Origin: a virus | Lineage: Duplodnaviria; Heunggongvirae; Uroviricota; Caudoviricetes | IMG/VR virus record: IMGVR_UViG_2537562215_000014 | Reading direction: 5' to 3' (one strand) | Length of the DNA stretch: 17,179 bases | Shown: piece after piece, positions 1 to 17,179 of the stretch | How the letters are laid out: each line of letters begins with the position of its first letter | Position numbering within the stretch: position 1 is the first letter of the stretch | Notes under the pieces: generated by a model | The model's database searches: none | Told to the model about the DNA's origin: nothing | The model's input: only the letters and a program-made list of their open reading frames with translations | Position numbers and translations under genes: made by a program

Positions 1-1224
1 GTGGCACGGACAACACGTCCTCTGACCAACACTGAAATTCTGCGGACTAAAGCTTTAGAGAAGGATCTAACACTGCATGATGGCGAGGGGCTTTTCCTGA
101 TAGTGAAAACAAACGGGAAAAAACTCTGGCGTTTCCGTTATCAACGTCCAACAACAAAACAGCGAACAATGATGGGGCTTGGTGCCTTCCCTGCCTTATC
201 GCTTGGTGATGCCCGAAGGTTAAGGGCTGAATACCTTTCCTTATTAGCCAATGGAATTGACCCGCAAATACAAGCTGAAGTTGCAGAGGAGCAGCAGAAA
301 ATCGTGCTTAACAGTATTTTTTCAGCGGTCGCCTCTAACTGGTTCTTGCTCAAAAGCAAAAGTGTTACTCCTGATTACGCAAAGGATATTTGGCGCTCAT
401 TGGAAAAAGACGTACTCCCTGCTATTGGCGAGATCCCCGTTCAGCAAATCAAAGCCCGAACACTAGTTGAAGCACTTGAACCAATCAAAGCTCGCGGAGC
501 ACTGGAAACAGTTCGTCGCCTAGTACAACGTATTAACGAAATAATGATTTATGCGATTAACACTGGTTTGATTGATACTAATCCAGCATCAGGCATTGGT
601 ATGGCTTTTGAAAAACCCAAAAAGCAAAACATGCCAACACTGCGGCCTGAAGAGTTACCTAAGCTGATGCGTTCTTTAGCTATGTCAAATCTTTCTATTC
701 CAACTCGCTGTCTAATTGAATGGCAACTCCTGACACTTGTACGCCCATCTGAAGCTGCCGGTGCTCGATGGGTAGAGATCGATCTTGAAACAAAACTATG
801 GACAATTCCCGCAGAACGGATGAAAGCCAAGCGTGAGCACATTGTTCCTTTATCACCACAAGCGTTAAATATACTCGATGTTATGAAGCCAATTAGTGGC
901 CACCGAGAATTCATTTTTCCCAGCAGATGTGACCCGAAGAAGTCAATGAACAGTCAAACGGCGAATGCTGCTTTGAAACGGATAGGTTATGGAGGTAAAC
1001 TGGTTGCCCATGGAATGCGCTCAATAGCCAGCACGGCAATGAATGAATTTGGATTCAACCCAGATGTAATTGAAGCTGCACTTGCTCATATTGATAAAAA
1101 TGAAGTTCGACGCGCGTACAACCGCTCAGTTTATCTTACTCAGCGTAAAGAATTGATGGAATGGTGGGGGGAACAATGTGTTTCGCAATTCTCATCTATT
1201 AGAAATAAGTGGCCCGTCTCCTAA
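1..1224 (+). CDS. int: P4-family tyrosine integrase (CP4-57/IntA-like); begins with GTG at window base 1, so the true start may lie upstream
   Basis: 407-aa ORF. N-terminal arm-binding pattern LHDGEGLFLIVKTNGKKLWRFRY; C-terminal catalytic region RPSEAAGARW ... HGMRSIASTAM ... RRAYNRSVYL (Arg, His-x-x-Arg, Tyr). N-terminus MARTTRPLTNTEI closely resembles my recollection of E. coli IntA. Sits at the element end, reading inward. Confidence 0.92.
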   Translation: MARTTRPLTNTEILRTKALEKDLTLHDGEGLFLIVKTNGKKLWRFRYQRPTTKQRTMMGLGAFPALSLGDARRLRAEYLSLLANGIDPQIQAEVAEEQQKIVLNSIFSAVASNWFLLKSKSVTPDYAKDIWRSLEKDVLPAIGEIPVQQIKARTLVEALEPIKARGALETVRRLVQRINEIMIYAINTGLIDTNPASGIGMAFEKPKKQNMPTLRPEELPKLMRSLAMSNLSIPTRCLIEWQLLTLVRPSEAAGARWVEIDLETKLWTIPAERMKAKREHIVPLSPQALNILDVMKPISGHREFIFPSRCDPKKSMNSQTANAALKRIGYGGKLVAHGMRSIASTAMNEFGFNPDVIEAALAHIDKNEVRRAYNRSVYLTQRKELMEWWGEQCVSQFSSIRNKWPVS

Positions 1225-1267
1225 TTTGGTAGTTTTGTTCATTTGAGATACATAGCAAGGATTTGAA

Positions 1268-2371
1268 ATGTACATTCAAGATATTCCTAAAGATTCAAAA
1301 TTTTGGGTTGTTCGATCTGGTGATGGCGGTATGTTTTATGACCACTTTGTGCACAACTCCATAGCAGCTATTGGGCACATTGACGCTATGGAATTTAGCG
1401 ATCAGACCCTCAGTAATAAAGATGAAGTGATTAAACTCGTTTATAATTACAAACAAACTTTGCTTGAAAAAAAGGAAACACTTGCATCTGCATCTAATAA
1501 AGCAGGCCAAGTTCTACGTTTCATTAATGAAATGTCAGTCGGTGATATAATTATAACTCTAGATGCAAGGAGAATAGTGGTCGGCAGGATCATATCTGGT
1601 CCTTATAAAGATATGGAAAATGTAACATTACTCAATGTTGATGGAACAACAGATGAAAAATTGCTTAAATTTACCCTTAGACGTAAAGTTGAATGGGGAA
1701 AAACGCAGTTTCGTGACAAACTTCCATTAGCCATAAATAATAGTTTCAGGGCTAATCAAACTGTTTTCTCAGCAAACGAGCACTGGAAAGAGCTTAATCA
1801 CTGGTTATCTGTTGCATTTATATCAGATAATGAAGCTTATATTTCCTCACGGATTGAGCAAACAGAAGGGATTAACAATCTTGACATTGCTCAATACTCC
1901 ATAATAATAAATAAAATTGAAGCTATTGCTCAAACAATCGCTAACAATGACAACTATCATTTCGATGATGATAAATTATTATCTCTCTTTGAAGATACAT
2001 ATAAAGAACTAAGAAAAAGTAGAACATTTACGGTAACGACACAACAGGTATTTCTTTCACCAGGAGATCTTTGGGCAAAAATATCTGGAAGCCGTAAAAA
2101 AAGCCTGTTAGTTATCTGCACATTTCTTATAATGTTCAATATTGAGCCATCTTTCGCAGATGAAAATGACAAAATATTTTTCGACAACAACTATGAAGCA
2201 ATATCTTTATTAATTAATAAAGTAAAACATGATGAAAACTTTGAGGAAGTAAAAAATGGATTAGCATTAAAAGTTCCTGCACAAAAACTAAACACAAAAA
2301 ACACCTCTACAAACCCCAATAAAAAACGCTATGATGATGATGTAGAACCAGACGACTTTGAAGGCATTTAA
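1268..2371 (+). CDS. hypothetical protein, cargo gene A (367 aa, soluble, acidic C-terminal tail); no family assignable by eye
   Basis: ATG at 1268 preceded by AAGGA (1256..1260, 7-nt spacing). Long uninterrupted ORF in visibly AT-rich DNA, where chance ORFs are rare. Starts 43 nt after the int stop. No Walker A, HNH or GS..DxD motif seen. Confidence 0.85.
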   Translation: MYIQDIPKDSKFWVVRSGDGGMFYDHFVHNSIAAIGHIDAMEFSDQTLSNKDEVIKLVYNYKQTLLEKKETLASASNKAGQVLRFINEMSVGDIIITLDARRIVVGRIISGPYKDMENVTLLNVDGTTDEKLLKFTLRRKVEWGKTQFRDKLPLAINNSFRANQTVFSANEHWKELNHWLSVAFISDNEAYISSRIEQTEGINNLDIAQYSIIINKIEAIAQTIANNDNYHFDDDKLLSLFEDTYKELRKSRTFTVTTQQVFLSPGDLWAKISGSRKKSLLVICTFLIMFNIEPSFADENDKIFFDNNYEAISLLINKVKHDENFEEVKNGLALKVPAQKLNTKNTSTNPNKKRYDDDVEPDDFEGI

Positions 2372-2375
2372 GAGG

Positions 2376-3029
2376 ATGATGAAGTTCATAAAAAAATGGT
2401 GGGATAACCATGATAAATCTAATAATTTTTTATCAGGTATCCATTACATCGTCATTTCGCTAGCTATCATAATTGGTGGCGCGTGGTCGTTGTATACCTT
2501 TGACGCATTACAAATGGCCAAAAATGCGGAAATCCAACTAAAAAAGGCTAACGAAGATTTAAAACAAATAAAAGAGCAAATTAAGGGCACTGACTCTAGC
2601 AGTATTGCTATTAATGTTATCCCGTTAAAAACACAGCTAGGAATGATTATTAATGTAACCATAAAAAATAACGGCAAACGACCATTATCCTTTGACACAT
2701 CCAAAGGAGCTTTAACTGTGTACAAAGTAAGCGCAAATGGCGATAAAGTTGAACAATCTCAATCTTTTACACCAAATCTCTATACATCTTTGAGAGATAA
2801 AAAACACTATCCAGAATCAAAAAGTAAATCATTATCAAAGACACATGTTTTAATAGGAGCAGAAAAAACCCTTAGCTATATTGTTGGATTAAATAAGCCA
2901 GGCGTTTATTATATTACATTTAGGTCAACACCAGATGATAATTTTGACACAGAAGAATTGAAAAACAAAAAACCTGTAGAATGGTTCGCTTCTTCATATG
3001 TTGAAATTACCCCACAAAAATATAAATAA
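2376..3029 (+). CDS. hypothetical bitopic membrane protein, cargo gene B (~217 aa; track ORF starts at TTG 2358, ATG 2376 or 2379 more likely)
   Basis: ATG 4 nt after the gene A stop (TAA 2369..2371), with AAGAGG at 2370..2375. Basic N-terminus MMKFIKKWWDNHDK, one hydrophobic helix LSGIHYIVISLAIIIGGAWSLYTF (about nt 2430..2498), then a charged heptad-like segment and a beta-rich C-terminal domain. AT-rich like gene A. Confidence 0.8.
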   Translation: MMKFIKKWWDNHDKSNNFLSGIHYIVISLAIIIGGAWSLYTFDALQMAKNAEIQLKKANEDLKQIKEQIKGTDSSSIAINVIPLKTQLGMIINVTIKNNGKRPLSFDTSKGALTVYKVSANGDKVEQSQSFTPNLYTSLRDKKHYPESKSKSLSKTHVLIGAEKTLSYIVGLNKPGVYYITFRSTPDDNFDTEELKNKKPVEWFASSYVEITPQKYK

Positions 3030-3335
3030 AAAAAATAAGAAGCACACAAATGTTTTTATAGCCTAAAAAACCGCCACAATATTTAACAGCCACATTAAAA
3101 CACATGCATTATGTTAATGCATTAAATGAAATTAATCCTCCATCCACTCCGTAAAAATAACACTATCATAAACACATCAATAGAGTCATCCAAAACACAA
3201 AAATAACTTTAACTCAATAATATTAAACATTCCCCTTTCTAATCACTACTCTAACTTATTGTCGTAGATGAAGCGAGCAAACTCAATTGCGCTCTCAGAC
3301 TTTGAAAAAATTGAACACATCAACATTTGCGCGCA

Positions 3336-3354
3336 GTGCTTTCCCCGCCTCGCC
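3336..3354 (-). other. cos site: P2/P4-type 19-nt cohesive end (GGCGAGGCGGGGAAAGCAC on the minus strand)
   Basis: Plus strand reads GTGCTTTCCCCGCCTCGCC, the exact reverse complement of the P2/P4 cohesive-end 19-mer as I recall it. It lies downstream of psu, as in P4, inside a GC-rich block (3330..3500). Confidence 0.65.
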
Positions 3355-3518
3355 CGCCCGCTTTGCAGGGCGGTTTTAATGCAGTTGCACTGACACGCTC
3401 AGGCCGCGCCGGGAATGGCGTGTTTTGTTGATAATGGGGCGGGAAAACGCATGCAAAGTCATGCACCTTATCGATGCATGGCTTTTTTCAGTAAAAACAA
3501 GCGGGTTTTCGGGGAATT

Positions 3519-4091
3519 TTACACAGACTGACGTGATGCCAGTTGCGCACTTTTACGCGAAAAAATCATGTTCTGCGCAGGGGTGAATTTTTCACGGCAG
3601 TCATCCACCGAAGCCGCGTCAGGCCTGAATCCGATGGTCGTTAAAATGTCGCTATCCTGTGCGGAATAATTAATTTTTTCCCCCTTCGCAAGCCAGGACA
3701 GAAGGGCTTCACGCAAGGCATCTGTGGCACGCTGTATGGCACAGTTTCGGGCAATGGCCGTCAGTTCACTGTAGCCCATCAGCTCCGGTGCCAGTGCGGC
3801 CGCCAGTACTGTGCCGTGCTGCTGCATAAAATCATTCAGCCGGTCGCGGATGCTGATGTGCTGAACGGCTTCATGCGAACGAATATAACGACCGGCGGCC
3901 TGATTCACCTGCCATTTTCTGACTTCGATAATATTGCGTAATTCGTCCAGGCGACTGACGTTTCTGCCTTCTCCTGACAGAAGCCGCAGGTATTCCTGTT
4001 CGGCCGCTGCCAGCTCATTTTTGCGTTGCAGCCATGCTGCTTTGTTATTCTGACAGGTGTCAAAGGCCTGCTGTAAGGCTGTGCTTTCCAT
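3519..4091 (-). CDS. psu: Psu, polarity suppression / capsid decoration protein (Rho antagonist)
   Basis: 190 aa, the same length as P4 Psu. N-terminus MESTALQQAFDTCQNNKAAWLQRK matches my recollection of P4 Psu. Last gene of the sid-delta-psu operon. Confidence 0.88.
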   Translation of the reverse strand: MESTALQQAFDTCQNNKAAWLQRKNELAAAEQEYLRLLSGEGRNVSRLDELRNIIEVRKWQVNQAAGRYIRSHEAVQHISIRDRLNDFMQQHGTVLAAALAPELMGYSELTAIARNCAIQRATDALREALLSWLAKGEKINYSAQDSDILTTIGFRPDAASVDDCREKFTPAQNMIFSRKSAQLASRQSV

Positions 4092-4164
4092 CGTTATCTC
4101 TTTCTCATCATGCTGAAGAATAAAAATACGGTGTGCGGCGACGGCTGGTGTTAACCGGCAGCCC

Positions 4165-4665
4165 TCATTCCAGACGCAGCGAATATGATTGTGTTTTTAA
4201 CCGTACTGGCGGCAGTTCCTGTTTTTCATGCAGGCTTTCTGCCAGTTCGTCCGGTGTGACCGGGCGGACAATGAAGCGGTTGATGGTCTGAAGCGTTTTA
4301 AACACCAGACCACAGCCCGGATCCGTGCACACATAAAAACGCTCGGTGACTTCCTGAGACAGACGCCGCGATGTTCTTGACAGTGCAAGGCCTTTACATC
4401 TCCGACAACAATATCCGGTAACAAGCATTCTTTTCGGGCGTTTCATACTGCCGGAGGCTGACGTCAGTGAATCGCGGTATCTCTGTTTGCCTGAAATGTA
4501 TTCCATTCCTGAATCTTTACTGTCAGAGAAAAAGCTTTCACTCGCTTCAAATGTCGCAGAGCAATAAATATTCCGGCACTGTGCAATCATTATCTTGGTG
4601 CCATCGTCCATGAAATGTGCGCGGCGGGTGTGAGCAACATGTCCACACGACGGGCAGTAAATCAT
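4165..4665 (-). CDS. delta: Delta, late-gene transactivator (tandem Ogr-like zinc-finger modules)
   Basis: 166 aa (P4 Delta is 166 aa). Two Ogr-type Cys motifs: CPSCGH...CRNIYCSATF and CCRRCKG...CTDPGCGLVF. Start codon overlaps the sid stop (ATGA at 4662..4665). Confidence 0.88.
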   Translation of the reverse strand: MIYCPSCGHVAHTRRAHFMDDGTKIMIAQCRNIYCSATFEASESFFSDSKDSGMEYISGKQRYRDSLTSASGSMKRPKRMLVTGYCCRRCKGLALSRTSRRLSQEVTERFYVCTDPGCGLVFKTLQTINRFIVRPVTPDELAESLHEKQELPPVRLKTQSYSLRLE

Positions 4666-5396
4666 GACAGCAGTCCTCTGGCCTTAAGCTCTGCTCCCTG
4701 CTGGTCTATTTTGTCCTGCCACACCTTGCGCTGTGCCGGTGTGCCTGCCACCTCATAATCCATGTGCGGAAGTGTTGCCGCTGACAGTCCGGTCAGCCGG
4801 AGAACCGGCTCGCCGCTGAGGCTGATTTGCATCTGTTTAATTTTCTGTTCCAGCGATGATTTCACCTGCTGCATGACAGCCTTATCGGGTGCGACGTAGC
4901 CCTGATGGCCGGTGGTGTTGGCGAGCGGATTTTCCTGTACCAGAATGCTCAGATGCATTGCCCGGACAAGCGCCTCACAGGTTTCATTCAGGGCGTGTTC
5001 CAGCTCATGCTCTGCATACAGACTCAGAAGGTGATGATGTGCCTTCCGGTAGGCGGTGGCCGTGCTGTCACACGCCCCTTTCAGGCGTTCACGTTCAAAA
5101 TTCAGCACCACGGCCAGATTGTCATATTCCTGTACCAGCTCCCGGCGTGCCACGCGCTCAATGTGGCGCTGTTTCAGCTCGTCGCTCAGGACACCACCGG
5201 CTGCACGAAAGGATGTGCGCCAGTCATCAGCGTCATTTCCGTCGGCCTGCGCCAGCGCATTTTTTTCCTGCTCTGCCCGTTCAATGGCCGTGACGGTCTC
5301 ATCCATCAGTCGGGCGTTCTCAAGGTGGGCGGCTCTGGCCTTTTCCAGTTGTGCCAGTGCGGGTTGCAGATATTCAGGGATGGTGTTGTCAGACAT
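4662..5396 (-). CDS. sid: Sid, external capsid size-determination scaffold protein
   Basis: Track ORF starts at GTG 5414. ATG at 5396 gives 244 aa (P4 Sid is 244 aa) and has GAGGAG 8 nt upstream. Alpha-helical, Ala/Glu/Leu-rich composition. First gene downstream of the late-promoter dyad. Confidence 0.85.
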   Translation of the reverse strand: MSDNTIPEYLQPALAQLEKARAAHLENARLMDETVTAIERAEQEKNALAQADGNDADDWRTSFRAAGGVLSDELKQRHIERVARRELVQEYDNLAVVLNFERERLKGACDSTATAYRKAHHHLLSLYAEHELEHALNETCEALVRAMHLSILVQENPLANTTGHQGYVAPDKAVMQQVKSSLEQKIKQMQISLSGEPVLRLTGLSAATLPHMDYEVAGTPAQRKVWQDKIDQQGAELKARGLLS

Positions 5397-5468
5397 TTTC
5401 CGGCTCCTCGTCACTTCAGGTTAAGAAAATTGTGACGTACACCGGACAACAACACGACGCATTGCAGA

Positions 5469-5486
5469 TGTGCCAGCCCTGACACA
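5469..5486 (-). promoter_or_regulatory. Psid late promoter activator site (Ogr/Delta-type TGT-N12-ACA dyad)
   Basis: TGT GCCAGCCCTGAC ACA. Centre is ~55 bp upstream of the inferred sid transcription start (~5420), matching P2/P4 late-promoter architecture. Confidence 0.6.
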
Positions 5487-5565
5487 GGAGACTCATCCTC
5501 AGACCGGCAAGCCAGGAAAAGGTCGCAGGAAAAACCGGCTTACTGTTTGTTTTTTTATATTTTAC

Positions 5566-5669
5566 TGTTCACCTCTGTTCACCATAAGAAAAAAGATAAG
5601 TAATACAGTAAGTTAAAGGGTGAATAATCGCAGTAATGACTGTTCACCGTCTGTTCACCACTGTTCACC
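5566..5669. repeat. Replication-origin-like iteron cluster: five direct TGTTCACC octamers plus one degenerate inverted copy
   Basis: TGTTCACC at 5566, 5576, 5641, 5652 and 5662; GGTGAATA at 5618. P4 alpha binds type I iterons of this sequence. Lies about 4.8 kb from the crr repeats. Confidence 0.65.
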
Positions 5670-5828
5670 CGTTGATGGGCTTTTTGTGCTGTTTATTACT
5701 GTTTGTTTTTATTAATTCGCCGGGAATGAATAAGAAAAAACGATTTGTATTTCACTATAAAAATTACGAATTGCTTTAAGTGGCTTTAAATGACTTTAAG
5801 TGGAGATGAACAAAAAATACACAAGCAT

Positions 5829-5846
5829 TGTAAGGCTGCCGGAACA
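5829..5846 (+). promoter_or_regulatory. PLL-like late leftward promoter activator site (TGT-N12-ACA dyad)
   Basis: TGT AAGGCTGCCGGA ACA. Placing the start ~55 bp downstream (~5892) puts it ~396 bp upstream of the PLE-like start (~6288), close to the ~400 bp spacing I recall for P4 PLL/PLE. Confidence 0.5.
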
Positions 5847-5948
5847 AATCCCCCCTGTTGCGTCTGCCAAAAATATTCACAAAATAAAGCGCTACCCGAA
5901 GCCGGACGGACTTATCCGGTGCTGTATGGACATTAACGAGGTAGCCCG

Positions 5949-6215
5949 ATGCAAGCTGTTTTTTCTTCCCCGTCTCCCGCCCCTGTGACGCCACTGATGC
6001 CGCTGCCGGACATCACGCAGGAGCGTTTTTTACGTCTGCCGGAAGTGATGCACCTGTGCGGCCTGTCACGCTCGACAATCTATGAACTCATCCGTAAGGG
6101 GGAATTTCCGCCGCAGGTGAGTCTTGGCGGTAAAAATGTGGCCTGGCTGCACTCTGAAGTCACCGCATGGATGGCCGGGCGCATTGCCGGACGCAAACGG
6201 GGGTATGACGCATGA
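5949..6215 (+). CDS. vis: Vis/AlpA-family helix-turn-helix regulator (excisionase-like)
   Basis: 88 aa. Motif [47 protein letters not shown] is typical of AlpA/Vis. GAGG lies 9 nt upstream of the ATG. First gene after the PLL-like site. Confidence 0.85.
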
Positions 6216-6250
6216 TGATGCCCGCTCTGCAAAAACTCCCTTTTTCTGGC

Positions 6251-6280
6251 TTGCCTTTTTCCGGCATTTGCGGATATAGT
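6251..6280 (+). promoter_or_regulatory. PLE-like sigma70 promoter (-35 TTGCCT, 18-bp spacer, -10 TATAGT)
   Basis: Hexamers at 6251..6256 and 6275..6280, immediately downstream of vis, where P4 PLE is expected. Confidence 0.5.
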
Positions 6281-6343
6281 CTTTCCGTTGCCGCAAAATC
6301 GGCAGCCGGGCGTGAGAACCCGTGTAACTCGAAGGCGACATAT

Positions 6344-6365
6344 GACGCGCCATGCGTCTTTTTTT
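6344..6365 (+). terminator. Short hairpin followed by U7 in the PLE leader (candidate attenuator / immunity terminator)
   Basis: GACGCG-CCA-TGCGTC (6-bp stem including one G-U) followed by TTTTTTT at 6359..6365, ~60 nt downstream of the predicted PLE start. Confidence 0.35.
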
Positions 6366-6604
6366 GTGTCGCAATCAACGCCACAGAGCGCCAGATTATG
6401 GTGTGGCGTGTGGTTTGCCGTGCAGGTATGATCCTGTTCGCAATCGCATGTTATGCCACTGAGTCAATGGTAGCTCAGGCGGGGCAGCCTCCGGGCTGGC
6501 CGGTATTCTTCGAGGCCGGTATTCTCACCCCCGTCTGGGCTATCGCCATCGAGCGTGAGAACTCCGGCGATAGCAGTTATTTGCTACTCGAAGGAGGCTG
6601 CCTT

Positions 6605-6802
6605 ATGGCTACAACCCTTACCCCCTCACACCCTGAATTTGTCTTTGTGTTTGCGGCTGTCCGTCGCGCAGACCGTCATCCCCGTATCTGTATGCTTCGC
6701 ACCGTCGCCGGTGATGAACGCAGTGCCCGCCGTTCCTTTGTCCGTGACTATGTGCTCTCCCTTGCTGCCCGTCTGCCGGTGGTGGAGGTGTCCCGTGCGT
6801 AA
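6605..6802 (+). CDS. small hypothetical protein of the left operon (65 aa)
   Basis: ATG at 6605 with AAGGAGG (6591..6597, 7-nt spacing). Its stop overlaps the next gene's start, suggesting translational coupling. Confidence 0.55.
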
Positions 6803-7082
6803 TAAAAAAGCCCCTCAGACCGTCTCAGCGCGTCATGACGCCTGTGAACACCTCAGCATTGAGGCTTACCATAAGCTCAACCGCGCCAGCGCCGTATCCC
6901 AGTTTGTTGGGGGTGATTTGATTCACCGTGAACTCTCCGGCCTGCATCAGCTCTACATTCCGCATATTTTCAGCTACCTGAATGAAGATATTGATTTTGT
7001 GCTGAATGAGCTGAAAGCCAAAGGCCTGTGCCGCGATTTTCTCGCCCAGCAGAAAGACCGGGGAGACAGGACGCATGTTTGA
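6795..7082 (+). CDS. small protein (~95 aa) at the position of P4 epsilon; function inferred from position only
   Basis: GTG at 6795 with GGAGGTG 4 nt upstream. The stop overlaps the start of the 151-aa ORF (7075). The track ORF is longer (starts 6555), but the SD supports the 6795 start. Confidence 0.5.
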
Positions 7083-7530
7083 TTTTCCCCAGCCCGGTGA
7101 GATTTACCGTTCTGCCGGTTTTCCCGATGTGGCCGTGGTCGGCATTCTGGAAGACGGTATTCCGTGGGAAATGCCGTACCGCTGCCCGGACATTGTCTGG
7201 AACCCGTACCGCCGTAAATTCAGTATCCTTGTGCGTATCCTCGCCGACGGGCGCACCACAGACATCCCGCTGGGGCGTTTTCTGCGGGAATTTACCTGTG
7301 ACCGTCCTGACCTGTTTAAACGCAGCCCCGTAAACCGGCATGCGGTACTGAAAGAAATGGCCGGAGACCCGGAATTACAGAAATGGCGGGAGAAATATCT
7401 GGATATTTACCCGCAGGACCCTGTTCCGGTCAGCCGGGCGGCACCGGTGGCGCGGGAATGGCGGGAAATTCCCCGCACGGAGCCTGACCCGGAAATCACC
7501 CCGGATAACAGTTACCGCAATTATCTGTAA
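7075..7530 (+). CDS. hypothetical protein (151 aa; same length and position as P4 orf151)
   Basis: ATG at 7075 with GGGAGA upstream. Codon usage matches the backbone; co-oriented in the alpha operon. Confidence 0.75.
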   Translation: MFDFPQPGEIYRSAGFPDVAVVGILEDGIPWEMPYRCPDIVWNPYRRKFSILVRILADGRTTDIPLGRFLREFTCDRPDLFKRSPVNRHAVLKEMAGDPELQKWREKYLDIYPQDPVPVSRAAPVAREWREIPRTEPDPEITPDNSYRNYL

Positions 7531-7665
7531 TTAAAAAACGACACCCGAAAAATTAAATGTGCGTATTCGCGCAGGGATACGCACGTCTTCAGGAGACGCA
7601 GATATGCCTTATCAGTTAATGCAACCGGCACGGAATGCAGTCATCTGTCACAGGGAGGAAAGCAA

Positions 7666-7986
7666 ATGAAAACACCCTTACCGCCCGTCTTACGCGCAGC
7701 CCTTTACCGTCGTGCTGTCGCCTGTGCCTGGCTGACCGTGTGCGAACGTCAGCACCGCTACCCGCATCTCACCCTTGAATCACTGGAGGCGGCCATCGCC
7801 GCTGAGCTGGAGGGCTTTTATCTGCGCCAGCACGGTGAGGAAAAAGGGCGTCAGATAGCCTGTGCCCTGCTGGAAGATTTAATGGAATCCGGCCCCCTGA
7901 AGGCCGCGCCGTCGCTGTCCTTTCTCGGGCTGGTTGTGATGGATGAACTCTGTGCCCGTCACATAAAAGCGCCGGTACTGCACTGA
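7666..7986 (+). CDS. hypothetical protein (106 aa; same length and position as P4 orf106)
   Basis: ATG at 7666 with GGGAGG 7 nt upstream. Lies immediately upstream of alpha. Confidence 0.75.
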
Positions 7987-8000
7987 AGGAGAACAACACC

Positions 8001-10334
8001 ATGAAAATGAACGTAACCGCCACCGTCAGCCATGCGCTCGGCCACTGGCCGCGTATTCTCCCGGCGCTGGGGATTCAGGTGCTGAAAAACCGTCATCAGC
8101 CCTGTCCGGTCTGTGGCGGGAGGGACCGCTTCCGTTTTGATGACAGGGAGGGGCGCGGCACCTGGTACTGCAATCAGTGTGGTGCCGGTGACGGCCTGAA
8201 ACTGGTTGAAAAGGTGTTTGGTGTTTCCCCGTCCGACGCGGCCGCAAAGGTGGCTGCCGTGACCGGCAGTCTGCCCCCGGCTGACCTGGCAGTGACGGCC
8301 GCCGCCGTTGCTGAAACAGACGCTGCCCGGAAGAACGCCGCCGCACTGGCACAAACCCTGATGGCAAAAACCCGTCCCGGAACCGGTAACGCCTACCTGA
8401 CCCGCAAGGGCTTTCCCGGCCGGGAATGCCGGATGCTGACCGGCACACACAGAGCCGGTGGCGTGAGCTGGCGCGCCGGTGACCTTGTGGTGCCACTGTA
8501 TGACGACAGCGGCGAACTGGTTAACCTTCAGTTAATCAGTGCTGACGGCCGTAAGCGCACCCTGAAAGGCGGACAGGTCAGGGGCACCTGTCACATCCTT
8601 GAAGGACAGAATCAGACCGGAAAACGTCTGTGGATAGCGGAGGGATACGCGACCGCACTTACCGTACATCACCTGACCGGTGAAACGGTGATGGTGGCGC
8701 TTTCTTCCGTGAACCTCCTTTCTCTGGCCAGCCTTGCCCGGCAGAAGCATCCGGCCTGTCAGATTGTCCTTGCCGCTGACCGTGACCTCAGCGGTGACGG
8801 CCAGAAAAAAGCCGCCGCAGCCGCAGATGCGTGTGAAGGTGTTGTTGCACTGCCGCCGGTCTTCGGTGACTGGAATGATGCCTTCACGCAGTACGGCGGG
8901 GAAGCCACCCGTAAGGCCATTTATGATGCTATCCGGCCACCGGCTGAAAGCCCGTTCGACACCATGAGCGAAGCAGAGTTTTCCGCCATGAGTACCAGCG
9001 AAAAGGCCATGCGTATCTATGAGCATTACGGCGAGGCGCTCGCGGTTGATGCCAACGGCCAGCTTCTGTCCCGTTATGAAAATGGTGTCTGGAAGGTGCT
9101 GCCGCCACAGGACTTTGCCCGGGATGTGGCCGGGCTGTTTCAGCGTCTGCGCGCGCCGTTCTCCTCCGGGAAGGTGGCCTCCGTGGTGGACACCCTGAAG
9201 CTGATTATTCCGCAGCAGGAAGCCCCCTCCCGCCGCCTGATTGGCTTTCGTAACGGCGTGCTCGACACGCAGAACGGCACGTTCCACCCGCACAGTCCGT
9301 CACACTGGATGCGTACCCTGTGCGATGTGGATTTCCCCCCGCCGGTGGAAGGGGAAACGCTGGAAACCCACGCCCCCGCGTTCTGGCGCTGGCTTGACCG
9401 TGCCGCCGGTGGCCGTGCGGAAAAACGCGACGTGATTCTGGCCGCACTGTTTATGGTGCTGGCAAACCGCTACGACTGGCAGCTCTTTCTGGAGGTGACC
9501 GGTCCCGGCGGCAGCGGCAAAAGTATCATGGCCGAAATAGCCACCCTGCTGGCCGGGGAGGATAACGCCACGTCGGCCACCATTGAGACGCTGGAATCCC
9601 CGCGTGAACGTGCCGCGTTAACTGGCTTCTCACTGATACGCCTGCCGGACCAGGAAAAATGGAGCGGCGACGGTGCCGGACTCAAGGCCATCACCGGCGG
9701 CGATGCGGTGTCCGTGGATCCGAAATACCGGGATGCGTACTCCACGCATATCCCGGCGGTGATTCTGGCCGTGAACAATAACCCGATGCGCTTCACCGAC
9801 CGCAGCGGCGGCGTGTCACGCCGGCGGGTGATTATTCACTTCCCGGAACAGATAGCCCCGCAGGAGCGCGACCCGCAGCTTAAGGACAAAATCACCCGCG
9901 AGCTGGCGGTCATCGTGCGTCACCTGATGCAGAAGTTCAGCGACCCGATGCTCGCCCGGTCACTGCTTCAGTCCCAGCAGAACTCAGACGAGGCGCTGAA
10001 CATCAAACGGGATGCCGACCCGACGTTTGATTTTATCGGCTATCTGGAAACCCTGCCGCAGACCAGCGGCATGTATATGGGGAACGCCAGTATCATCCCG
10101 CGTAATTACCGTAAATACCTCTATCACGCCTATCTGGCCTACATGGAGGCAAACGGCTACCGGAATGTACTCAGTCTGAAAATGTTCGGGCTGGGGCTGC
10201 CGGTGATGCTGAAGGAATACGGGCTGAATTACGAGAAGCGCCATACCAAACAGGGGATACAGACCAACCTGACGCTGAAAGAGGAAAGCTACGGCGACTG
10301 GCTGCCAAAATGTGACGACCCTGCAACAGCCTGA
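8001..10334 (+). CDS. alpha: Alpha: primase-helicase replication protein with origin binding (P4 alpha family)
   Basis: 777 aa, the same length as P4 alpha. N-terminal zinc motif CPVCGG...YCNQCG, TOPRIM-like EGYATAL and AADRD, Walker A GPGGSGKS (nt 9501..9524). AAGGAG RBS. Followed by TGTTCACC iterons. Confidence 0.92.
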   Translation: MKMNVTATVSHALGHWPRILPALGIQVLKNRHQPCPVCGGRDRFRFDDREGRGTWYCNQCGAGDGLKLVEKVFGVSPSDAAAKVAAVTGSLPPADLAVTAAAVAETDAARKNAAALAQTLMAKTRPGTGNAYLTRKGFPGRECRMLTGTHRAGGVSWRAGDLVVPLYDDSGELVNLQLISADGRKRTLKGGQVRGTCHILEGQNQTGKRLWIAEGYATALTVHHLTGETVMVALSSVNLLSLASLARQKHPACQIVLAADRDLSGDGQKKAAAAADACEGVVALPPVFGDWNDAFTQYGGEATRKAIYDAIRPPAESPFDTMSEAEFSAMSTSEKAMRIYEHYGEALAVDANGQLLSRYENGVWKVLPPQDFARDVAGLFQRLRAPFSSGKVASVVDTLKLIIPQQEAPSRRLIGFRNGVLDTQNGTFHPHSPSHWMRTLCDVDFPPPVEGETLETHAPAFWRWLDRAAGGRAEKRDVILAALFMVLANRYDWQLFLEVTGPGGSGKSIMAEIATLLAGEDNATSATIETLESPRERAALTGFSLIRLPDQEKWSGDGAGLKAITGGDAVSVDPKYRDAYSTHIPAVILAVNNNPMRFTDRSGGVSRRRVIIHFPEQIAPQERDPQLKDKITRELAVIVRHLMQKFSDPMLARSLLQSQQNSDEALNIKRDADPTFDFIGYLETLPQTSGMYMGNASIIPRNYRKYLYHAYLAYMEANGYRNVLSLKMFGLGLPVMLKEYGLNYEKRHTKQGIQTNLTLKEESYGDWLPKCDDPATA

Positions 10335-10341
10335 CCCACCT

Positions 10342-10365
10342 GACCGGCATCTGCCGGTCTTTTTT
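10342..10365 (+). terminator. rho-independent terminator of the alpha operon
   Basis: GACCGGC-ATCT-GCCGGTC stem-loop followed by TTTTTTT, 8 nt after the alpha stop. Confidence 0.7.
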
Positions 10366-10380
10366 TATCCCGACATCCCC

Positions 10381-10685
10381 CGAAGGTGAACAATCCACTG
10401 TTCACCCTTCACCGTATATTCACCCGTTATCACACTGAAATTAAAAGAGAAAAACGAAAGGTGAACAGTGTGAACAATCAAATCAAAAAAAACTTTTTTC
10501 TTCCTGAGTGATTTCAGTACGGGGGATTAATCACCGGTATGAGTCACACCGGCAGAATGCCGGAGGTGAAGAATCGAATGTTCACCCTTCACCCATTATT
10601 CACCACCTATCACTCTGAAATAAAAGGAGAAAAAAGAAAGGTGAACAGTGTGAACAGTTCTTTCGAAAAAAAATTTTTTTCCTGT
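10381..10685. repeat. crr-like cis replication region: two ~125-bp direct repeats (10381..10505 and 10561..10685), each with TGTTCACC/GGTGAACA iterons
   Basis: The two copies are near-identical at 180-bp periodicity. Each contains GGTGAA, TGTTCACC, TTCACC, and GGTGAACAGTGTGAACA followed by an A-run/T-run. Matches the P4 crr description (two ~120-bp repeats next to alpha). Confidence 0.7.
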
Positions 10686-10818
10686 ACGATATAGCATCAA
10701 TCCAAGTAAAAATGCGCTTTCATTTCACATTAACTTACAGCCATTGGTATACGATTAGGTATACGCACAAAAACTGAATTAAACAAAATCATTAAAAATC
10801 AAAGCAATACAATATTTA

Positions 10819-10840
10819 TTCAAACTCCGCCAGCCCACCA
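10819..10840 (+). other. candidate attR core (resembles the 3' end of ssrA/tmRNA, ending CCACCA)
   Basis: TTCAAACTCCGCCAGCCCACCA versus my recollection of the ssrA 3' end TTCAACTCCCGCCAGCTCCACCA (a similar but imperfect match by eye). No T-arm partner upstream, so it is a fragment, not a gene. Upstream are two direct GGTATACG copies (10746, 10758) that could be integrase arm sites. Confidence 0.35.
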
Positions 10841-10967
10841 ATCATGATTGGACGGTATAAGGACAACACCAATAAAAACAGGAAGTTAGCAGTCTCAGCA
10901 GGACACCGACCAGACGGTGAAGAGACATAAAAGGATACGCAAAGGAGCCGCGGCTCCTGGTGACATG

Positions 10968-10991
10968 AAAGCCCACAGATGTGGGCTTTTT
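10968..10991. terminator. hairpin terminator between the element and the autotransporter 3' end (possibly bidirectional)
   Basis: AAAGCCCAC-AGAT-GTGGGCTTT followed by TT on the plus strand; on the minus strand it lies 10 nt after the autotransporter stop (11001). Confidence 0.55.
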
Positions 10992-11000
10992 CGTTGATGG

Positions 11001-11372
11001 TCAGAACGACCAGTTCACACCAGCTACCCCGTTCCACGGGGATTCCACACCGGCACCATGGCTATACCCCACCCCAAGATGCCCGCTTAACGTACTGCTG
11101 AATGAGGCTTTAATACCTGCCTGGTATATTCCACGTCTGCCCGACAAATCATTGACGAAATTACCGTCACTATTCACTTTCACCCGGTTATCATCGACAA
11201 ATTCTTTGCGCACAGCCGCCTTCAGCCACGGCTCAACTTCCATACCGTTCCCCAGACGCATGTTGTAACTCAGCGTTGCACCCAGTTCACGATATAAACT
11301 GCGGGTATCGACTGATTTCGATTCCATGCCATTGGATAAATGATATTCAGGGTTATCAGCGATGAACCCCCG
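11001..11372 (-). pseudogene. autotransporter beta-barrel C-terminal segment, out of frame with the passenger segment (ends ...GVNWSF)
   Basis: C-terminal aromatic-x-Phe motif NWSF typical of type Va autotransporters. This frame is open back to the stop at 11373..11375; it is shifted relative to the 626-aa ORF at a C5 run (11367..11371). Confidence 0.75.
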
Positions 11373-13294
11373 TTAACGATGCATACGGCGTCAGGTTCCA
11401 GTTACCATCGGTAAATCGCATCCCGGTTTCAATGTGACCGCCCAGCCCGTTGCTGCGATAACTGCCGTTGGCGGCTCCACCGCTGCCAACCGTGGAGTCG
11501 CGAGCTTCGGTACCTGCTAATACCAATAAATTACCGCCATTTTCCAGCAACATATTGGTCGCTAAATTGCCGGAAATGGAAAAAGTGCCGTACTGGTGAG
11601 TACCGCTGATTTCAATACCGTTAGCCGTGCTCGTCTGGAGAGCGGCACCGCTGTTCTGGACGATATCTGTCGCTTTGCCATTATCGTTAACTGTCAGCGT
11701 ACCGCCTTCATTGATCTTTGTTTTTATTGCCTCTCCGTTAGCTGAAACTGTTTGTATTCCGCCGTCGTTAATCGTTGTCTCATTCGCCACCCCCTCGACG
11801 ATTTGTTCGCCGCCGGTGAGCGTCGTGCCTGTCGCAGTGGCTTTTGTTTTGACGATCTCCCGTCCGCCCGTATTGACCTGTGTTTTGTCAGAAGAGGTGT
11901 CTGACTCCATGGTTAACACGCCGCCATTTGCCAGCAGGATATTGTTCGCCGCACCCTGCTCGATGCTGAACGCGACGCCATCCGCGCGTGTTCCTGTGAC
12001 CCGCGTCGCCCTGGTGGTTGCAACCAAAGCGTCCTGGCTACTCTGCTGTATCCCCGTTGCGCTGCCTTTCTCCCGCACATCGAGTGTGCCGCCGTCATTA
12101 AGCACCGAGTTTTCAGCCAGACCGCCCTCATTAACTACCTGTGAACACCCATTAATAATGGAACCTTCCGCTGTCCCGTTTGCCATAATTTGTTGTAGGC
12201 CAGAGACGATATCGGTATTGATTGCCTTACCATAATTCTGAACGGTTTGCGTGCCACCATTGATGTGTGTTTTCTCTGTTGACCCACCATCAACAATTTG
12301 TTCACCACTTTCGATATTTGCCTCAGTGGCTAATCCATATACCGTTTGCTTGCCACCTTTGATATTTGCTTTATCAGAAGTGGCACTGGCATATATTGTT
12401 TGGGTGCCAGCACTATTGAGTACAGTGCCAACATCTTTTCCATAAACATCCATTTTGCCGTTGGCATTAATAATCGTATCAACTGCCCGGGAACCAGTGA
12501 CGACTGTTAATGAGCCAGCGTTTTCCAGCACTACATTTTTAGCTTCTGAATTCCTGATGTAGAAAGCATCACCATAACTGTTGGTTCCTTCGATAAGGGT
12601 TCCGGAAGTTGTGGAAGCAATTAATGCGCCGCCGGATTGTTGCTCAACATGCTTAGCCTCACCACCGTCCTGAACCTCCAGAACGCCACCATTATTAAGT
12701 CTGGTGGTATCTGTTTTAGCCTCCTTCTGGACAATCAGCTTACCGCCAGCATCAACGGTAGTATTTTTCGCCGAGGTTTTAGCCACTACCGTCAGTTCGC
12801 CGGTATTTTCCAGCACAACATAATTAGCCTCCCCTCCGGTAATAGTGAAGTGAGAGAGCTTGTTGTATCCTTCAATATCAGTCCCTGCGCCCGTGTTGGC
12901 AACTAAAGCACTGCCCGTCTCCTGGTTAACCCCATGTGCAATACCACCGGTATAGACAATCAGCGAGCCTCCGGCGCTAATATTGCTGCCAGTTGCCGTA
13001 CCATCTTTCTCAACAACCTGCCGGCTCCCGGAGGATATAATTGTCGTGTCAGCTTTCCCGCCGCTCTTGATATTTTGCGTTCCGCCGTTGATATTGGTAC
13101 CCGTGGCAATACCATGATTATTAATATTCTGTGTACCACCATTGATTATGGTATTGGTCGCGTTTCCGGTAACATCCATTACCCCGCCGTTATCTATTCG
13201 GGTCGCATCAGCTTTAGCATTCGTTAAAACTGACATTGTTCCTTTATCTTTAATAATCGTCTTGTTTGCCGAACCATATGCGTTTATGTCTAAA
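11356..13294 (-). pseudogene. AIDA-type autotransporter adhesin, passenger segment distal to the IS insertion
   Basis: 626-aa ORF rich in ~19-aa Gly/Thr/Asn passenger repeats (TTINGG, GGTQ, NVVLENAG). The reading frame continues seamlessly across the IS insertion point. Confidence 0.8.
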
Positions 13295-13302
13295 TGTAGT
13301 GG

Positions 13303-15523
<2,221 letters not shown>

Positions 15524-15861
15524 AAATTTCATCCTCTGAAAAGTGAATACTGAGTAGCGTTTAAGCGACCTTAGCTTTGCTGCAACATCAGCCCACAGGC
15601 ACCAGACCAGGGGATTCATCCTGAAGAGACAGCGCAAGTGTATTGTGTTCACCGCTCATCAAAGACATCATGATGAAATGATGATATTCCGCATAAGAAT
15701 GAGGCATTTTTTAAACGCAGTGCGCTGAAGTGTGGTTGGATAAAAAAGTCAATCCATTCAGGAAATACGGGCGTATTCTTTTCTTTCGACAATGAGGCCG
15801 TTGGCAAAATAAAATGATTTACATAATCGTTTCTGATGAATATCTTCTGCTCACATAAAAA

Positions 15862-16190
15862 TCACACAATAACTTTGAGATCGCAGATTGTTTTACTTTT
15901 ACAGCATTCGTCCCCCCATTGTTGGGCAAATATAGATTGGGCCAGAGCACGAAAGTTAATACCACGTTTGCACAGCTCCTCCAACAGCACGACAAGATGC
16001 CACATACTGCGCCCCAGTCGGTTCGGTTTACAGACTACCCGTGCGTCCACCGCCGATAATGTCCTGACCAGTTTTTTCAGTCCGGACCTCCTGCCACGGT
16101 TTTACGTTGAAGTGGTAACCCTGAGCACGCAGTTCTTCAGTCAGGCGTGGTGTACCGTAACCCTATTATTGATGGGTAAGATCAAAAATA
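15862..16190 (-). pseudogene. serine recombinase (DNA invertase, Pin/Hin/Gin family) remnant
   Basis: Fragment ...VVCKPNRLGRSMWHLVVLLEELCKRGINFRALAQSI aligns with the invertase catalytic-domain motif VVWKLDRLGRS...L..EL.ERGI.F.SL.DSIDT. In-frame stop and frameshift upstream; diverged C-terminus. Confidence 0.65.
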
Positions 16191-16289
16191 CTTTCAGGCA
16201 GCTAAGGAAAGTTGAACCAGACATTAGAATAAATATTTCAACCAATTACAGCACCAATTCAGACACCGCCAGCTCAACAAATAAATCAA

Positions 16290-16322
16290 GGGGTTACGTG
16301 AAAGCGTAGCCCCTTTTTCTTT
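16290..16322. terminator. hairpin terminator downstream of the AT-rich pentapeptide-like ORF (possibly bidirectional)
   Basis: GGGGTTACG-TGAAAG-CGTAGCCCC followed by TTTTTCTTT on the plus strand. On the minus strand it lies ~115 nt after the ORF stop (16436). Confidence 0.55.
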
Positions 16323-16435
16323 GGTAGTGGCAGCAAAATGGTTGTAGTGTAAAAAATAATCCCGTTTAATCAATCAATAATACATATTGTTTCAATCTAC
16401 GTTATTATCTCTTTGTAAAAATAGCCATTTATTAA

Positions 16436-17179
16436 TCATTGAAAACTGCTTTTAGAACTTGATACAACGGGACTAGTCACAACAGGACTATTCTCAACGG
16501 GATCATCCTCAGAGGAACTATCATCAAAGTCATCATCCATAAATAAAATATCATCGAATGGTGCCACGCCCGTGATGAGTTTTATTTTATTATTACGATC
16601 AGTCAAGACTCCACTTAAACCGTTTTCGCTCACAGGTTTTAATGATTTTTCATTACTCTTGTTGTAAGCAGGCGCATTAAAAATACACGGAGTATCAAGA
16701 TCAAACAATGACGTTCCCCAGTTCACATATTGAATATCATAGTTACTGAAGTTCTGTCCAGAAAAGAAGCATCCCTTAAAATCCAATCCACCTAAATTAT
16801 ATAAACCATCCTCTTCTTTTTGGAGAGTAATGTTAATTTTGGCTATCTCCCGGACATCATCGCCATTTTTATATTTGAATACCGTTTCAAGATTTTCCCC
16901 ACACAGTTTGACTTCTGGAAATAATTTGAAATCAAAGCCTATATTATTATGTATCAACGTAGATGAACAAAAGATGGAGAAAGCTTGCAGTGCTGAATTA
17001 TAGCTTTCGATTTTATCCTGAGGCTGCGCTCTTGGTAAAAACTCATAGCAACATTCATAAAAATTAAGTAGAAACTCTGAAGACCTTCCATTTTTATCAA
17101 ATAATATCCCCTTGAACTCATTCACAAACGCATCTTTTTTTTCTTGAATATCTATGTGGTGTTCCTTTGACTCTGACAA
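16436..17179 (-). CDS. hypothetical AT-rich protein with pentapeptide-repeat-like core and acidic/Ser-rich C-terminus; 5' end lies beyond the window
   Basis: 247 codons open to the window edge in AT-rich DNA. Segment NLGGLDFKGCFFSGQNFSNYDIQYVNWGTSLFDLD resembles pentapeptide repeats. C-terminus DDDFDDSSSEDDPVENSPVVTSPVVSSSKSSFQ. Confidence 0.6.
   Translation of the reverse strand: MSESKEHHIDIQEKKDAFVNEFKGILFDKNGRSSEFLLNFYECCYEFLPRAQPQDKIESYNSALQAFSIFCSSTLIHNNIGFDFKLFPEVKLCGENLETVFKYKNGDDVREIAKINITLQKEEDGLYNLGGLDFKGCFFSGQNFSNYDIQYVNWGTSLFDLDTPCIFNAPAYNKSNEKSLKPVSENGLSGVLTDRNNKIKLITGVAPFDDILFMDDDFDDSSSEDDPVENSPVVTSPVVSSSKSSFQ

Follow-up and report, generated by a model that had tools for sequence, protein, structure and literature searches.

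We propose, with strong confidence, that the window (the whole stretch of 17,179 nucleotides that was analysed) carries an integrated and sequence-intact P4-type satellite prophage, organized as a mosaic of two blocks and inserted at the 3' end of ssrA, the tmRNA gene, with a length of 11,025 bp that, like the placement of attL and ssrA, is taken from a 99.95%-identical copy present in another strain. The segment 3325-10679 of the window corresponds to phage P4 as a single block of about 7.35 kb with 97.7% nucleotide identity (in megablast, window 3355-10679 against P4 4291-11624, 97.7%, the block extending through cos). This P4-matching part makes up two thirds of the element, and the other third is a different module with its own integrase, its own arm sites and a low-GC two-gene cargo. 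The replication, regulation and hijacking block is that of P4; what has been exchanged is the integration module, together with the cargo in the hotspot. An earlier note, made from the sequence, had assigned the element to the P4 family; the assignment is confirmed, though the label is too loose for an element of which two thirds is P4 itself. The modules follow one another as int, cos, psu-delta-sid, late-promoter dyads, ori iterons, vis, left operon, crr and attR, and every P4 hallmark that the note had listed was located in the order that it gave (Table 1).

Table 1. Features of the satellite prophage, in window coordinates.
Feature	Coordinates	Strand	Evidence and remarks
Tyrosine integrase, 407 aa, GTG start	1..1224	+	Pfam Arm-DNA-bind_3, Phage_int_M, Phage_integrase
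Cargo gene A, 367 aa, DUF8426 (PF28530)	1268..2371	+	N-terminal domain with EVE/YTH-like predicted fold
Cargo gene B, 217 aa, membrane protein	2376..3029	+	N-terminal hydrophobic helix, long helix, then Ig-like beta-sandwich
cos-left flank, resembling P2, not P4	3290..3335		82-84% identity to P2 records over window 3290-3396
cos, 19-nt cohesive-end sequence of P2/P4, GGCGAGGCGGGGAAAGCAC	3336..3354	-	Exact match; 0.01 expected by chance
psu, capsid decoration / Rho antagonist, 190 aa	3519..4091	-	Pfam Psu, 9.8e-89; 187/190 identical to P4 Psu
delta, late-gene activator, 166 aa	4165..4665	-	Pfam Ogr_Delta, two stretches; 163/166 identical to P4
sid, capsid-size determination, 244 aa	4662..5396	-	240/244 identical to P4 Sid; PHROG 6165, 3e-115
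TGT-N12-ACA dyad upstream of sid (Psid activator site)	5469..5486		Pattern match
ori	5566..5803		Six type I iterons GGTGAACA (5566-5669), three type II repeats (5774-5803); mapped from P4 annotation
TGT-N12-ACA dyad upstream of vis (PLL activator site)	5829..5846		Pattern match
vis, AlpA-family excisionase / regulator, 88 aa	5949..6215	+	Pfam Phage_AlpA, 7.3e-21; 87/88 identical to P4 ORF88
ORF of 196 aa, Ash / Icd-like, P4 kil-eta region	6212..6802	+	Pfam Phage_ASH; NCBIfam phage_ICD_like; PHROG 6928
PLE-like promoter (6251-6280) and leader with immunity target seqA	6251..6364	+	Promoter/terminator scan; alignment to P4
CI immunity RNA, Rfam C4 family	6463..6550	+	RF01695, 74.3 bits (gathering score 45)
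Immunity target seqC	6555..6594	+	GTGAGAA 6555-6561, TACTCGAAGG 6585-6594; alignments
epsilon, helper derepression, 95 aa	6795..7082	+	93/95 identical to P4; PHROG 10016
orf151	7075..7530	+	149/151 identical to P4
orf106 (DUF5375)	7666..7986	+	106/106 identical to P4; Pfam DUF5375
alpha, primase-helicase, 777 aa	8001..10334	+	767/777 identical to P4
t-alpha terminator	10342..10366	+	25/25 identical to P4
crr, two 120-bp direct repeats with type I iterons	10380..10679		Repeats 10380-10499 and 10560-10679 (repeat family D1)
P arm of the attachment site (29% GC, unlike P4)	10680..10826		Arm-type repeat ATTGGTATACGATTAGGTATACG at 10743-10765
attR core, pseudo 3' end of ssrA, 14-mer CCGCCAGCCCACCA	10827..10840	+	Sequence; identical to K-12 psaA

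At 97.7%, the identity to a laboratory phage is higher than is usual for a "P4-like" element, as it would be if laboratory P4 had contaminated the sample or if P4 and an ssrA island had been joined in a chimeric assembly. We regard such an artefact as extremely improbable, for the following reasons. First, the element differs from P4 at 171 places, including one 9-bp indel. Second, the same junctions recur in independent complete genomes, in two of them at full length and in 40 at 80% or more. Third, the crr-proximal P arm and attR are the same in 249 E. coli genomes. Fourth, the breakpoints are biologically sensible, one lying just past cos and the other on the outer edge of crr. Hence, we retain the reading of a natural mosaic of P4 and a distinct ssrA integration module.

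No tRNA or tmRNA gene was found inside the window by ARAGORN; attL and ssrA fall outside it, and attL was for that reason taken from a near-identical genome. In this copy, from E. coli S1-INA-02-B (NZ_CP145662.1), the end of ssrA lies 184 nt to the left of the start of the integrase gene (window position 1), and attL is predicted to read CTCCCGCCAGCTCCACCA followed by CTTGCT. On the other side, the right flank of the window is the sequence found 3' of ssrA in the 2569 E. coli genomes, out of 5426, that show an empty site (attB junction), and homology to the chromosome of K-12 and to empty sites begins at the attR core. These two observations bear out the proposal of an ssrA attachment site just left of the window, while the suggested end at 10840 is exact, because the attR 14-mer stops there. 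From attL core to attR core, the element measures 11,025 bp as compared with 11,624 bp for P4, which agrees with the expectation of a P4-sized genome. The arm-type repeat ATTGGTATACGATTAGGTATACG, which also stands upstream of int in L001 (7928-7950), flanks the core on both sides.

The two cores are not alike, in that attR lacks one T, corresponding to T357 of ssrA, and one C as compared with attL. This difference could lower the efficiency of excision and makes it costly: as attR lacks T357, excision should leave an ssrA gene without U357, hence an inactive tmRNA, and the empty site expected afterwards, devoid of T357, is GCCAGCCCACCA. By analogy with CP4-57, whose excision is reported to delete T357 (PMC10107115) and has been shown to inactivate tmRNA, the departure of the element from the host chromosome should turn off tmRNA-mediated ribosome rescue. 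We also considered a crossover within the terminal CCACCA as the cause of the T-less attR; this was rejected on the grounds that the related satellite MCJCHV-1, which has the same P arm, possesses an attR with the T, and that CP4-57 excision is reported to delete T357 (PMC10107115).

The integrase (HxxR motif at residue 337) scores 585 bits on NCBIfam PRK09692, above the cut-off of 434, over profile positions 1-392 of 413. It shares 247 of 417 residues (59%) with IntA of K-12 and 145 of 443 (33%) with the integrase of P4. Its resemblance to CP4-57 IntA, pointed out in the earlier note, thus stands at the level of the family but is limited to 59% identity with the K-12 protein. We assign it on its sequence to the CP4-57 IntA family, with a predicted specificity for ssrA.

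Beside this module, the flanks of cos align to the cos regions of both P2 and P4; the homology to P4 stops about 11 bp past the cohesive end, and the left flank has GCTCAGAC..TGAAAAAAT in common with P2. Over 5390-5583, the identity to P4 is 100%. The PLL dyad keeps its TGT/ACA arms around a spacer unlike that of P4. In ori, all but one of the six type I iterons are identical to P4, as are the three type II repeats, and crr shows four differences from P4 in 300 bp, the P4 homology ending exactly at its outer edge. The eight P4 proteins Psu, Delta, Sid, Vis, Epsilon, ORF151, ORF106 (named Cnr in P4) and Alpha are all full length and 97.9-100% identical to their P4 counterparts, and the P4 genes show neither frameshifts nor internal stops. 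The claim of intactness, which a frameshift or truncation in alpha, sid, delta or psu would have overturned, is therefore upheld, cos, ori, crr and t-alpha being identical or nearly identical to P4. No catalytic or zinc motif is disrupted: Delta has two Ogr-type zinc fingers with both CxxC...CxxxxC sets, and Alpha combines Pfam Zn_Ribbon_Prim, Toprim_3, D5_N and Pox_D5 with the EGYATA and Walker A motifs. As compared with P4, Delta carries three substitutions, including C72G/G73S, and Alpha ten. Alpha is the last gene of the left operon (6212-10334), at the start of which the 196-aa ORF overlaps the CI RNA with its frame open.

Concerning immunity, the leader contains seqA as GTGAGAA (6312-6318) and AACTCGAAGG (6326-6335), closes with a terminator hairpin at 6344-6358, and scores above the gathering score of two Rfam families (c4-a1b1, 50.3 bits; isrK, 67 bits). 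The CI RNA, preceded by a 9-bp deletion relative to P4, presents the seqB loop TATTCTTCGAGG (6504-6515) and a second pairing segment, TTCTCAC (6522-6528), the loop being complementary to seqA and seqC. The immunity loop is UCUUCGAG (CUUCGAG) as compared with CCUGUGAA in P4, and both targets carry the matching changes. Thus, seqA, seqB and seqC are altered together with their complementarity kept, and four such types occur among seven elements. By its sequence, the RNA immunity is self-consistent and of a specificity unlike that of P4, so that, given these compensatory changes, the element should be heteroimmune to P4. A literature search on the seqB immunity of P4 found nothing. Two single-nucleotide indels relative to P4 (+1/-1, at 6575 and 6602) were considered as old sequencing errors in X51522, an explanation rejected since the P4 version also occurs in other E. 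coli elements.

The unlike att cores and the substitutions in Alpha and Delta, together with the frequent decay of P4-like elements into Type B and C sets (PMC8628076), could suggest a cryptic and immobile remnant like CP4-57 of K-12, complete in appearance but incapable of excision, replication or packaging. We consider this improbable: the core genes are free of stop codons and frameshifts, the motifs are preserved, the cis-acting sites are identical or nearly so to those of P4, and the three-way compensatory changes in the immunity system imply continued selection. Furthermore, CP4-57 itself remains capable of excision with the same imperfect att pair (PMC10107115). We thus favour an intact prophage that is probably functional, as the earlier note had suggested, assuming that Alpha and Delta work with their substitutions and that the new integrase and att sites work as a pair.

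The cycle to be expected, with its CI RNA, Epsilon, Delta, Vis/Int, Alpha, Sid, Psu and cos, is that of P4. In the lysogen, the CI RNA would be processed from the PLE leader and pair with seqA and seqC on the nascent transcripts, terminating the left operon early. In the presence of a P2-like helper, Epsilon would derepress the helper and Delta/Ogr would switch on Psid and PLL by way of the TGT-N12-ACA dyads; the element would be excised by Vis and Int and replicated by Alpha from ori and crr. Sid would then force the helper capsid protein into small heads, to be decorated by Psu, and the helper terminase would cut cos. In this way, the element would be mobilized in small helper-made capsids, and its cargo could pass between strains with P2-like helpers.

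The cargo pair (1268-3029) is low in GC and occupies the int-psu interval beside cos, a known hotspot of defence genes (PMC9122126). Gene B always adjoins gene A, and the two move jointly between mobile elements, being found in P4-like satellites (E. coli, Salmonella and Pectobacterium), at a moron site of a Providencia siphophage and in an Aeromonas islet. In E. coli, they occur in 2 of 5426 complete genomes. Gene A matches the profile of the PADLOC candidate PDC-S02 over residues 11-177 only (profile positions 3-155 of 324; E 2.7e-18). The pair has no named function in Pfam, NCBIfam or PHROGs, no match to PDB chains in sequence searches, and no counterpart among the validated systems that the main text of Rousset 2022 describes or those named in a 2026 preprint; a literature search on DUF8426 found nothing. 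The EVE/YTH-like fold is that of modified-base readers. We tentatively propose, at somewhat less than even chances, that the cargo is an undescribed two-gene anti-phage system, in which the EVE/YTH-like DUF8426 protein would be a candidate sensor and the Ig-like protein its membrane-anchored partner, mobile as a unit and spread here by P2-like helpers. It is a reasonable candidate for defence-system testing.

About 44% of E. coli isolates are reported to carry P4-like satellites, and the element is an ordinary member of this very common family. Seven P4 core components define the "Type A" satellites (PMC8628076), and the element has the integrase at one end, psu/delta/sid adjacent and intact, alpA/vis, epsilon, alpha and a P2-type cos, as well as ori and crr with alpha-binding iterons and an antisense-RNA immunity (CI RNA with seqA/seqC targets). 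It departs from phage P4 proper in the integrase and leuX-type attP and in immunity specificity. It is a clean and well-delimited case of the way P4 satellites evolve, by swapping three modules (integrase/att, immunity specificity and hotspot cargo) around a nearly invariant core.

The earlier note had suggested alignments to P4 and CP4-57, and the element was compared with both. Like Enterobacteria phage P4 (X51522 / NC_001609), it runs from cos through crr in the same order and orientation. Unlike P4, whose target is leuX, it has a different integrase and replaced attP arms, and therefore targets ssrA; moreover, the gop-beta-cII genes of P4 are replaced by the DUF8426 cargo, and the left flank of cos is P2-like. 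With the CP4-57 cryptic prophage of E. coli K-12, it shares the attB at the 3' end of ssrA (core CCGCCAGC), the T357-less pseudo-ssrA at attR, the downstream gene ypjA and the integrase family PRK09692. However, CP4-57 is 22 kb long, is devoid of psu, delta, sid, cos, epsilon and a P4-type alpha, and has an integrase of only 59% identity with unrelated arm sequences. Finally, as in the Type A P4-like satellites (Moura de Sousa & Rocha 2021; Rousset et al. 2022), the seven core components stand in canonical order and a variable cargo lies between int and psu beside cos, the element being distinguished from them by a cargo that is rare in E. coli.

The element at positions 1-10840 is made up of three zones, as judged from an ORF map, Pfam scans and a composition profile: an integrase gene, a cargo gene pair and a block of P4-type genes (see the table). 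To the right of 10840 lie the chromosomal genes ypjA, an autotransporter gene with IS3-family transposase ORFs inside it, and then ypjB. The ypjA (EhaD) adhesin gene (11001-15652), downstream of attR, is split into several frames, and is also annotated as frameshifted in the genome of the twin element (E. coli S1-INA-02-B).

Using megablast against phage records, we found that 3355-10679 corresponds to P4 (X51522) 4291-11624 as one block of 97.7% identity. When the window was aligned directly with P4, we counted 171 differences; 9 bp are deleted after 6428, and there is a +1/-1 pair of indels. The homology in this alignment runs on past the cohesive end, as far as about 3325. P4 annotation was mapped onto the window for comparing sites and proteins. 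The crr region differs at 4 positions in 300 bp; t-alpha is identical (25/25), as are the three type II repeats and five of the six type I iterons of ori. The numbers of residues identical to P4 are as follows: Psu, 187/190; Delta, 163/166; Sid, 240/244; Vis, 87/88; Epsilon, 93/95; ORF151, 149/151; ORF106, 106/106; Alpha, 767/777. Delta retains its two zinc fingers intact, and Alpha its EGYATA and Walker A motifs. None of these eight proteins has an internal stop and cos is exact, which bears out the earlier note's proposal of an apparently intact P4-family satellite with the hallmark modules.

Features of the window and of the attachment site
Feature	Position	Strand	Remark
Integrase gene	1-1224
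Two low-GC cargo genes	1268-3029		33% GC
P4-type block	~3325-10679		55% GC; Psu, Ogr/Delta, AlpA, Ash, DUF5375, 777-aa primase-helicase
cos, 19 nt	3336-3354		exact
TGT-N12-ACA dyad	5469-5486		upstream of sid
TGT-N12-ACA dyad	5829-5846		upstream of vis
Sigma-70-like promoter	6251-6280		position agrees with P4 early leader
Leader	6274-6364		matches c4-a1b1 and isrK models (Rfam)
seqA	6312-6335		P4 TTCACAGG; window CTCGAAGG
Hairpin terminator	6344-6358		position agrees with P4 early leader
C4-family RNA (P4 CI RNA)	6463-6550		Rfam
seqB loop with second pairing segment	6504-6528		loop: P4 CCTGTGAA; window TCTTCGAG
seqC	6555-6594		P4 TTCACAGG; window CTCGAAGG
attL (twin element)			CTCCCGCCAGCTCCACCA, then CTTGCT
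attR	10820-10845		TCAAACTCCGCCAGC-CCACCA, then ATCATG
rve (IS3-family transposase ORF within ypjA)	13549-14049	-
HTH_Tnp_1 (IS3-family transposase ORF within ypjA)	14169-14516	-

The attachment site is ssrA, as had been suspected, from the following lines of evidence. First, in NZ_CP145662.1, the best E. coli match (5 differences in 10,840 positions), the end of ssrA (296 bits with the Rfam tmRNA model) lies 184 nt upstream of the start of the integrase gene. Second, a synthetic empty-site query was contiguous in 2569 of the 5426 complete genomes, one of which reads CTCCCGCCAGCTCCACCAATCATG, where intact ssrA leads into the right flank of the window, so that the window itself belongs to the ssrA locus. 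The element measures 11,025 bp from core to core, with arm-type repeats (ATTGGTATACnnTTAGGTATACG) on its two sides, upstream of int and at 10743-10765; its P arm and attR junction also occur in 249 genomes.

The attR 14-mer (10827-10840), identical to the pseudogene psaA annotated in K-12, is a pseudo 3' end of ssrA without T357. Because attR keeps this T in strain MCJCHV-1, whose related satellite shares the P arm, we place the crossover to the left of T357, in CCGCCAGC, and regard the absent T as a property of this chromosome's displaced ssrA end. The attR of CP4-57, the K-12 cryptic prophage at ssrA, is the same; CP4-57 excision is reported to delete T357, removing the acceptor-stem G-U pair and thereby inactivating tmRNA, whereupon rescue switches to ArfA (PMC10107115). 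By analogy, excision of the satellite should leave an inactive tmRNA gene.

P4 homology stops at 10679, the exact outer edge of crr, and at 3325, about 11 bp past the cohesive end; between these points, via the att site, the int, cII, beta and gop genes of P4 are replaced. The integrase shares 33% identity with P4 Int and 59% with K-12 IntA, and passes NCBIfam PRK09692 (585 bits; cut-off 434), in keeping with the likeness to CP4-57 IntA noticed earlier. Since the flank just left of cos (3290-3335) is P2-like (GCTCAGAC..TGAAAAAAT) rather than P4-like, there are hints that the element recombined at cos, with either a P2-like phage or a different satellite as partner, and exchanged its hotspot in this way.

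The CI RNA region is the most diverged stretch of the P4 block. Its differences from P4 are coordinated and compensatory at seqB, the CI RNA loop, and at seqA and seqC, its pairing targets on the transcript, so that the element is predicted to be immune to itself but not to P4, a principle reportedly described for retronphage phiR73. Adding five E. coli elements to the alignment (seven in all) revealed four specificity types, in each of which seqB is complementary to both of its own targets; in one type the covariation extends to a second pairing segment, GTGAGAA/TTCTCAC. Of 5426 E. coli genomes, 87 have an exact copy of the window's 66-nt CI core. The indels relative to P4 (9 bp at 6428/6429; +1/-1 at 6575 and 6602) define two haplotypes of an ORF overlapping the CI RNA (196 and 199 aa), both open and both present in other E. 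coli elements. The isrK RNA is a Salmonella Hfq-binding sRNA; as its Rfam model matches the P4-type early leader (6287-6364, 67 bits), isrK here is apparently a homologous leader, that of a P4-like island, and not a separate RNA.

The cargo DNA is rare (2 of 5426 complete E. coli genomes). Gene A (367 aa; PF28530/DUF8426) has homologues in Salmonella, Pectobacterium, Pantoea, Providencia, Plesiomonas and Aeromonas, on contigs shared with homologues of gene B (217 aa), and the DUF8426 protein and its membrane/Ig-like partner form a conserved gene pair. This pair occurs in four kinds of settings: the int-psu interval of P4-like satellites in Salmonella; a P4-like element located at ssrA in Pectobacterium; the moron site of a Providencia siphophage, between the tail-chaperone and tape-measure genes; and a small Aeromonas islet. 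PADLOC matched only the N-terminal half of gene A (candidate PDC-S02). A putative defence role is plausible, because the int-psu location is a known defence hotspot (PMC9122126) and a 2026 preprint reports phage protection by six of eight unknown loci from the P4 hotspot.

Under the seven-component definition (PMC8628076), the element is a Type A P4-like satellite; the observation and the interpretation of the earlier note were both correct. About 44% of E. coli isolates are reported to carry P4-like satellites (PMC9122126), and at least 80% of this element is shared by 40 complete genomes. The element is one more of a well-known type, and only its cargo and its predicted ssrA-damaging excision merit experiments. 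It is nearer to P4 than most P4-like satellites are, but is not P4 itself, because its integrase/att module, immunity specificity and cargo all differ.

Follow-up and report, generated by a model that had tools for sequence, protein, structure and literature searches.

A putative restriction-type recognition domain paired with a membrane protein in the cargo slot of a P4-like satellite: a plausible new anti-phage system

Results

A two-gene cargo in the int–cos slot

The window analyzed here is a 17,179-nt stretch of viral DNA in which ORF calling places two + strand genes, A and B (together AB), at positions 1268–3029 (Table 1). Translation of B from ATG 2376, the RefSeq start, leaves a gap of 4 nt after the A stop codon (TAA, 2369–2371), which bears out an earlier sequence-only reading of this DNA as containing two co-oriented genes 4 nt apart (A at 1268–2371, B at 2376–3029); the longest B frame opens at TTG 2358, and a second ATG is present at 2379. 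The same reading had described a sharp drop to about one-third G+C, and this also holds. Specifically, G+C is 0.30–0.35 over positions 1400–3200, compared to 0.44 in int and 0.50–0.64 in the satellite backbone, and the A + B cargo itself stands at ~32% against a GC-richer backbone. A promoter scan returned no + strand consensus site 5′ of position 1268, and a search for repeats and terminators in 1100–3600 gave nothing meaningful except hairpins at cos.

The element carrying AB is a P4-like satellite at ssrA. Its P4 core comprises int, an exact cos, psu, delta, sid, the C4 RNA immunity region and the alpha primase, and the assignment to P4-like satellites made by the sequence-only reading is supported; the integrase lies directly 3′ of ssrA in NZ_CP145662. 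The P2/P4 cos 19-mer had 0 matches in 200 shuffles. The delta and sid genes are located beyond psu, to the right of cos, the C4/isrK RNAs at 6274–6550 and the alpha primase at 8001–10334. Backbone matches in other E. coli begin at query position 28–30 of the 3300–4700 segment (~3328). Moreover, AB is variable cargo of the P4-like int–cos/psu defense hotspot, and its earlier placement in a variable slot was therefore upheld: the satellite backbone occurs in 896 of 5426 complete E. coli genomes and the AB cargo in 2, while sister satellites, 98% identical in their backbone, hold either HEPN or DEAD-helicase cargo between int and cos. When eight P4 loci without known defense genes were chosen at random in a previous study, six protected against phages and two did not (PMC13586616).

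Table 1. Features of the AB cargo and its borders (positions in the window)
Feature	Position	Strand	Remarks
P4-type tyrosine integrase	1..1224	+	left hotspot border; Pfam Phage_integrase 4e-30, Phage_int_M, Arm-DNA-bind_3
int–A spacer, 43 nt	1225..1267	+	AAGGA ribosome-binding site 7 nt ahead of ATG
gene A, 367 aa, ATG start	1268..2371	+	ORF; Pfam DUF8426 by precomputed annotation
A residues ~10–190, COG4127-N/PDC-S02 N-terminal domain	1295..1837	+	putative recognition domain
A residues ~200–335, DUF8426-specific C-terminal helical module	1865..2272	+	AF2 helices; no fold match
A S264-P-G266 motif	2057..2065	+	invariant in family alignment
A residues 279–297, hydrophobic segment (RKK/SLLVICTFLIMFNIEPSFA/DEN)	2102..2158	+	signal-anchor/signal-peptide-like
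A residues 333–367, disordered tail with conserved acidic/hydrophobic C-terminus (DDDVEPDDFEGI)	2264..2368	+	pLDDT <50
gene B, 217 aa, single-pass membrane protein	2376..3029	+	ORF; 31 homologue clusters
B residues 18–40, predicted transmembrane helix, N-in	2427..2495	+	KD19 1.99
B residues 41–71, predicted periplasmic coiled-coil-like stalk	2496..2588	+	AF2 continuous helix 12–71
B residues 76–211, predicted Ig-like beta-sandwich (DUF4352/YcdA/YjhA/Ipi/CARDB-like)	2601..3008	+	AF2 pLDDT 85–94
AT-rich noncoding cargo tail	3030..3327		G+C 0.30–0.36; stops where backbone homology starts
cos, exact P2/P4 19-mer GGCGAGGCGGGGAAAGCAC	3336..3354	-	right hotspot border
psu	3519..4091	-	Pfam Psu 9.8e-89

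Pairing, spread and partner exchange

A and B are not chance ORFs, since homologues of both, down to ~30% identity, were found always adjacent in at least 12 independent loci. The spacing between the two genes ranges from −4 to 27 nt across loci, and their identities to the proteins of the window fall together (A/B, in %: 89/92, 61/62, 57/54, 50/59, 39/43, 37/34, 32/33, 28/32 and 28/35). Scans seeded from B recovered A upstream every time, and in the branch of A found in enterobacteria, Aeromonas, Vibrio and Shewanella, A is without exception followed by B. We therefore rejected the possibility that B is a chance neighbor of A, on the grounds of this reciprocal co-occurrence and co-divergence.

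In terms of distribution, the distant contexts, which were taken from 12 individual locus look-ups, show the co-conservation across elements and hotspots that the sequence-only reading had put forward as a check, with the pair adjacent in satellites, prophages and islets. These comprise P4-like satellites of E. coli and Salmonella, a Yersinia primase island, siphophage-type prophages of Providencia (in the moron slot of the tail operon, between tail chaperone and tape measure), an Aeromonas islet with cI and an integrase, and a Shewanella islet with HNH, NERD and RtcB-PrfH genes; another copy adjoins Wadjet. The G+C content of the pair is 0.32–0.37 in hosts where the flanks are at 0.39–0.58, and a scan of species-representative genomes returned one locus. 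In these comparisons AB behaves as a unit that is horizontally mobile and rare.

The main gain from a search with an N-domain profile was a Pseudomonas branch; here, a non-homologous polytopic membrane protein is encoded 1 nt downstream of A in place of B. Throughout the branches from enterobacteria, Vibrio, Aeromonas and Pseudomonas, the gene downstream of A always encodes a membrane protein, and the exchange of unrelated membrane partners beside A is what would be expected of a membrane effector or anchor. Homologues of A that are apparently solo occur in Motilimonas and in Streptococcus and Staphylococcus prophages, and the Gram-positive relatives are flanked by the integrase gene on one side and by a repressor or ImmA-like gene on the other.

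The N-terminal half of A

With respect to family assignment, A gave no above-threshold match in Pfam or NCBIfam and, in PHROGs, matched only the unknown-function family phrog_10226. PF28530/DUF8426 is listed for A and its close homologues in the precomputed annotation of the sequence collection, and the A family numbers 971 representatives in an exhaustive HMMER search. PDB sequence searches with the single A and B proteins and with an A profile found no match, Foldseek returned no PDB match for A, with nothing from PDB/BFVD beyond one homologue, and no catalytic motif is evident in A or B. Diverse members of the family (85, followed by a further 46) were scanned singly against Pfam, and no recurrent weak domain was seen.

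The match that did emerge was to the PADLOC model PDC-S02 (PDLC04806, 2.7e-18), and it was partial, joining A residues 11–177 to model positions 3–155 of 324. On this profile evidence, the N-terminal ~180 residues of A are the N-domain of the COG4127/STM4490 Mrr-type nucleases, and AF2 models the domain at a pLDDT of 80–94. The sequence-only reading had been unable to place either protein in a family; this no longer applies to the N-terminal half of A. In a full-length STM4490-like PDC-S02 protein, encoded beside homologues of STM4491/STM4492 (genes of the BREX locus), the whole model is covered at 1e-82 and the shared N-domain is followed by Mrr_cat (1.7e-23). Neither Mrr_cat nor any other PD-(D/E)xK domain of Pfam was matched by A or 131 relatives. 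Other partners of the N-domain are restriction nucleases and possibly McrB, and an analysis from 2005 reported that some COG4127 members have the Mrr part replaced by unrelated domains (PMC1189080).

The N-domain of A is probably PUA/EVE-like. An hhalign comparison of 28 A N-domains with a five-sequence EVE alignment scored 56.8% (E 1e-4), whereas shuffled controls (n = 20) reached at most 0.7%, and the motifs are in register: a YW..K/R strand, a Q..RF helix, GD and G.I..Y. Similarity at the level of the fold to the EVE/PUA-like readers of type IV restriction systems (e.g., EVE-McrB and EVE-HNH) is accordingly probable, and a role as a recognition module fused to varied effectors would be common to both. 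Unlike EVE domains, A contains a helical insertion of ~45 residues, and the tryptophan of the PDC-S02 AIGW motif, which may correspond to that of the EVE WDG motif, is a histidine in A. We regard the EVE-like assignment as weak because hhalign gave just 57%, Foldseek found no PDB match, and Pfam EVE (PF01878) was matched neither by A nor by the family members scanned. As for function, the chances that this domain senses nucleic acid appear evenly balanced.

The C-terminal half of A

The C-terminal module, predicted by AF2 to form helices at residues 204–226, 234–250, 276–289 and 299–331, had no Pfam match in the 85 and 46 family members. Its residues S264 and G266 do not vary among 85 members with 20–51% identity to A. 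The hydrophobic segment that follows has a KD19 of 1.73 in A, and 74 of the 85 members share a stretch of hydrophobic, uncharged residues (median 16 aa) that is preceded by K/R and followed by D/E; KD19 exceeds 1.6 in only 32 of the 85, and values up to 2.3 are reached in the Pseudomonas branch. This conserved, charge-asymmetric segment makes the earlier description of A as soluble doubtful, and A may be membrane-anchored through residues 279–297. Alternatively, the segment, which is short (11–16 aa), could be a buried core helix. In members with a B partner, the tail displays a motif of [F/V]P followed 8–10 residues on by a C-terminal I/L/M. We also considered a separate small secreted protein made from an internal start in the A C-terminus; this was rejected as there is no in-frame ATG/GTG near residues 241–288 and a single ORF is conserved across the family.

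Gene B

B gave no above-threshold match in Pfam, NCBIfam, PADLOC or PHROGs. It is predicted to cross the membrane once, with its N-terminus inside, and to expose in the periplasm a coiled coil and a DUF4352/YcdA-type Ig-like sandwich. Of 16 B homologues with a scored N flank, 15 have 2–5 K/R residues in that flank, as compared to 0–2 in the 15-aa C flank. Foldseek matches of the sandwich in the PDB were 3isy (2.1e-5), 4r4g (9.8e-4) and 3cfu (1.6e-3), all at a probability of 1.00 and with modest TM-scores of 0.2–0.58. Pfam DUF4352 (PF11611) scored 18.1 bits on B against a cut-off of 25.9, covering residues 90–115 only. The single transmembrane helix expected by the sequence-only reading is thus retained, but the bulk of B is predicted to be periplasmic, and B is not a minimal membrane peptide.

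Discussion

Relation of AB to described systems

No described defense family covers the pair in our profile and Foldseek searches, and the sequence-only reading of AB as an uncharacterised candidate was left standing, PDC-S02 being a candidate family in PADLOC, not a validated system, that was matched over half of its model. PADLOC-DB v2 has nothing for B and does not describe the pair as such, and in the searchable literature on DUF8426, PDC-S02 and the accessions we found no functional description. PARIS, the Rst systems, Crouga, Bandua, Aernus, Toga, Reve and Hailong, compared by their published descriptions, do not match AB. Identity of the pair with one of the two untitled loci that gave no protection in PMC13586616, which were compared by description, is conceivable. 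Taken as read from its sequence, AB is plausibly a new anti-phage system in which a restriction-type recognition domain is joined to membrane proteins and not to a nuclease.

Should AB prove protective, it would constitute a new defense family with ~1,000 representative sequences from Proteobacteria and from prophages of Gram-positive bacteria, in which a recognition module borrowed from modification-dependent restriction enzymes has its output at the membrane instead of through a nuclease. Type IV-style recognition domains would then be exchangeable input modules for effectors of abortive infection or exclusion. A function would be provided for Pfam DUF8426 and for the COG4127 N-domain, whose role has been a question since 2005, and one more of the ~27% of P4 hotspots without a recognizable defense gene would be accounted for.

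Proposed mechanism and alternatives

We consider it likely that AB is an anti-phage defense module, and our leading explanation, which we hold tentatively, is abortive infection by a nucleic-acid-recognizing A acting with its membrane partner B. The PUA/EVE-like N-domain of A would serve as a reader of phage nucleic acid, possibly modified, and the nuclease of COG4127/STM4490 would be replaced by the DUF8426 C-terminal module (SPG motif, hydrophobic helix and tail), acting at the inner membrane with the co-translated B. Upon recognition of invading nucleic acid by the N-domain, an A/B assembly would compromise the inner membrane and the infection would be aborted, such that AB would in effect be related to type IV restriction but would dispense with the nuclease and act at the membrane. 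Membrane damage as this output is conceivable but doubtful; the ~150-residue periplasmic domain of B is unusual for a pure pore-forming effector. Further observations sit uneasily with abortive infection by A and B: the EVE-like assignment is weak, the hydrophobic segment of A is short, neither protein has an evident catalytic motif, some members of the A family are apparently solo, the promoter scan found no site 5′ of A, and the one PDC-S02 representative tested had no reported protection.

A more elaborate arrangement, which we think somewhat unlikely, is an A–B trans-envelope immune complex in which A has a ToxR-like N-in topology and its EVE-like reader inspects DNA crossing the inner membrane. 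The ~70-residue C-terminus of A would be exported by way of the internal signal-anchor-like segment, possibly with cleavage at a conserved small-x-small site, and would dock on the Ig-like domain of B. Recognition of modified phage DNA would lead directly to a membrane event, either a block to entry or depolarization, and the A core would serve again with different membrane partners, as in Pseudomonas, or by itself, as in Gram-positive prophages.

A complex of this kind might also protect without abortive infection, through superinfection exclusion or a block to genome entry that the cell survives; this we judge unlikely. The Ig-like domain of B, and perhaps an exported A C-terminus, would engage the tail tip or tape-measure channel, and the reader domain of A would capture or stall entering DNA at the inner face of the membrane. 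Such a role would suit the periplasmic parts predicted for both proteins and the position of the Gram-positive A relatives between a repressor or ImmA-like gene and an integrase, a site expressed in the lysogen, but the exclusion proteins described so far are for the most part lone, small membrane proteins that have no reader domain in the cytoplasm. The Providencia slot between tail chaperone and tape measure is that of the HK97 gene 15 exclusion moron (PMC3594210); gp15 shares with AB this slot and an inner-membrane location, but it is a single small YebO-like protein with no homology to A or B. Resemblance of the B sandwich to the DUF4352-type structures YcdA and YjhA also favors exclusion, as does Mpr of M. 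smegmatis, a membrane protein with a C-terminal DUF4352 domain whose defense has been reported as non-abortive and is escaped by phages with mutations in a minor tail protein (PMC12596739, PMC9262609). Mpr and B would both be membrane-anchored with an extracytoplasmic Ig-like sandwich of the DUF4352 type, and Mpr and AB have in common a link to phage resistance and a cytoplasmic part proposed to deal with DNA. Nonetheless, Mpr is a single chain whose N-terminus is reported to be a nuclease, the organisms and envelopes differ, and the DUF4352 score of B is under the Pfam threshold. Moreover, B diverges at the rate of A with no sign of the variation that a receptor-like domain binding phage would be expected to show, and an unrelated polytopic protein takes its place in the Pseudomonas branch, both of which weigh against exclusion.

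It is less probable still that AB is a moron without a defense role that occupies the same hotspots and acts in envelope remodeling, in ToxR/ToxS-type stress signaling or as a satellite–helper factor. The predicted AB layout, with a cytoplasmic domain of nucleic-acid-binding type, a transmembrane helix and a short periplasmic part in A and a small bitopic partner encoded just downstream, parallels membrane regulators of the ToxR/ToxS type, although by analogy only. This alternative is favored by the two of eight P4 loci without known defense genes that gave no protection (PMC13586616). It is disfavored by the joining of the N-domain elsewhere to restriction nucleases and possibly McrB, by the repeated occurrence of AB in defense-type contexts (the P4 hotspot, Wadjet and HNH/NERD islets), and by the rare, patchy and AT-rich character of the cassette in a slot that turns over with HEPN or helicase cargo. 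A toxin–antitoxin or addiction module, in which one product (e.g., B) would be toxic and the other would neutralize it to stabilize the mobile element, seems very unlikely. Tight coupling of two genes, a membrane protein and residence on a mobile element would all be in keeping with such a module, and P4's own gop-beta-cII cargo is suspected of toxin–antitoxin-like/addiction behavior (PMC9122126); yet 367 and 217 aa are large for a toxin–antitoxin pair, none of the four libraries (Pfam, NCBIfam, PADLOC and PHROGs) gave a toxin–antitoxin family match, the N-domain of A belongs to the restriction-recognition type, and one branch of the family is apparently solo.

The least credible option is that A is a PDC-S02/COG4127 type IV-like restriction endonuclease with B as an unrelated neighbor, to which the PADLOC match and an IMG label on one A-family member ("predicted Mrr-cat superfamily restriction endonuclease") might point. 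PDC-S02 and A do have homologous N-terminal ~160–180 residues and both occur in defense islands and mobile elements. PDC-S02 is a single gene with a C-terminal Mrr_cat PD-(D/E)xK nuclease, whereas A has the DUF8426 module and a membrane partner in place of the nuclease; the match stops at model position 155, the 131 relatives are likewise devoid of a nuclease match, and B is invariably there and diverges in step with A. Given that A has no nuclease, we rejected its reading as a PDC-S02 restriction enzyme. The sole PDC-S02 representative tested to date had no reported protection against T4, T5 or T7 (10.1101/2024.09.26.614923).

In overall layout, AB resembles RexA/RexB, where a larger cytoplasm-facing protein and a small membrane protein likewise share an operon, as well as the "HAD-like hydrolase + TM" and "RT-nitrilase + 1TM" pairs from the P4 int–psu hotspot (Rousset et al. 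2022), with no sequence or domain relationship in either case. Unlike pairs of the RexA/RexB type, B is predicted to have a large periplasmic Ig-like domain, and A is perhaps membrane-inserted.

The A-B pair occupies the variable slot of a P4-like satellite

Two ORFs in the same orientation lie between the integrase gene (int) and cos: A (367 aa) and B (217 aa), with a gap of 4 nt between the A stop codon and the B ATG, the start also picked by RefSeq. G+C content is 0.30–0.35 across 1400–3200, as against 0.44 in int and 0.50–0.64 in the backbone. The sequence-only reading had described two co-oriented genes 4 nt apart in the int-cos slot and a sharp drop to roughly one-third G+C; the ORF coordinates, the position of cos and the measured composition agree, and this observation was right in every measurable respect. 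The B start is ambiguous in the window (TTG 2358, ATG 2376 or ATG 2379), and gene callers also differ for Salmonella B, giving either 233 aa overlapping A (L012–L014, 8064–8765) or 216 aa (L015, 8115–8765).

The Rfam matches at 6274–6550 are the P4-type immunity RNA region and confirm that the window contains a P4-like satellite. The window DNA matches E. coli S1-INA-02-B at 100% identity, and in that genome the element lies directly downstream of ssrA. A and B also occur, at the same coordinates and with 100% protein identity, on the 13.5-kb viral contig UViG_2529293063_000018 of IMG/VR (L034, L036), so the satellite is already in the catalogue as a viral genome fragment.

Features of the satellite and its right flank in the window
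Feature	Coordinates	Strand	Remark
Tyrosine integrase (int)	1–1224	+	Left side of the element
A	1268–2371		Cargo
B	2376–3029		Cargo
cos	3336–3354		Exact 19-nt P2/P4 sequence
psu	3519–4091	-	
delta	4165–4665	-	
sid	4662–5414	-	
c4-a1b1 RNA	6274–6326	+	Rfam
isrK RNA	6287–6364	+	Rfam
C4 antisense RNA	6463–6550	+	Rfam
alpha primase-helicase	8001–10334		
Presumed satellite right end (attR)	10335–11000		AT-rich, G+C 0.36–0.39, just past the alpha gene; attL is outside the window
ypjA/ehaD autotransporter pseudogene	11001–15579		Frameshifted; coordinates mapped from RefSeq annotation
isrC sRNA match	14362–14484	-	Strong, 150 bits; within the ypjA/ehaD pseudogene
Recombinase fragment, DUF5507 pseudogene with internal stop	15644–17179		RefSeq; beyond the satellite, looks like an adjoining decaying island

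The slot itself is the variable P4 locus of Rousset et al. 2022 (PMC9122126). Of 5426 complete E. coli genomes, 2256 match a 1.4-kb probe (cos, psu and delta), 896 along ≥80% of its length; the cargo (1225–3300) is present in only 2. Backbone homology in other E. coli begins at about 3328, just ahead of cos. Two sister satellites with backbones 98% identical to this one carry other genes in the int-cos position, a HEPN-domain protein in one and a DEAD/DEAH helicase in the other, which lies at the same ssrA site; this bears out the earlier description of a variable-cargo slot.

A and B travel as a unit

Word-indexed searches yielded 40 A clusters and 31 B clusters, drawn from the same genera (Escherichia, Salmonella, Pectobacterium, Buttiauxella, Plesiomonas, Pantoea, Providencia, Morganella, Proteus, Yersinia and Aeromonas). 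A is directly followed by B in Salmonella P4-like satellites, which are very common (885 index blocks) and differ in integration site; in a Yersinia island that also carries AlpA and a D5-type primase; in Providencia prophages; in an Aeromonas islet, alongside a cI-like repressor and integrase fragments; in a Shewanella islet whose other genes include HNH, NERD and RtcB-PrfH; on a Vibrio chromosome; on a metagenomic contig, where the pair adjoins Wadjet genes; and on another, short metagenomic contig. In all these contexts B homologues were found right downstream of A by HMM search of six-frame ORFs, and scans seeded with B found A upstream every time. The A/B identities to the window run in parallel (89/92, 61/62, 57/54, 50/59, 39/43, 37/34, 32/33, 28/32 and 28/35%), the intergenic distance stays between -4 and 27 nt, and the G+C content of the pair is 0.32–0.37 regardless of flanks at 0.39–0.58. 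Treated as one operon in the sequence-only reading, the pair is thus a unit, co-conserved across satellites, islands and islets.

In the Shewanella algae locus (L022, 2153–3951), the RtcB-PrfH (RF-1 family) pair, NERD and HNH lie within 6 kb upstream of A-B, which makes this a probable defence or repair islet. In Providencia prophages (L005–L007, 5100–11900), A-B sits in a cluster of morons between the tail chaperone and tape measure genes: one phage also has a UmuD/UmuC-like pair there, and others have a YafO-toxin module with unknown genes.

The A family also includes members with other arrangements. In a Pseudomonas branch A has 397 aa, and the gene that starts 1 nt after it encodes a polytopic membrane protein of 191 aa that bears no relation to B (hhalign 0.6%); the islet also contains an integrase fragment and an HNH protein. 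In Motilimonas cestriensis CP170335 (L023, 7015–10458) A is solo: a group II intron (RVT_1 and GIIM) takes the place expected for B right after it, and some 500 bp upstream of A lies a stand-alone gene with an EVE domain. Solo A-like proteins also occur in temperate phages and satellites of Streptococcus and Staphylococcus, between the repressor (or an ImmA-like protease) and the integrase. Many Salmonella, Klebsiella and Cronobacter genomes annotate only the C-terminal piece or an N-terminal fragment of A (P0025–P0027, P0029, P0035, P0235), among them a piece starting at residue 104 on 228 contigs (P0026), which points to a frameshifted or split allele that is widespread in some lineages.

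Protein A joins a restriction-type N-domain to a candidate membrane segment

An exhaustive HMMER search with an A profile yielded 971 cluster representatives, 123 below 1e-30, the best matches being mostly near full length; precomputed annotation places the family in PF28530 (DUF8426). Across 85 members (20–51% identity), W13, D93, G106, W143, S264 and G266 are invariant, and R16, F27, H37, Q81, F85, R138, P153 and H178 nearly so. The N-terminal ~180 residues match the PADLOC candidate family PDC-S02 (2.7e-18) over model positions 3–155 of 324 only. The earlier view that neither protein could be placed in a family therefore no longer holds for the N-terminal part of A; it stands for B, which has no significant family match.

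A Salmonella protein matches PDC-S02 end to end (1e-82), with Mrr_cat downstream of the N-domain, and lies beside homologues of STM4491 and STM4492, the BREX genes of S. Typhimurium LT2. This protein is of the STM4490 type, the founder of COG4127. Feder and Bujnicki (2005) did not find a fold for the COG4127 N-domain, and described members without the Mrr part or with some unrelated domain at the C-terminus (PMC1189080). A itself as a plain PDC-S02 nuclease is excluded by the partial model match and by the absence of a nuclease from every A-family member tested.

With respect to fold, a profile of 28 N-domains aligned by hhalign to a five-sequence EVE alignment with a probability of 56.8% (E 1e-4), as against ≤0.7% for 20 column-shuffled controls. 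The Q..RF helix, GD, a strand and G.I..Y are in register, and an extended alignment adds YWVVR = YWLMK. Pfam EVE did not match A, and Foldseek found nothing in the PDB for the A model. A PUA/EVE-like N-domain is accordingly suggested, not conclusively, by profile similarity.

The C-terminal half has no detectable relatives outside the family. Past the invariant SPG, residues 276–300 comprise SLLVICTFLIMFNIEPSFA between RKK and DEN (hydrophobicity score KD19 1.73). An uncharged hydrophobic run occupies this site in 74 of the 85 members (median 16 aa), with K/R ahead of it (1.6 per 6 aa) and D/E behind it (2.1 per 8 aa, versus 0.47 K/R); the run frequently has a small-x-small end, and a median of 73 residues lie beyond. 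This asymmetry fits an N-in, C-out orientation, and A, previously described as soluble, may instead be membrane-bound. Members of the Pseudomonas branch have an unambiguous TM-like helix here (KD19 2.0–2.3); in the enterobacterial branch the segment is short and may instead be a buried helix or one with a latent ability to insert into the membrane. In B-partnered members the disordered tail has a conserved end, [F/V]P followed 8–10 residues on by a C-terminal I/L/M (DDFEGI in the window), and the tails of the Pseudomonas and solo branches are unlike it.

Protein B is a single-pass membrane protein with a predicted periplasmic sandwich

B was correctly described as a single-pass membrane protein of ~217 aa, its one TM helix spanning residues 18–40. 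In 15 of the 16 homologues whose N flank was scored, that flank has 2–5 K/R residues and the C flank 0–2, which argues for an N-in topology with the bulk of B in the periplasm. The AF2 model (pLDDT 76) has a long helix (2–71) and a well-predicted beta-sandwich (76–211) resembling B. subtilis Ipi (3isy, 2e-5), the DUF4352-type lipoproteins YcdA (4r4g) and YjhA (3cfu), CARDB and PapD-like domains; Pfam DUF4352 itself scores 18 bits, below threshold. Among membrane-anchored DUF4352 proteins, the only functional precedent we found is Mpr of M. smegmatis, for which non-abortive resistance to phage D29 has been reported, with escape mutations mapping to a minor tail protein (PMC12596739, PMC9262609).

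A candidate defence module

Taken together, the loci share a recurring logic: a recognition domain found elsewhere on restriction nucleases is coupled to a conserved module predicted to work in or at the membrane, and in most cases a small membrane protein accompanies it. This recurrence favours a defence module with membrane output, and A-B is a good candidate for a role in defence. In such a model, the A N-domain would recognise incoming nucleic acid, possibly modified, a sensing role to which we give even chances; the A/B assembly would then damage the inner membrane, leading to abortive infection, and this output is the most tentative part. Exclusion at genome entry is the chief competing reading, and three observations speak for it: the large predicted periplasmic part of B, the place of the Providencia pair in the moron slot of HK97 gene 15 (PMC3594210) and the Mpr precedent. 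We consider it less likely that the pair is a moron with a non-defence function or a toxin-antitoxin system.

The defence reading finds parallels in the same hotspot, where a 2026 survey found that 6 of 8 randomly picked loci lacking known defence genes gave protection to E. coli (PMC13586616). For the single PDC-S02 representative assayed, protection against T4, T5 or T7 was not reported (10.1101/2024.09.26.614923). PADLOC-DB v2 does not cover the A-B pair, and the literature searched, including the PMC13586616 systems as compared by description, does not describe A, B, DUF8426 or a matching P4 system. Relative to known defence cargo of the hotspot, A-B is alike in pairing a putative sensor with a membrane partner but differs in its restriction-type reader and its unusual predicted trans-envelope topology.

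What the first reader, a model, noticed from the sequence alone, without database searches (positions are those of the whole stretch)
2376..3029. Cargo protein B: bitopic membrane protein with a coiled segment and beta-rich extracytoplasmic domain
A basic N-terminus, one transmembrane helix (about nt 2430..2498) and a charged heptad-like stretch (DALQMAKNAEIQLKKANEDLKQIKEQIKG) precede a Ser/Thr/Lys-rich domain. The tight link to gene A suggests translational coupling and a fixed stoichiometry. It could be a membrane effector or an envelope-located sensor or exclusion factor.
Basis: inference. Interest (0 to 1): 0.65.

Follow-up and report, generated by a model that had tools for sequence, protein, structure and literature searches.

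The report
Membrane partner of a satellite-borne defence pair
Gene B encodes a small inner-membrane protein (one membrane helix, a short coiled-coil stalk and an immunoglobulin-like domain that probably faces the periplasm) that always follows a partner gene with a DNA-reader-like domain, and the pair sits in the anti-phage hotspot of a P4-like phage satellite, so it is probably an untested two-gene phage-defence module.

Summary
ORF 2376..3029 is a real gene under purifying selection (RefSeq WP_001493296.1, "hypothetical"). It has one TM-grade helix (residues 19-42), a true coiled-coil stalk (43-71) and a nine-strand Ig-like beta-sandwich (72-217).

The stalk evidence is strong. Across 61 relatives its length is 27+7n residues in 52, and a/d positions are 79-86% hydrophobic. 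Charge bias, and relatives with an extra N-terminal helix, favour an N-in/C-out topology.

B belongs to an unannotated superfamily of 431 representatives, with no Pfam, PADLOC or NCBIfam family. In every locus with a gene-A relative, B lies directly downstream; the only exception is one truncated copy.

A carries the reader domain of PDC-S02/Mrr-type restriction enzymes, which has an EVE/YTH-like fold. The nuclease is replaced by a conserved hydrophobic helix.

The AT-rich A-B cargo lies exactly between int and cos-psu of a P4-like satellite. It also occurs in other satellites, a prophage and defence islands.

Best reading (about 0.4): A senses phage nucleic acid and the A-B membrane complex delivers a membrane-directed abortive response. 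Envelope-sensor and exclusion roles remain open. Nothing here was tested experimentally.

The parts
2376..3029 (+). Gene B CDS (217 aa; the alternative start ATG 2379 gives 216 aa), including the stop at 3027-3029
   Evidence: ORF and translation. RefSeq CDS WP_001493296.1 has the same coordinates. 31 close clusters and 431 distant representatives. pN/pS 0.12.
2376..2429 (+). B residues 1-18: basic N-terminal tail (MMKFIKKWWDNHDKSNNF), predicted cytoplasmic
   Evidence: 4 K against 2 D/E. W9, N11 and N16 are conserved in the close family. Positive-inside statistics.
2430..2501 (+). B residues 19-42: the single transmembrane helix, with the conserved GG-x-W-x-x-YTF motif
   Evidence: KD19 maximum 1.99. 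134 of 172 family proteins have exactly one such segment. W37 is nearly invariant across 61 distant members.
2502..2588 (+). B residues 43-71: coiled-coil stalk of about four heptads
   Evidence: Stalk lengths follow 27+7n in 52 of 61 sequences. Hydrophobic occupancy is 0.79 at a and 0.86 at d, against 0.33 or less elsewhere. AlphaFold2 models a continuous helix over residues 2-71.
2589..3026 (+). B residues 72-217: Ig-like beta-sandwich domain (motifs IKNNGK, VLIGAEKxLSY, GxYYIxF, WFAS), predicted periplasmic
2369..2381 (+). A-B junction: A stop TAA (2369-2371), AAGAGG (2370-2375), ATG ATG (2376-2381)
   Evidence: Read directly from the sequence. The Salmonella copy has TAA-GAGGG-TAACG-ATG. 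The gap is 18 nt or less, or the genes overlap, in all loci.
1268..2371 (+). Gene A CDS (367 aa), the obligate upstream partner (Pfam DUF8426 in the precomputed annotations)
   Evidence: An HMM of A finds it directly upstream of B in L001-L010, L015-L017, L020, L022 and L029-L038. pN/pS 0.14.
1268..1837 (+). A residues 1-190: reader domain shared with PDC-S02/Mrr-type restriction enzymes; PUA-like (EVE/YTH) fold
2102..2158 (+). A residues 279-297: conserved, non-amphipathic hydrophobic helix (SLLVICTFLIMFNIEPSFA), borderline TM grade
   Evidence: KD19 is 1.67-2.0 at the same position in 10 of 11 divergent A proteins, and the hydrophobic moment is 0.1. Streptococcus phage and satellite relatives have a Gly-rich hydrophobic helix at the equivalent position, while PDC-S02 has none.
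2330..2368 (+). A residues 355-367: acidic C-terminal tail YDDDVEPDDFEGI
   Evidence: Conserved in the Enterobacterales clade but not in distant A proteins.
3030..3335 (.). AT-rich non-coding spacer between the B stop and cos (31.7% GC)
   Evidence: No ORF of 50 aa or more. GC content. Most of it (about 3030-3293) is found only in the two E. coli genomes that carry A-B.
3336..3354 (-). cos cohesive-end sequence GGCGAGGCGGGGAAAGCAC, the right boundary of the cargo
   Evidence: Exact match, with 0 expected by chance. P4 NC_001609 homology starts at 3355, which corresponds to the P4 genome end at 11624.
1..1224 (+). Satellite integrase, the left boundary of the hotspot
   Evidence: Pfam Phage_integrase, Phage_int_M and Arm-DNA-bind_3. 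It lies next to ssrA in the genome.
3519..4091 (-). psu (polarity suppression protein), a P4 core gene flanking the hotspot
   Evidence: Pfam Psu at 9.8e-89. 97% identical to P4.

Best explanation
**Claim.** B is the bitopic inner-membrane subunit of an obligate two-gene anti-phage module (A-B), carried as cargo in the int-cos/psu hotspot of a P4-like satellite.

**Shown**
- B has one TM helix, a heptad-phased coiled-coil stalk and an Ig-like beta-sandwich.
- B is always encoded immediately after A.
- A carries the N-terminal reader domain of PDC-S02/Mrr-type restriction endonucleases, with a PUA/EVE/YTH-like fold.
- In A the nuclease domain is replaced by a region with a conserved hydrophobic helix.
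- The pair occurs on satellites, a prophage and defence islands.

**Inferred**
- B sits N-in/C-out and oligomerises through its TM helix and coiled coil.
- A's reader domain recognises phage, possibly base-modified, nucleic acid in the cytoplasm.
- A's hydrophobic C-terminal region and B's TM helix form a membrane complex.
- The output is at the membrane, as loss of membrane integrity or potential (abortive infection), in place of the DNA cleavage done by the nuclease-bearing relatives.
- The periplasmic beta-sandwich, held at a fixed distance and rotational phase by the stalk, anchors or gates the complex.
For: **Hotspot location**
- The cargo lies exactly between int (1-1224) and cos (3336-3354) / psu.
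- This is the locus shown experimentally to be a reservoir of defence systems (PMC9122126; PMC13586616).
- The cargo is 32-33% GC against 53% for the satellite core.

**Obligate A-B pairing**
- Every locus with an A-family gene has a B-family ORF immediately downstream on the same strand.
- In the 10 metagenomic loci found with A alone, 8 have an intact B and 2 (the same sequence from two samples) have a truncated one.

**Other mobile contexts**
- A Yersinia satellite-like island, and a Proteus prophage moron next to DUF4145.
- An island with integrase, AlpA and VapE genes.
- A locus with RES and P4 cII-like genes, one next to Fic/YhfG, and one next to a 989-aa reverse transcriptase.

**Domain-swap logic**
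- PDC-S02 is the reader domain plus an Mrr_cat nuclease.
- This layout is conserved as far as Streptococcus phage and satellite proteins.

**B architecture and selection**
- TM helix, heptad-quantised stalk and a conserved GG-x-W TM motif.
- Purifying selection on both genes.

**Precedent**
- P4-hotspot systems that pair an enzyme or sensor with a TM protein have been validated, for example HAD hydrolase + TM and RT-nitrilase + 1TM, and are read as abortive infection (PMC9122126).
Against: - No anti-phage phenotype is known for A-B.
- The one PDC-S02 representative tested elsewhere gave no protection against T4, T5 or T7 (10.1101/2024.09.26.614923).
- B has only one TM helix, and two thirds of it is a conserved, probably periplasmic domain that a simple pore former would not need.
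- If B is N-in/C-out, cytoplasmic A can reach only B's 18-residue tail and TM helix, unless A's hydrophobic helix inserts into the membrane. That helix is only borderline (KD 1.7-2.0), and in the Streptococcus relatives the flank charges do not fit a simple N-in TM.
- Distant B-like proteins occur without A, so B-type proteins are not tied to this mechanism.
Confidence: 0.4

Rival explanations
1. **Envelope sensor or anchor (Kiwa/Zorya-like logic).** B's periplasmic beta-sandwich on its phase-locked stalk detects phage attachment, injection or envelope perturbation. It then recruits or activates A at the inner membrane. A is the actual effector: its reader domain binds incoming phage DNA and blocks its use, without killing the cell.
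For: - The beta-sandwich is the best conserved part of B and is predicted to be periplasmic.
- The stalk keeps heptad register through at least four independent length changes. This is expected if rotational or mechanical coupling between the outside domain and the TM helix matters.
- A has a nucleic-acid-reader fold and no recognisable catalytic domain.
- Membrane-embedded sensing with a DNA-directed cytoplasmic partner is known from Kiwa and Zorya (own knowledge, not tested here).
Against: - In the nuclease-bearing relatives (PDC-S02) the reader domain is the sensing part, so A already has a sensor.
- Streptococcus A-like proteins work, if they work, without any B-like neighbour.
- There is no sequence or profile similarity to KwaA/B or ZorA/B in PADLOC.
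Confidence: 0.22
2. **Superinfection-exclusion factor.** B acts like the bitopic prophage Sie proteins such as lactococcal Sie2009 or HK97 gp15. It blocks DNA injection at the inner membrane through its periplasmic domain, and A modulates or stabilises it.
For: - B is a small N-in/C-out bitopic protein encoded by satellites and a prophage.
- In the Proteus prophage the cassette lies inside the tail-gene region, a typical moron position.
Against: - B never occurs without A in this clade, whereas known Sie proteins are single genes.
- A's cytoplasmic reader domain has no role in such a model.
- No PHROG, Pfam or PADLOC match to any Sie family.
- No tblastn match for B in 50,697 phage records.
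Confidence: 0.1
3. **Not a defence system.** A-B is an accessory membrane module of mobile elements with another role, such as satellite-helper interference, envelope remodelling, or a toxin-antitoxin-like addiction pair. It merely travels in variable regions.
For: - No experimental phenotype exists.
- Neither protein is called by PADLOC as a system.
- All database names are 'hypothetical'.
- 2 of the 8 unknown P4 hotspot loci tested in PMC13586616 gave no protection.
Against: - Most tested cargo of this hotspot is defensive: 6 of 8 unknown loci, and 18 systems were cloned and tested in PMC9122126.
- A shares a domain with restriction endonucleases.
- Neighbours in other loci are defence or TA genes: DUF4145, RES, Fic, and a large reverse transcriptase.
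Confidence: 0.13

Closest known systems
PDC-S02 (PADLOC candidate single-gene system; Mrr-type restriction endonuclease with an N-terminal reader domain, e.g. Salmonella Infantis EHB39536.1)
   Same: A's residues 11-189 are homologous to the N-terminal half of PDC-S02 (2.7e-18). All 11 divergent A proteins match it. Both lie in defence contexts.
   Different: - PDC-S02 ends in an Mrr_cat nuclease (Pfam 1.7e-23) and is a single gene with no hydrophobic segment (maximum KD 0.94).
- A lacks the nuclease, has a hydrophobic helix, and always has B downstream.
- PDC-S02 itself is unvalidated; one representative tested negative.
Modification-dependent (type IV-like) restriction enzymes with EVE/PUA-like readers, e.g. 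VcaM4I (PDB 6yex); the EVE protein PH1033 (1wmm); YTH domains
   Different: No sequence-profile membership in Pfam EVE, YTH or ASCH. No nuclease domain. Binding of modified bases is untested.
P4-hotspot systems that pair a cytoplasmic protein with a TM protein (HAD-like hydrolase + TM; RT-nitrilase + 1TM; Rousset et al. 2022, PMC9122126)
   Same: Same locus (between int and psu, next to cos), and the same two-gene logic with a small TM protein interpreted as an abortive-infection effector.
   Different: The protein families are unrelated: there are no PADLOC hits for B. B carries a large, conserved extracytoplasmic domain.
Kiwa (KwaA/KwaB) and Zorya (ZorAB + ZorC/D): membrane-embedded sensors coupled to DNA-directed partners (own knowledge)
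   Same: The combination of a membrane protein with a cytoplasmic nucleic-acid-binding partner that has no obvious catalytic domain (as in KwaB). Envelope-level sensing is possible.
   Different: No homology. KwaA is polytopic, and ZorAB is a MotAB-like motor. B is a single-pass protein with a coiled-coil stalk and an Ig-like domain.
CBASS Cap15-type effectors (N-terminal TM helices + C-terminal beta-barrel) (own knowledge; cited in PMC9122126 as Duncan-Lowey 2021)
   Same: A small protein with an N-terminal TM segment and a C-terminal all-beta domain, in a defence context.
   Different: Cap15's beta-barrel is cytoplasmic and binds a nucleotide signal. B's beta-sandwich is predicted to be periplasmic, no cyclase is present, and there is no profile match.
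Pfam DUF4352 (Ig-like domain of bacterial lipoproteins such as B. subtilis YcdA, PDB 4r4g)
   Same: Weak local similarity around the IKNNGK strand (E 0.0035, residues 90-115; 4r4g E 0.074). NCBI names one partial copy 'DUF4352 domain-containing'.
   Different: The score of 18.1 bits is below the gathering cut-off of 25.9. Only 4 of 61 family members hit it. DUF4352 proteins are lipoproteins or secreted proteins, not TM-plus-coiled-coil proteins.

Membership tests
Bitopic (single-pass) inner-membrane protein, N-in/C-out | Exactly one hydrophobic segment of TM length | tested here: met
   KD19 maximum 1.99 at residues 18-36, with no second segment. 134 of 172 family proteins have exactly one such segment.
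Bitopic (single-pass) inner-membrane protein, N-in/C-out | Positive-inside charge bias placing the N-terminus in the cytoplasm | tested here: met
   Mean K+R is 2.41 in the N flank and 1.65 in the C flank. N>C in 77 proteins and N<C in 32. The 2-TM variants have a K/R-rich loop before the family TM helix. The bias is modest.
Bitopic (single-pass) inner-membrane protein, N-in/C-out | Experimentally determined or dedicated-predictor topology | not testable with these tools
   No DeepTMHMM or TOPCONS was available, and no PhoA/GFP fusions could be made.
Coiled coil | Heptad a/d hydrophobic periodicity | tested here: met
   Occupancy is 0.79 at a and 0.86 at d, against 0.04-0.33 elsewhere, in 55 sequences.
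Coiled coil | Length variation in multiples of seven residues | tested here: met
   Stalk lengths of 20, 27, 34, 41 or 48 in 52 of 61 sequences.
Cargo of the P4-like satellite int-psu/cos defence hotspot | Located between the satellite integrase and psu, adjacent to cos | tested here: met
   int at 1-1224, cos at 3336-3354 (exact 19-mer), psu at 3519-4091, with P4 homology starting at 3355. The same position is seen in a Salmonella P4-like element.
Cargo of the P4-like satellite int-psu/cos defence hotspot | Confers resistance to phages | not testable with these tools
   No experiment was possible. The pair is not among the systems named in the main text of PMC9122126, PMC13586616 or PMC13092281.
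PDC-S02 (applied to partner A) | N-terminal reader domain | tested here: met
   PDLC04806 at 2.7e-18, A residues 11-177 against profile positions 3-155 of 324. 11 of 11 A proteins match.
PDC-S02 (applied to partner A) | C-terminal Mrr_cat nuclease and a full-length profile match | tested here: not met
   A matches only the first half of the profiles and has no Pfam Mrr_cat hit. A true member matches positions 3-330 of 334 and has Mrr_cat.
EVE / PUA-like modified-base readers (applied to partner A) | PUA-like beta-barrel fold | tested here: inconclusive
EVE / PUA-like modified-base readers (applied to partner A) | Match to the Pfam EVE, YTH or ASCH profiles | tested here: not met
   None of the 11 A proteins hits them at E<=5.
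Pfam DUF4352 (B) | Score at or above the gathering threshold | tested here: not met
   18.1 bits against a 25.9 cut-off, covering residues 90-115 only. 4 of 61 relatives match at E<=0.01.
Known defence TM proteins (Kiwa KwaA, Zorya, CBASS/Pycsar/retron TM effectors and others in PADLOC v2) | Profile match to any PADLOC model | tested here: not met
   0 families for B at E<=1. Among 61 relatives there is one spurious DpdE hit at 0.0076.
Prophage superinfection-exclusion proteins | A single gene sufficient on its own; homology to a known Sie family | tested here: not met
   B is always paired with A. The only PHROG hit is phrog_806, of unknown function, at E 0.051. No match in phage genomes. Sufficiency itself is untested.

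The most novel reading that the evidence does not exclude
A-B is a new class of membrane-embedded immunity. A restriction-enzyme-type reader of modified bases has been uncoupled from its nuclease and wired to a trans-envelope complex. In that complex, B's periplasmic Ig-like domain, on a phase-locked coiled-coil stalk, links events at the envelope (phage injection) to recognition of the incoming DNA on the cytoplasmic face. The B-type module (TM helix, heptad stalk and beta-sandwich; 431 unannotated representatives) would then be a general, reusable envelope sensor or transducer of bacterial mobile elements.
Probability: 0.2. Interest if true: 0.75.

Novelty: new variant of a known kind. Interest (0 to 1): 0.5.

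Why it matters
- **A different output for a restriction-type reader.** If the pair defends against phages, the reader domain of Mrr-type restriction enzymes has been re-used with a membrane output instead of DNA cleavage. That would be modification-dependent (or at least nucleic-acid-dependent) immunity without a nuclease.
- **A third possible envelope-linked defence.** It would join Kiwa and Zorya as a defence physically tied to the cell envelope.
- **An unannotated protein family gets a description.** The B superfamily has hundreds of divergent members and no Pfam, NCBIfam or PADLOC entry. It now has a clear architecture and a testable design rule: the stalk length must change in steps of seven residues.
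- **Improved annotation.** The pair is a concrete, clonable candidate from the P4 hotspot. It is common in Salmonella, Klebsiella and Citrobacter and is currently annotated only as hypothetical proteins.

Tried and rejected
**Searches for a known family for B: all negative**
- Pfam, NCBIfam, PHROGs and PADLOC gave nothing above threshold.
- The PDB sequence search gave only E 0.074.
- tblastn against 50,697 phage records gave no match.

**Searches on A that gave little**
- Foldseek against the PDB was not significant.
- Pfam at E<=5 on 11 A proteins gave no EVE, YTH or ASCH hit.
- A PDB profile search gave nothing.

- The afdb50 fold library was unavailable.
- The GTDB species-representative scan gave one locus only, and IMG/VR gave three.

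**Contexts of distant B-like proteins**
- Most contigs were too short to be informative (L011-L013).
- L014 and L018/L019 lack A and showed no informative partner; the neighbours are DUF2026, DUF4124 and DUF7379.

**Literature**
- PDC-S02 is mentioned only as a candidate, and one representative tested negative.
- DUF8426 appears in no paper, and the protein accessions appear in none.
- The newly named P4 systems (Crouga, Bandua, Aernus, Toga, Reve, Hailong) do not match A-B, but that paper's supplements are not held.
- The main text of the DefensePredictor paper has nothing matching.
- A bioRxiv paper on H-NS silencing that mentions an EVE domain together with a transmembrane protein could not be opened.

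**Ideas rejected**
- That the B helix is a cleavable signal peptide: the hydrophobic region is too long (about 22 residues) and there is no Cys or AxA site.
- That the 264-aa 'A' in Salmonella is a truncation: the full ORF is intact, so it is a gene-calling artefact.
- That A's acidic tail pairs with B's basic tail as a general interface: the tail is not conserved in distant pairs.
- No Rfam family and no meaningful repeat lies inside the finding.
- Promoter and terminator scans were at background level.
Full report
**1. What is at 2376..3029**

The window has a 217-codon ORF on the + strand. It starts at ATG 2376, with a second ATG at 2379 and an upstream in-frame TTG at 2358. RefSeq annotates exactly 2376..3029 in E. 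coli S1-INA-02-B as WP_001493296.1, "hypothetical protein". The upstream gene A (1268..2371) is WP_234007003.1, also hypothetical.

The A stop codon is at 2369-2371. An AAGAGG motif overlaps it at 2370-2375, and the two ATGs follow at once. Most homologues start at the position of the second ATG. In the Salmonella copy the junction reads TAA-GAGGG-TAACG-ATG.

The gene is real. It has 31 close protein clusters in Enterobacterales, at 54-100% identity. An exhaustive profile search found 431 representative proteins at E<=1e-3 and 87 at E<=1e-10. Nearly all are 190-260 aa and aligned end to end. Between the E. coli and Salmonella copies there are 49 synonymous and 23 non-synonymous differences, giving pN/pS 0.12. 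For A the value is 0.14.

**2. Architecture of B**

- **TM helix.** There is a single hydrophobic segment of TM grade. The Kyte-Doolittle 19-residue maximum is 1.99, and the helix spans residues 19-42, i.e. nt 2430-2501. Of 172 family proteins of normal length, 134 have exactly one such segment. About 20 have an extra N-terminal one.
- **Coiled-coil stalk (residues 43-71).** When 55 relatives are counted in register back from the start of the beta domain, hydrophobic occupancy is 0.79 at a and 0.86 at d, against 0.04-0.33 at the other five positions.
- **Stalk length.** The distance from the YTF motif at the end of the TM helix to the beta domain is 27 residues in 30 sequences, 34 in 11, 41 in 8, 48 in 2 and 20 in 1. 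So 52 of 61 sequences differ by exact multiples of seven. That pattern requires several independent indels that all preserved the heptad phase.
- **Beta domain.** The AlphaFold2 model has mean pLDDT 70.6, with the beta domain mostly at 70-90. It gives one long helix (2-71) followed by nine strands.
- **Composition.** The domain is 33% Ser+Thr+Lys and has no cysteine.
- **Conserved motifs.** These are GG-x-W-x-x-YTF in the membrane, and N-x-G (IKNNGK), VLIGAEKxLSY, GxYYIxF and WFAS in the sandwich.

**3. Topology**

No topology predictor was available, so I applied the positive-inside rule across the family.

- In 1-TM members the 15-residue N flank, counting the N-terminus, carries 2.41 K+R on average, against 1.65 in the C flank. 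N>C holds in 77 proteins and N<C in 32.
- In the 2-TM variants the loop just before the family TM helix is short and K/R-rich, for example YKLYNSKKIESVR and YTRWRSASITK. That places it in the cytoplasm, and so places the stalk and sandwich outside.

I therefore favour N-in/C-out, at roughly 70%. This remains an inference.

**4. No known family**

- B has no hit in PADLOC or NCBIfam.
- Its only Pfam hit is sub-threshold: DUF4352 at 18.1 bits against a 25.9 cut-off.
- Its only PHROG hit is at E 0.051, to a family of unknown function.
- Scanning 61 distant relatives one by one changed nothing.
- The PDB sequence search gave only YcdA at E 0.074.
- There is no tblastn match in 50,697 phage records.

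**5. Genomic setting**

The window is a P4-like satellite integrated next to ssrA. Its parts are:

- Integrase at 1-1224.
- psu at 3519-4091 (Pfam 9.8e-89), then delta and a sid-like gene.
- AlpA, Ash, DUF5375 and the alpha primase.
- The C4 immunity RNA with its targets.

The 19-nt cohesive-end sequence GGCGAGGCGGGGAAAGCAC occurs once, at 3336-3354. That this 19-mer is the P2/P4 cos is my own recollection. The supporting test is that homology to P4 NC_001609 begins at window 3355, which corresponds to the very end of the P4 genome at 11624.

So A, B and a 306-bp AT-rich spacer fill exactly the interval between int and cos/psu. GC content is 33.5% for A, 32.4% for B and 31.7% for the spacer, against 44.7% for int and 53.5% for psu-sid.

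This interval was shown experimentally to be a hotspot of anti-phage systems (PMC9122126). In a later study, 6 of 8 randomly chosen cargo loci of unknown function protected against phages (PMC13586616).

Only 2 of 5,426 complete E. coli genomes carry this cargo. Near-identical proteins are common in Salmonella, Klebsiella and Citrobacter, on hundreds to over 1,000 contigs. In Salmonella they sit in the same int-psu position of a P4-like element.

**6. A and B are an obligate pair**

An HMM of A finds an A-family ORF directly upstream of B, on the same strand, in all of these contexts:

- A Yersinia satellite-like island.
- A Proteus prophage, between the tail chaperone and the tape-measure gene and next to DUF4145.
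- An island with integrase, AlpA and VapE genes.
- A Providencia contig.
- A locus with RES and P4 cII-like genes.
- A locus next to Fic/YhfG.
- A locus next to a 989-aa reverse transcriptase.

These pairs go down to 29-33% identity for B.

The reverse test used A alone to fish in metagenomes. It returned 10 loci, with A at 24-100% identity. Eight have an intact B-family ORF immediately downstream. The other two carry the same sequence from two samples, with B truncated after the TM helix.

Gaps between the two genes are 2-18 nt, or the genes overlap. Co-expression is therefore well supported. Translational coupling is plausible but not shown.

More distant B-like proteins (E about 1e-11 to 1e-22) are found without A. 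One is next to an overlapping DUF2026 gene, and others have no informative partner. The B-type membrane module is therefore older and wider than the A-B pair.

**7. What A is**

*The reader domain*
- A residues 11-189 match the N-terminal half of four PADLOC PDC-S02 profiles, the best at 2.7e-18. They also match an internal region of a type II restriction enzyme profile.
- All 11 divergent A proteins match PDC-S02 in the same way.
- A genuine PDC-S02 protein is Salmonella Infantis EHB39536.1, annotated as a restriction endonuclease and located next to hipBA. It matches PDC-S02 end to end at 1.4e-82 and carries a Pfam Mrr_cat nuclease at residues 225-338.
- PDC-S02 is therefore a reader domain plus an Mrr nuclease.

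- The AF2 model of A has mean pLDDT 72.5, with the N-domain at 72-94.
- This is a PUA-like reader fold. It is supported by structure prediction only: there is no Pfam EVE or YTH hit, and Foldseek gave nothing significant.

*What replaces the nuclease*
- In A the nuclease is absent.
- Instead there is a helical and beta middle region, an invariant Q-x(4)-SPG motif, and a uniformly hydrophobic helix at 279-297.
- That helix has KD19 of 1.67-2.0 in 10 of 11 divergent members and a hydrophobic moment of 0.1.
- The close clade also has an acidic tail, YDDDVEPDDFEGI.

*Gram-positive relatives*
- Streptococcus temperate phages and satellites encode 356-357-aa relatives near their integrase genes.
- They keep the same layout, including an SPGD-like motif and a Gly-rich hydrophobic helix at 263-281 (KD 1.69 and 1.75).
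- They have no B-like neighbour. PDC-S02 has no hydrophobic segment, with a maximum KD of 0.94.

**8. Mechanism**

*Shown*
- The domain architecture of both proteins.
- The obligate adjacency of A and B.
- Purifying selection on both genes.
- The hotspot location.
- The replacement of a nuclease by a hydrophobic region in a restriction-type reader protein.

*Inferred, and my best reading at about 0.4*
- A recognises phage, possibly base-modified, nucleic acid with its reader domain.
- The output has moved from DNA cleavage to the membrane.
- It is carried out by a complex of A's hydrophobic C-terminal region with oligomeric B, probably as abortive infection through loss of membrane integrity or potential.
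- This fits the way other P4-hotspot pairs with a TM protein are interpreted.

*What argues against it*
- B has only one TM helix.
- Its largest and best conserved part is probably periplasmic.
- A has no proven membrane insertion.
- The only PDC-S02 representative tested so far did not protect against T4, T5 or T7.

*Rivals*
- **Sensor/anchor, 0.22.** B's outside domain, on a phase-locked stalk, reports injection or envelope damage and positions A at the DNA entry site. This is a Kiwa/Zorya-like logic, drawn from my own knowledge.
- **Sie-like exclusion, 0.1.** This is weakened by the obligate pairing with a cytoplasmic reader protein.
- **A non-defence accessory module, 0.13.**

**9. Novelty and verdict**

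I found no name, paper or curated model for B or for the A-B pair.
- Pfam has only a recent DUF entry (DUF8426) for A. It appears in the precomputed annotations but not in the local Pfam copy.
- The newly named P4 systems have other architectures.
- I could not check that paper's supplements, or a 2026 bioRxiv paper that mentions an EVE domain together with a transmembrane protein. A prior description therefore cannot be fully excluded.

I file A-B as a new variant of a known kind: a two-gene hotspot cargo that pairs a sensor-type protein with a membrane protein. Its functional alternatives remain open, with a tilt toward a membrane-output role.

Interest is 0.5. This is a clean, clonable candidate with an unusual domain swap and a testable stalk rule, but it has no phenotype yet.

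Noticed in passing
window 1268-2371 (gene A): A's N-terminal 190 residues are the reader domain of PDC-S02/Mrr-type restriction enzymes, with an EVE/YTH-like predicted fold. The nuclease is replaced by an SPGD motif, a conserved non-amphipathic hydrophobic helix (residues 279-297, nt 2102-2158) and an acidic tail. Residues 153-181 are highly conserved but modelled at pLDDT below 50, so they may form a ligand-ordered lid.
   Followed up: yes
window 3336-3354 (- strand): There is an exact 19-nt P2/P4 cohesive-end (cos) sequence here, and P4 homology starts at 3355. This defines the right edge of the cargo.
   Followed up: yes
window 3030-3335: This is a 306-bp AT-rich (31.7% GC) stretch after B with no ORF of 50 aa or more. 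Most of it (about 3030-3293) is found only in the two E. coli genomes that carry A-B. An imperfect 18-nt direct repeat of the end of gene A (2354-2371, GACTTTGAAGGCATTTAA) lies at 3298-3315 (78% identity), just before cos. It could be a recombination scar or chance.
   Followed up: no
window 6274-6550: Rfam finds the C4 antisense RNA (6463-6550), its a1/b1 targets (6274-6326) and isrK (6287-6364). This is the P4-type immunity region, inside the Ash-family ORF.
   Followed up: partly
window 11356-15652 and 14362-14484: Outside the satellite there are AIDA-type autotransporter fragments (11356-13236 and 14537-15652, - strand), separated by an IS transposase fragment (rve, 13549-14049). The isrC sRNA lies at 14362-14484 (150 bits).
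   Followed up: no
L022 6692-7792 (Salmonella P4-like element): Hundreds of Salmonella and Klebsiella records annotate A as a 264-aa protein starting at residue 104. The full 367-codon ORF is intact there, so this is a gene-calling artefact and not a truncation.
   Followed up: yes
L023 2471-3544; L025 2468-3538 (Streptococcus phage phiGBSVK-D and satellite Javan339): These 356-357-aa relatives of A are encoded near the integrase genes of Gram-positive temperate phages and satellites. They have the same reader + SPGD + Gly-rich hydrophobic helix layout but no B-like neighbour. In the Streptococcus phage (L023) the neighbours are a repressor and an IrrE-like peptidase; in the satellite (L025) a MazF-like toxin.
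   Followed up: partly
L004-L006 about 6400-13400 (Proteus mirabilis prophage): The A-B cassette sits in a roughly 7-kb block inserted between the tail assembly chaperone and the tape-measure gene. The block also holds a DUF4145 protein, an S24 repressor, ORF6N and pRha/ANT antirepressor-like genes, which is an unusual place for such a block.
   Followed up: no
L036 917-1180 and L037 885-1148 (marine metagenomes): The B homologue is truncated right after its TM helix and is followed by non-coding-looking sequence, while A is intact. This looks like one decayed copy of the pair.
   Followed up: partly
B superfamily (P0042, P0044, P0053, P0059-P0063, P0222 and others): About 20 of 172 relatives carry an additional N-terminal TM helix followed by a K/R-rich loop. 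One of them (P0222, L015) is still paired with A. Distant B-like proteins pair with other genes, for example a DUF2026 gene with a 4-nt overlap in L011.
   Followed up: partly
window 1225-3335: The whole cargo is 32-33% GC inside a 45-53% GC element, typical of H-NS-silenced horizontally acquired DNA. A 2026 bioRxiv paper on H-NS silencing of immunity loci, which mentions an EVE domain together with a transmembrane protein, could not be opened.
   Followed up: no

Follow-up and report, generated by a model that had tools for sequence, protein, structure and literature searches.

Gene content and setting of the element

The window (the whole stretch of 17 179 nt of DNA that was analyzed) contains a segment, at positions 3355..10679, that shares 97.7% identity with satellite phage P4 (X51522 11624..4291, reverse complement). 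The part of the window from position 1 to 11486 matches a segment of the Escherichia coli chromosome NZ_CP145662 with 99.8% identity; there, the element is located directly after ssrA, and similar sequence is present in about a fifth of the complete E. coli genomes (1068 of 5426). The genes and the cos region are arranged as follows:

1..1224, plus strand: integrase
1268..2371, plus strand: cargo ORF 1
2376..3029, plus strand: cargo ORF 2
about 3290..3396: cos region, intact
3519..4091, minus strand: psu (polarity suppression and capsid decoration), the last gene of the Psid operon; Pfam Psu (E 9.8e-89), 98.4% identical to P4 Psu
4165..4665, minus strand: delta, zinc-finger late activator of the Ogr/Delta family, 166 aa; Pfam Ogr_Delta in two stretches (E 6.9e-22), 98.2% identical to P4 Delta
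4662..5396, minus strand: sid, capsid size-determination scaffold, the first gene from Psid, 244 aa; 98.4% identical to P4 Sid
5949..6215, plus strand: vis (ORF88, helix-turn-helix regulator/excisionase of the AlpA family), the first gene of the PLL transcript; Pfam Phage_AlpA (E 7.3e-21), 98.9% identical to P4 ORF88
6212..6802, plus strand: Ash/Icd-like ORF
6795..7082, plus strand: epsilon
7075..7530, plus strand: cnr
7666..7986, plus strand: orf106
8001..10334, plus strand: alpha, primase-helicase, 777 aa; Pfam Zn_Ribbon_Prim, Toprim, D5_N and Pox_D5, 98.7% identical to P4 alpha

Seven genes were compared with those of P4 (sid, delta, psu, vis, epsilon, cnr and alpha), and all are full length, contain no stops and encode products that are 97.9 to 98.9% identical. 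The intact delta gene encodes two C-X2-C-X22-C-X4-C fingers, with the cysteine motifs at residues 4 and 87, and residues 671–770 of alpha match the winged-helix origin-binding domain of the P4 protein (PDB 1KA8, E 1e-63). The Ogr activator of the helper would derive from a P2-like phage outside the window.

Late promoters and origin repeats between sid and vis

The divergently transcribed genes sid and vis are separated by an intergenic stretch of 552 bp (5397..5948) that shows 97.4% identity to P4. Two ORFs that were called mechanically in this stretch, 5776..5994 on the minus strand and 5800..5988 on the plus strand, have no support and were disregarded. The following cis elements were recognized in the intergenic stretch and downstream of alpha:

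5421..5423, minus strand: predicted start of Psid transcription, at a distance of 55 to 56 bp from the centre (5477.5) of the distal dyad and 7 nt past CACAAT
5429..5434, minus strand: predicted −10-like hexamer of Psid, CACAAT, without a −35 element (from reading of the sequence)
5431..5448: second sid-side TGT-N12-ACA dyad, exact; centre at about −17 of Psid, overlapping the −10 element, 38 bp from the distal dyad
5469..5486: predicted activator (Ogr/Delta) dyad of Psid, TGT-N12-ACA, reading TGTGCCAGCCCTGACACA; centre 5477.5, about −55
5540..5561, plus strand: copy 1 of a T-rich 22-nt repeat, TTACTGTTTGTTTTTTTATATT, flanking the iteron block on the left; conserved in the diverged loci and overlapping the ‘put. 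ori consensus sequence' of X02534
5566 and 5576 (5566..5583), plus strand: ori type I iterons 1 and 2, TGTTCACC; ‘ori type 1 repeat' in X51522
5619..5626, minus strand: inverted sixth type I iteron, degenerate, with one mismatch; GGTGAATA on the plus strand, GGTGAACA in P4
5641, 5652 and 5662 (5641..5669), plus strand: ori type I iterons 3 to 5, TGTTCACC; ‘ori type 1 repeat' in X51522
5677..5816: A+T-rich origin stretch, G+C 0.23 to 0.35 in 40-nt windows, holding copy 2 of the T-rich repeat
5696..5717: copy 2 of the T-rich 22-nt repeat, on the right flank of the iteron block
5771..5799, minus strand: three phased putative P2 Cox boxes, TTAAAGCAA, TTAAAGCCA and TTAAAGTCA, 10 bp apart, each with at most one mismatch
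5829..5846: predicted activator (Ogr/Delta) dyad of PLL, TGT-N12-ACA, reading TGTAAGGCTGCCGGAACA; centre 5837.5, about −55
5880..5885, plus strand: predicted −10-like hexamer of PLL, CAAAAT, inside the strongly conserved TATTCACAAAAT
5891..5894, plus strand: predicted start of PLL transcription; the centre of the PLL dyad (5837.5) is 54 to 57 bp away
10380..10679: crr (cis replication region), consisting of two direct repeats of 120 bp that contain type I iterons; homologous to P4 crr (4291..4590)

The initial annotation of this DNA described one TGT-N12-ACA dyad toward sid and another toward vis, with starts 360 bp apart and five direct TGTTCACC octamers between them, and all these elements are present exactly as described. 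The motif TGT-N12-ACA is the consensus of Ogr-dependent late promoters (PMC3931495), and the late genes of both P2 and P4 are activated by Delta as well as by Ogr (PMC8628076). Across the whole window, the motif is not enriched (8 matches compared with 4.7 expected, with 20 of 200 shuffles reaching 8), so that only the clustering and the conservation of the dyads carry weight. With regard to clustering, three of the eight matches are found within 416 bp (5431..5846), where 0.11 would be expected (Poisson P about 2e-4). None of the four late-promoter sites of P2 itself is an exact match, those of pO/pP and pF being TGT-N12-CCA and that of pV being spaced differently (AF063097), so that an exact TGT-N12-ACA is neither necessary nor sufficient. 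The exact-motif positive control on P2 was dropped, and the annotated site centres of AF063097 were used in its place. Binding of Ogr or Delta to the dyads in the window, and activation from them, are probable given the P4 and P2 literature and the geometry of the sites.

The exact dyad at 5431..5448 does not appear in the initial annotation. In 1995, Julien and Calendar reportedly located a Delta site of Psid around −18, and the dyad presumably corresponds to this second Psid site. On the PLL side, the sole candidate for a second Delta-type site at about −18 is the degenerate CTG-N12-ACA at 5864..5881, and no such site is claimed. Another candidate that was rejected is CCGGAC as a Vis box: this hexamer, which is present in the proximal Psid dyad and in the PLL leader as an inverted repeat, is modestly over-represented, and its Psid-side copy is not kept in the diverged loci.

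A consensus scan detected no sigma-70 consensus promoter on either strand of 5300..6050, which fits promoters that need an activator. On both arms, a −10-like element, TCACAA(T/AAAT), is located about 45 bp from the dyad centre. With CACAAT as the −10 element, the Psid start would be at about 5422, 55.5 bp from its dyad centre, and with CAAAAT the PLL start would be at about 5892, 54.5 bp from its dyad centre. In the P2 record AF063097, the annotated starts of pP, pO, pV and pF are separated by 55 to 58 bp from the centres of the activator sites, and this geometry, along with the conserved −10-like hexamers, suggests that transcription from Psid and PLL starts ~55 bp from the respective dyad centres. 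The −55 rule as applied to P4 itself combines the geometry of the P2 record with earlier work, in which P4 starts were reportedly mapped and Delta footprints obtained by Dale in 1986, Deho in 1988, and Julien and Calendar in 1995.

The Cox boxes upstream of the PLL dyad coincide with the ‘ori type 2 repeats' of P4, three 10-bp repeats at 5773..5802, which likewise went unmentioned in the initial annotation. The boxes were scored against the consensus TTAAA(G/C)NC(A/C), and only those with at most one mismatch were counted. Known Cox targets consist of at least six boxes that are spaced by about 10 to 11 bp and yield a footprint of at least 70 bp, and P2 Cox binds upstream of P4 PLL, activating this promoter for derepression (PMC3936717). 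Three boxes were found here, compared with the six or more of the known targets.

The octamer TGTTCACC is present in the whole window in 12 copies, compared with 0.76 expected, and none of the 200 shuffles reaches 12. The copies cluster at ori and crr: in addition to the five at ori, there are five exact copies at 10385..10647, downstream of alpha, and the last two, at 12299 and 15646, are outside the P4-homologous stretch. Annotated at the homologous positions of the P4 record X51522 are ori type 1 repeats, six in number (the five direct octamers and an inverted one), three 10-bp type 2 repeats, a rep_origin (9086..9809) and crr. The G+C content is low already across 5537..5636 (0.25 to 0.30 in 40-nt windows). 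The inverted sixth iteron, which is missing from the description in the initial annotation, carries a rare C-to-T change, with the T form found in 7 and the C form in 898 of the 5426 complete E. coli genomes. The distal crr, also unmentioned there, is about 4.7 to 4.8 kb away from ori and contains the five exact octamers along with degenerate copies. The C-terminal winged helix of alpha would be the reader of the ori and crr iterons, by extension from P4. The P4 alpha protein reportedly binds the iterons, with replication starting at ori (Ziegelin et al. in 1993 and Krevolin et al. in 1985).

Conservation across P4-like loci

The intergenic region was compared across 22 loci that comprise 15 distinct sequences: the window, P4, seven E. 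coli loci with 67 to 93% identity, and 13 loci that were found through Sid. The Sid search used a three-sequence alignment, a five-sequence alignment being too divergent. Twelve of the 13 loci found in this way, with about 60% Sid identity, come from Mangrovibacter, Scandinavium, Enterobacter, Citrobacter, Tatumella, Klebsiella, Raoultella and one genome labelled Vagococcus, and the 13th, from a metagenome bin labelled Clostridiales, is a nearly identical copy (98%). Altogether, the set spans nine non-Escherichia genera.

In the Psid dyad, the TGT and ACA half-sites are invariant throughout the 22 loci (15 distinct sequences) whereas the 12-nt spacer varies. The distance between the centre of this dyad and the sid ATG is 81.5 bp in the window and in most of the loci; in the remaining ones, it differs by a few base pairs or the start calls are uncertain. 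In the proximal sid-side site, ACA is invariant, and TGT is replaced by TCT in the diverged loci. The iterons follow the same layout in all loci (two direct, one inverted and three direct) at nearly the same coordinates, and in the diverged loci they often read TGTTCACT or TATTCACT.

On the vis side, the core TATTCACAAAAT(A/G)AG(C/A)GCTACC is almost invariant. The dyad, where present, begins 45 bp before this core and has the N12 spacing only in the loci close to P4 and in the E. coli locus FG92. Most of the loci with ~60% Sid identity that retain TATTCACAAAA have TGT-N13-ACA or TGT-N11-ACA in place of the dyad, and three loci (YDMW, L015 and L018) lack any TGT..ACA variant at the PLL position. 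The exact TATTCACAAAA core is absent from five loci. The PLL-side site is therefore kept in place, not in exact spacing, and its conservation is less uniform than that of the Psid dyad. Conservation is lowest in the stretch with the Cox boxes.

Interpretation, alternative readings and known systems

This analysis establishes the sequence elements as such, along with their conservation, their homology to those of P4 and the integrity of the trans-acting genes. The initial annotation interpreted the locus as the Psid/PLL/ori region of P4, an assignment that is supported by the identity over all 552 bp, by the sid and vis genes on the two flanks and by the octamers annotated in X51522. Absence of the iterons from the homologous P4 region would have spoken against this assignment; the P4 record annotates the same octamers inside rep_origin, so that the assignment is not refuted on this count. 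The step that involves the mapped P4 starts is probable from the geometry. Thus, the sid–vis intergenic stretch is very probably the control region of a P4-type satellite prophage that is integrated beside ssrA in E. coli, with three cis systems located side by side. The architecture of the origin and late promoters of P4 has been on record since the 1980s and 1990s, and the feature analyzed here is this already described ori/Psid/PLL region, that is, a textbook rediscovery that leaves the view of P4 unchanged.

Under the mechanism that we propose for this region, a P2-type helper would provide Ogr and Cox, and the satellite would provide Delta. Psid (leftward) and PLL (rightward) would be sigma-70 promoters without a −35 element that fire only with a zinc-finger activator, and the activator bound at the TGT-N12-ACA dyads, about 55 bp upstream of the starts, would recruit RNA polymerase to both. 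Transcription from Psid would then cover sid, delta and psu, and that from PLL would cover vis and the genes for replication and derepression as far as alpha. P2 Cox, acting at the phased boxes (5771..5799) that lie shortly before the PLL dyad, would turn PLL on during helper-induced derepression. Alpha would bind the ori iterons (5566..5669) and the crr iterons (10380..10679), and replication would start in the A+T-rich DNA between Psid and PLL. For the start sites, protein binding and activation, this scheme draws on the P4 and P2 literature combined with the geometry of the sites.

The initial annotation further described replication and late-transcription control as interleaved, which is correct as a statement on layout; no functional coupling is indicated. 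Such coupling could take two forms: divergent transcription from Psid and PLL could open the A+T-rich origin via negative supercoiling and increase alpha-driven firing, or iteron-bound alpha could modulate both late promoters. The iteron block and the A+T-rich tract indeed lie wholly between divergent starts that are about 470 bp apart, and the order of the Psid dyad, the iterons and the PLL core is kept with near-constant spacing in nine non-Escherichia genera, an order and spacing for which coupling, if true, would account. Nevertheless, we consider coupling unlikely: no feature of the sequence demands it, both activator sites are at least 80 bp away from the iterons, which overlap with neither of the promoters, and conserved spacing is equally expected under vertical inheritance of a compact region. 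Furthermore, in the work of Diaz-Orejas, Ziegelin, Lanka and colleagues, alpha, ori and crr reportedly suffice for P4 replication in vitro without host RNA polymerase, which also argues against coupling. A more modest version of the idea is that copy-number control in this lineage may be measurably altered by the rare C-to-T substitution that the inverted iteron carries.

The same substitution, given its occurrence in only 7 of 5426 complete genomes compared with 898 for the canonical form, could be taken as a sign that the element is a decaying cryptic prophage that inherited the cis sites but has an impaired origin, so that the region no longer works; many P4-like prophages are indeed cryptic (PMC8628076). 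This appears very unlikely in view of the seven compared genes, which are full length, without stops and encode products with 97.9 to 98.9% identity to those of P4, and of the intact five direct iterons, both dyads, crr and cos region, and a single mismatch in one of the six ori iterons is a small change. It is still harder to view the dyads and octamers as chance matches to short motifs, devoid of function. Although TGT-N12-ACA fixes only six bases and its eight occurrences in the window do not significantly exceed the 4.7 expected, chance is exceedingly improbable and is already contradicted by conservation and enrichment, namely, the three dyads in 416 bp (P about 2e-4), the half-sites that stay invariant around a varying spacer in 15 distinct sequences, the 12 octamers compared with 0.76 expected (0 of 200 shuffles), and the annotation of the homologous type 1 repeats in the P4 record X51522.

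The importance of the preferred reading, the control region of a P4-type satellite, lies solely in correct annotation: it marks the 10.9-kb island adjoining ssrA as an apparently intact satellite of this type that has an origin, crr and late promoters responsive to a helper. A P2-like helper could mobilize such an element, which could bring its cargo, a candidate defence gene among it, into other cells.

The closest known system is P4 itself (X51522 about 9030..9583), with the same flanking genes, the identical length of 552 bp and 97.4% sequence identity. The two −55 dyads, the second Psid dyad, the five direct type I iterons, the three type 2 repeats or Cox boxes, and the crr downstream of alpha are common to both. 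Over 581 aligned columns, there are about 15 point differences, three of which are in the spacer of the PLL dyad, leaving TGT and ACA untouched, and one of which turns the inverted iteron from GGTGAACA into GGTGAATA. Outside the region, the element differs from P4 in carrying another integrase, in adjoining ssrA as opposed to occupying P4's own attachment site, and in having other cargo in place of gop-beta-cII.

Among the diverged E. coli loci, the three for which the annotation was read (FG92, 3PT and YDMW) encode a short, single-finger Delta of about 81 aa. The P4-like satellites of other Enterobacterales (Klebsiella, Raoultella, Citrobacter, Enterobacter, Mangrovibacter and others, with ~60% Sid identity) resemble the element described here in the divergent arrangement of sid and vis, the N12 Psid dyad at the same distance from sid, the iterons arranged as two, one inverted and three, and the PLL core TATTCACAAAAT. 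They differ in that their iterons are often TGTTCACT or TATTCACT, their proximal Psid site is TCT-N12-ACA, and the stretch that corresponds to the Cox boxes is unrelated in sequence.

The pP/pO region of P2 (AF063097 3016..3127) similarly contains divergent, activator-dependent late promoters of the Ogr/Delta family, with the centre of the activator site 55 to 56 bp from each start. In P2, however, one common site, TGT-N12-CCA, serves two starts that are 111 bp apart, with no origin between them, whereas in the region analyzed here each promoter has its own dyad that matches the consensus exactly, and the two dyads are 360 bp apart, with the origin between them.

Gene content and boundaries of the satellite

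Two cargo ORFs are flanked by the integrase and cos, in the same slot as gop-beta-cII of P4, a position known as the defence hotspot in P4-like satellites:

1268..2371, + strand, cargo ORF 1, PADLOC match, no Pfam match
2376..3029, + strand, cargo ORF 2, no match to Pfam or PADLOC models

The first of these ORFs matches the PADLOC candidate-defence models PDC-S02 (best E-value 2.7e-18); it also has a weak match to a model for a type II restriction enzyme. Downstream of vis, the P4 immunity region is marked by matches at the Rfam gathering level, all within 6274..6550 on the + strand of the window:

6274..6326, + strand, c4-a1b1
6287..6364, + strand, isrK
6463..6550, + strand, C4 antisense RNA (P4 CI RNA family)

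At the other end of the element, the segment 10819..10991, which is closed by a terminator-like hairpin, shows 86% identity to the segment of Escherichia phage LLS that is annotated as ‘tmRNA pseudogene / attP', and in NZ_CP145662, the E. coli chromosome with a stretch 99.8% identical to window 1..11486, ssrA lies just left of the integrase. Given this resemblance to the phage LLS attP and the location of ssrA, the segment probably represents the right-hand attachment site of the ssrA-integrated satellite. Host DNA occupies the right part of the window (11474..17179) and matches the ypjA/ehaD pseudogene of NZ_CP145662, which codes for a frameshifted autotransporter. Compared with that genome, the window contains an insertion of about 1.25 kb (13297..14552) with two features:

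13303..13743, IS3-family transposase match
14362..14484, - strand, isrC sRNA match

Ori iterons and the surroundings of PLL

Within the sid-vis region, a sixth ori iteron is present in inverted orientation at 5619..5626, with the sequence GGTGAATA as opposed to the canonical GGTGAACA. The T form of the inverted iteron is found in 7 of the 5426 complete E. coli genomes, compared with 898 of the 5426 for the canonical form. Close relatives differ in the number of iterons: a 10-bp insertion in the locus from E. coli 5132 (L010) brings the right-hand cluster to four copies, and locus L012 has only two exact copies in this cluster. The latter locus (URND01000141.1) comes from a metagenome bin that bears the name ‘uncultured Clostridiales bacterium' and encodes a Sid protein 98% identical to that of the window, and an assembly labelled ‘Vagococcus sp.' (L023, NZ_JBQPOM010000030.1) carries a P4-like locus with 61% Sid identity; both are probably cases of contamination or mis-binning of enterobacterial DNA.

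Among the P4-like elements compared, variation within the sid-vis region is greatest in the stretch of Cox boxes and type 2 repeats upstream of the rightward late promoter PLL (5771..5802 in the window, and the homologous columns 440-500 of alignment A2), a variability that could reflect a match to differing helper Cox/Apl proteins. The predicted PLL leader includes a palindrome, CCGGACGGACTTATCCGG (5902..5919), with CCGG...CCGG arms that are retained in all loci with a conserved PLL core; the palindrome may form a hairpin in the leader or serve as a site for a protein. A CCGGAC motif common to this palindrome and the proximal dyad of the leftward promoter Psid did not hold up.

Activator dyads in diverged satellites and in the helper

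In most of the P4-like satellites that keep the PLL core and whose Sid identity is about 60%, the dyad upstream of PLL is TGT-N13-ACA, located about 45 bp upstream of TATTCACAAAAT (L006, L017 and L024-L029), whereas the Psid dyad of the same elements has the N12 spacing. The N13 form can also be read as a 17-bp palindrome with TGT-N11-ACA. No TGT..ACA variant was found at the PLL upstream position in L007, L015 and L018.

The exact TGT-N12-ACA dyad was found at none of the four annotated late-promoter activator sites of the helper P2 (AF063097), for which the following coordinates apply:

3057..3087, P2 activator site
10239..10266, P2 activator site
17555..17583, P2 activator site

The activator sites of P2 pO/pP and pF have the form TGT-N12-CCA. 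The satellite's own promoters are closer to the TGT-N12-ACA consensus than those of its helper.

Follow-up and report, generated by a model that had tools for sequence, protein, structure and literature searches.

Immunity of P4-type prophages is exerted by a small RNA, CI, which is excised from a leader transcript by RNase P at its 5' end and exonucleolytic trimming at its 3' end, and which causes premature termination and superinfection immunity. Briani et al. in 2000 reportedly located t1, an intrinsic terminator that depends on CI, in the P4 segment from PLE to cI, and the P4-like retronphage phiR73 is said (Sabbattini et al., in 1996, Virology 216:389) to be heteroimmune to P4 via altered seqA, seqB and seqC. 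The immI systems of P1/P7 (c4 RNA with a'/b', targets a1 b1 and a2 b2, icd, ant) and the CB RNA of N15 belong to the same RNA family, and C4-type immunity is taken here as Rfam RF01695, RF03163 and clan CL00128. P1/P7 and N15 follow the same two-block logic, with targets that flank the RNA in one transcript and a downstream target that overlaps the beginning of a small gene of icd/kil type. P1 and N15 encode an antirepressor downstream, whereas P4-like satellites carry replication genes there, and eta-type through-translation from the late promoter is a P4 feature, unlike P1/N15. Additionally, IsrK of the Gifsy-1 prophage binds Hfq and trans-activates translation of a read-through mRNA, leading to AnrP/AntQ expression. 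P4 CI is absent from the coverage of a 2025 review of phage sRNAs.

The locus described here lies in the window, the whole 17,179-nt stretch of viral DNA that was analysed (IMG/VR record IMGVR_UViG_2537562215_000014; Caudoviricetes). Nucleotide comparison gave 97.7% identity between phage P4 and window positions 3355-10679, and 94.7% between the P4 orf88-PLE-cI-kil segment and positions 5900-6900. The gene order is that of P4 (int, psu, delta, sid, vis, eta/kil, eps, orf151, orf106 and a 777-aa primase), and Pfam matches to Psu, Ogr_Delta, Phage_AlpA, Derepression, DUF5375, primase-helicase domains and integrase were found, so that the locus sits among the genes of a P4-like satellite (int, psu, delta, sid, vis, eps and the alpha primase-helicase). 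Three Rfam families exceed their gathering scores here: c4-a1b1 at 6274-6326 (50.3 bits vs 46.7), isrK, RF01394, at 6287-6364 (67 bits vs 50; model positions 1-77 of 77, terminator included) and C4 at 6463-6550 (74.3 bits vs 45; model full-length, 1-87). A permissive Rfam search of 6150-6900 returned no additional family, for example no own model for the downstream target. Because of this P4 homology and these Rfam matches, together with the folds and the four co-varying complementarities described below, the region is very probably the switch that confers immunity and maintains lysogeny in an E. coli satellite prophage of the P4 type. Such a P4-type RNA immunity region is an already known, well studied and ordinary system. 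A sequence-only reading of the same DNA had proposed a P4-type PLE promoter with an attenuation leader and RNA immunity, to be checked by alignment to the P4 immunity region and by a covariance-model search, and both comparisons bear it out. The elements of the locus are the following.

5949..6215, + strand: vis/orf88, AlpA-family excisionase/regulator of 88 aa, first on the transcript from the late promoter (Phage_AlpA, 74 bits; position and length as P4 ORF88).
6212..6802, + strand: eta homologue, 196 codons (199 in P4), spanning promoter, leader, CI and seqC and ending as kil.
6251..6280, + strand: PLE promoter, -35 TTGCCT, 18-nt spacer, -10 TATAGT (consensus scan; identical to P4).
6287..6365, + strand: putative leader, a short t1-terminated RNA homologous to IsrK / 'SeqA RNA' (isrK and c4-a1b1 matches).
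6287-6293/6300-6306, + strand: leader hairpin H1 (centroid fold).
6307-6310/6319-6322, + strand: leader hairpin H2 (centroid fold).
6312..6318, + strand: seqA block 1, GUGAGAA, in the H2 loop, pairing with CI 6522-6528 (7/7 Watson-Crick).
6328..6335, + strand: seqA block 2, CUCGAAGG, single-stranded, pairing with CI loop 6507-6514 (7 Watson-Crick and 1 G-U).
6344..6365, + strand: predicted intrinsic terminator, stem 6344-6349/6353-6358 and T7 at 6359-6365 (terminator scan, conservation).
6366..6462, + strand: variable spacer from terminator to cI, the most divergent part, with a 9-nt deletion vs P4.
About 6469..6548, + strand: CI (C4-family) antisense RNA (Rfam C4 match; predicted ends).
6469-6484/6529-6544, + strand: CI outer stem.
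6485-6489/6494-6498, + strand: CI first hairpin.
6499-6503/6516-6520, + strand: CI second hairpin, whose 12-nt loop carries block 2 (6506-6514).
6522-6528, + strand: CI block 1, single-stranded, UUCUCAC.
6545-6548, + strand: CI 3' tail GCCA, next to the tRNA-like terminal stem.
6555..6561, + strand: seqC block 1, GUGAGAA, pairing with CI 6522-6528.
6587..6595, + strand: seqC block 2, CUCGAAGGA, pairing with CI loop 6506-6514.
6605..6802, + strand: kil, 65 aa, nested as the last 65 codons of eta.

The promoter, which the sequence-only reading had already recognised, is the only sigma-70-like site found by consensus scan within 5700-7200. Every base of positions 6207-6280 matches phage P4, and the same TATAGT carries a '-10 consensus' annotation in the P4 record X02534. 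Transcription is predicted to start at ~6287, and the Rfam isrK model begins at 6287. The hairpin and seven-T run, also noticed earlier, are present as GACGCG-CCA-TGCGTC (6344-6358; 6 pairs, one G-U) followed by seven T, and they form the 3' terminator of the isrK match as well as the only terminator-like site in 5700-7200, beginning 64 nt past the -10 hexamer. This hairpin-U7 occupies what we take to be the position of P4 t1, and by position it is probably the t1 equivalent; PLE lies upstream of the leader, with the predicted intrinsic terminator before cI. As bare patterns, neither motif is above chance, shuffled versions of the region giving 1.5 ± 1.2 promoter-like and 1.7 ± 1.5 terminator-like sites, and in this regard both could be read as functionless chance matches. 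The probability of that reading is negligible given the base-for-base identity to P4, the Rfam match and the retention of the motifs across ~180 loci (related loci gathered by IMG/VR scans), the hairpin with compensatory change; these comparative data refute it. The hairpin and T-run are unchanged in 24/24 representative relatives save one G-U/G-C pair. Over a broader set of relatives the pair that closes the stem has switched from G-C to C-G in a compensatory manner, with the T-run kept at 6-8. Promoter and hairpin are therefore taken as real on account of homology and conservation, not of pattern frequency.

The centroid fold of the leader recovers H1, H2 and t1, with helices 99.9% paired in 24 sequences; beyond H1 and H2 the leader consists of a single-stranded stretch followed by the terminator, so that the isrK architecture of two 5' hairpins, spacer and Rho-independent terminator is present. 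The whole-leader fold is no more stable than its shuffles (z = -0.61), and the leader was judged by covariance models and comparative evidence in place of whole-leader fold energy. Inspection of the leader by eye gave no conserved antiterminator to account for seqA-enhanced termination; the only candidate helix, 6320-6324 with 6345-6349, was dropped, as it is not conserved in P4.

The CI RNA, which the sequence-only reading had suspected in 6251-6604 and left unplaced, lies inside that interval at the C4 match. Its ends are predicted at ~6469 and ~6548, and it has the C4 form of an ~80-nt RNA with a long terminal stem around two hairpins. The fold has a minimum free energy of -48.2 kcal/mol (z = -4.69) and its scaffold is nearly invariant, with 26 pairs that are 100% paired in 24 sequences. 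Two segments are exposed on this scaffold, the hairpin loop UUCUUCGAG and the single-stranded UUCUCAC.

Both exposed segments are complementary to targets on either side of CI. At the upstream target, seqA, 7 + 8 pairs are formed with zero mismatches; over 24 sequences CI-seqA is 97.8% paired, with 9/15 pairs changed on both sides, vs 40-54% in slid controls. Block 1 of seqA has three co-varying alleles and 99.4% of cells paired (slid controls again 40-54%), and block 2 shows both-side changes at 6/8 pairs. At the downstream target, seqC, 7 + 9 pairs are formed, and the target reaches into the ribosome-binding site of kil, the next gene: block 2 overlaps the kil Shine-Dalgarno GGAGG (6593-6597), 7 nt before ATG 6605. 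CI-seqC is 99.2% paired overall, with 9/16 pairs changed on both sides: block 1 is paired in 100% of cells (3/7 pairs changed on both sides) and block 2 in 98.6% (6/9). Slid controls across both targets are 36-55% paired. Duplex energies were computed on short oligos together with in-register mismatch counts, long segments being of no use since the CI scaffold could unfold in them. The cognate duplex of CI with seqA block 2 reaches -11.5 kcal/mol, compared to -1.7 when the window CI loop is paired with the seqA of P4 and -4.2 when the P4 loop is paired with that of the window; for seqC block 2 the cognate value is -12.9 kcal/mol and the two P4 crosses give -3.9 and -6.4.

According to the mechanism we propose, the constitutive PLE (6251-6280) would drive a leader transcript, a fraction of which would stop at the 6344-6365 terminator, and the read-through transcript would be processed to a stable CI RNA of ~80 nt (about 6469-6548). 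The CI loop and UUCUCAC would then pair with seqA (6312-6318, 6328-6335) and seqC (6555-6561, 6587-6595). CI bound at seqC would cover the kil ribosome-binding site and prevent kil translation, transcription would end ahead of eps, orf151, orf106 and alpha, and the prophage would remain quiescent. At seqA, CI would raise leader termination and so lower its own level, which would constitute autoregulation. Transcripts from the late promoter would escape this control, and ribosomes ending vis (stop 6213-6215) would re-initiate at ATG 6212 and translate eta across the leader, CI and seqC. Processing, Rho-dependent termination, the effect of CI at t1 and the effect of eta would apply here by analogy with the P4 literature, and the transcription start, CI ends, processing, leader termination and translation block are predictions by homology.

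The end-to-end fit of the leader to the IsrK model, with a C4-like RNA next to it, likens this locus to IsrK-STnc1160/orf45-anrP of Gifsy-1, where short and read-through isoforms arise from one promoter and the short RNA activates translation in trans, leading to AntQ antitermination and growth arrest (PMC4825925). The leader RNA 6287-6365 might then itself be the main trans-acting regulator: a stable RNA would titrate CI, or pair with the CI segment of the read-through transcript, and thereby release seqC and the ribosome-binding site of kil, so that it would signal anti-immunity or induction and be more than an attenuation by-product. This proposal is compatible with CI-based immunity and concerns the role of one part. 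In addition to the full-length isrK match with its terminator, the seqA and seqC blocks are the same in sequence, and therefore the leader RNA would compete with seqC for CI. According to work in Salmonella, translation of the read-through mRNA is activated by short IsrK and an ~80-nt processed RNA, STnc1160, is located downstream; its authors regard IsrK as structurally homologous to the P4 SeqA RNA (PMC4825925). Furthermore, transposon libraries of S. Typhi scored IsrK-like elements in P4-like prophages as 'required' (PMC3632133). However, P4 work as summarised in PMC4825925 and PMC10111431 treats seqA as a cis target, and constitutive STnc1160 failed to counteract IsrK, contrary to a simple titration model (PMC4825925). 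The Gifsy-1 partners anrP and antQ are also absent downstream, where kil, eps, orf151, orf106 and alpha are found instead. We consider a leading trans-acting role of the leader RNA unlikely and retain CI as the main effector.

The promoter, leader, CI and seqC all lie within the 196-aa ORF, which has 7 Cys among its first 131 residues and which the sequence-only reading had judged to be probably not one real protein. Part of this judgement has to be given up: the ORF is a homologue of P4 eta, its start at the vis stop (the vis TGA overlaps the eta ATG in ATGA, 6212-6215) and its end with kil are those of eta, and the frame is open in ~95% of relatives (78/81 close and 95/100 wider ones). Indels of 3-45 nt occur, yet the length stays a multiple of 3 in 77/80, and just 1.06% of dinucleotide shuffles lack a stop codon. 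The other part stands, as codons 1-131 lack a codon-position pattern and are not conserved in amino-acid sequence. Variable fractions at positions 1/2/3 are 0.45/0.43/0.48 over codons 2-131, a stretch in which neither codon periodicity nor purifying selection on the amino-acid sequence was found, and the kil part alone is protein-like. Variation in vis, kil and eps does show third-position excess (0.35/0.27/0.74 in vis, mostly third positions; 0.15/0.09/0.51 in kil, a strong bias), and kil keeps a length of 63-65 aa in 94/100 relatives. The spacer 6366-6462, with 0.66/0.67/0.78 and indels of 6, 9, 12, 39 and 40 nt among relatives, has no codon bias.

The same ORF raises the question of whether the region merely encodes a 196-aa 'Ash/Icd-like' protein, its RNA-like features being incidental. 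PGAP calls the entire ORF one CDS, Pfam Phage_ASH (PF10554) matches residues 22-143 with 78 bits, and the frame is conserved. Nonetheless, codons 1-131 are without the third-position excess of vis, kil and eps, the variation consists of compensatory changes between sites up to ~270 nt apart, three RNA covariance models match, and a promoter identical to P4 PLE sits inside the ORF. The Phage_ASH match is explained by conservation of the RNA scaffold at the nucleotide level. All these data make a protein-only region highly improbable. The earlier view that a conserved protein encoded across 6212..6802 would speak against RNA immunity does not hold either, because this locus is built to contain both the ORF and the RNA elements. 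PMC10111431 cites Forti et al. 1999 for translation of eta on transcripts of the late promoter upstream. The comparative data make the ORF an example of a frame selected for translatability, not for its product. On PLE transcripts, kil is the first gene translated.

Compared to P4, the promoter and the CI scaffold are identical, the terminator is identical but for one base, and the element order, block 1 (GUGAGAA/UUCUCAC) and flanking genes are the same, with a nearly identical kil protein. As to differences, the spacer (6428-6455) carries numerous substitutions as well as a 9-nt deletion, kil is preceded by two 1-nt indels that compensate each other, eta has 196 vs 199 codons, and block 2 reads UUCACAGG / CCUGUGAA in P4 vs CUCGAAGG / UCUUCGAG in the window. 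In block 2 the same three paired positions are altered in seqA, the CI loop and seqC, and CI has one extra C-to-U change that gives the G-U pair. Because of these matching changes in the loop block of all three elements, the immunity specificity would be unlike that of P4, and the window allele probably sets another immunity group, on the same heteroimmunity principle as phiR73. Block 1 is the same as that of P4, and partial cross-immunity between this element and P4 may therefore occur. An allele unlike P4's bears on which satellites coexist in, or superinfect, a strain.

The window, 77/81 close relatives and 86/95 wider ones (86-95% of loci) are mismatch-free in all four CI-target duplexes. 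Among ~95 unique P4-like immunity regions, 3 block 1 alleles and ~20 block 2 alleles occur in 31 combinations, matched at all three sites (seqA, CI and seqC) apart from a few natural recombinants with mismatched seqA. Over the ~180 related loci the alleles co-vary, 3 of block 1 by ~20 of block 2. These comparative data provide a clean natural case of three-way compensatory evolution. We tentatively suggest, with somewhat less than even confidence, that the two blocks act as a combinatorial RNA 'barcode' for satellite-vs-satellite immunity groups, constrained by the open eta frame. In such a barcode, the t1-terminated leader RNA could serve as a CI decoy. Genomes with two elements in the fetched sample comprised one pair with differing and one with identical barcodes, too few to show whether co-resident satellites avoid sharing a barcode. 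The breadth of this specificity repertoire is only a mildly new angle, and the text of a survey of P4-like satellites, checked for immunity, RNA, kil and eta, makes no mention of it. If each combination were a functional heteroimmunity group and the breadth were uncatalogued, P4-like satellites would possess an RNA specificity locus that is hypervariable and easy to read.

Lastly, the value of these results lies chiefly in annotation: an ORF of which just the last 65 codons are protein-like contains promoter, terminator, regulatory RNA and the two targets of that RNA. The three RefSeq E. coli records inspected have no RNA feature over this region and list one CDS, 'host cell division inhibitor Icd-like protein'; 'Icd-like' is also the RefSeq name for kil. 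Weak DNA matches to the N15-like phages phiKO2 and PY54 cover 6467-6575 only. Regions of this type were found at 1187 places in 998/5426 complete E. coli genomes (~18%).

An Rfam scan of the whole window at gathering thresholds recovered three curated families (c4-a1b1, isrK and C4 antisense RNA), all on the + strand and inside the stretch, 6251-6604, that a sequence-only reading had put forward as a candidate P4-type RNA immunity or attenuation leader; a permissive Rfam scan added no other family. In BLAST against phage records, 5900-6900 shares 94.7% identity with bacteriophage P4. Two of the checks proposed with that reading, a covariance-model search and an alignment to the P4 immunity region, agree with it, and the CI antisense RNA, which it had been unable to place, can be assigned to the C4 match within the same stretch. 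The elements are the following:

6251-6280, + strand: leader promoter PLE, TTGCCT-18-TATAGT
6274-6326, + strand: c4-a1b1 ("targets of C4 antisense RNA"), Rfam 50.3 bits against 46.7
6287-6364, + strand: isrK, Rfam 67 bits against 50; its 3' element is the hairpin-U7
6287-6293/6300-6306, + strand: leader hairpin H1
6307-6310/6319-6322, + strand: leader hairpin H2, loop carrying seqA block 1
6312-6318, + strand: seqA block 1, GUGAGAA, in the H2 loop
6328-6335, + strand: seqA block 2, CUCGAAGG, in a single-stranded stretch
6344-6365, + strand: terminator
6366-6462, + strand: variable spacer
6463-6550, + strand: C4 antisense RNA, Rfam 74.3 bits against 45
6469-6548, + strand: CI RNA, 16-pair terminal stem 6469-6484/6529-6544
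6485-6489/6494-6498, + strand: first inner hairpin of CI
6499-6503/6516-6520, + strand: second inner hairpin of CI, 12-nt loop with UUCUUCGAG (6506-6514)
6522-6528, + strand: single-stranded UUCUCAC of CI, followed by the 3' GCCA tail that ends the RNA
6555-6561, + strand: seqC block 1, GUGAGAA
6587-6595, + strand: seqC block 2, CUCGAAGGA, overlapping the kil Shine-Dalgarno
6605-6802, + strand: kil, 65 aa

The surroundings are also those of P4: window positions 3355-10679 are 97.7% identical to P4 4291-11624, with the same neighbour genes (integrase, psu, delta, sid, vis/orf88, eps, orf151, orf106 and the 777-aa alpha primase-helicase). E. coli is the host; strain Ec42 has an identical 381-nt stretch and a match was found in 998 of 5426 complete E. 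coli genomes. As judged from sequence alone, the region has all the testable defining features of a P4-type CI/C4 immunity system, which supports the earlier interpretation and is a finding already known. IsrK and C4 have been described as structural homologues of seqA and CI RNA of the P4 literature (Barquist et al. 2013, PMC3632133), and the same homology is given, with a summary of the P4 mechanism, by Hershko-Shalev et al. 2016 (PMC4825925). The c4-icd-ant region of P1/P7, CB of N15 and the IsrK locus of Gifsy-1 belong to the same family; the region described here differs from them by its P4-specific cargo and its arrangement with eta, a 196-codon ORF (6212-6802) whose last 65 codons are kil. 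Within the P4-identical core, divergence is highest in the immunity region, where substitutions gather in the pairing blocks and the spacer 6428-6455.

The promoter pattern and the 6-pair hairpin (6344-6358) with its seven T (6359-6365) are present as first described. In a consensus scan of the region such patterns occurred at chance frequency (one of each found, against 1.5 and 1.7 expected), so the reality of both elements must rest on other evidence, which exists. That they are chance matches is argued against by the promoter stretch, which is P4 base for base and whose TATAGT is labelled as the -10 in an old P4 record, and by the conservation of the terminator among relatives, including a compensatory G-C to C-G change of its closing pair. 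Transcription would start near 6287, 7 nt past the -10, where the isrK model also begins. No conserved antiterminator that could explain how seqA pairing favours the terminator was found in the leader. The most serious rival, which concerns this part only, is that the terminated leader RNA acts in trans as a CI decoy; it carries both seqA blocks, identical to the seqC blocks, and the Gifsy-1 homologue IsrK activates a read-through mRNA (PMC4825925), and we regard such a role as possible but rather doubtful.

In the P4-type reading, CI RNA pairs with two blocks in each of its targets, seqA upstream and seqC downstream. Its fold is stable (-48.2 kcal/mol, z = -4.69), and the Shine-Dalgarno of kil, GGAGG (6593-6597), lies 7 nt upstream of ATG 6605. 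In unprocessed transcripts the CI fold has a competitor, an alternative 9-pair helix of 6539-6547 with 6566-6574 (GCUAUCGCC / GGCGAUAGC) that recruits the 3' strand of the CI terminal stem and would show seqC block 1 in a loop, mirroring H2; it is 98.6% paired in 24 sequences, with two compensatory pairs from essentially one lineage.

The leader differences from P4 cluster at seqA (UUCACAGG in P4, CUCGAAGG in the window), the CI loop (CCUGUGAA to UCUUCGAG) and seqC (UUCACAGG to CUCGAAGG): three identical substitutions in both targets and their three complements in CI RNA, which has one extra C-to-U change retaining a G-U pair. Among 81 close sequences (80 IMG/VR loci with Kil at least 86% identical; window and P4 counted), all four duplexes were mismatch-free in 77, with three block 1 alleles (GUGAGAA, GUGGAAA, GUAGGAA) and five main block 2 alleles. 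In a 24-sequence alignment, pairing was 97.8% for seqA-CI and 99.2% for CI-seqC, and both sides had changed in 9 of 15 and 9 of 16 pairs, respectively; pairing fell to 36-55% when the partner was slid by 1-3 columns, and none of 500 shuffles attained the observed level. The CI scaffold barely varies in relatives. A scan for this scaffold that allowed any base at the variable positions returned 95 unique regions, which hold 31 combinations of alleles (3 x about 20); 86 of the regions are fully matched. By this co-variation, the pairing is real and would define the specificity. Furthermore, short-oligo duplex energies of the window loop on its own targets were -11.5 and -12.9 kcal/mol, against -1.7 to -6.4 kcal/mol for window/P4 crosses in either direction, and the immunity specificity of the window is predicted to differ from that of P4. 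Because block 1 is common to both, immunity would be altered but possibly only partly separate. Altered seqA, seqB and seqC reportedly give heteroimmunity in phiR73, a principle said to have been established by Sabbattini in 1996. With exact copies of its 42-mer in 88 complete E. coli genomes, the window allele is common; the 42-mer of P4 type is in 206. How broad the two-block repertoire is may be uncatalogued; a check of one P4-like element survey for immunity, RNA, kil and eta met no discussion of it.

In both block 2 duplexes the window allele has its G-U wobble at one and the same position (6335/6507 and 6594/6507; CI U6507), and block 1 alleles differ among themselves by transitions only, as would be expected if specificity at the three sites switched by a wobble-mediated path. 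In L043, L078 and L089, related loci that apparently recombined between seqA and cI, the seqA type differs from that of their own CI and seqC; L028, L069, L132 and L160 are further exceptions to perfect matching, and CI of the 'CCUAUGAC' type matches neither of its targets perfectly. Another locus, L151 (IMGVR_UViG_2660238469_000005, reverse strand), has two immunity-region copies at 5762 and 8379, 2.6 kb apart and identical over 600 nt, which reflects a tandem duplication or else an artefact of assembly. Two short contigs assigned to Ferruginibacter and Clostridiales MAGs (L003, JAYRPG010000055.1; L004, SFGJ01000059.1) are 88-92% identical to the enterobacterial kil region in a translated comparison made in the wrong frame, and are probably mis-binning or contamination.

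The sequence-only reading had also doubted that the 196-aa ORF is one real protein, and this stood in part. The 130 eta-specific codons have no codon periodicity (variable sites at positions 1/2/3: 0.45/0.43/0.48), in contrast to vis (0.35/0.27/0.74), kil (0.15/0.09/0.51) and eps (0.32/0.30/0.59). However, from ATG 6212, which overlaps the stop codon of vis, the gene just upstream (ATGA), to kil there is no stop in the eta frame and 3 and 7 in the other two; a stop-free sequence arises in only 1.06% of dinucleotide shuffles, 78/81 close and 95/100 wider relatives keep the frame open through the leader, and the eta-specific length (354, 378, 387, 390 or 399 nt) is a multiple of three in 77/80. 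Selection thus keeps the frame open but does not act on the amino-acid sequence. Pfam Phage_ASH (PF10554) matches residues 22-143, the stretch encoding the RNA elements, and RefSeq/PGAP annotates the entire ORF as a single CDS, "host cell division inhibitor Icd-like protein" (window 6212-6802; 10973-11563 in the related locus L086), with no RNA feature at L086 10973-11563 over promoter, leader, CI RNA or targets. These are protein labels over mainly conserved RNA, and a protein-only reading of the region is opposed by the co-varying CI-target pairs as well as by the missing periodicity. The ORF fits P4 eta, 199 codons by our count (134 + 65), for which the answer has been published: eta contains PLE, translation of PLE transcripts gives Kil, the truncated form, and the late promoter is the sole source of full-length Eta, whose translation is coupled to the alpA homologue and prevents termination (PMC10111431, citing Forti et al. 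1999).

Homology, folds, complementarities, block co-variation, the overlap of seqC with the kil ribosome-binding site and the conservation of terminator and eta frame were seen in this analysis; the processing, kil block, t1 and eta steps come from P4 work (PMC3632133, PMC4825925, PMC10111431). CI would be processed out of the PLE transcript, and its pairing with seqC would stop kil translation and lead to termination upstream of the replication genes, while pairing with seqA would raise termination at t1, the P4 name of the leader terminator, equated here by position, resulting in CI autoregulation. Late-promoter transcripts would be insensitive because eta is translated. Parts of these P4 steps are reportedly described by Briani et al. 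(2000) and Forti et al. (1995, 2002).

Elsewhere in the window, two cargo ORFs (1268-3029) are flanked by the integrase (1-1224) on one side and the cos/psu end of the P4 core on the other, at the position of a known P4 defence hotspot; the 223-aa ORF had no significant match in profile searches, and the 367-aa ORF matched the PADLOC candidate system PDC-S02 (64 bits) and had a weak hit to a model for type II restriction enzymes. On the - strand, two ORFs rich in AIDA autotransporter stalk repeats (11356-13236 and 14537-15652; Pfam PF16168, 357 and 88 bits), with IS remnants between them, resemble an adhesin gene that was disrupted, past the alpha-side end of the satellite. A full-length Rfam match to the Hfq-binding sRNA isrC (14362-14484, - strand, 150.4 bits, gathering score 39) is also outside the P4-like element and adjoins an IS-type integrase fragment (13549-14049, rve) and these AIDA-repeat ORFs.

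Follow-up and report, generated by a model that had tools for sequence, protein, structure and literature searches.

A probable right attachment site (attR) of a P4-like satellite prophage at the 3' end of the Escherichia coli ssrA gene

An integrase gene opens this stretch of DNA, and about 10.8 kb further on lies a short sequence that resembles the end of ssrA, the tmRNA gene, with one base missing. The locus raises the question of where the element ends and how such an end came about. Its sequence features are those of att sites used by arm-binding tyrosine integrases of the P4/CP4-57 type at the 3' ends of tRNA and tmRNA genes. We consider it highly probable that positions 10744-10840 of the window (the whole stretch analysed, 17,179 nucleotides) are attR, the right junction of a P4-like satellite at the ssrA 3' end, arisen by the exchange proposed below. 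Junctions of this kind are ordinary and well understood, as the site type, the psaA relic, the effect of T357 and the P4 att architecture were already known; only the arm motif and the exact site anatomy of this satellite family appear to be undescribed so far.

The satellite and its right boundary

The window is E. coli chromosome. The closest complete genome was that of S1-INA-02-B (L002), with 99.8% identity across window positions 1-11486. In this relative the integrase gene is annotated 184 nt downstream of ssrA, and position 1 of the window is its GTG start, so read from that annotation; ssrA and the P' arm of attL thus lie just upstream of int, outside the window. Positions 1-10840 are a complete P4-like satellite prophage of ~11 kb (10.8 kb) with the gene order of the P4 prophage: psu, delta, sid (by position only), alpha, int, immunity RNA, cos and crr are all present in P4 order. 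The features are as follows.

1-1224, plus strand: tyrosine integrase of the CP4-57/P4 type (Pfam Arm-DNA-bind_3, Phage_int_M, Phage_integrase)
1268-3029, plus strand: two cargo ORFs in the variable int-cos/psu hotspot, no Pfam match
3336-3354, minus strand: cos, the 19-nt cohesive end common to P2 and P4 (exact match to GGCGAGGCGGGGAAAGCAC; 0.01 expected by chance)
3519-5414, minus strand: late genes psu (3519-4091), delta (4165-4665) and an ORF at the position of sid (4662-5414), from Pfam and the L002 and L001 annotations
5949-6215, plus strand: small DNA-binding protein of the AlpA/Vis family, 88 aa (Pfam Phage_AlpA, E=7e-21)
6274-6550, plus strand: P4-type immunity RNA region, C4 antisense RNA with its targets and isrK (Rfam c4-a1b1, isrK and C4 above gathering score)
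8001-10334, plus strand: alpha primase-helicase, 777 aa (Pfam Zn_Ribbon_Prim, Toprim_3, D5_N, Pox_D5)
10380-10679, plus strand: crr (cis replication region), iterons of the TGTTCACC type in two direct repeats of ~120 bp (left limit approximate)
10744-10767, plus strand: P arm, two adjacent 12-bp arm-type sites, TTGGTATACGAT and TAGGTATACGCA (from position and recurrence)
10768-10818, plus strand: A+T-rich spacer from arm sites to core (read directly; equivalent stretch in P4 and CP4-57)
10819-10826, plus strand: element-side (P) part of the core, TTCAAACT, ssrA-like, not identical
10827-10840, plus strand: block common with the ssrA 3' end, CCGCCAGC-CCACCA without T357 (pattern unique in the window)
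10838-10851, no strand: palindrome CCAATCATGATTGG, composed of the terminal CCA and the 11 nt of host flank that follow it (from empty-site genomes)
10841-11327, no strand: host flank (B'), with a hairpin and T-run at ~10960-10985 and then the disrupted ypjA 3' end on the minus strand (L001, L002 and K-12 annotations)

The integrase, with an arm-DNA-binding, a central core-binding and a catalytic domain by Pfam, shares 62% identity with K-12 IntA and 36% with P4 Int, which bears out the original prediction of a CP4-57-type enzyme. The cos query GGCGAGGCGGGGAAAGCAC is what we take to be the P2/P4 cos sequence. Among the late genes, Psu (E=1e-88) and Ogr_Delta (E=7e-22) were recognized by Pfam, and the sid assignment of the 4662-5414 ORF, which gave no family match, follows from its position alone. 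The first cargo ORF matches the PADLOC candidate defence family PDC-S02 (E=2.7e-18), and the int-cos/psu segment, a known defence hotspot of P4-like satellites (PMC9122126), varies between otherwise near-identical relatives. By analogy with AlpA, which drives excision of CP4-57 and CP4So (PMC5148205, PMC10107115), the AlpA/Vis-like protein is likely to be the excision directionality factor. Downstream of alpha, the terminator scan found a terminator-like hairpin at 10342-10359, and P4 has an annotated terminator at the equivalent place. Over positions 10500-10679, the identity to the crr annotated in phage P4 is 97.8%, and the first crr repeat was read directly in the sequence. The similarity to P4 ends just past crr, which indicates that the att/int module was exchanged. 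In the host flank, a Pfam Autotransporter match at 11001-11327 corresponds to the truncated autotransporter gene ypjA; the hairpin at ~10960-10985 was read by eye and is absent from the terminator-scan output.

Two other identities were considered for this DNA. The element is not prophage CP4-57, as it lacks the gene content of that island (yfjH-ypjF, rnlAB, abpAB) and carries P4-like genes; K-12 aligns with the window only from 10818 rightwards. A functional ssrA in the window was rejected as well, the tmRNA fragment being only 14-22 nt long with no full tRNA-like domain or tag frame. Neither tRNA nor tmRNA genes were detected in the window by ARAGORN, and there was no Rfam tmRNA match at gathering score.

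The original prediction had placed the element boundary at ~10840 and proposed a comparison with empty sites. The last 87 nt of ssrA were therefore joined to window positions 10841-10939, and this synthetic attB was searched in 5426 complete E. coli genomes. Both halves were contiguous in 2571 of them, which are empty sites; the best 25 matches, IAI1 among them, were 100% identical, single and annotated as ssrA. As intact ssrA is joined directly to the sequence from 10841 onwards in these 2571 genomes, the element ends at 10840 and host DNA begins at 10841, within the ambiguity of the common bases. The left junction is known from the relatives L002 and L001, the window's own being outside it. 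There, attL consists of GGGTTCAACTCCCGCCAGCTCCACCA followed by cttgctcttcc, a terminator hairpin, four GGTATAC sites and int; the ssrA end can also be written as CCCGCCAGCTCCACCA followed by cttgctcttcc. The last bases of ssrA in L002, 184 nt ahead of position 1 of the window, are CCGCCAGCTCCACCA, which forms a direct repeat with 10827-10840. A repeat of the core at attL, as anticipated, was thus found, but it is not identical, the copy in the window being without T357. The exact right boundary and the site anatomy are now fixed for these common ssrA-targeting P4-like satellites, whose att sites are left unannotated in RefSeq records.

Arm sites, core and a displaced ssrA end

Two direct repeats upstream of the core had been suggested as integrase arm sites. 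They are copies of GGTATACG at 10746-10753 and 10758-10765, the only two in the window on both strands (0.23 expected per strand), and form the centres of the adjacent 12-mers TTGGTATACGAT and TAGGTATACGCA. Counted from the CCA end, the arm motifs of this and of related sites lie as follows.

Window attR: P arm -94 and -82; P' arm and inverted copies outside the window
L002 attL: P' arm +115 and +127; inverted copies +142 and +156
L005 attP (with T): P arm -95 and -83; P' arm +115 and +127; inverted copies +142 and +156
Phage P4 attP: P arm -94 and -82; P' arm +115 and +127; inverted copy +155
K-12 CP4-57 attR: P arm -94 and -82

The repeats in P4, of motif GGGGGCA, are annotated "attP arm sequence repeat" in X51522, and the positions in the window match them to the nucleotide, with the window's motif recurring in the other arm. 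The CP4-57 attR of K-12 has a motif of its own, TAGGACCA/TGGGACCA. Among 61 junctions in viral contigs, both arm copies always co-varied (GGTATAC, GGTACAC, GGACCA, GGCACC, GGCCCA). Because of position, phasing, occurrence in both arms, concerted change and the arm-binding domain of the integrase, the reading as arm sites, which upholds the suggestion, may be called secure short of a binding assay. In P4-type sites, the A+T-rich spacer is the expected place of action of DNA-bending proteins, among them IHF, and Kirby et al. are said to have described in 1994 an IHF dependence of CP4-57 excision.

The sequence TTCAAACTCCGCCAGCCCACCA is present at 10819-10840, as an exact check of the window confirmed, and the junction reads TTATTCAAACTCCGCCAGC-CCACCA followed by atcatg. 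A single match to the pattern CCGCCAGC[N]CCACCA is present in the window (10827-10840), and 0/200 shuffles contain one. Compared with the attL repeat, attR matches at 14/15 positions with a 1-nt deletion, and CCGCCAGC[T]CCACCA is the only part common with ssrA: to the left of CCGCCAGC, the window has ATTCAAACT whereas ssrA has GGTTCAACTC. The origin of this left part was visible in a contiguous attP found by the pattern scan of viral contigs, in the IMG/VR contig L005, which could derive from a circle, a virion or a tandem pair. It consists of the P arm, ATTCAGACTCCGCCAGCTCCACCA, cttgctcttcc, a terminator, the P' arm and int, and T is present. A reconstructed attP searched in phage records had returned P4 crr and ssrA-like pieces only, with no contiguous attP among those records. 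The attP and ssrA have 15 bp in common, CCGCCAGCTCCACCA. The ATTCARACT to the left of this block is found, with an A/G variant, both in the L005 attP and in the CP4-57 attR of K-12, and on comparison of these sequences it reads as element sequence that merely resembles ssrA; TTCAAACT (10819-10826) is presumed to be the left core-type site of the integrase.

The missing base is T357, counted back from A363. T357 pairs with G3 in the acceptor-stem G.U pair that is the identity element for alanyl-tRNA synthetase (PMC10107115), and the function of tmRNA depends on this one base. K-12 has an identical T-less core and flank at the right end of CP4-57, where the annotation gives a pseudogene, psaA. 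Judged by this identity, positions 10827-10840 represent a displaced, non-functional copy of the ssrA end, equal to psaA. The likeness of 10819-10840 to the 3' end of tmRNA, which had drawn attention to the site, therefore holds for the last 14 nt, but the match is imperfect, lacks T357 and has a left part from the element side. At up to 3 mismatches to the K-12 form, the pattern gave no second tmRNA-like core in the window. A more diverged relic of a tmRNA end was seen at 16252-16279 by reading the aligned position. A scan of genome contigs with ACTCCGCCAGC[N]CCACCA was too unspecific, with 17-18 specified bases: among the 120 loci listed, nearly all were chance matches in unrelated phyla and Cedecea neteri alone was relevant.

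The original prediction had further pointed to a palindrome overlapping the CCA end. The perfect palindrome CCAATCATGATTGG lies exactly at the coordinates given for it, 10838-10851, but it is host DNA, made of the CCA end and the native flank, and no feature of the element: it follows intact ssrA in the empty-site genomes, and several other elements too. The window holds 6 perfect palindromes of at least 14 bp (~1 expected), so that CCAATCATGATTGG is unexceptional on its own. A role as a protein-binding operator, or as a trailer hairpin of the pre-tmRNA with an effect on 3' processing, would suit a perfect 14-bp palindrome abutting the CCA end, conserved in the inspected empty-site genomes and found after several different elements. 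Besides the number of palindromes of such size, the occupied sites speak against it. There, what comes after the working ssrA is sequence from the element (cttgctc..., aaattctc...), unrelated and lacking the palindrome, showing that the palindrome is not needed for tmRNA function, and the element sequence brings its own terminator hairpin. We regard such a role as very remote. The palindrome was also considered as a core-type site of the integrase, together with a TGAT recurring in right flanks, and this was set aside as unconvincing, TGAT being present in only about half of the flank types.

These parts can be assembled into a model of integration. The attP order is two 12-bp GGTATAC arm sites, ~50 nt of A+T-rich spacer, ATTCARACT, the 15-bp CCGCCAGCTCCACCA, a terminator for ssrA of the element's own, four arm sites and int. 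By the lambda and P4 paradigms, the N-terminal domain of the integrase would bind the arm sites, its core-binding and catalytic domains would bring the 15-bp block together with its counterpart in ssrA, and bending proteins in the A+T-rich spacers would assist Int in bridging arm and core sites. Strand exchange would take place within CCGCCAGC (10827-10834), at predicted cleavage positions. The T357-CCACCA and terminator of the element would then complete a working ssrA at the left junction, and the old ssrA 3' end of the chromosome would be displaced to attR as a dead copy. Excision by Int would be directed by the AlpA/Vis-like protein (5949-6215). In the case of the window, the satellite most likely occupies a flank that was already without T357, an earlier occupant having been replaced.

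Excision of CP4-57 and CP4So is accompanied by loss of T/U357 and abolishes trans-translation (PMC10107115, PMC5148205). In the laboratory strain DTU-1, a 362-nt ssrA is fused to the same flank as in the window. The exchange is placed to the left of T357, inside CCGCCAGC, because these excisants lose T/U357 and the ssrA of DTU-1 is 362 nt long. By analogy, excision of the satellite should leave an ssrA without T357 and an inactive tmRNA; once the satellite is lost, trans-translation would be expected to fail and ribosome rescue to shift to ArfA, which would be of relevance for curing or mobilising such satellites, or for using them as carriers of defence genes. Our first idea, a crossover in CCACCA, suggested by intact empty sites and a T-less attR, was dropped as the lead view in the light of the excision literature, the T-bearing attP, DTU-1 and the attR of a P2-like prophage described below.

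Recurrence of the T357 deletion

The state of T357 was then compared across the E. coli genomes.

Empty site, both halves contiguous: 2571/5426 genomes
attR with element-type left side, without T: 457 genomes, 42 of which match the window 34-mer exactly
Same junction with T: 54 genomes, 48 with the window-type left side
True ssrA left part, no T, same flank: 87 genomes

The other 415 T-less junctions are one position off the window 34-mer, presumably in the K-12 ATTCAG form. In 48 genomes with the same type of satellite attR keeps T, as in MCJCHV-1 with the same satellite, so that the deletion is no property of the element type. Among the 12 listed of the 87 genomes with a true ssrA left part, 11 are not annotated as ssrA and the twelfth is DTU-1. 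KL53, one of these 11, was inspected and has the attR of a P2-like prophage, with the deletion. Strain Sx181-0-1 (NZ_CP078137.1) has the same T-less core, flank haplotype and truncated ypjA after a CP4-57-like island. The simplest reading of these cases is that the deletion belongs to the chromosomal flank, on which occupants were swapped, and that satellites entering a normal empty site kept a perfect repeat.

Other junctions fit this reading less well. If the exchange falls to the left of T357, junctions inside tandem arrays should carry T, yet most are without it: 11 E. coli genomes have internal array junctions without T vs 2 with T, and all 16 viral-contig junctions that stand before a CP4-57-type P' arm are T-less (16/16). 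The array of Z1323PEC0014, for example, consists of a 363-nt ssrA, a satellite, a T-less junction and the decayed integrase of an EspC island. The base is missing from 55/61 viral-contig junctions, beside many unrelated right flanks; by flank, T is present in 5/8 of those starting with CTT vs 1/53 of those starting with A. Moreover, two flank haplotypes, apart at ~7/100 positions, carry a near-identical satellite (99.8%), one in the window and one in L002. As most internal array junctions are T-less, the best model needs the same 1-nt deletion to have arisen several times and then to have been kept with each right flank. Three possibilities could account for a recurrent deletion: a repeated origin that stays with the flank, a place on the P side of some attP, or a T357 that lies inside the exchanged overlap.

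More generally, one may speculate, at rather low odds, that the loss of T357 is no random decay of a dead copy but is brought about or handed on at junctions by integrases of this family. The base would then form part of the segment that is exchanged, border on it, or be supplied by the P side of attP, and each element would carry a built-in switch. Excision would leave a working or a dead tmRNA gene depending on the event, and a T-less chromosome would regain function only via a new element. This would explain why one and the same 1-nt deletion is found beside many unrelated flanks and also at junctions inside tandem arrays. The point of wider interest is what makes this deletion recur at such a number of junctions.

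Several of the observations can be accommodated if the T-less copy is carried on the P side of attP and the exchange falls further right, in CCACCA(A), so that integration gives a T-less attR and excision restores an intact ssrA. The internal junctions of arrays, which join a satellite P side to the P' arm of another island, would be T-less without any mutation; the 55 T-less viral-contig junctions beside unrelated flanks and the near-identical satellite on two haplotypes would follow too, and attL and attR of K-12 do have CCACCAA (7 bp) in common. Such an exchange is hard to reconcile with the published CP4-57 and CP4So excisants, which lost T/U357 and were tmRNA-defective, and with the 362-nt ssrA of DTU-1 joined to the flank. 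In addition, the sole contiguous attP found (L005) carries T, the P2-like prophage attR combines a long true ssrA left part with the deletion and so needs a deletion on the chromosomal side, and T is enriched with one class of right flank (CTT). We hold this account to be improbable. Alternatively, T357 could lie inside the exchanged overlap, where heteroduplex products would segregate to both states and selection would keep T only in functional ssrA. No other single model accommodates every combination seen without invoking repeated mutation; the combinations are an ssrA left part with no T and host flank, an element P side with no T and a foreign P' arm, and both states on the same P side and flank. 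Some tyrosine recombinases, such as those of Tn916 and CTnDOT, do tolerate heterology in the overlap. A 1-nt length difference in the overlap, however, normally blocks lambda-type integrases, and the AlpA-driven excision of CP4-57 is said to have been described as efficient by Wang et al. in 2009. Without a bias, the T-less state would also be diluted in each cycle of excision and integration, yet it is the majority. An exchanged overlap of this kind thus seems quite improbable as well.

It could also be argued that the ssrA-like core is a fossil left by a previous occupant, for instance a CP4-57-like island, and was never used by the satellite, which would have come in by another route. The core and flank are indeed identical to those of K-12 CP4-57 and, on the same flank haplotype, to those of a CP4-57-like island. 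The arm sites of the satellite, however, lie at the exact P4 distance from the core, the L005 attP runs from this same P side through the core into the P' arm, and the satellite sequence is unbroken up to the core in ~90 E. coli genomes. It is hardly conceivable that the core is such a fossil. We therefore favor a true attR, formed by exchange to the left of T357.

Comparison with known integrative elements

The closest counterpart is the attR of CP4-57 in E. coli K-12 (psaA, b4645), which occupies the same chromosomal place with the same core and flank, ACTCCGCCAGC-CCACCAATCATGATTGG, and likewise lacks T357. CP4-57 also has arm-type repeats at -94/-82 and an AlpA-family gene, and its integrase is 62% identical. 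It is, however, a 22-kb island, whereas the P4-like satellite described here measures 10.8 kb and carries psu, delta, alpha, cos and crr. The arm motif is GGACCA/GGCCCA in CP4-57 and GGTATAC in the satellite, the P-side cores are one base apart (ATTCAG in CP4-57, ATTCAA in the satellite), and the P' sites lie at ~+137/+149 in CP4-57 vs +115/+127 in the satellite family.

In architecture, the site follows the attP of phage P4 (X51522), with the same order of alpha, crr, two tandem 12-bp arm repeats, an A+T-rich spacer and a core ending in CCA; past the core, the order is again the same, with ~112 nt, two tandem arm repeats, inverted repeat(s) and int. Motif positions are identical to the nucleotide, crr is 97.8% identical and alpha has 777 aa in both. 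The target differs, P4 using tRNA-Leu (leuX) through the 20-bp core GAGTCCGGCCTTCGGCACCA and the satellite using ssrA. The arm motif of P4 is GGGGGCA and its integrase is only 36% identical; the att/int module was swapped right after crr.

Finally, CP4So of Shewanella oneidensis, VPI and Stit11X (Table 1, PMC10107115) have a P4-type integrase beside ssrA, as here. In this group, the attR copy is CGCCAGC-CCACCA, with the same U357 missing, and AlpA-dependent excision inactivates tmRNA. These are large mosaic islands of other hosts and with other cargo, for which excision has been demonstrated, whereas the satellite described here is known from sequence alone.

Exchanged att/int module and variable satellite cargo

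A sharp mosaic joint was observed at window position ~10680. The cis replication region (crr) to its left is 97.8% identical to that of P4, whereas the arm sites, core and integrase gene (int) to its right belong to a different att/int module from that of P4. The adjoining of a P4-like crr and a foreign att/int module shows that integration specificity was swapped as a cassette. The cargo between int and the cohesive-end sequence (cos), window 1268-3029, is also unlike that of the otherwise near-identical satellites in L001, MCJCHV-1 and NZ_CP148268.1. Of its two open reading frames, the first gave a hit to PDC-S02, a candidate defence family in PADLOC (E=2.7e-18), and a weak one to a model for type II restriction enzymes; the same searches found no match for the second.

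Decay and history of the right flank

An IS3-family insertion sequence lies within ypjA at window 13297-14552, and contains the following features:

13549-14049, rve-domain fragment
14169-14516, transposase orfA
14362-14484, match to the Rfam family "isrC"

In addition, ~1.3 kb of ypjA repeats present in K-12 and in the closest relative, S1-INA-02-B, are absent from the window (joint 11486/11474). With the insertion and the loss of repeats, ypjA is broken here. Further right, between the pinH fragment and ypjC, we found another relic of the ssrA 3' end (window 16252-16279), attR-like but in a more advanced state of decay. It reads caccaATTCAGACACCGCCAGCTCAACA where K-12 and S1-INA-02-B have ATTCAGTCACTGCCAGCCCACCA. 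With this relic beyond pinH, the ypjA-pinH block looks like what is left of an older, tandemly placed island, and the DNA that we call the "host flank" of the attR studied here may itself once have belonged to an element.

T357 at other ssrA junctions

Tandem arrays, in which a satellite is followed by another island or satellite, were observed at ssrA:

L189 15001-15036 (NZ_CP148268.1), array junction
L129, L183, L184 and other IMG/VR loci, further array loci

Most of the P-core-P' junctions inside these arrays are missing T357, the base required by a working tmRNA, an absence that is not predicted by the published crossover position left of T357. The MCJCHV-1 satellite keeps the T at attR. 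At its attL (L006 2238-2260), the working ssrA has AATCATGATCCGG immediately after its CCA. This sequence nearly duplicates the host flank ATCATGATTGG and stands in place of the cttgctctt found in S1-INA-02-B and L001.

A CP4-57-like junction, either an attP or an array junction, was seen in Cedecea neteri NBRC 105707 (L060 2900-3170). It carries GGCCCA arm repeats, a core without T357 and a CP4-57-type P' sequence with its arm repeats in part deleted, directly followed by a gene for a 413-aa integrase.

KL53 (L007 3980-4037) carries a P2-like prophage at ssrA, with the integrase at its right end. Its ssrA-identical segment is much longer. Its attR copy likewise lacks T357, and therefore the T357 deletion in E. 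coli is not tied to P4-type integrases.

Follow-up and report, generated by a model that had tools for sequence, protein, structure and literature searches.

What is the long AT-rich open reading frame that runs off the right-hand edge of this stretch of DNA (17,179 nucleotides; hereafter the window), and does it encode a pentapeptide-repeat protein resembling the secreted effectors of enterobacteria, as the original prediction proposed? On the minus strand, the list of open reading frames and its translation give a frame that runs without interruption from the window edge at position 17179 to a TAA stop codon at 16436–16438, a total of 247 codons. The GC content of this ORF (16436–17179) is 35.3%, with values of 0.43, 0.32 and 0.32 at the three codon positions, compared to around 45–64% in the P4-like and autotransporter DNA that surrounds it. 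Given the base composition, 247 open codons would occur by chance with a probability of 2.6e-9, and in 5,000 shuffles of the ORF's 744 nucleotides the open run never exceeded 180 codons, in agreement with the earlier view that such a frame is unlikely to be fortuitous. The N-terminus, which had been placed outside the window, does lie beyond position 17179. In genomes that are 99.9% identical over this stretch the frame stays open for a further 210 codons, yielding an ORF of 457 amino acids, and in one of these relatives (L001, from strain cq9) a Shine–Dalgarno-like sequence, GAGGAA, is found 7 nt 5′ of the ATG.

Comparison with complete genomes identified the gene. The 880 nt around the ORF have matches in 3,117 of 5,426 complete E. 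coli genomes, nearly always as a single chromosomal copy, and the matched gene is annotated in RefSeq genomes as ypjCB, encoding a 'YpjCB family protein'; in L001, ypjCB comprises 1,374 nt. The Pfam profile PF17621 (DUF5508) matched the window fragment with 550.6 bits (cut-off 27) over profile positions 17–263 of 263. The YpjCB model NF050179 matched it with 544 bits against a model threshold of 650 bits, with half of the gene missing from the fragment, and matched the full-length 99.9%-identical relative with 942 bits, with DUF5507 added at the N-terminus. Intact YpjCB proteins have 449–484 residues. K-12 MG1655 carries the same gene at the same locus, and at the DNA level K-12 ypjB and the window fragment share 96.5% identity, but in K-12 a nonsense codon divides ypjCB into ypjC (b2650, DUF5507, 160 amino acids) and ypjB (b2649, DUF5508, 263 amino acids), whereas the allele group of the window is intact in L001. 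The ORF at 16436–17179 can thus be securely assigned as the C-terminal 247 codons and stop codon of ypjCB, corresponding to the ypjB part in K-12, with the N-terminal approximately 210 codons lying off the window edge; it is half of a catalogued but uncharacterised gene and belongs to a known family, not a new one.

The neighbourhood of the ORF also matches that of ypjCB. K-12, O157:H7 and three other strains share the order ypjA, a 39-amino-acid ORF, a pinH remnant, ypjCB, the tRNA-Ile gene ileY, an amylase-like gene and glaH, in which ypjA encodes an adhesin-like autotransporter and the pinH remnant derives from a serine recombinase. To the left of the ORF in the window lie fragments of ypjA followed by a resolvase remnant, so the ORF occupies the conserved position of ypjCB (ypjA, recombinase remnant, ypjCB, ileY). 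The serine recombinase or invertase remnant, 3′ of ypjCB on the minus strand (15862–16050), was detected with the Pfam Resolvase profile (E = 1.1e-4) and corresponds to a partial recombinase in relatives and to the pinH pseudogene in K-12. Antisense to it is an ORF of 157 amino acids (15836–16309, plus strand) that has no Pfam match and is probably spurious. Around 120 nt 3′ of the ypjCB stop codon, a GC-rich hairpin with flanking T and A runs (16288–16315) was called as a terminator-like site on the plus strand; judged by its sequence, it is a candidate and possibly bidirectional terminator between ypjCB and the recombinase remnant and ypjA, and it may also be used on the minus strand.

The original prediction further treated the ORF as distinct from the P4 backbone and from the autotransporter alike, a reading that the locus order makes reasonable. 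Positions 10818–11486 of the window align to a K-12 segment (L002 7964–8631) comprising the right end of the cryptic prophage CP4-57, with the psaA remnant, and the 3′ end of ypjA, and the right end of the P4-like element coincides with that of CP4-57; the element therefore sits where CP4-57 sits in K-12. As this alignment indicates, different elements share one attachment site upstream of ypjA. Because the P4-like element takes the position of CP4-57, it is no part of the ypjA–ypjCB unit, and the ORF is separate from it.

Several other features of the region were observed in the course of this comparison. In strain cq9, a fragment resembling a tRNA 3′ end and a tyrosine integrase island (L001 19980–20320 and 20505–21821) lie upstream of ypjCB, at a position where K-12 and O157 carry an intact ileY, and ARAGORN found no complete tRNA within L001 17000–22000; the tRNA fragment and the integrase island indicate that ileY serves as an integration site in that strain. 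Within the window, an IS3-family insertion of around 1.26 kb (approximately 13297–14552) breaks ypjA relative to K-12, O157 and L001. It carries two minus-strand ORFs, an orfA with an HTH_Tnp_1 domain (14169–14516) and an ORF with an rve domain (13549–14049), and its two flanks share 5 bp in K-12 coordinates, suggestive of a target duplication; an Rfam match to 'isrC' (14362–14484) falls within the insertion. Further to the left, Rfam matches to C4 antisense RNA, a1/b1 targets and isrK (6274–6550, plus strand) mark the immunity RNA region of a P4-like satellite. Two overlapping AT-rich ORFs of 367 and 223 amino acids (1268–3029, plus strand; around 33% GC, no Pfam match) lie between a P4-type integrase (1–1224) and the psu and delta genes and are missing at the equivalent place in L001. 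For the first of them, PADLOC gave a match to the candidate defence family PDC-S02 (E = 2.7e-18), and a type II restriction enzyme model matched it weakly; the pair looks like variable defence cargo of the P4-like satellite.

How widely YpjCB is distributed was examined with several searches. A phmmer search with the fragment against 1.84e9 cluster representatives returned 27 matches, of which only two cover the fragment (81–83% identity), the remainder being short fragments at 60–98% identity or multi-stretch compositional matches to giant low-complexity proteins. In two word-index searches, every match with a source name among those listed came from E. coli or Shigella, at 72–99% identity. 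When 185,579 species were searched, each represented by one genome, the gene turned up only in E. coli, Shigella flexneri and a single 2.8-kb contig. The label of this contig (L004, DEQI01000374.1, 2,799 nt) assigns it to a Planococcaceae metagenome-assembled genome. However, the YpjCB that it encodes shares 85% identity with the query protein, and over the window ORF the contig DNA agrees with the K-12-type allele, so it is probably E. coli contamination of the bin. No phage record encodes YpjCB, and of four 'plasmid' matches, three proved to be records the size of a chromosome and the fourth a partial match. The sole PHROGs match was phrog_30093, a family of unknown function; PADLOC gave no match for YpjCB, and a single-sequence search of the PDB returned none. 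Judged by these sequence searches, the family seems not to extend beyond E. coli and Shigella. Within complete E. coli genomes it occupies its fixed site in about 56%, K-12-type strains included, and is missing from about 44%.

Having established the identity of the gene, we asked how far its description as pentapeptide-repeat-like holds. Residues 127–161 of the fragment (16697–16801, minus strand) read YNLGG LDFKG CFFSG QNFSN YDIQY VNWGT SLFDL, an uninterrupted series of seven pentads, each centred on a hydrophobic residue that in five of them is preceded by D or N. A run of at least seven pentads arose in 494 of 20,000 shuffles, and such a run together with the D/N score in only 10 of 20,000. 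The pentads are nearly invariant between alleles, and the AlphaFold2 model places period-5 β-bridges at them, consistent with around 1.75 turns of a possible quadrilateral β-helix. In this YpjCB resembles the pentapeptide-repeat proteins Qnr and MfpA and others of the Rfr fold, with which it shares the A(D/N)LXX pattern. The short pentapeptide-type element is thus real, but repeats do not make up the ORF overall: the seven units span 35 residues and account for 14% of the fragment, or 8% of the complete protein. No Pfam pentapeptide model matched the full protein or the fragment at E ≤ 1, and excised segments scored 13.2 bits with PF00805 (cut-off 20.2; E = 0.067) and 11.4 bits with PF13576 (cut-off 27). 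A PDB search with the family profile gave as its sole match a Qnr protein, aligned precisely over the pentads but non-significant (E = 8.8), and fold searches found neither a pentapeptide-repeat (Rfr-fold) structure nor any other significant match. We therefore rejected membership of the pentapeptide-repeat families (PF00805, PF13576 and PF13599), for which profile scores are below threshold, no Rfr-fold match was found and seven units make fewer than two coils as opposed to a long tandem array. The proposed kinship with the EspX group was likewise not borne out. YpjCB resembles EspX/PipB2-type effectors in being encoded by an AT-rich enterobacterial island gene with a pentapeptide element, but it lacks a Pfam pentapeptide domain and the phmmer search detected no sequence relationship, returning only YpjCB sequences or fragments and compositional matches. 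Some members of the EspX/PipB2-type families are themselves pseudogenes in K-12.

The remainder of the protein was considered using an AlphaFold2 model of the fragment, built with a 20-sequence alignment, that has an overall pLDDT of 60.5. Residues 7–154 were modelled at a pLDDT of about 70–90, with helices at residues 11–22, 33–50 and 53–78 and strands at 84–93, 96–105 and 108–118 that form a β-meander leading into the pentads. The three helices and the three-strand meander (residues 84–118) make up a folded core of the C-domain (16826–17149, minus strand), which contains a segment, NFYECCY...PRAQPQDK, that is invariant in two alignments; the pentads are predicted by the model to cap this domain as a β-helix. 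A papain-like Cys–His enzyme built around the invariant ECC was considered and rejected, as some alleles have Asn in place of the candidate His and no such fold was matched. The model of the full-length protein had a pLDDT of 42.7, with the N-domain below 50, and provided no usable fold for DUF5507. The sequence contains neither a hydrophobic or transmembrane segment (maximum 19-residue hydropathy of 0.87) nor a signal peptide, and the protein has a pI of 4.95 and 11 cysteines. Together, these features predict YpjCB to be a soluble acidic protein composed of a DUF5507 N-domain, a linker of variable length, a C-domain capped by the pentads and a disordered tail of around 90 residues. A published table lists ypjB among the genes for membrane proteins, an assignment to which the sequence, with no hydrophobic segment, lends no support.

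The C-terminal tail of around 93 residues (16439–16717, minus strand) is predicted to be disordered on the basis of its composition, its charge and a pLDDT below 50 for residues 155–247, and its last 47 residues are Ser-rich with a net charge of −10, just as the acidic, Ser-rich tail had been described. Across 30 alleles, most columns of the tail segment VSENGLxGVLxDRxxKIKxITGVAPFDDILFMDDDFDD reach a conservation of 0.83–1.0. The segment includes the acidic–hydrophobic motif APFDDILFMDDDFDD (16520–16564, minus strand; column conservation 0.83–1.0). After this motif, the alignment of alleles reveals a variable end rich in Ser, Pro, Glu and Asn (16439–16519, minus strand), and the last 20–27 residues following MDDDFDD take nine different forms in the 29 sequences that have the motif. 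A conserved motif followed by a variable end suggests, from the alignment, a putative short linear binding motif. Switching of tails by an invertase, conceivable with the pinH remnant adjacent, was rejected, since the different tails are simply allelic and occupy one position, and all that is left of the recombinase is a fragment of 168 nt.

Alleles of ypjCB range from 80 to 100% in nucleotide identity, with 365 genomes at 99% or above, 1,505 at 95–99%, 1,072 at 90–95% and 119 at 80–90%. Identity shifts abruptly along the gene; L010, for example, matches L001 at 100% for around 600 nt and then at 91–95%, a pattern of mosaic alleles that indicates intragenic recombination. Whole-gene dN/dS, estimated by the Nei–Gojobori method, was 0.67–0.91 for divergent pairs and 0.26 for L001 and K-12. 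Values for the folded C core were 0.24–0.80, and 0.24–0.47 in most pairs, with the N-domain, linker and tail at about 1 or above in several pairs. Six alleles were analysed over their full length, and three of these are disrupted (a nonsense codon in K-12, a frameshift in L009 and an internal stop in L010); the O157:H7 allele is intact, and copies disrupted by IS1 and IS3 also occur. Three intact alleles that differ at 107–177 nucleotides nevertheless all hold a frame of 449–484 codons open, which happened in just 0.3–2% of trials in which the same substitutions were placed at random (P = 0.003–0.02), and the indels between intact divergent alleles, of 24 and 105 nt, are all multiples of 3. 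Because an open frame of this length is so improbable by chance, and given the improbability of the intact alleles, the in-frame indels, the low dN/dS of the C core and the invariant motifs, we conclude that ypjCB is a real coding gene and one that is probably under selection.

According to published work, the ileY/ypjC region is bound by Hha, which induces ypjC about 9-fold (PMC2408971). The sole phenotype on record belongs to K-12 ypjC, the N-terminal pseudogene fragment: its deletion rendered biofilms slightly more colonisable by strain 55989, constitutive ypjC expression had no significant effect, and a mutant in 55989 was not obtained by the authors (PMC3646849). A GalR site has also been predicted within ypjCB. 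No report of secretion or translocation of YpjCB was found in the literature searched.

What might such a protein do? We propose that ypjCB, which lies in DNA bound by Hha, a partner of H-NS, is an AT-rich accessory gene gained by horizontal transfer, dispensable and often lost, whose frame selection would keep open where it is intact. Within the bacterial cell, its product would serve as a binding or adaptor protein, in which the folded C-domain and mini β-helix may provide a rigid interaction surface and the acidic–hydrophobic motif APFDDILFMDDDFDD may function as a docking peptide for a basic surface on a partner. The fast and mosaic evolution of YpjCB suggests that this partner itself varies and could be, for example, a mobile element, a phage or a competitor. 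From its lack of export signals we infer a cytoplasmic location, although type III or other signal-less export would also be compatible with that lack. Taken as a whole, this explanation, which joins the identity of the gene and the anatomy of the protein to a binding or adaptor mode of action, has in our judgement a slightly better than even chance of being correct; for the inferred mode of action by itself, an intracellular binding or adaptor protein encoded by an accessory gene of the Hha region, we put the chances somewhat below even.

The patterns of divergence and disruption described above could also be those of a decaying relic, in which ypjCB would be leftover cargo of an ancient element integrated at ileY, without function and eroding at lineage-specific rates. 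High whole-gene dN/dS between divergent pairs, values of at least 1 in the N-domain, linker and tail of several of them, the collection of nonsense, frameshifted, internally stopped and IS-interrupted alleles, the absence of the gene from many complete genomes, the degraded pinH invertase adjoining it and the want of a homolog or known function all favour this account, and the combination of a whole-gene dN/dS near 1 with pseudogenes in half of the examined alleles would fit drift towards loss as well. Against erosion stand divergent alleles that are all open and differ by in-frame indels, the low dN/dS of the C core in most pairs, and pentads and several other motifs that remain invariant, and we regard the relic account as rather unlikely.

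Two further accounts assign YpjCB a role in conflict, with a host or with an invader. In the one closest to the original prediction, it would be a secreted effector that reaches host cells through a LEE or ETT2 type III system or in some other way, with EspX/PipB2-like pentads and a tail that acts as a host-interaction motif. The gene does lie in an AT-rich, tRNA-adjacent and Hha-bound island beside an adhesin gene, evolves fast and is intact in O157:H7 as opposed to K-12; its product has a short pentapeptide-like stretch, and its first 21 residues are rich in Ser and Asn with no acidic residue, a composition that resembles type III signals. The conserved acidic–hydrophobic motif and the SSSEDD cluster of the disordered tail are likewise reminiscent of eukaryotic linear motifs. 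All of this amounts to general resemblance, and it is opposed by the lack of detectable homology to EspX, to other effectors or to pentapeptide proteins, of an Rfr-fold match and of secretion data in the literature searched, as well as by the 11 cysteines and by the gene's occupying the same site in a majority of complete E. coli genomes, those of K-12-type strains among them; we give the effector account little credence. The other account invokes a factor against phages or mobile elements, or a mimic of nucleic acid or of the SSB tail, whose acidic tail would compete for DNA-binding or SSB-interacting proteins. It draws on the strong acidity of the tail and its conserved motif, in which MDDDFDD resembles the SSB C-terminal sequence MDFDDDIPF, on the rapid mosaic evolution and frequent loss that are typical of conflict genes, and on the location of ypjCB between two integration hot spots, the ssrA-side element and ileY. 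Yet the motif is internal in YpjCB and at the extreme C-terminus in SSB, PADLOC has no match, no phage carries the gene, and ypjCB stands alone as a gene and encodes no domain recognisable as an enzyme or sensor, leaving this account just as improbable as the effector one. A bolder version treats YpjCB as a species-restricted, rapidly diversifying interaction factor, either a signal-less exported effector or a decoy against phages or competitors, whose mini β-helix, APFDDILFMDDDFDD and CK2-like SSSEDD cluster would engage a protein of a host or invader and whose mosaicism would reflect an arms race, not decay; we consider it quite unlikely. The intracellular binding or adaptor protein remains the reading that we prefer.

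What had appeared to be an effector-like pentapeptide protein is thus a catalogued orphan gene of E. coli, so this part of the window adds no new family. It keeps some value as a tractable lineage-restricted gene, encoding a common, E. coli-specific protein with neither homologs nor a known fold relative. Past screens used the broken K-12 copy, and the function of YpjCB could be probed with its intact alleles.
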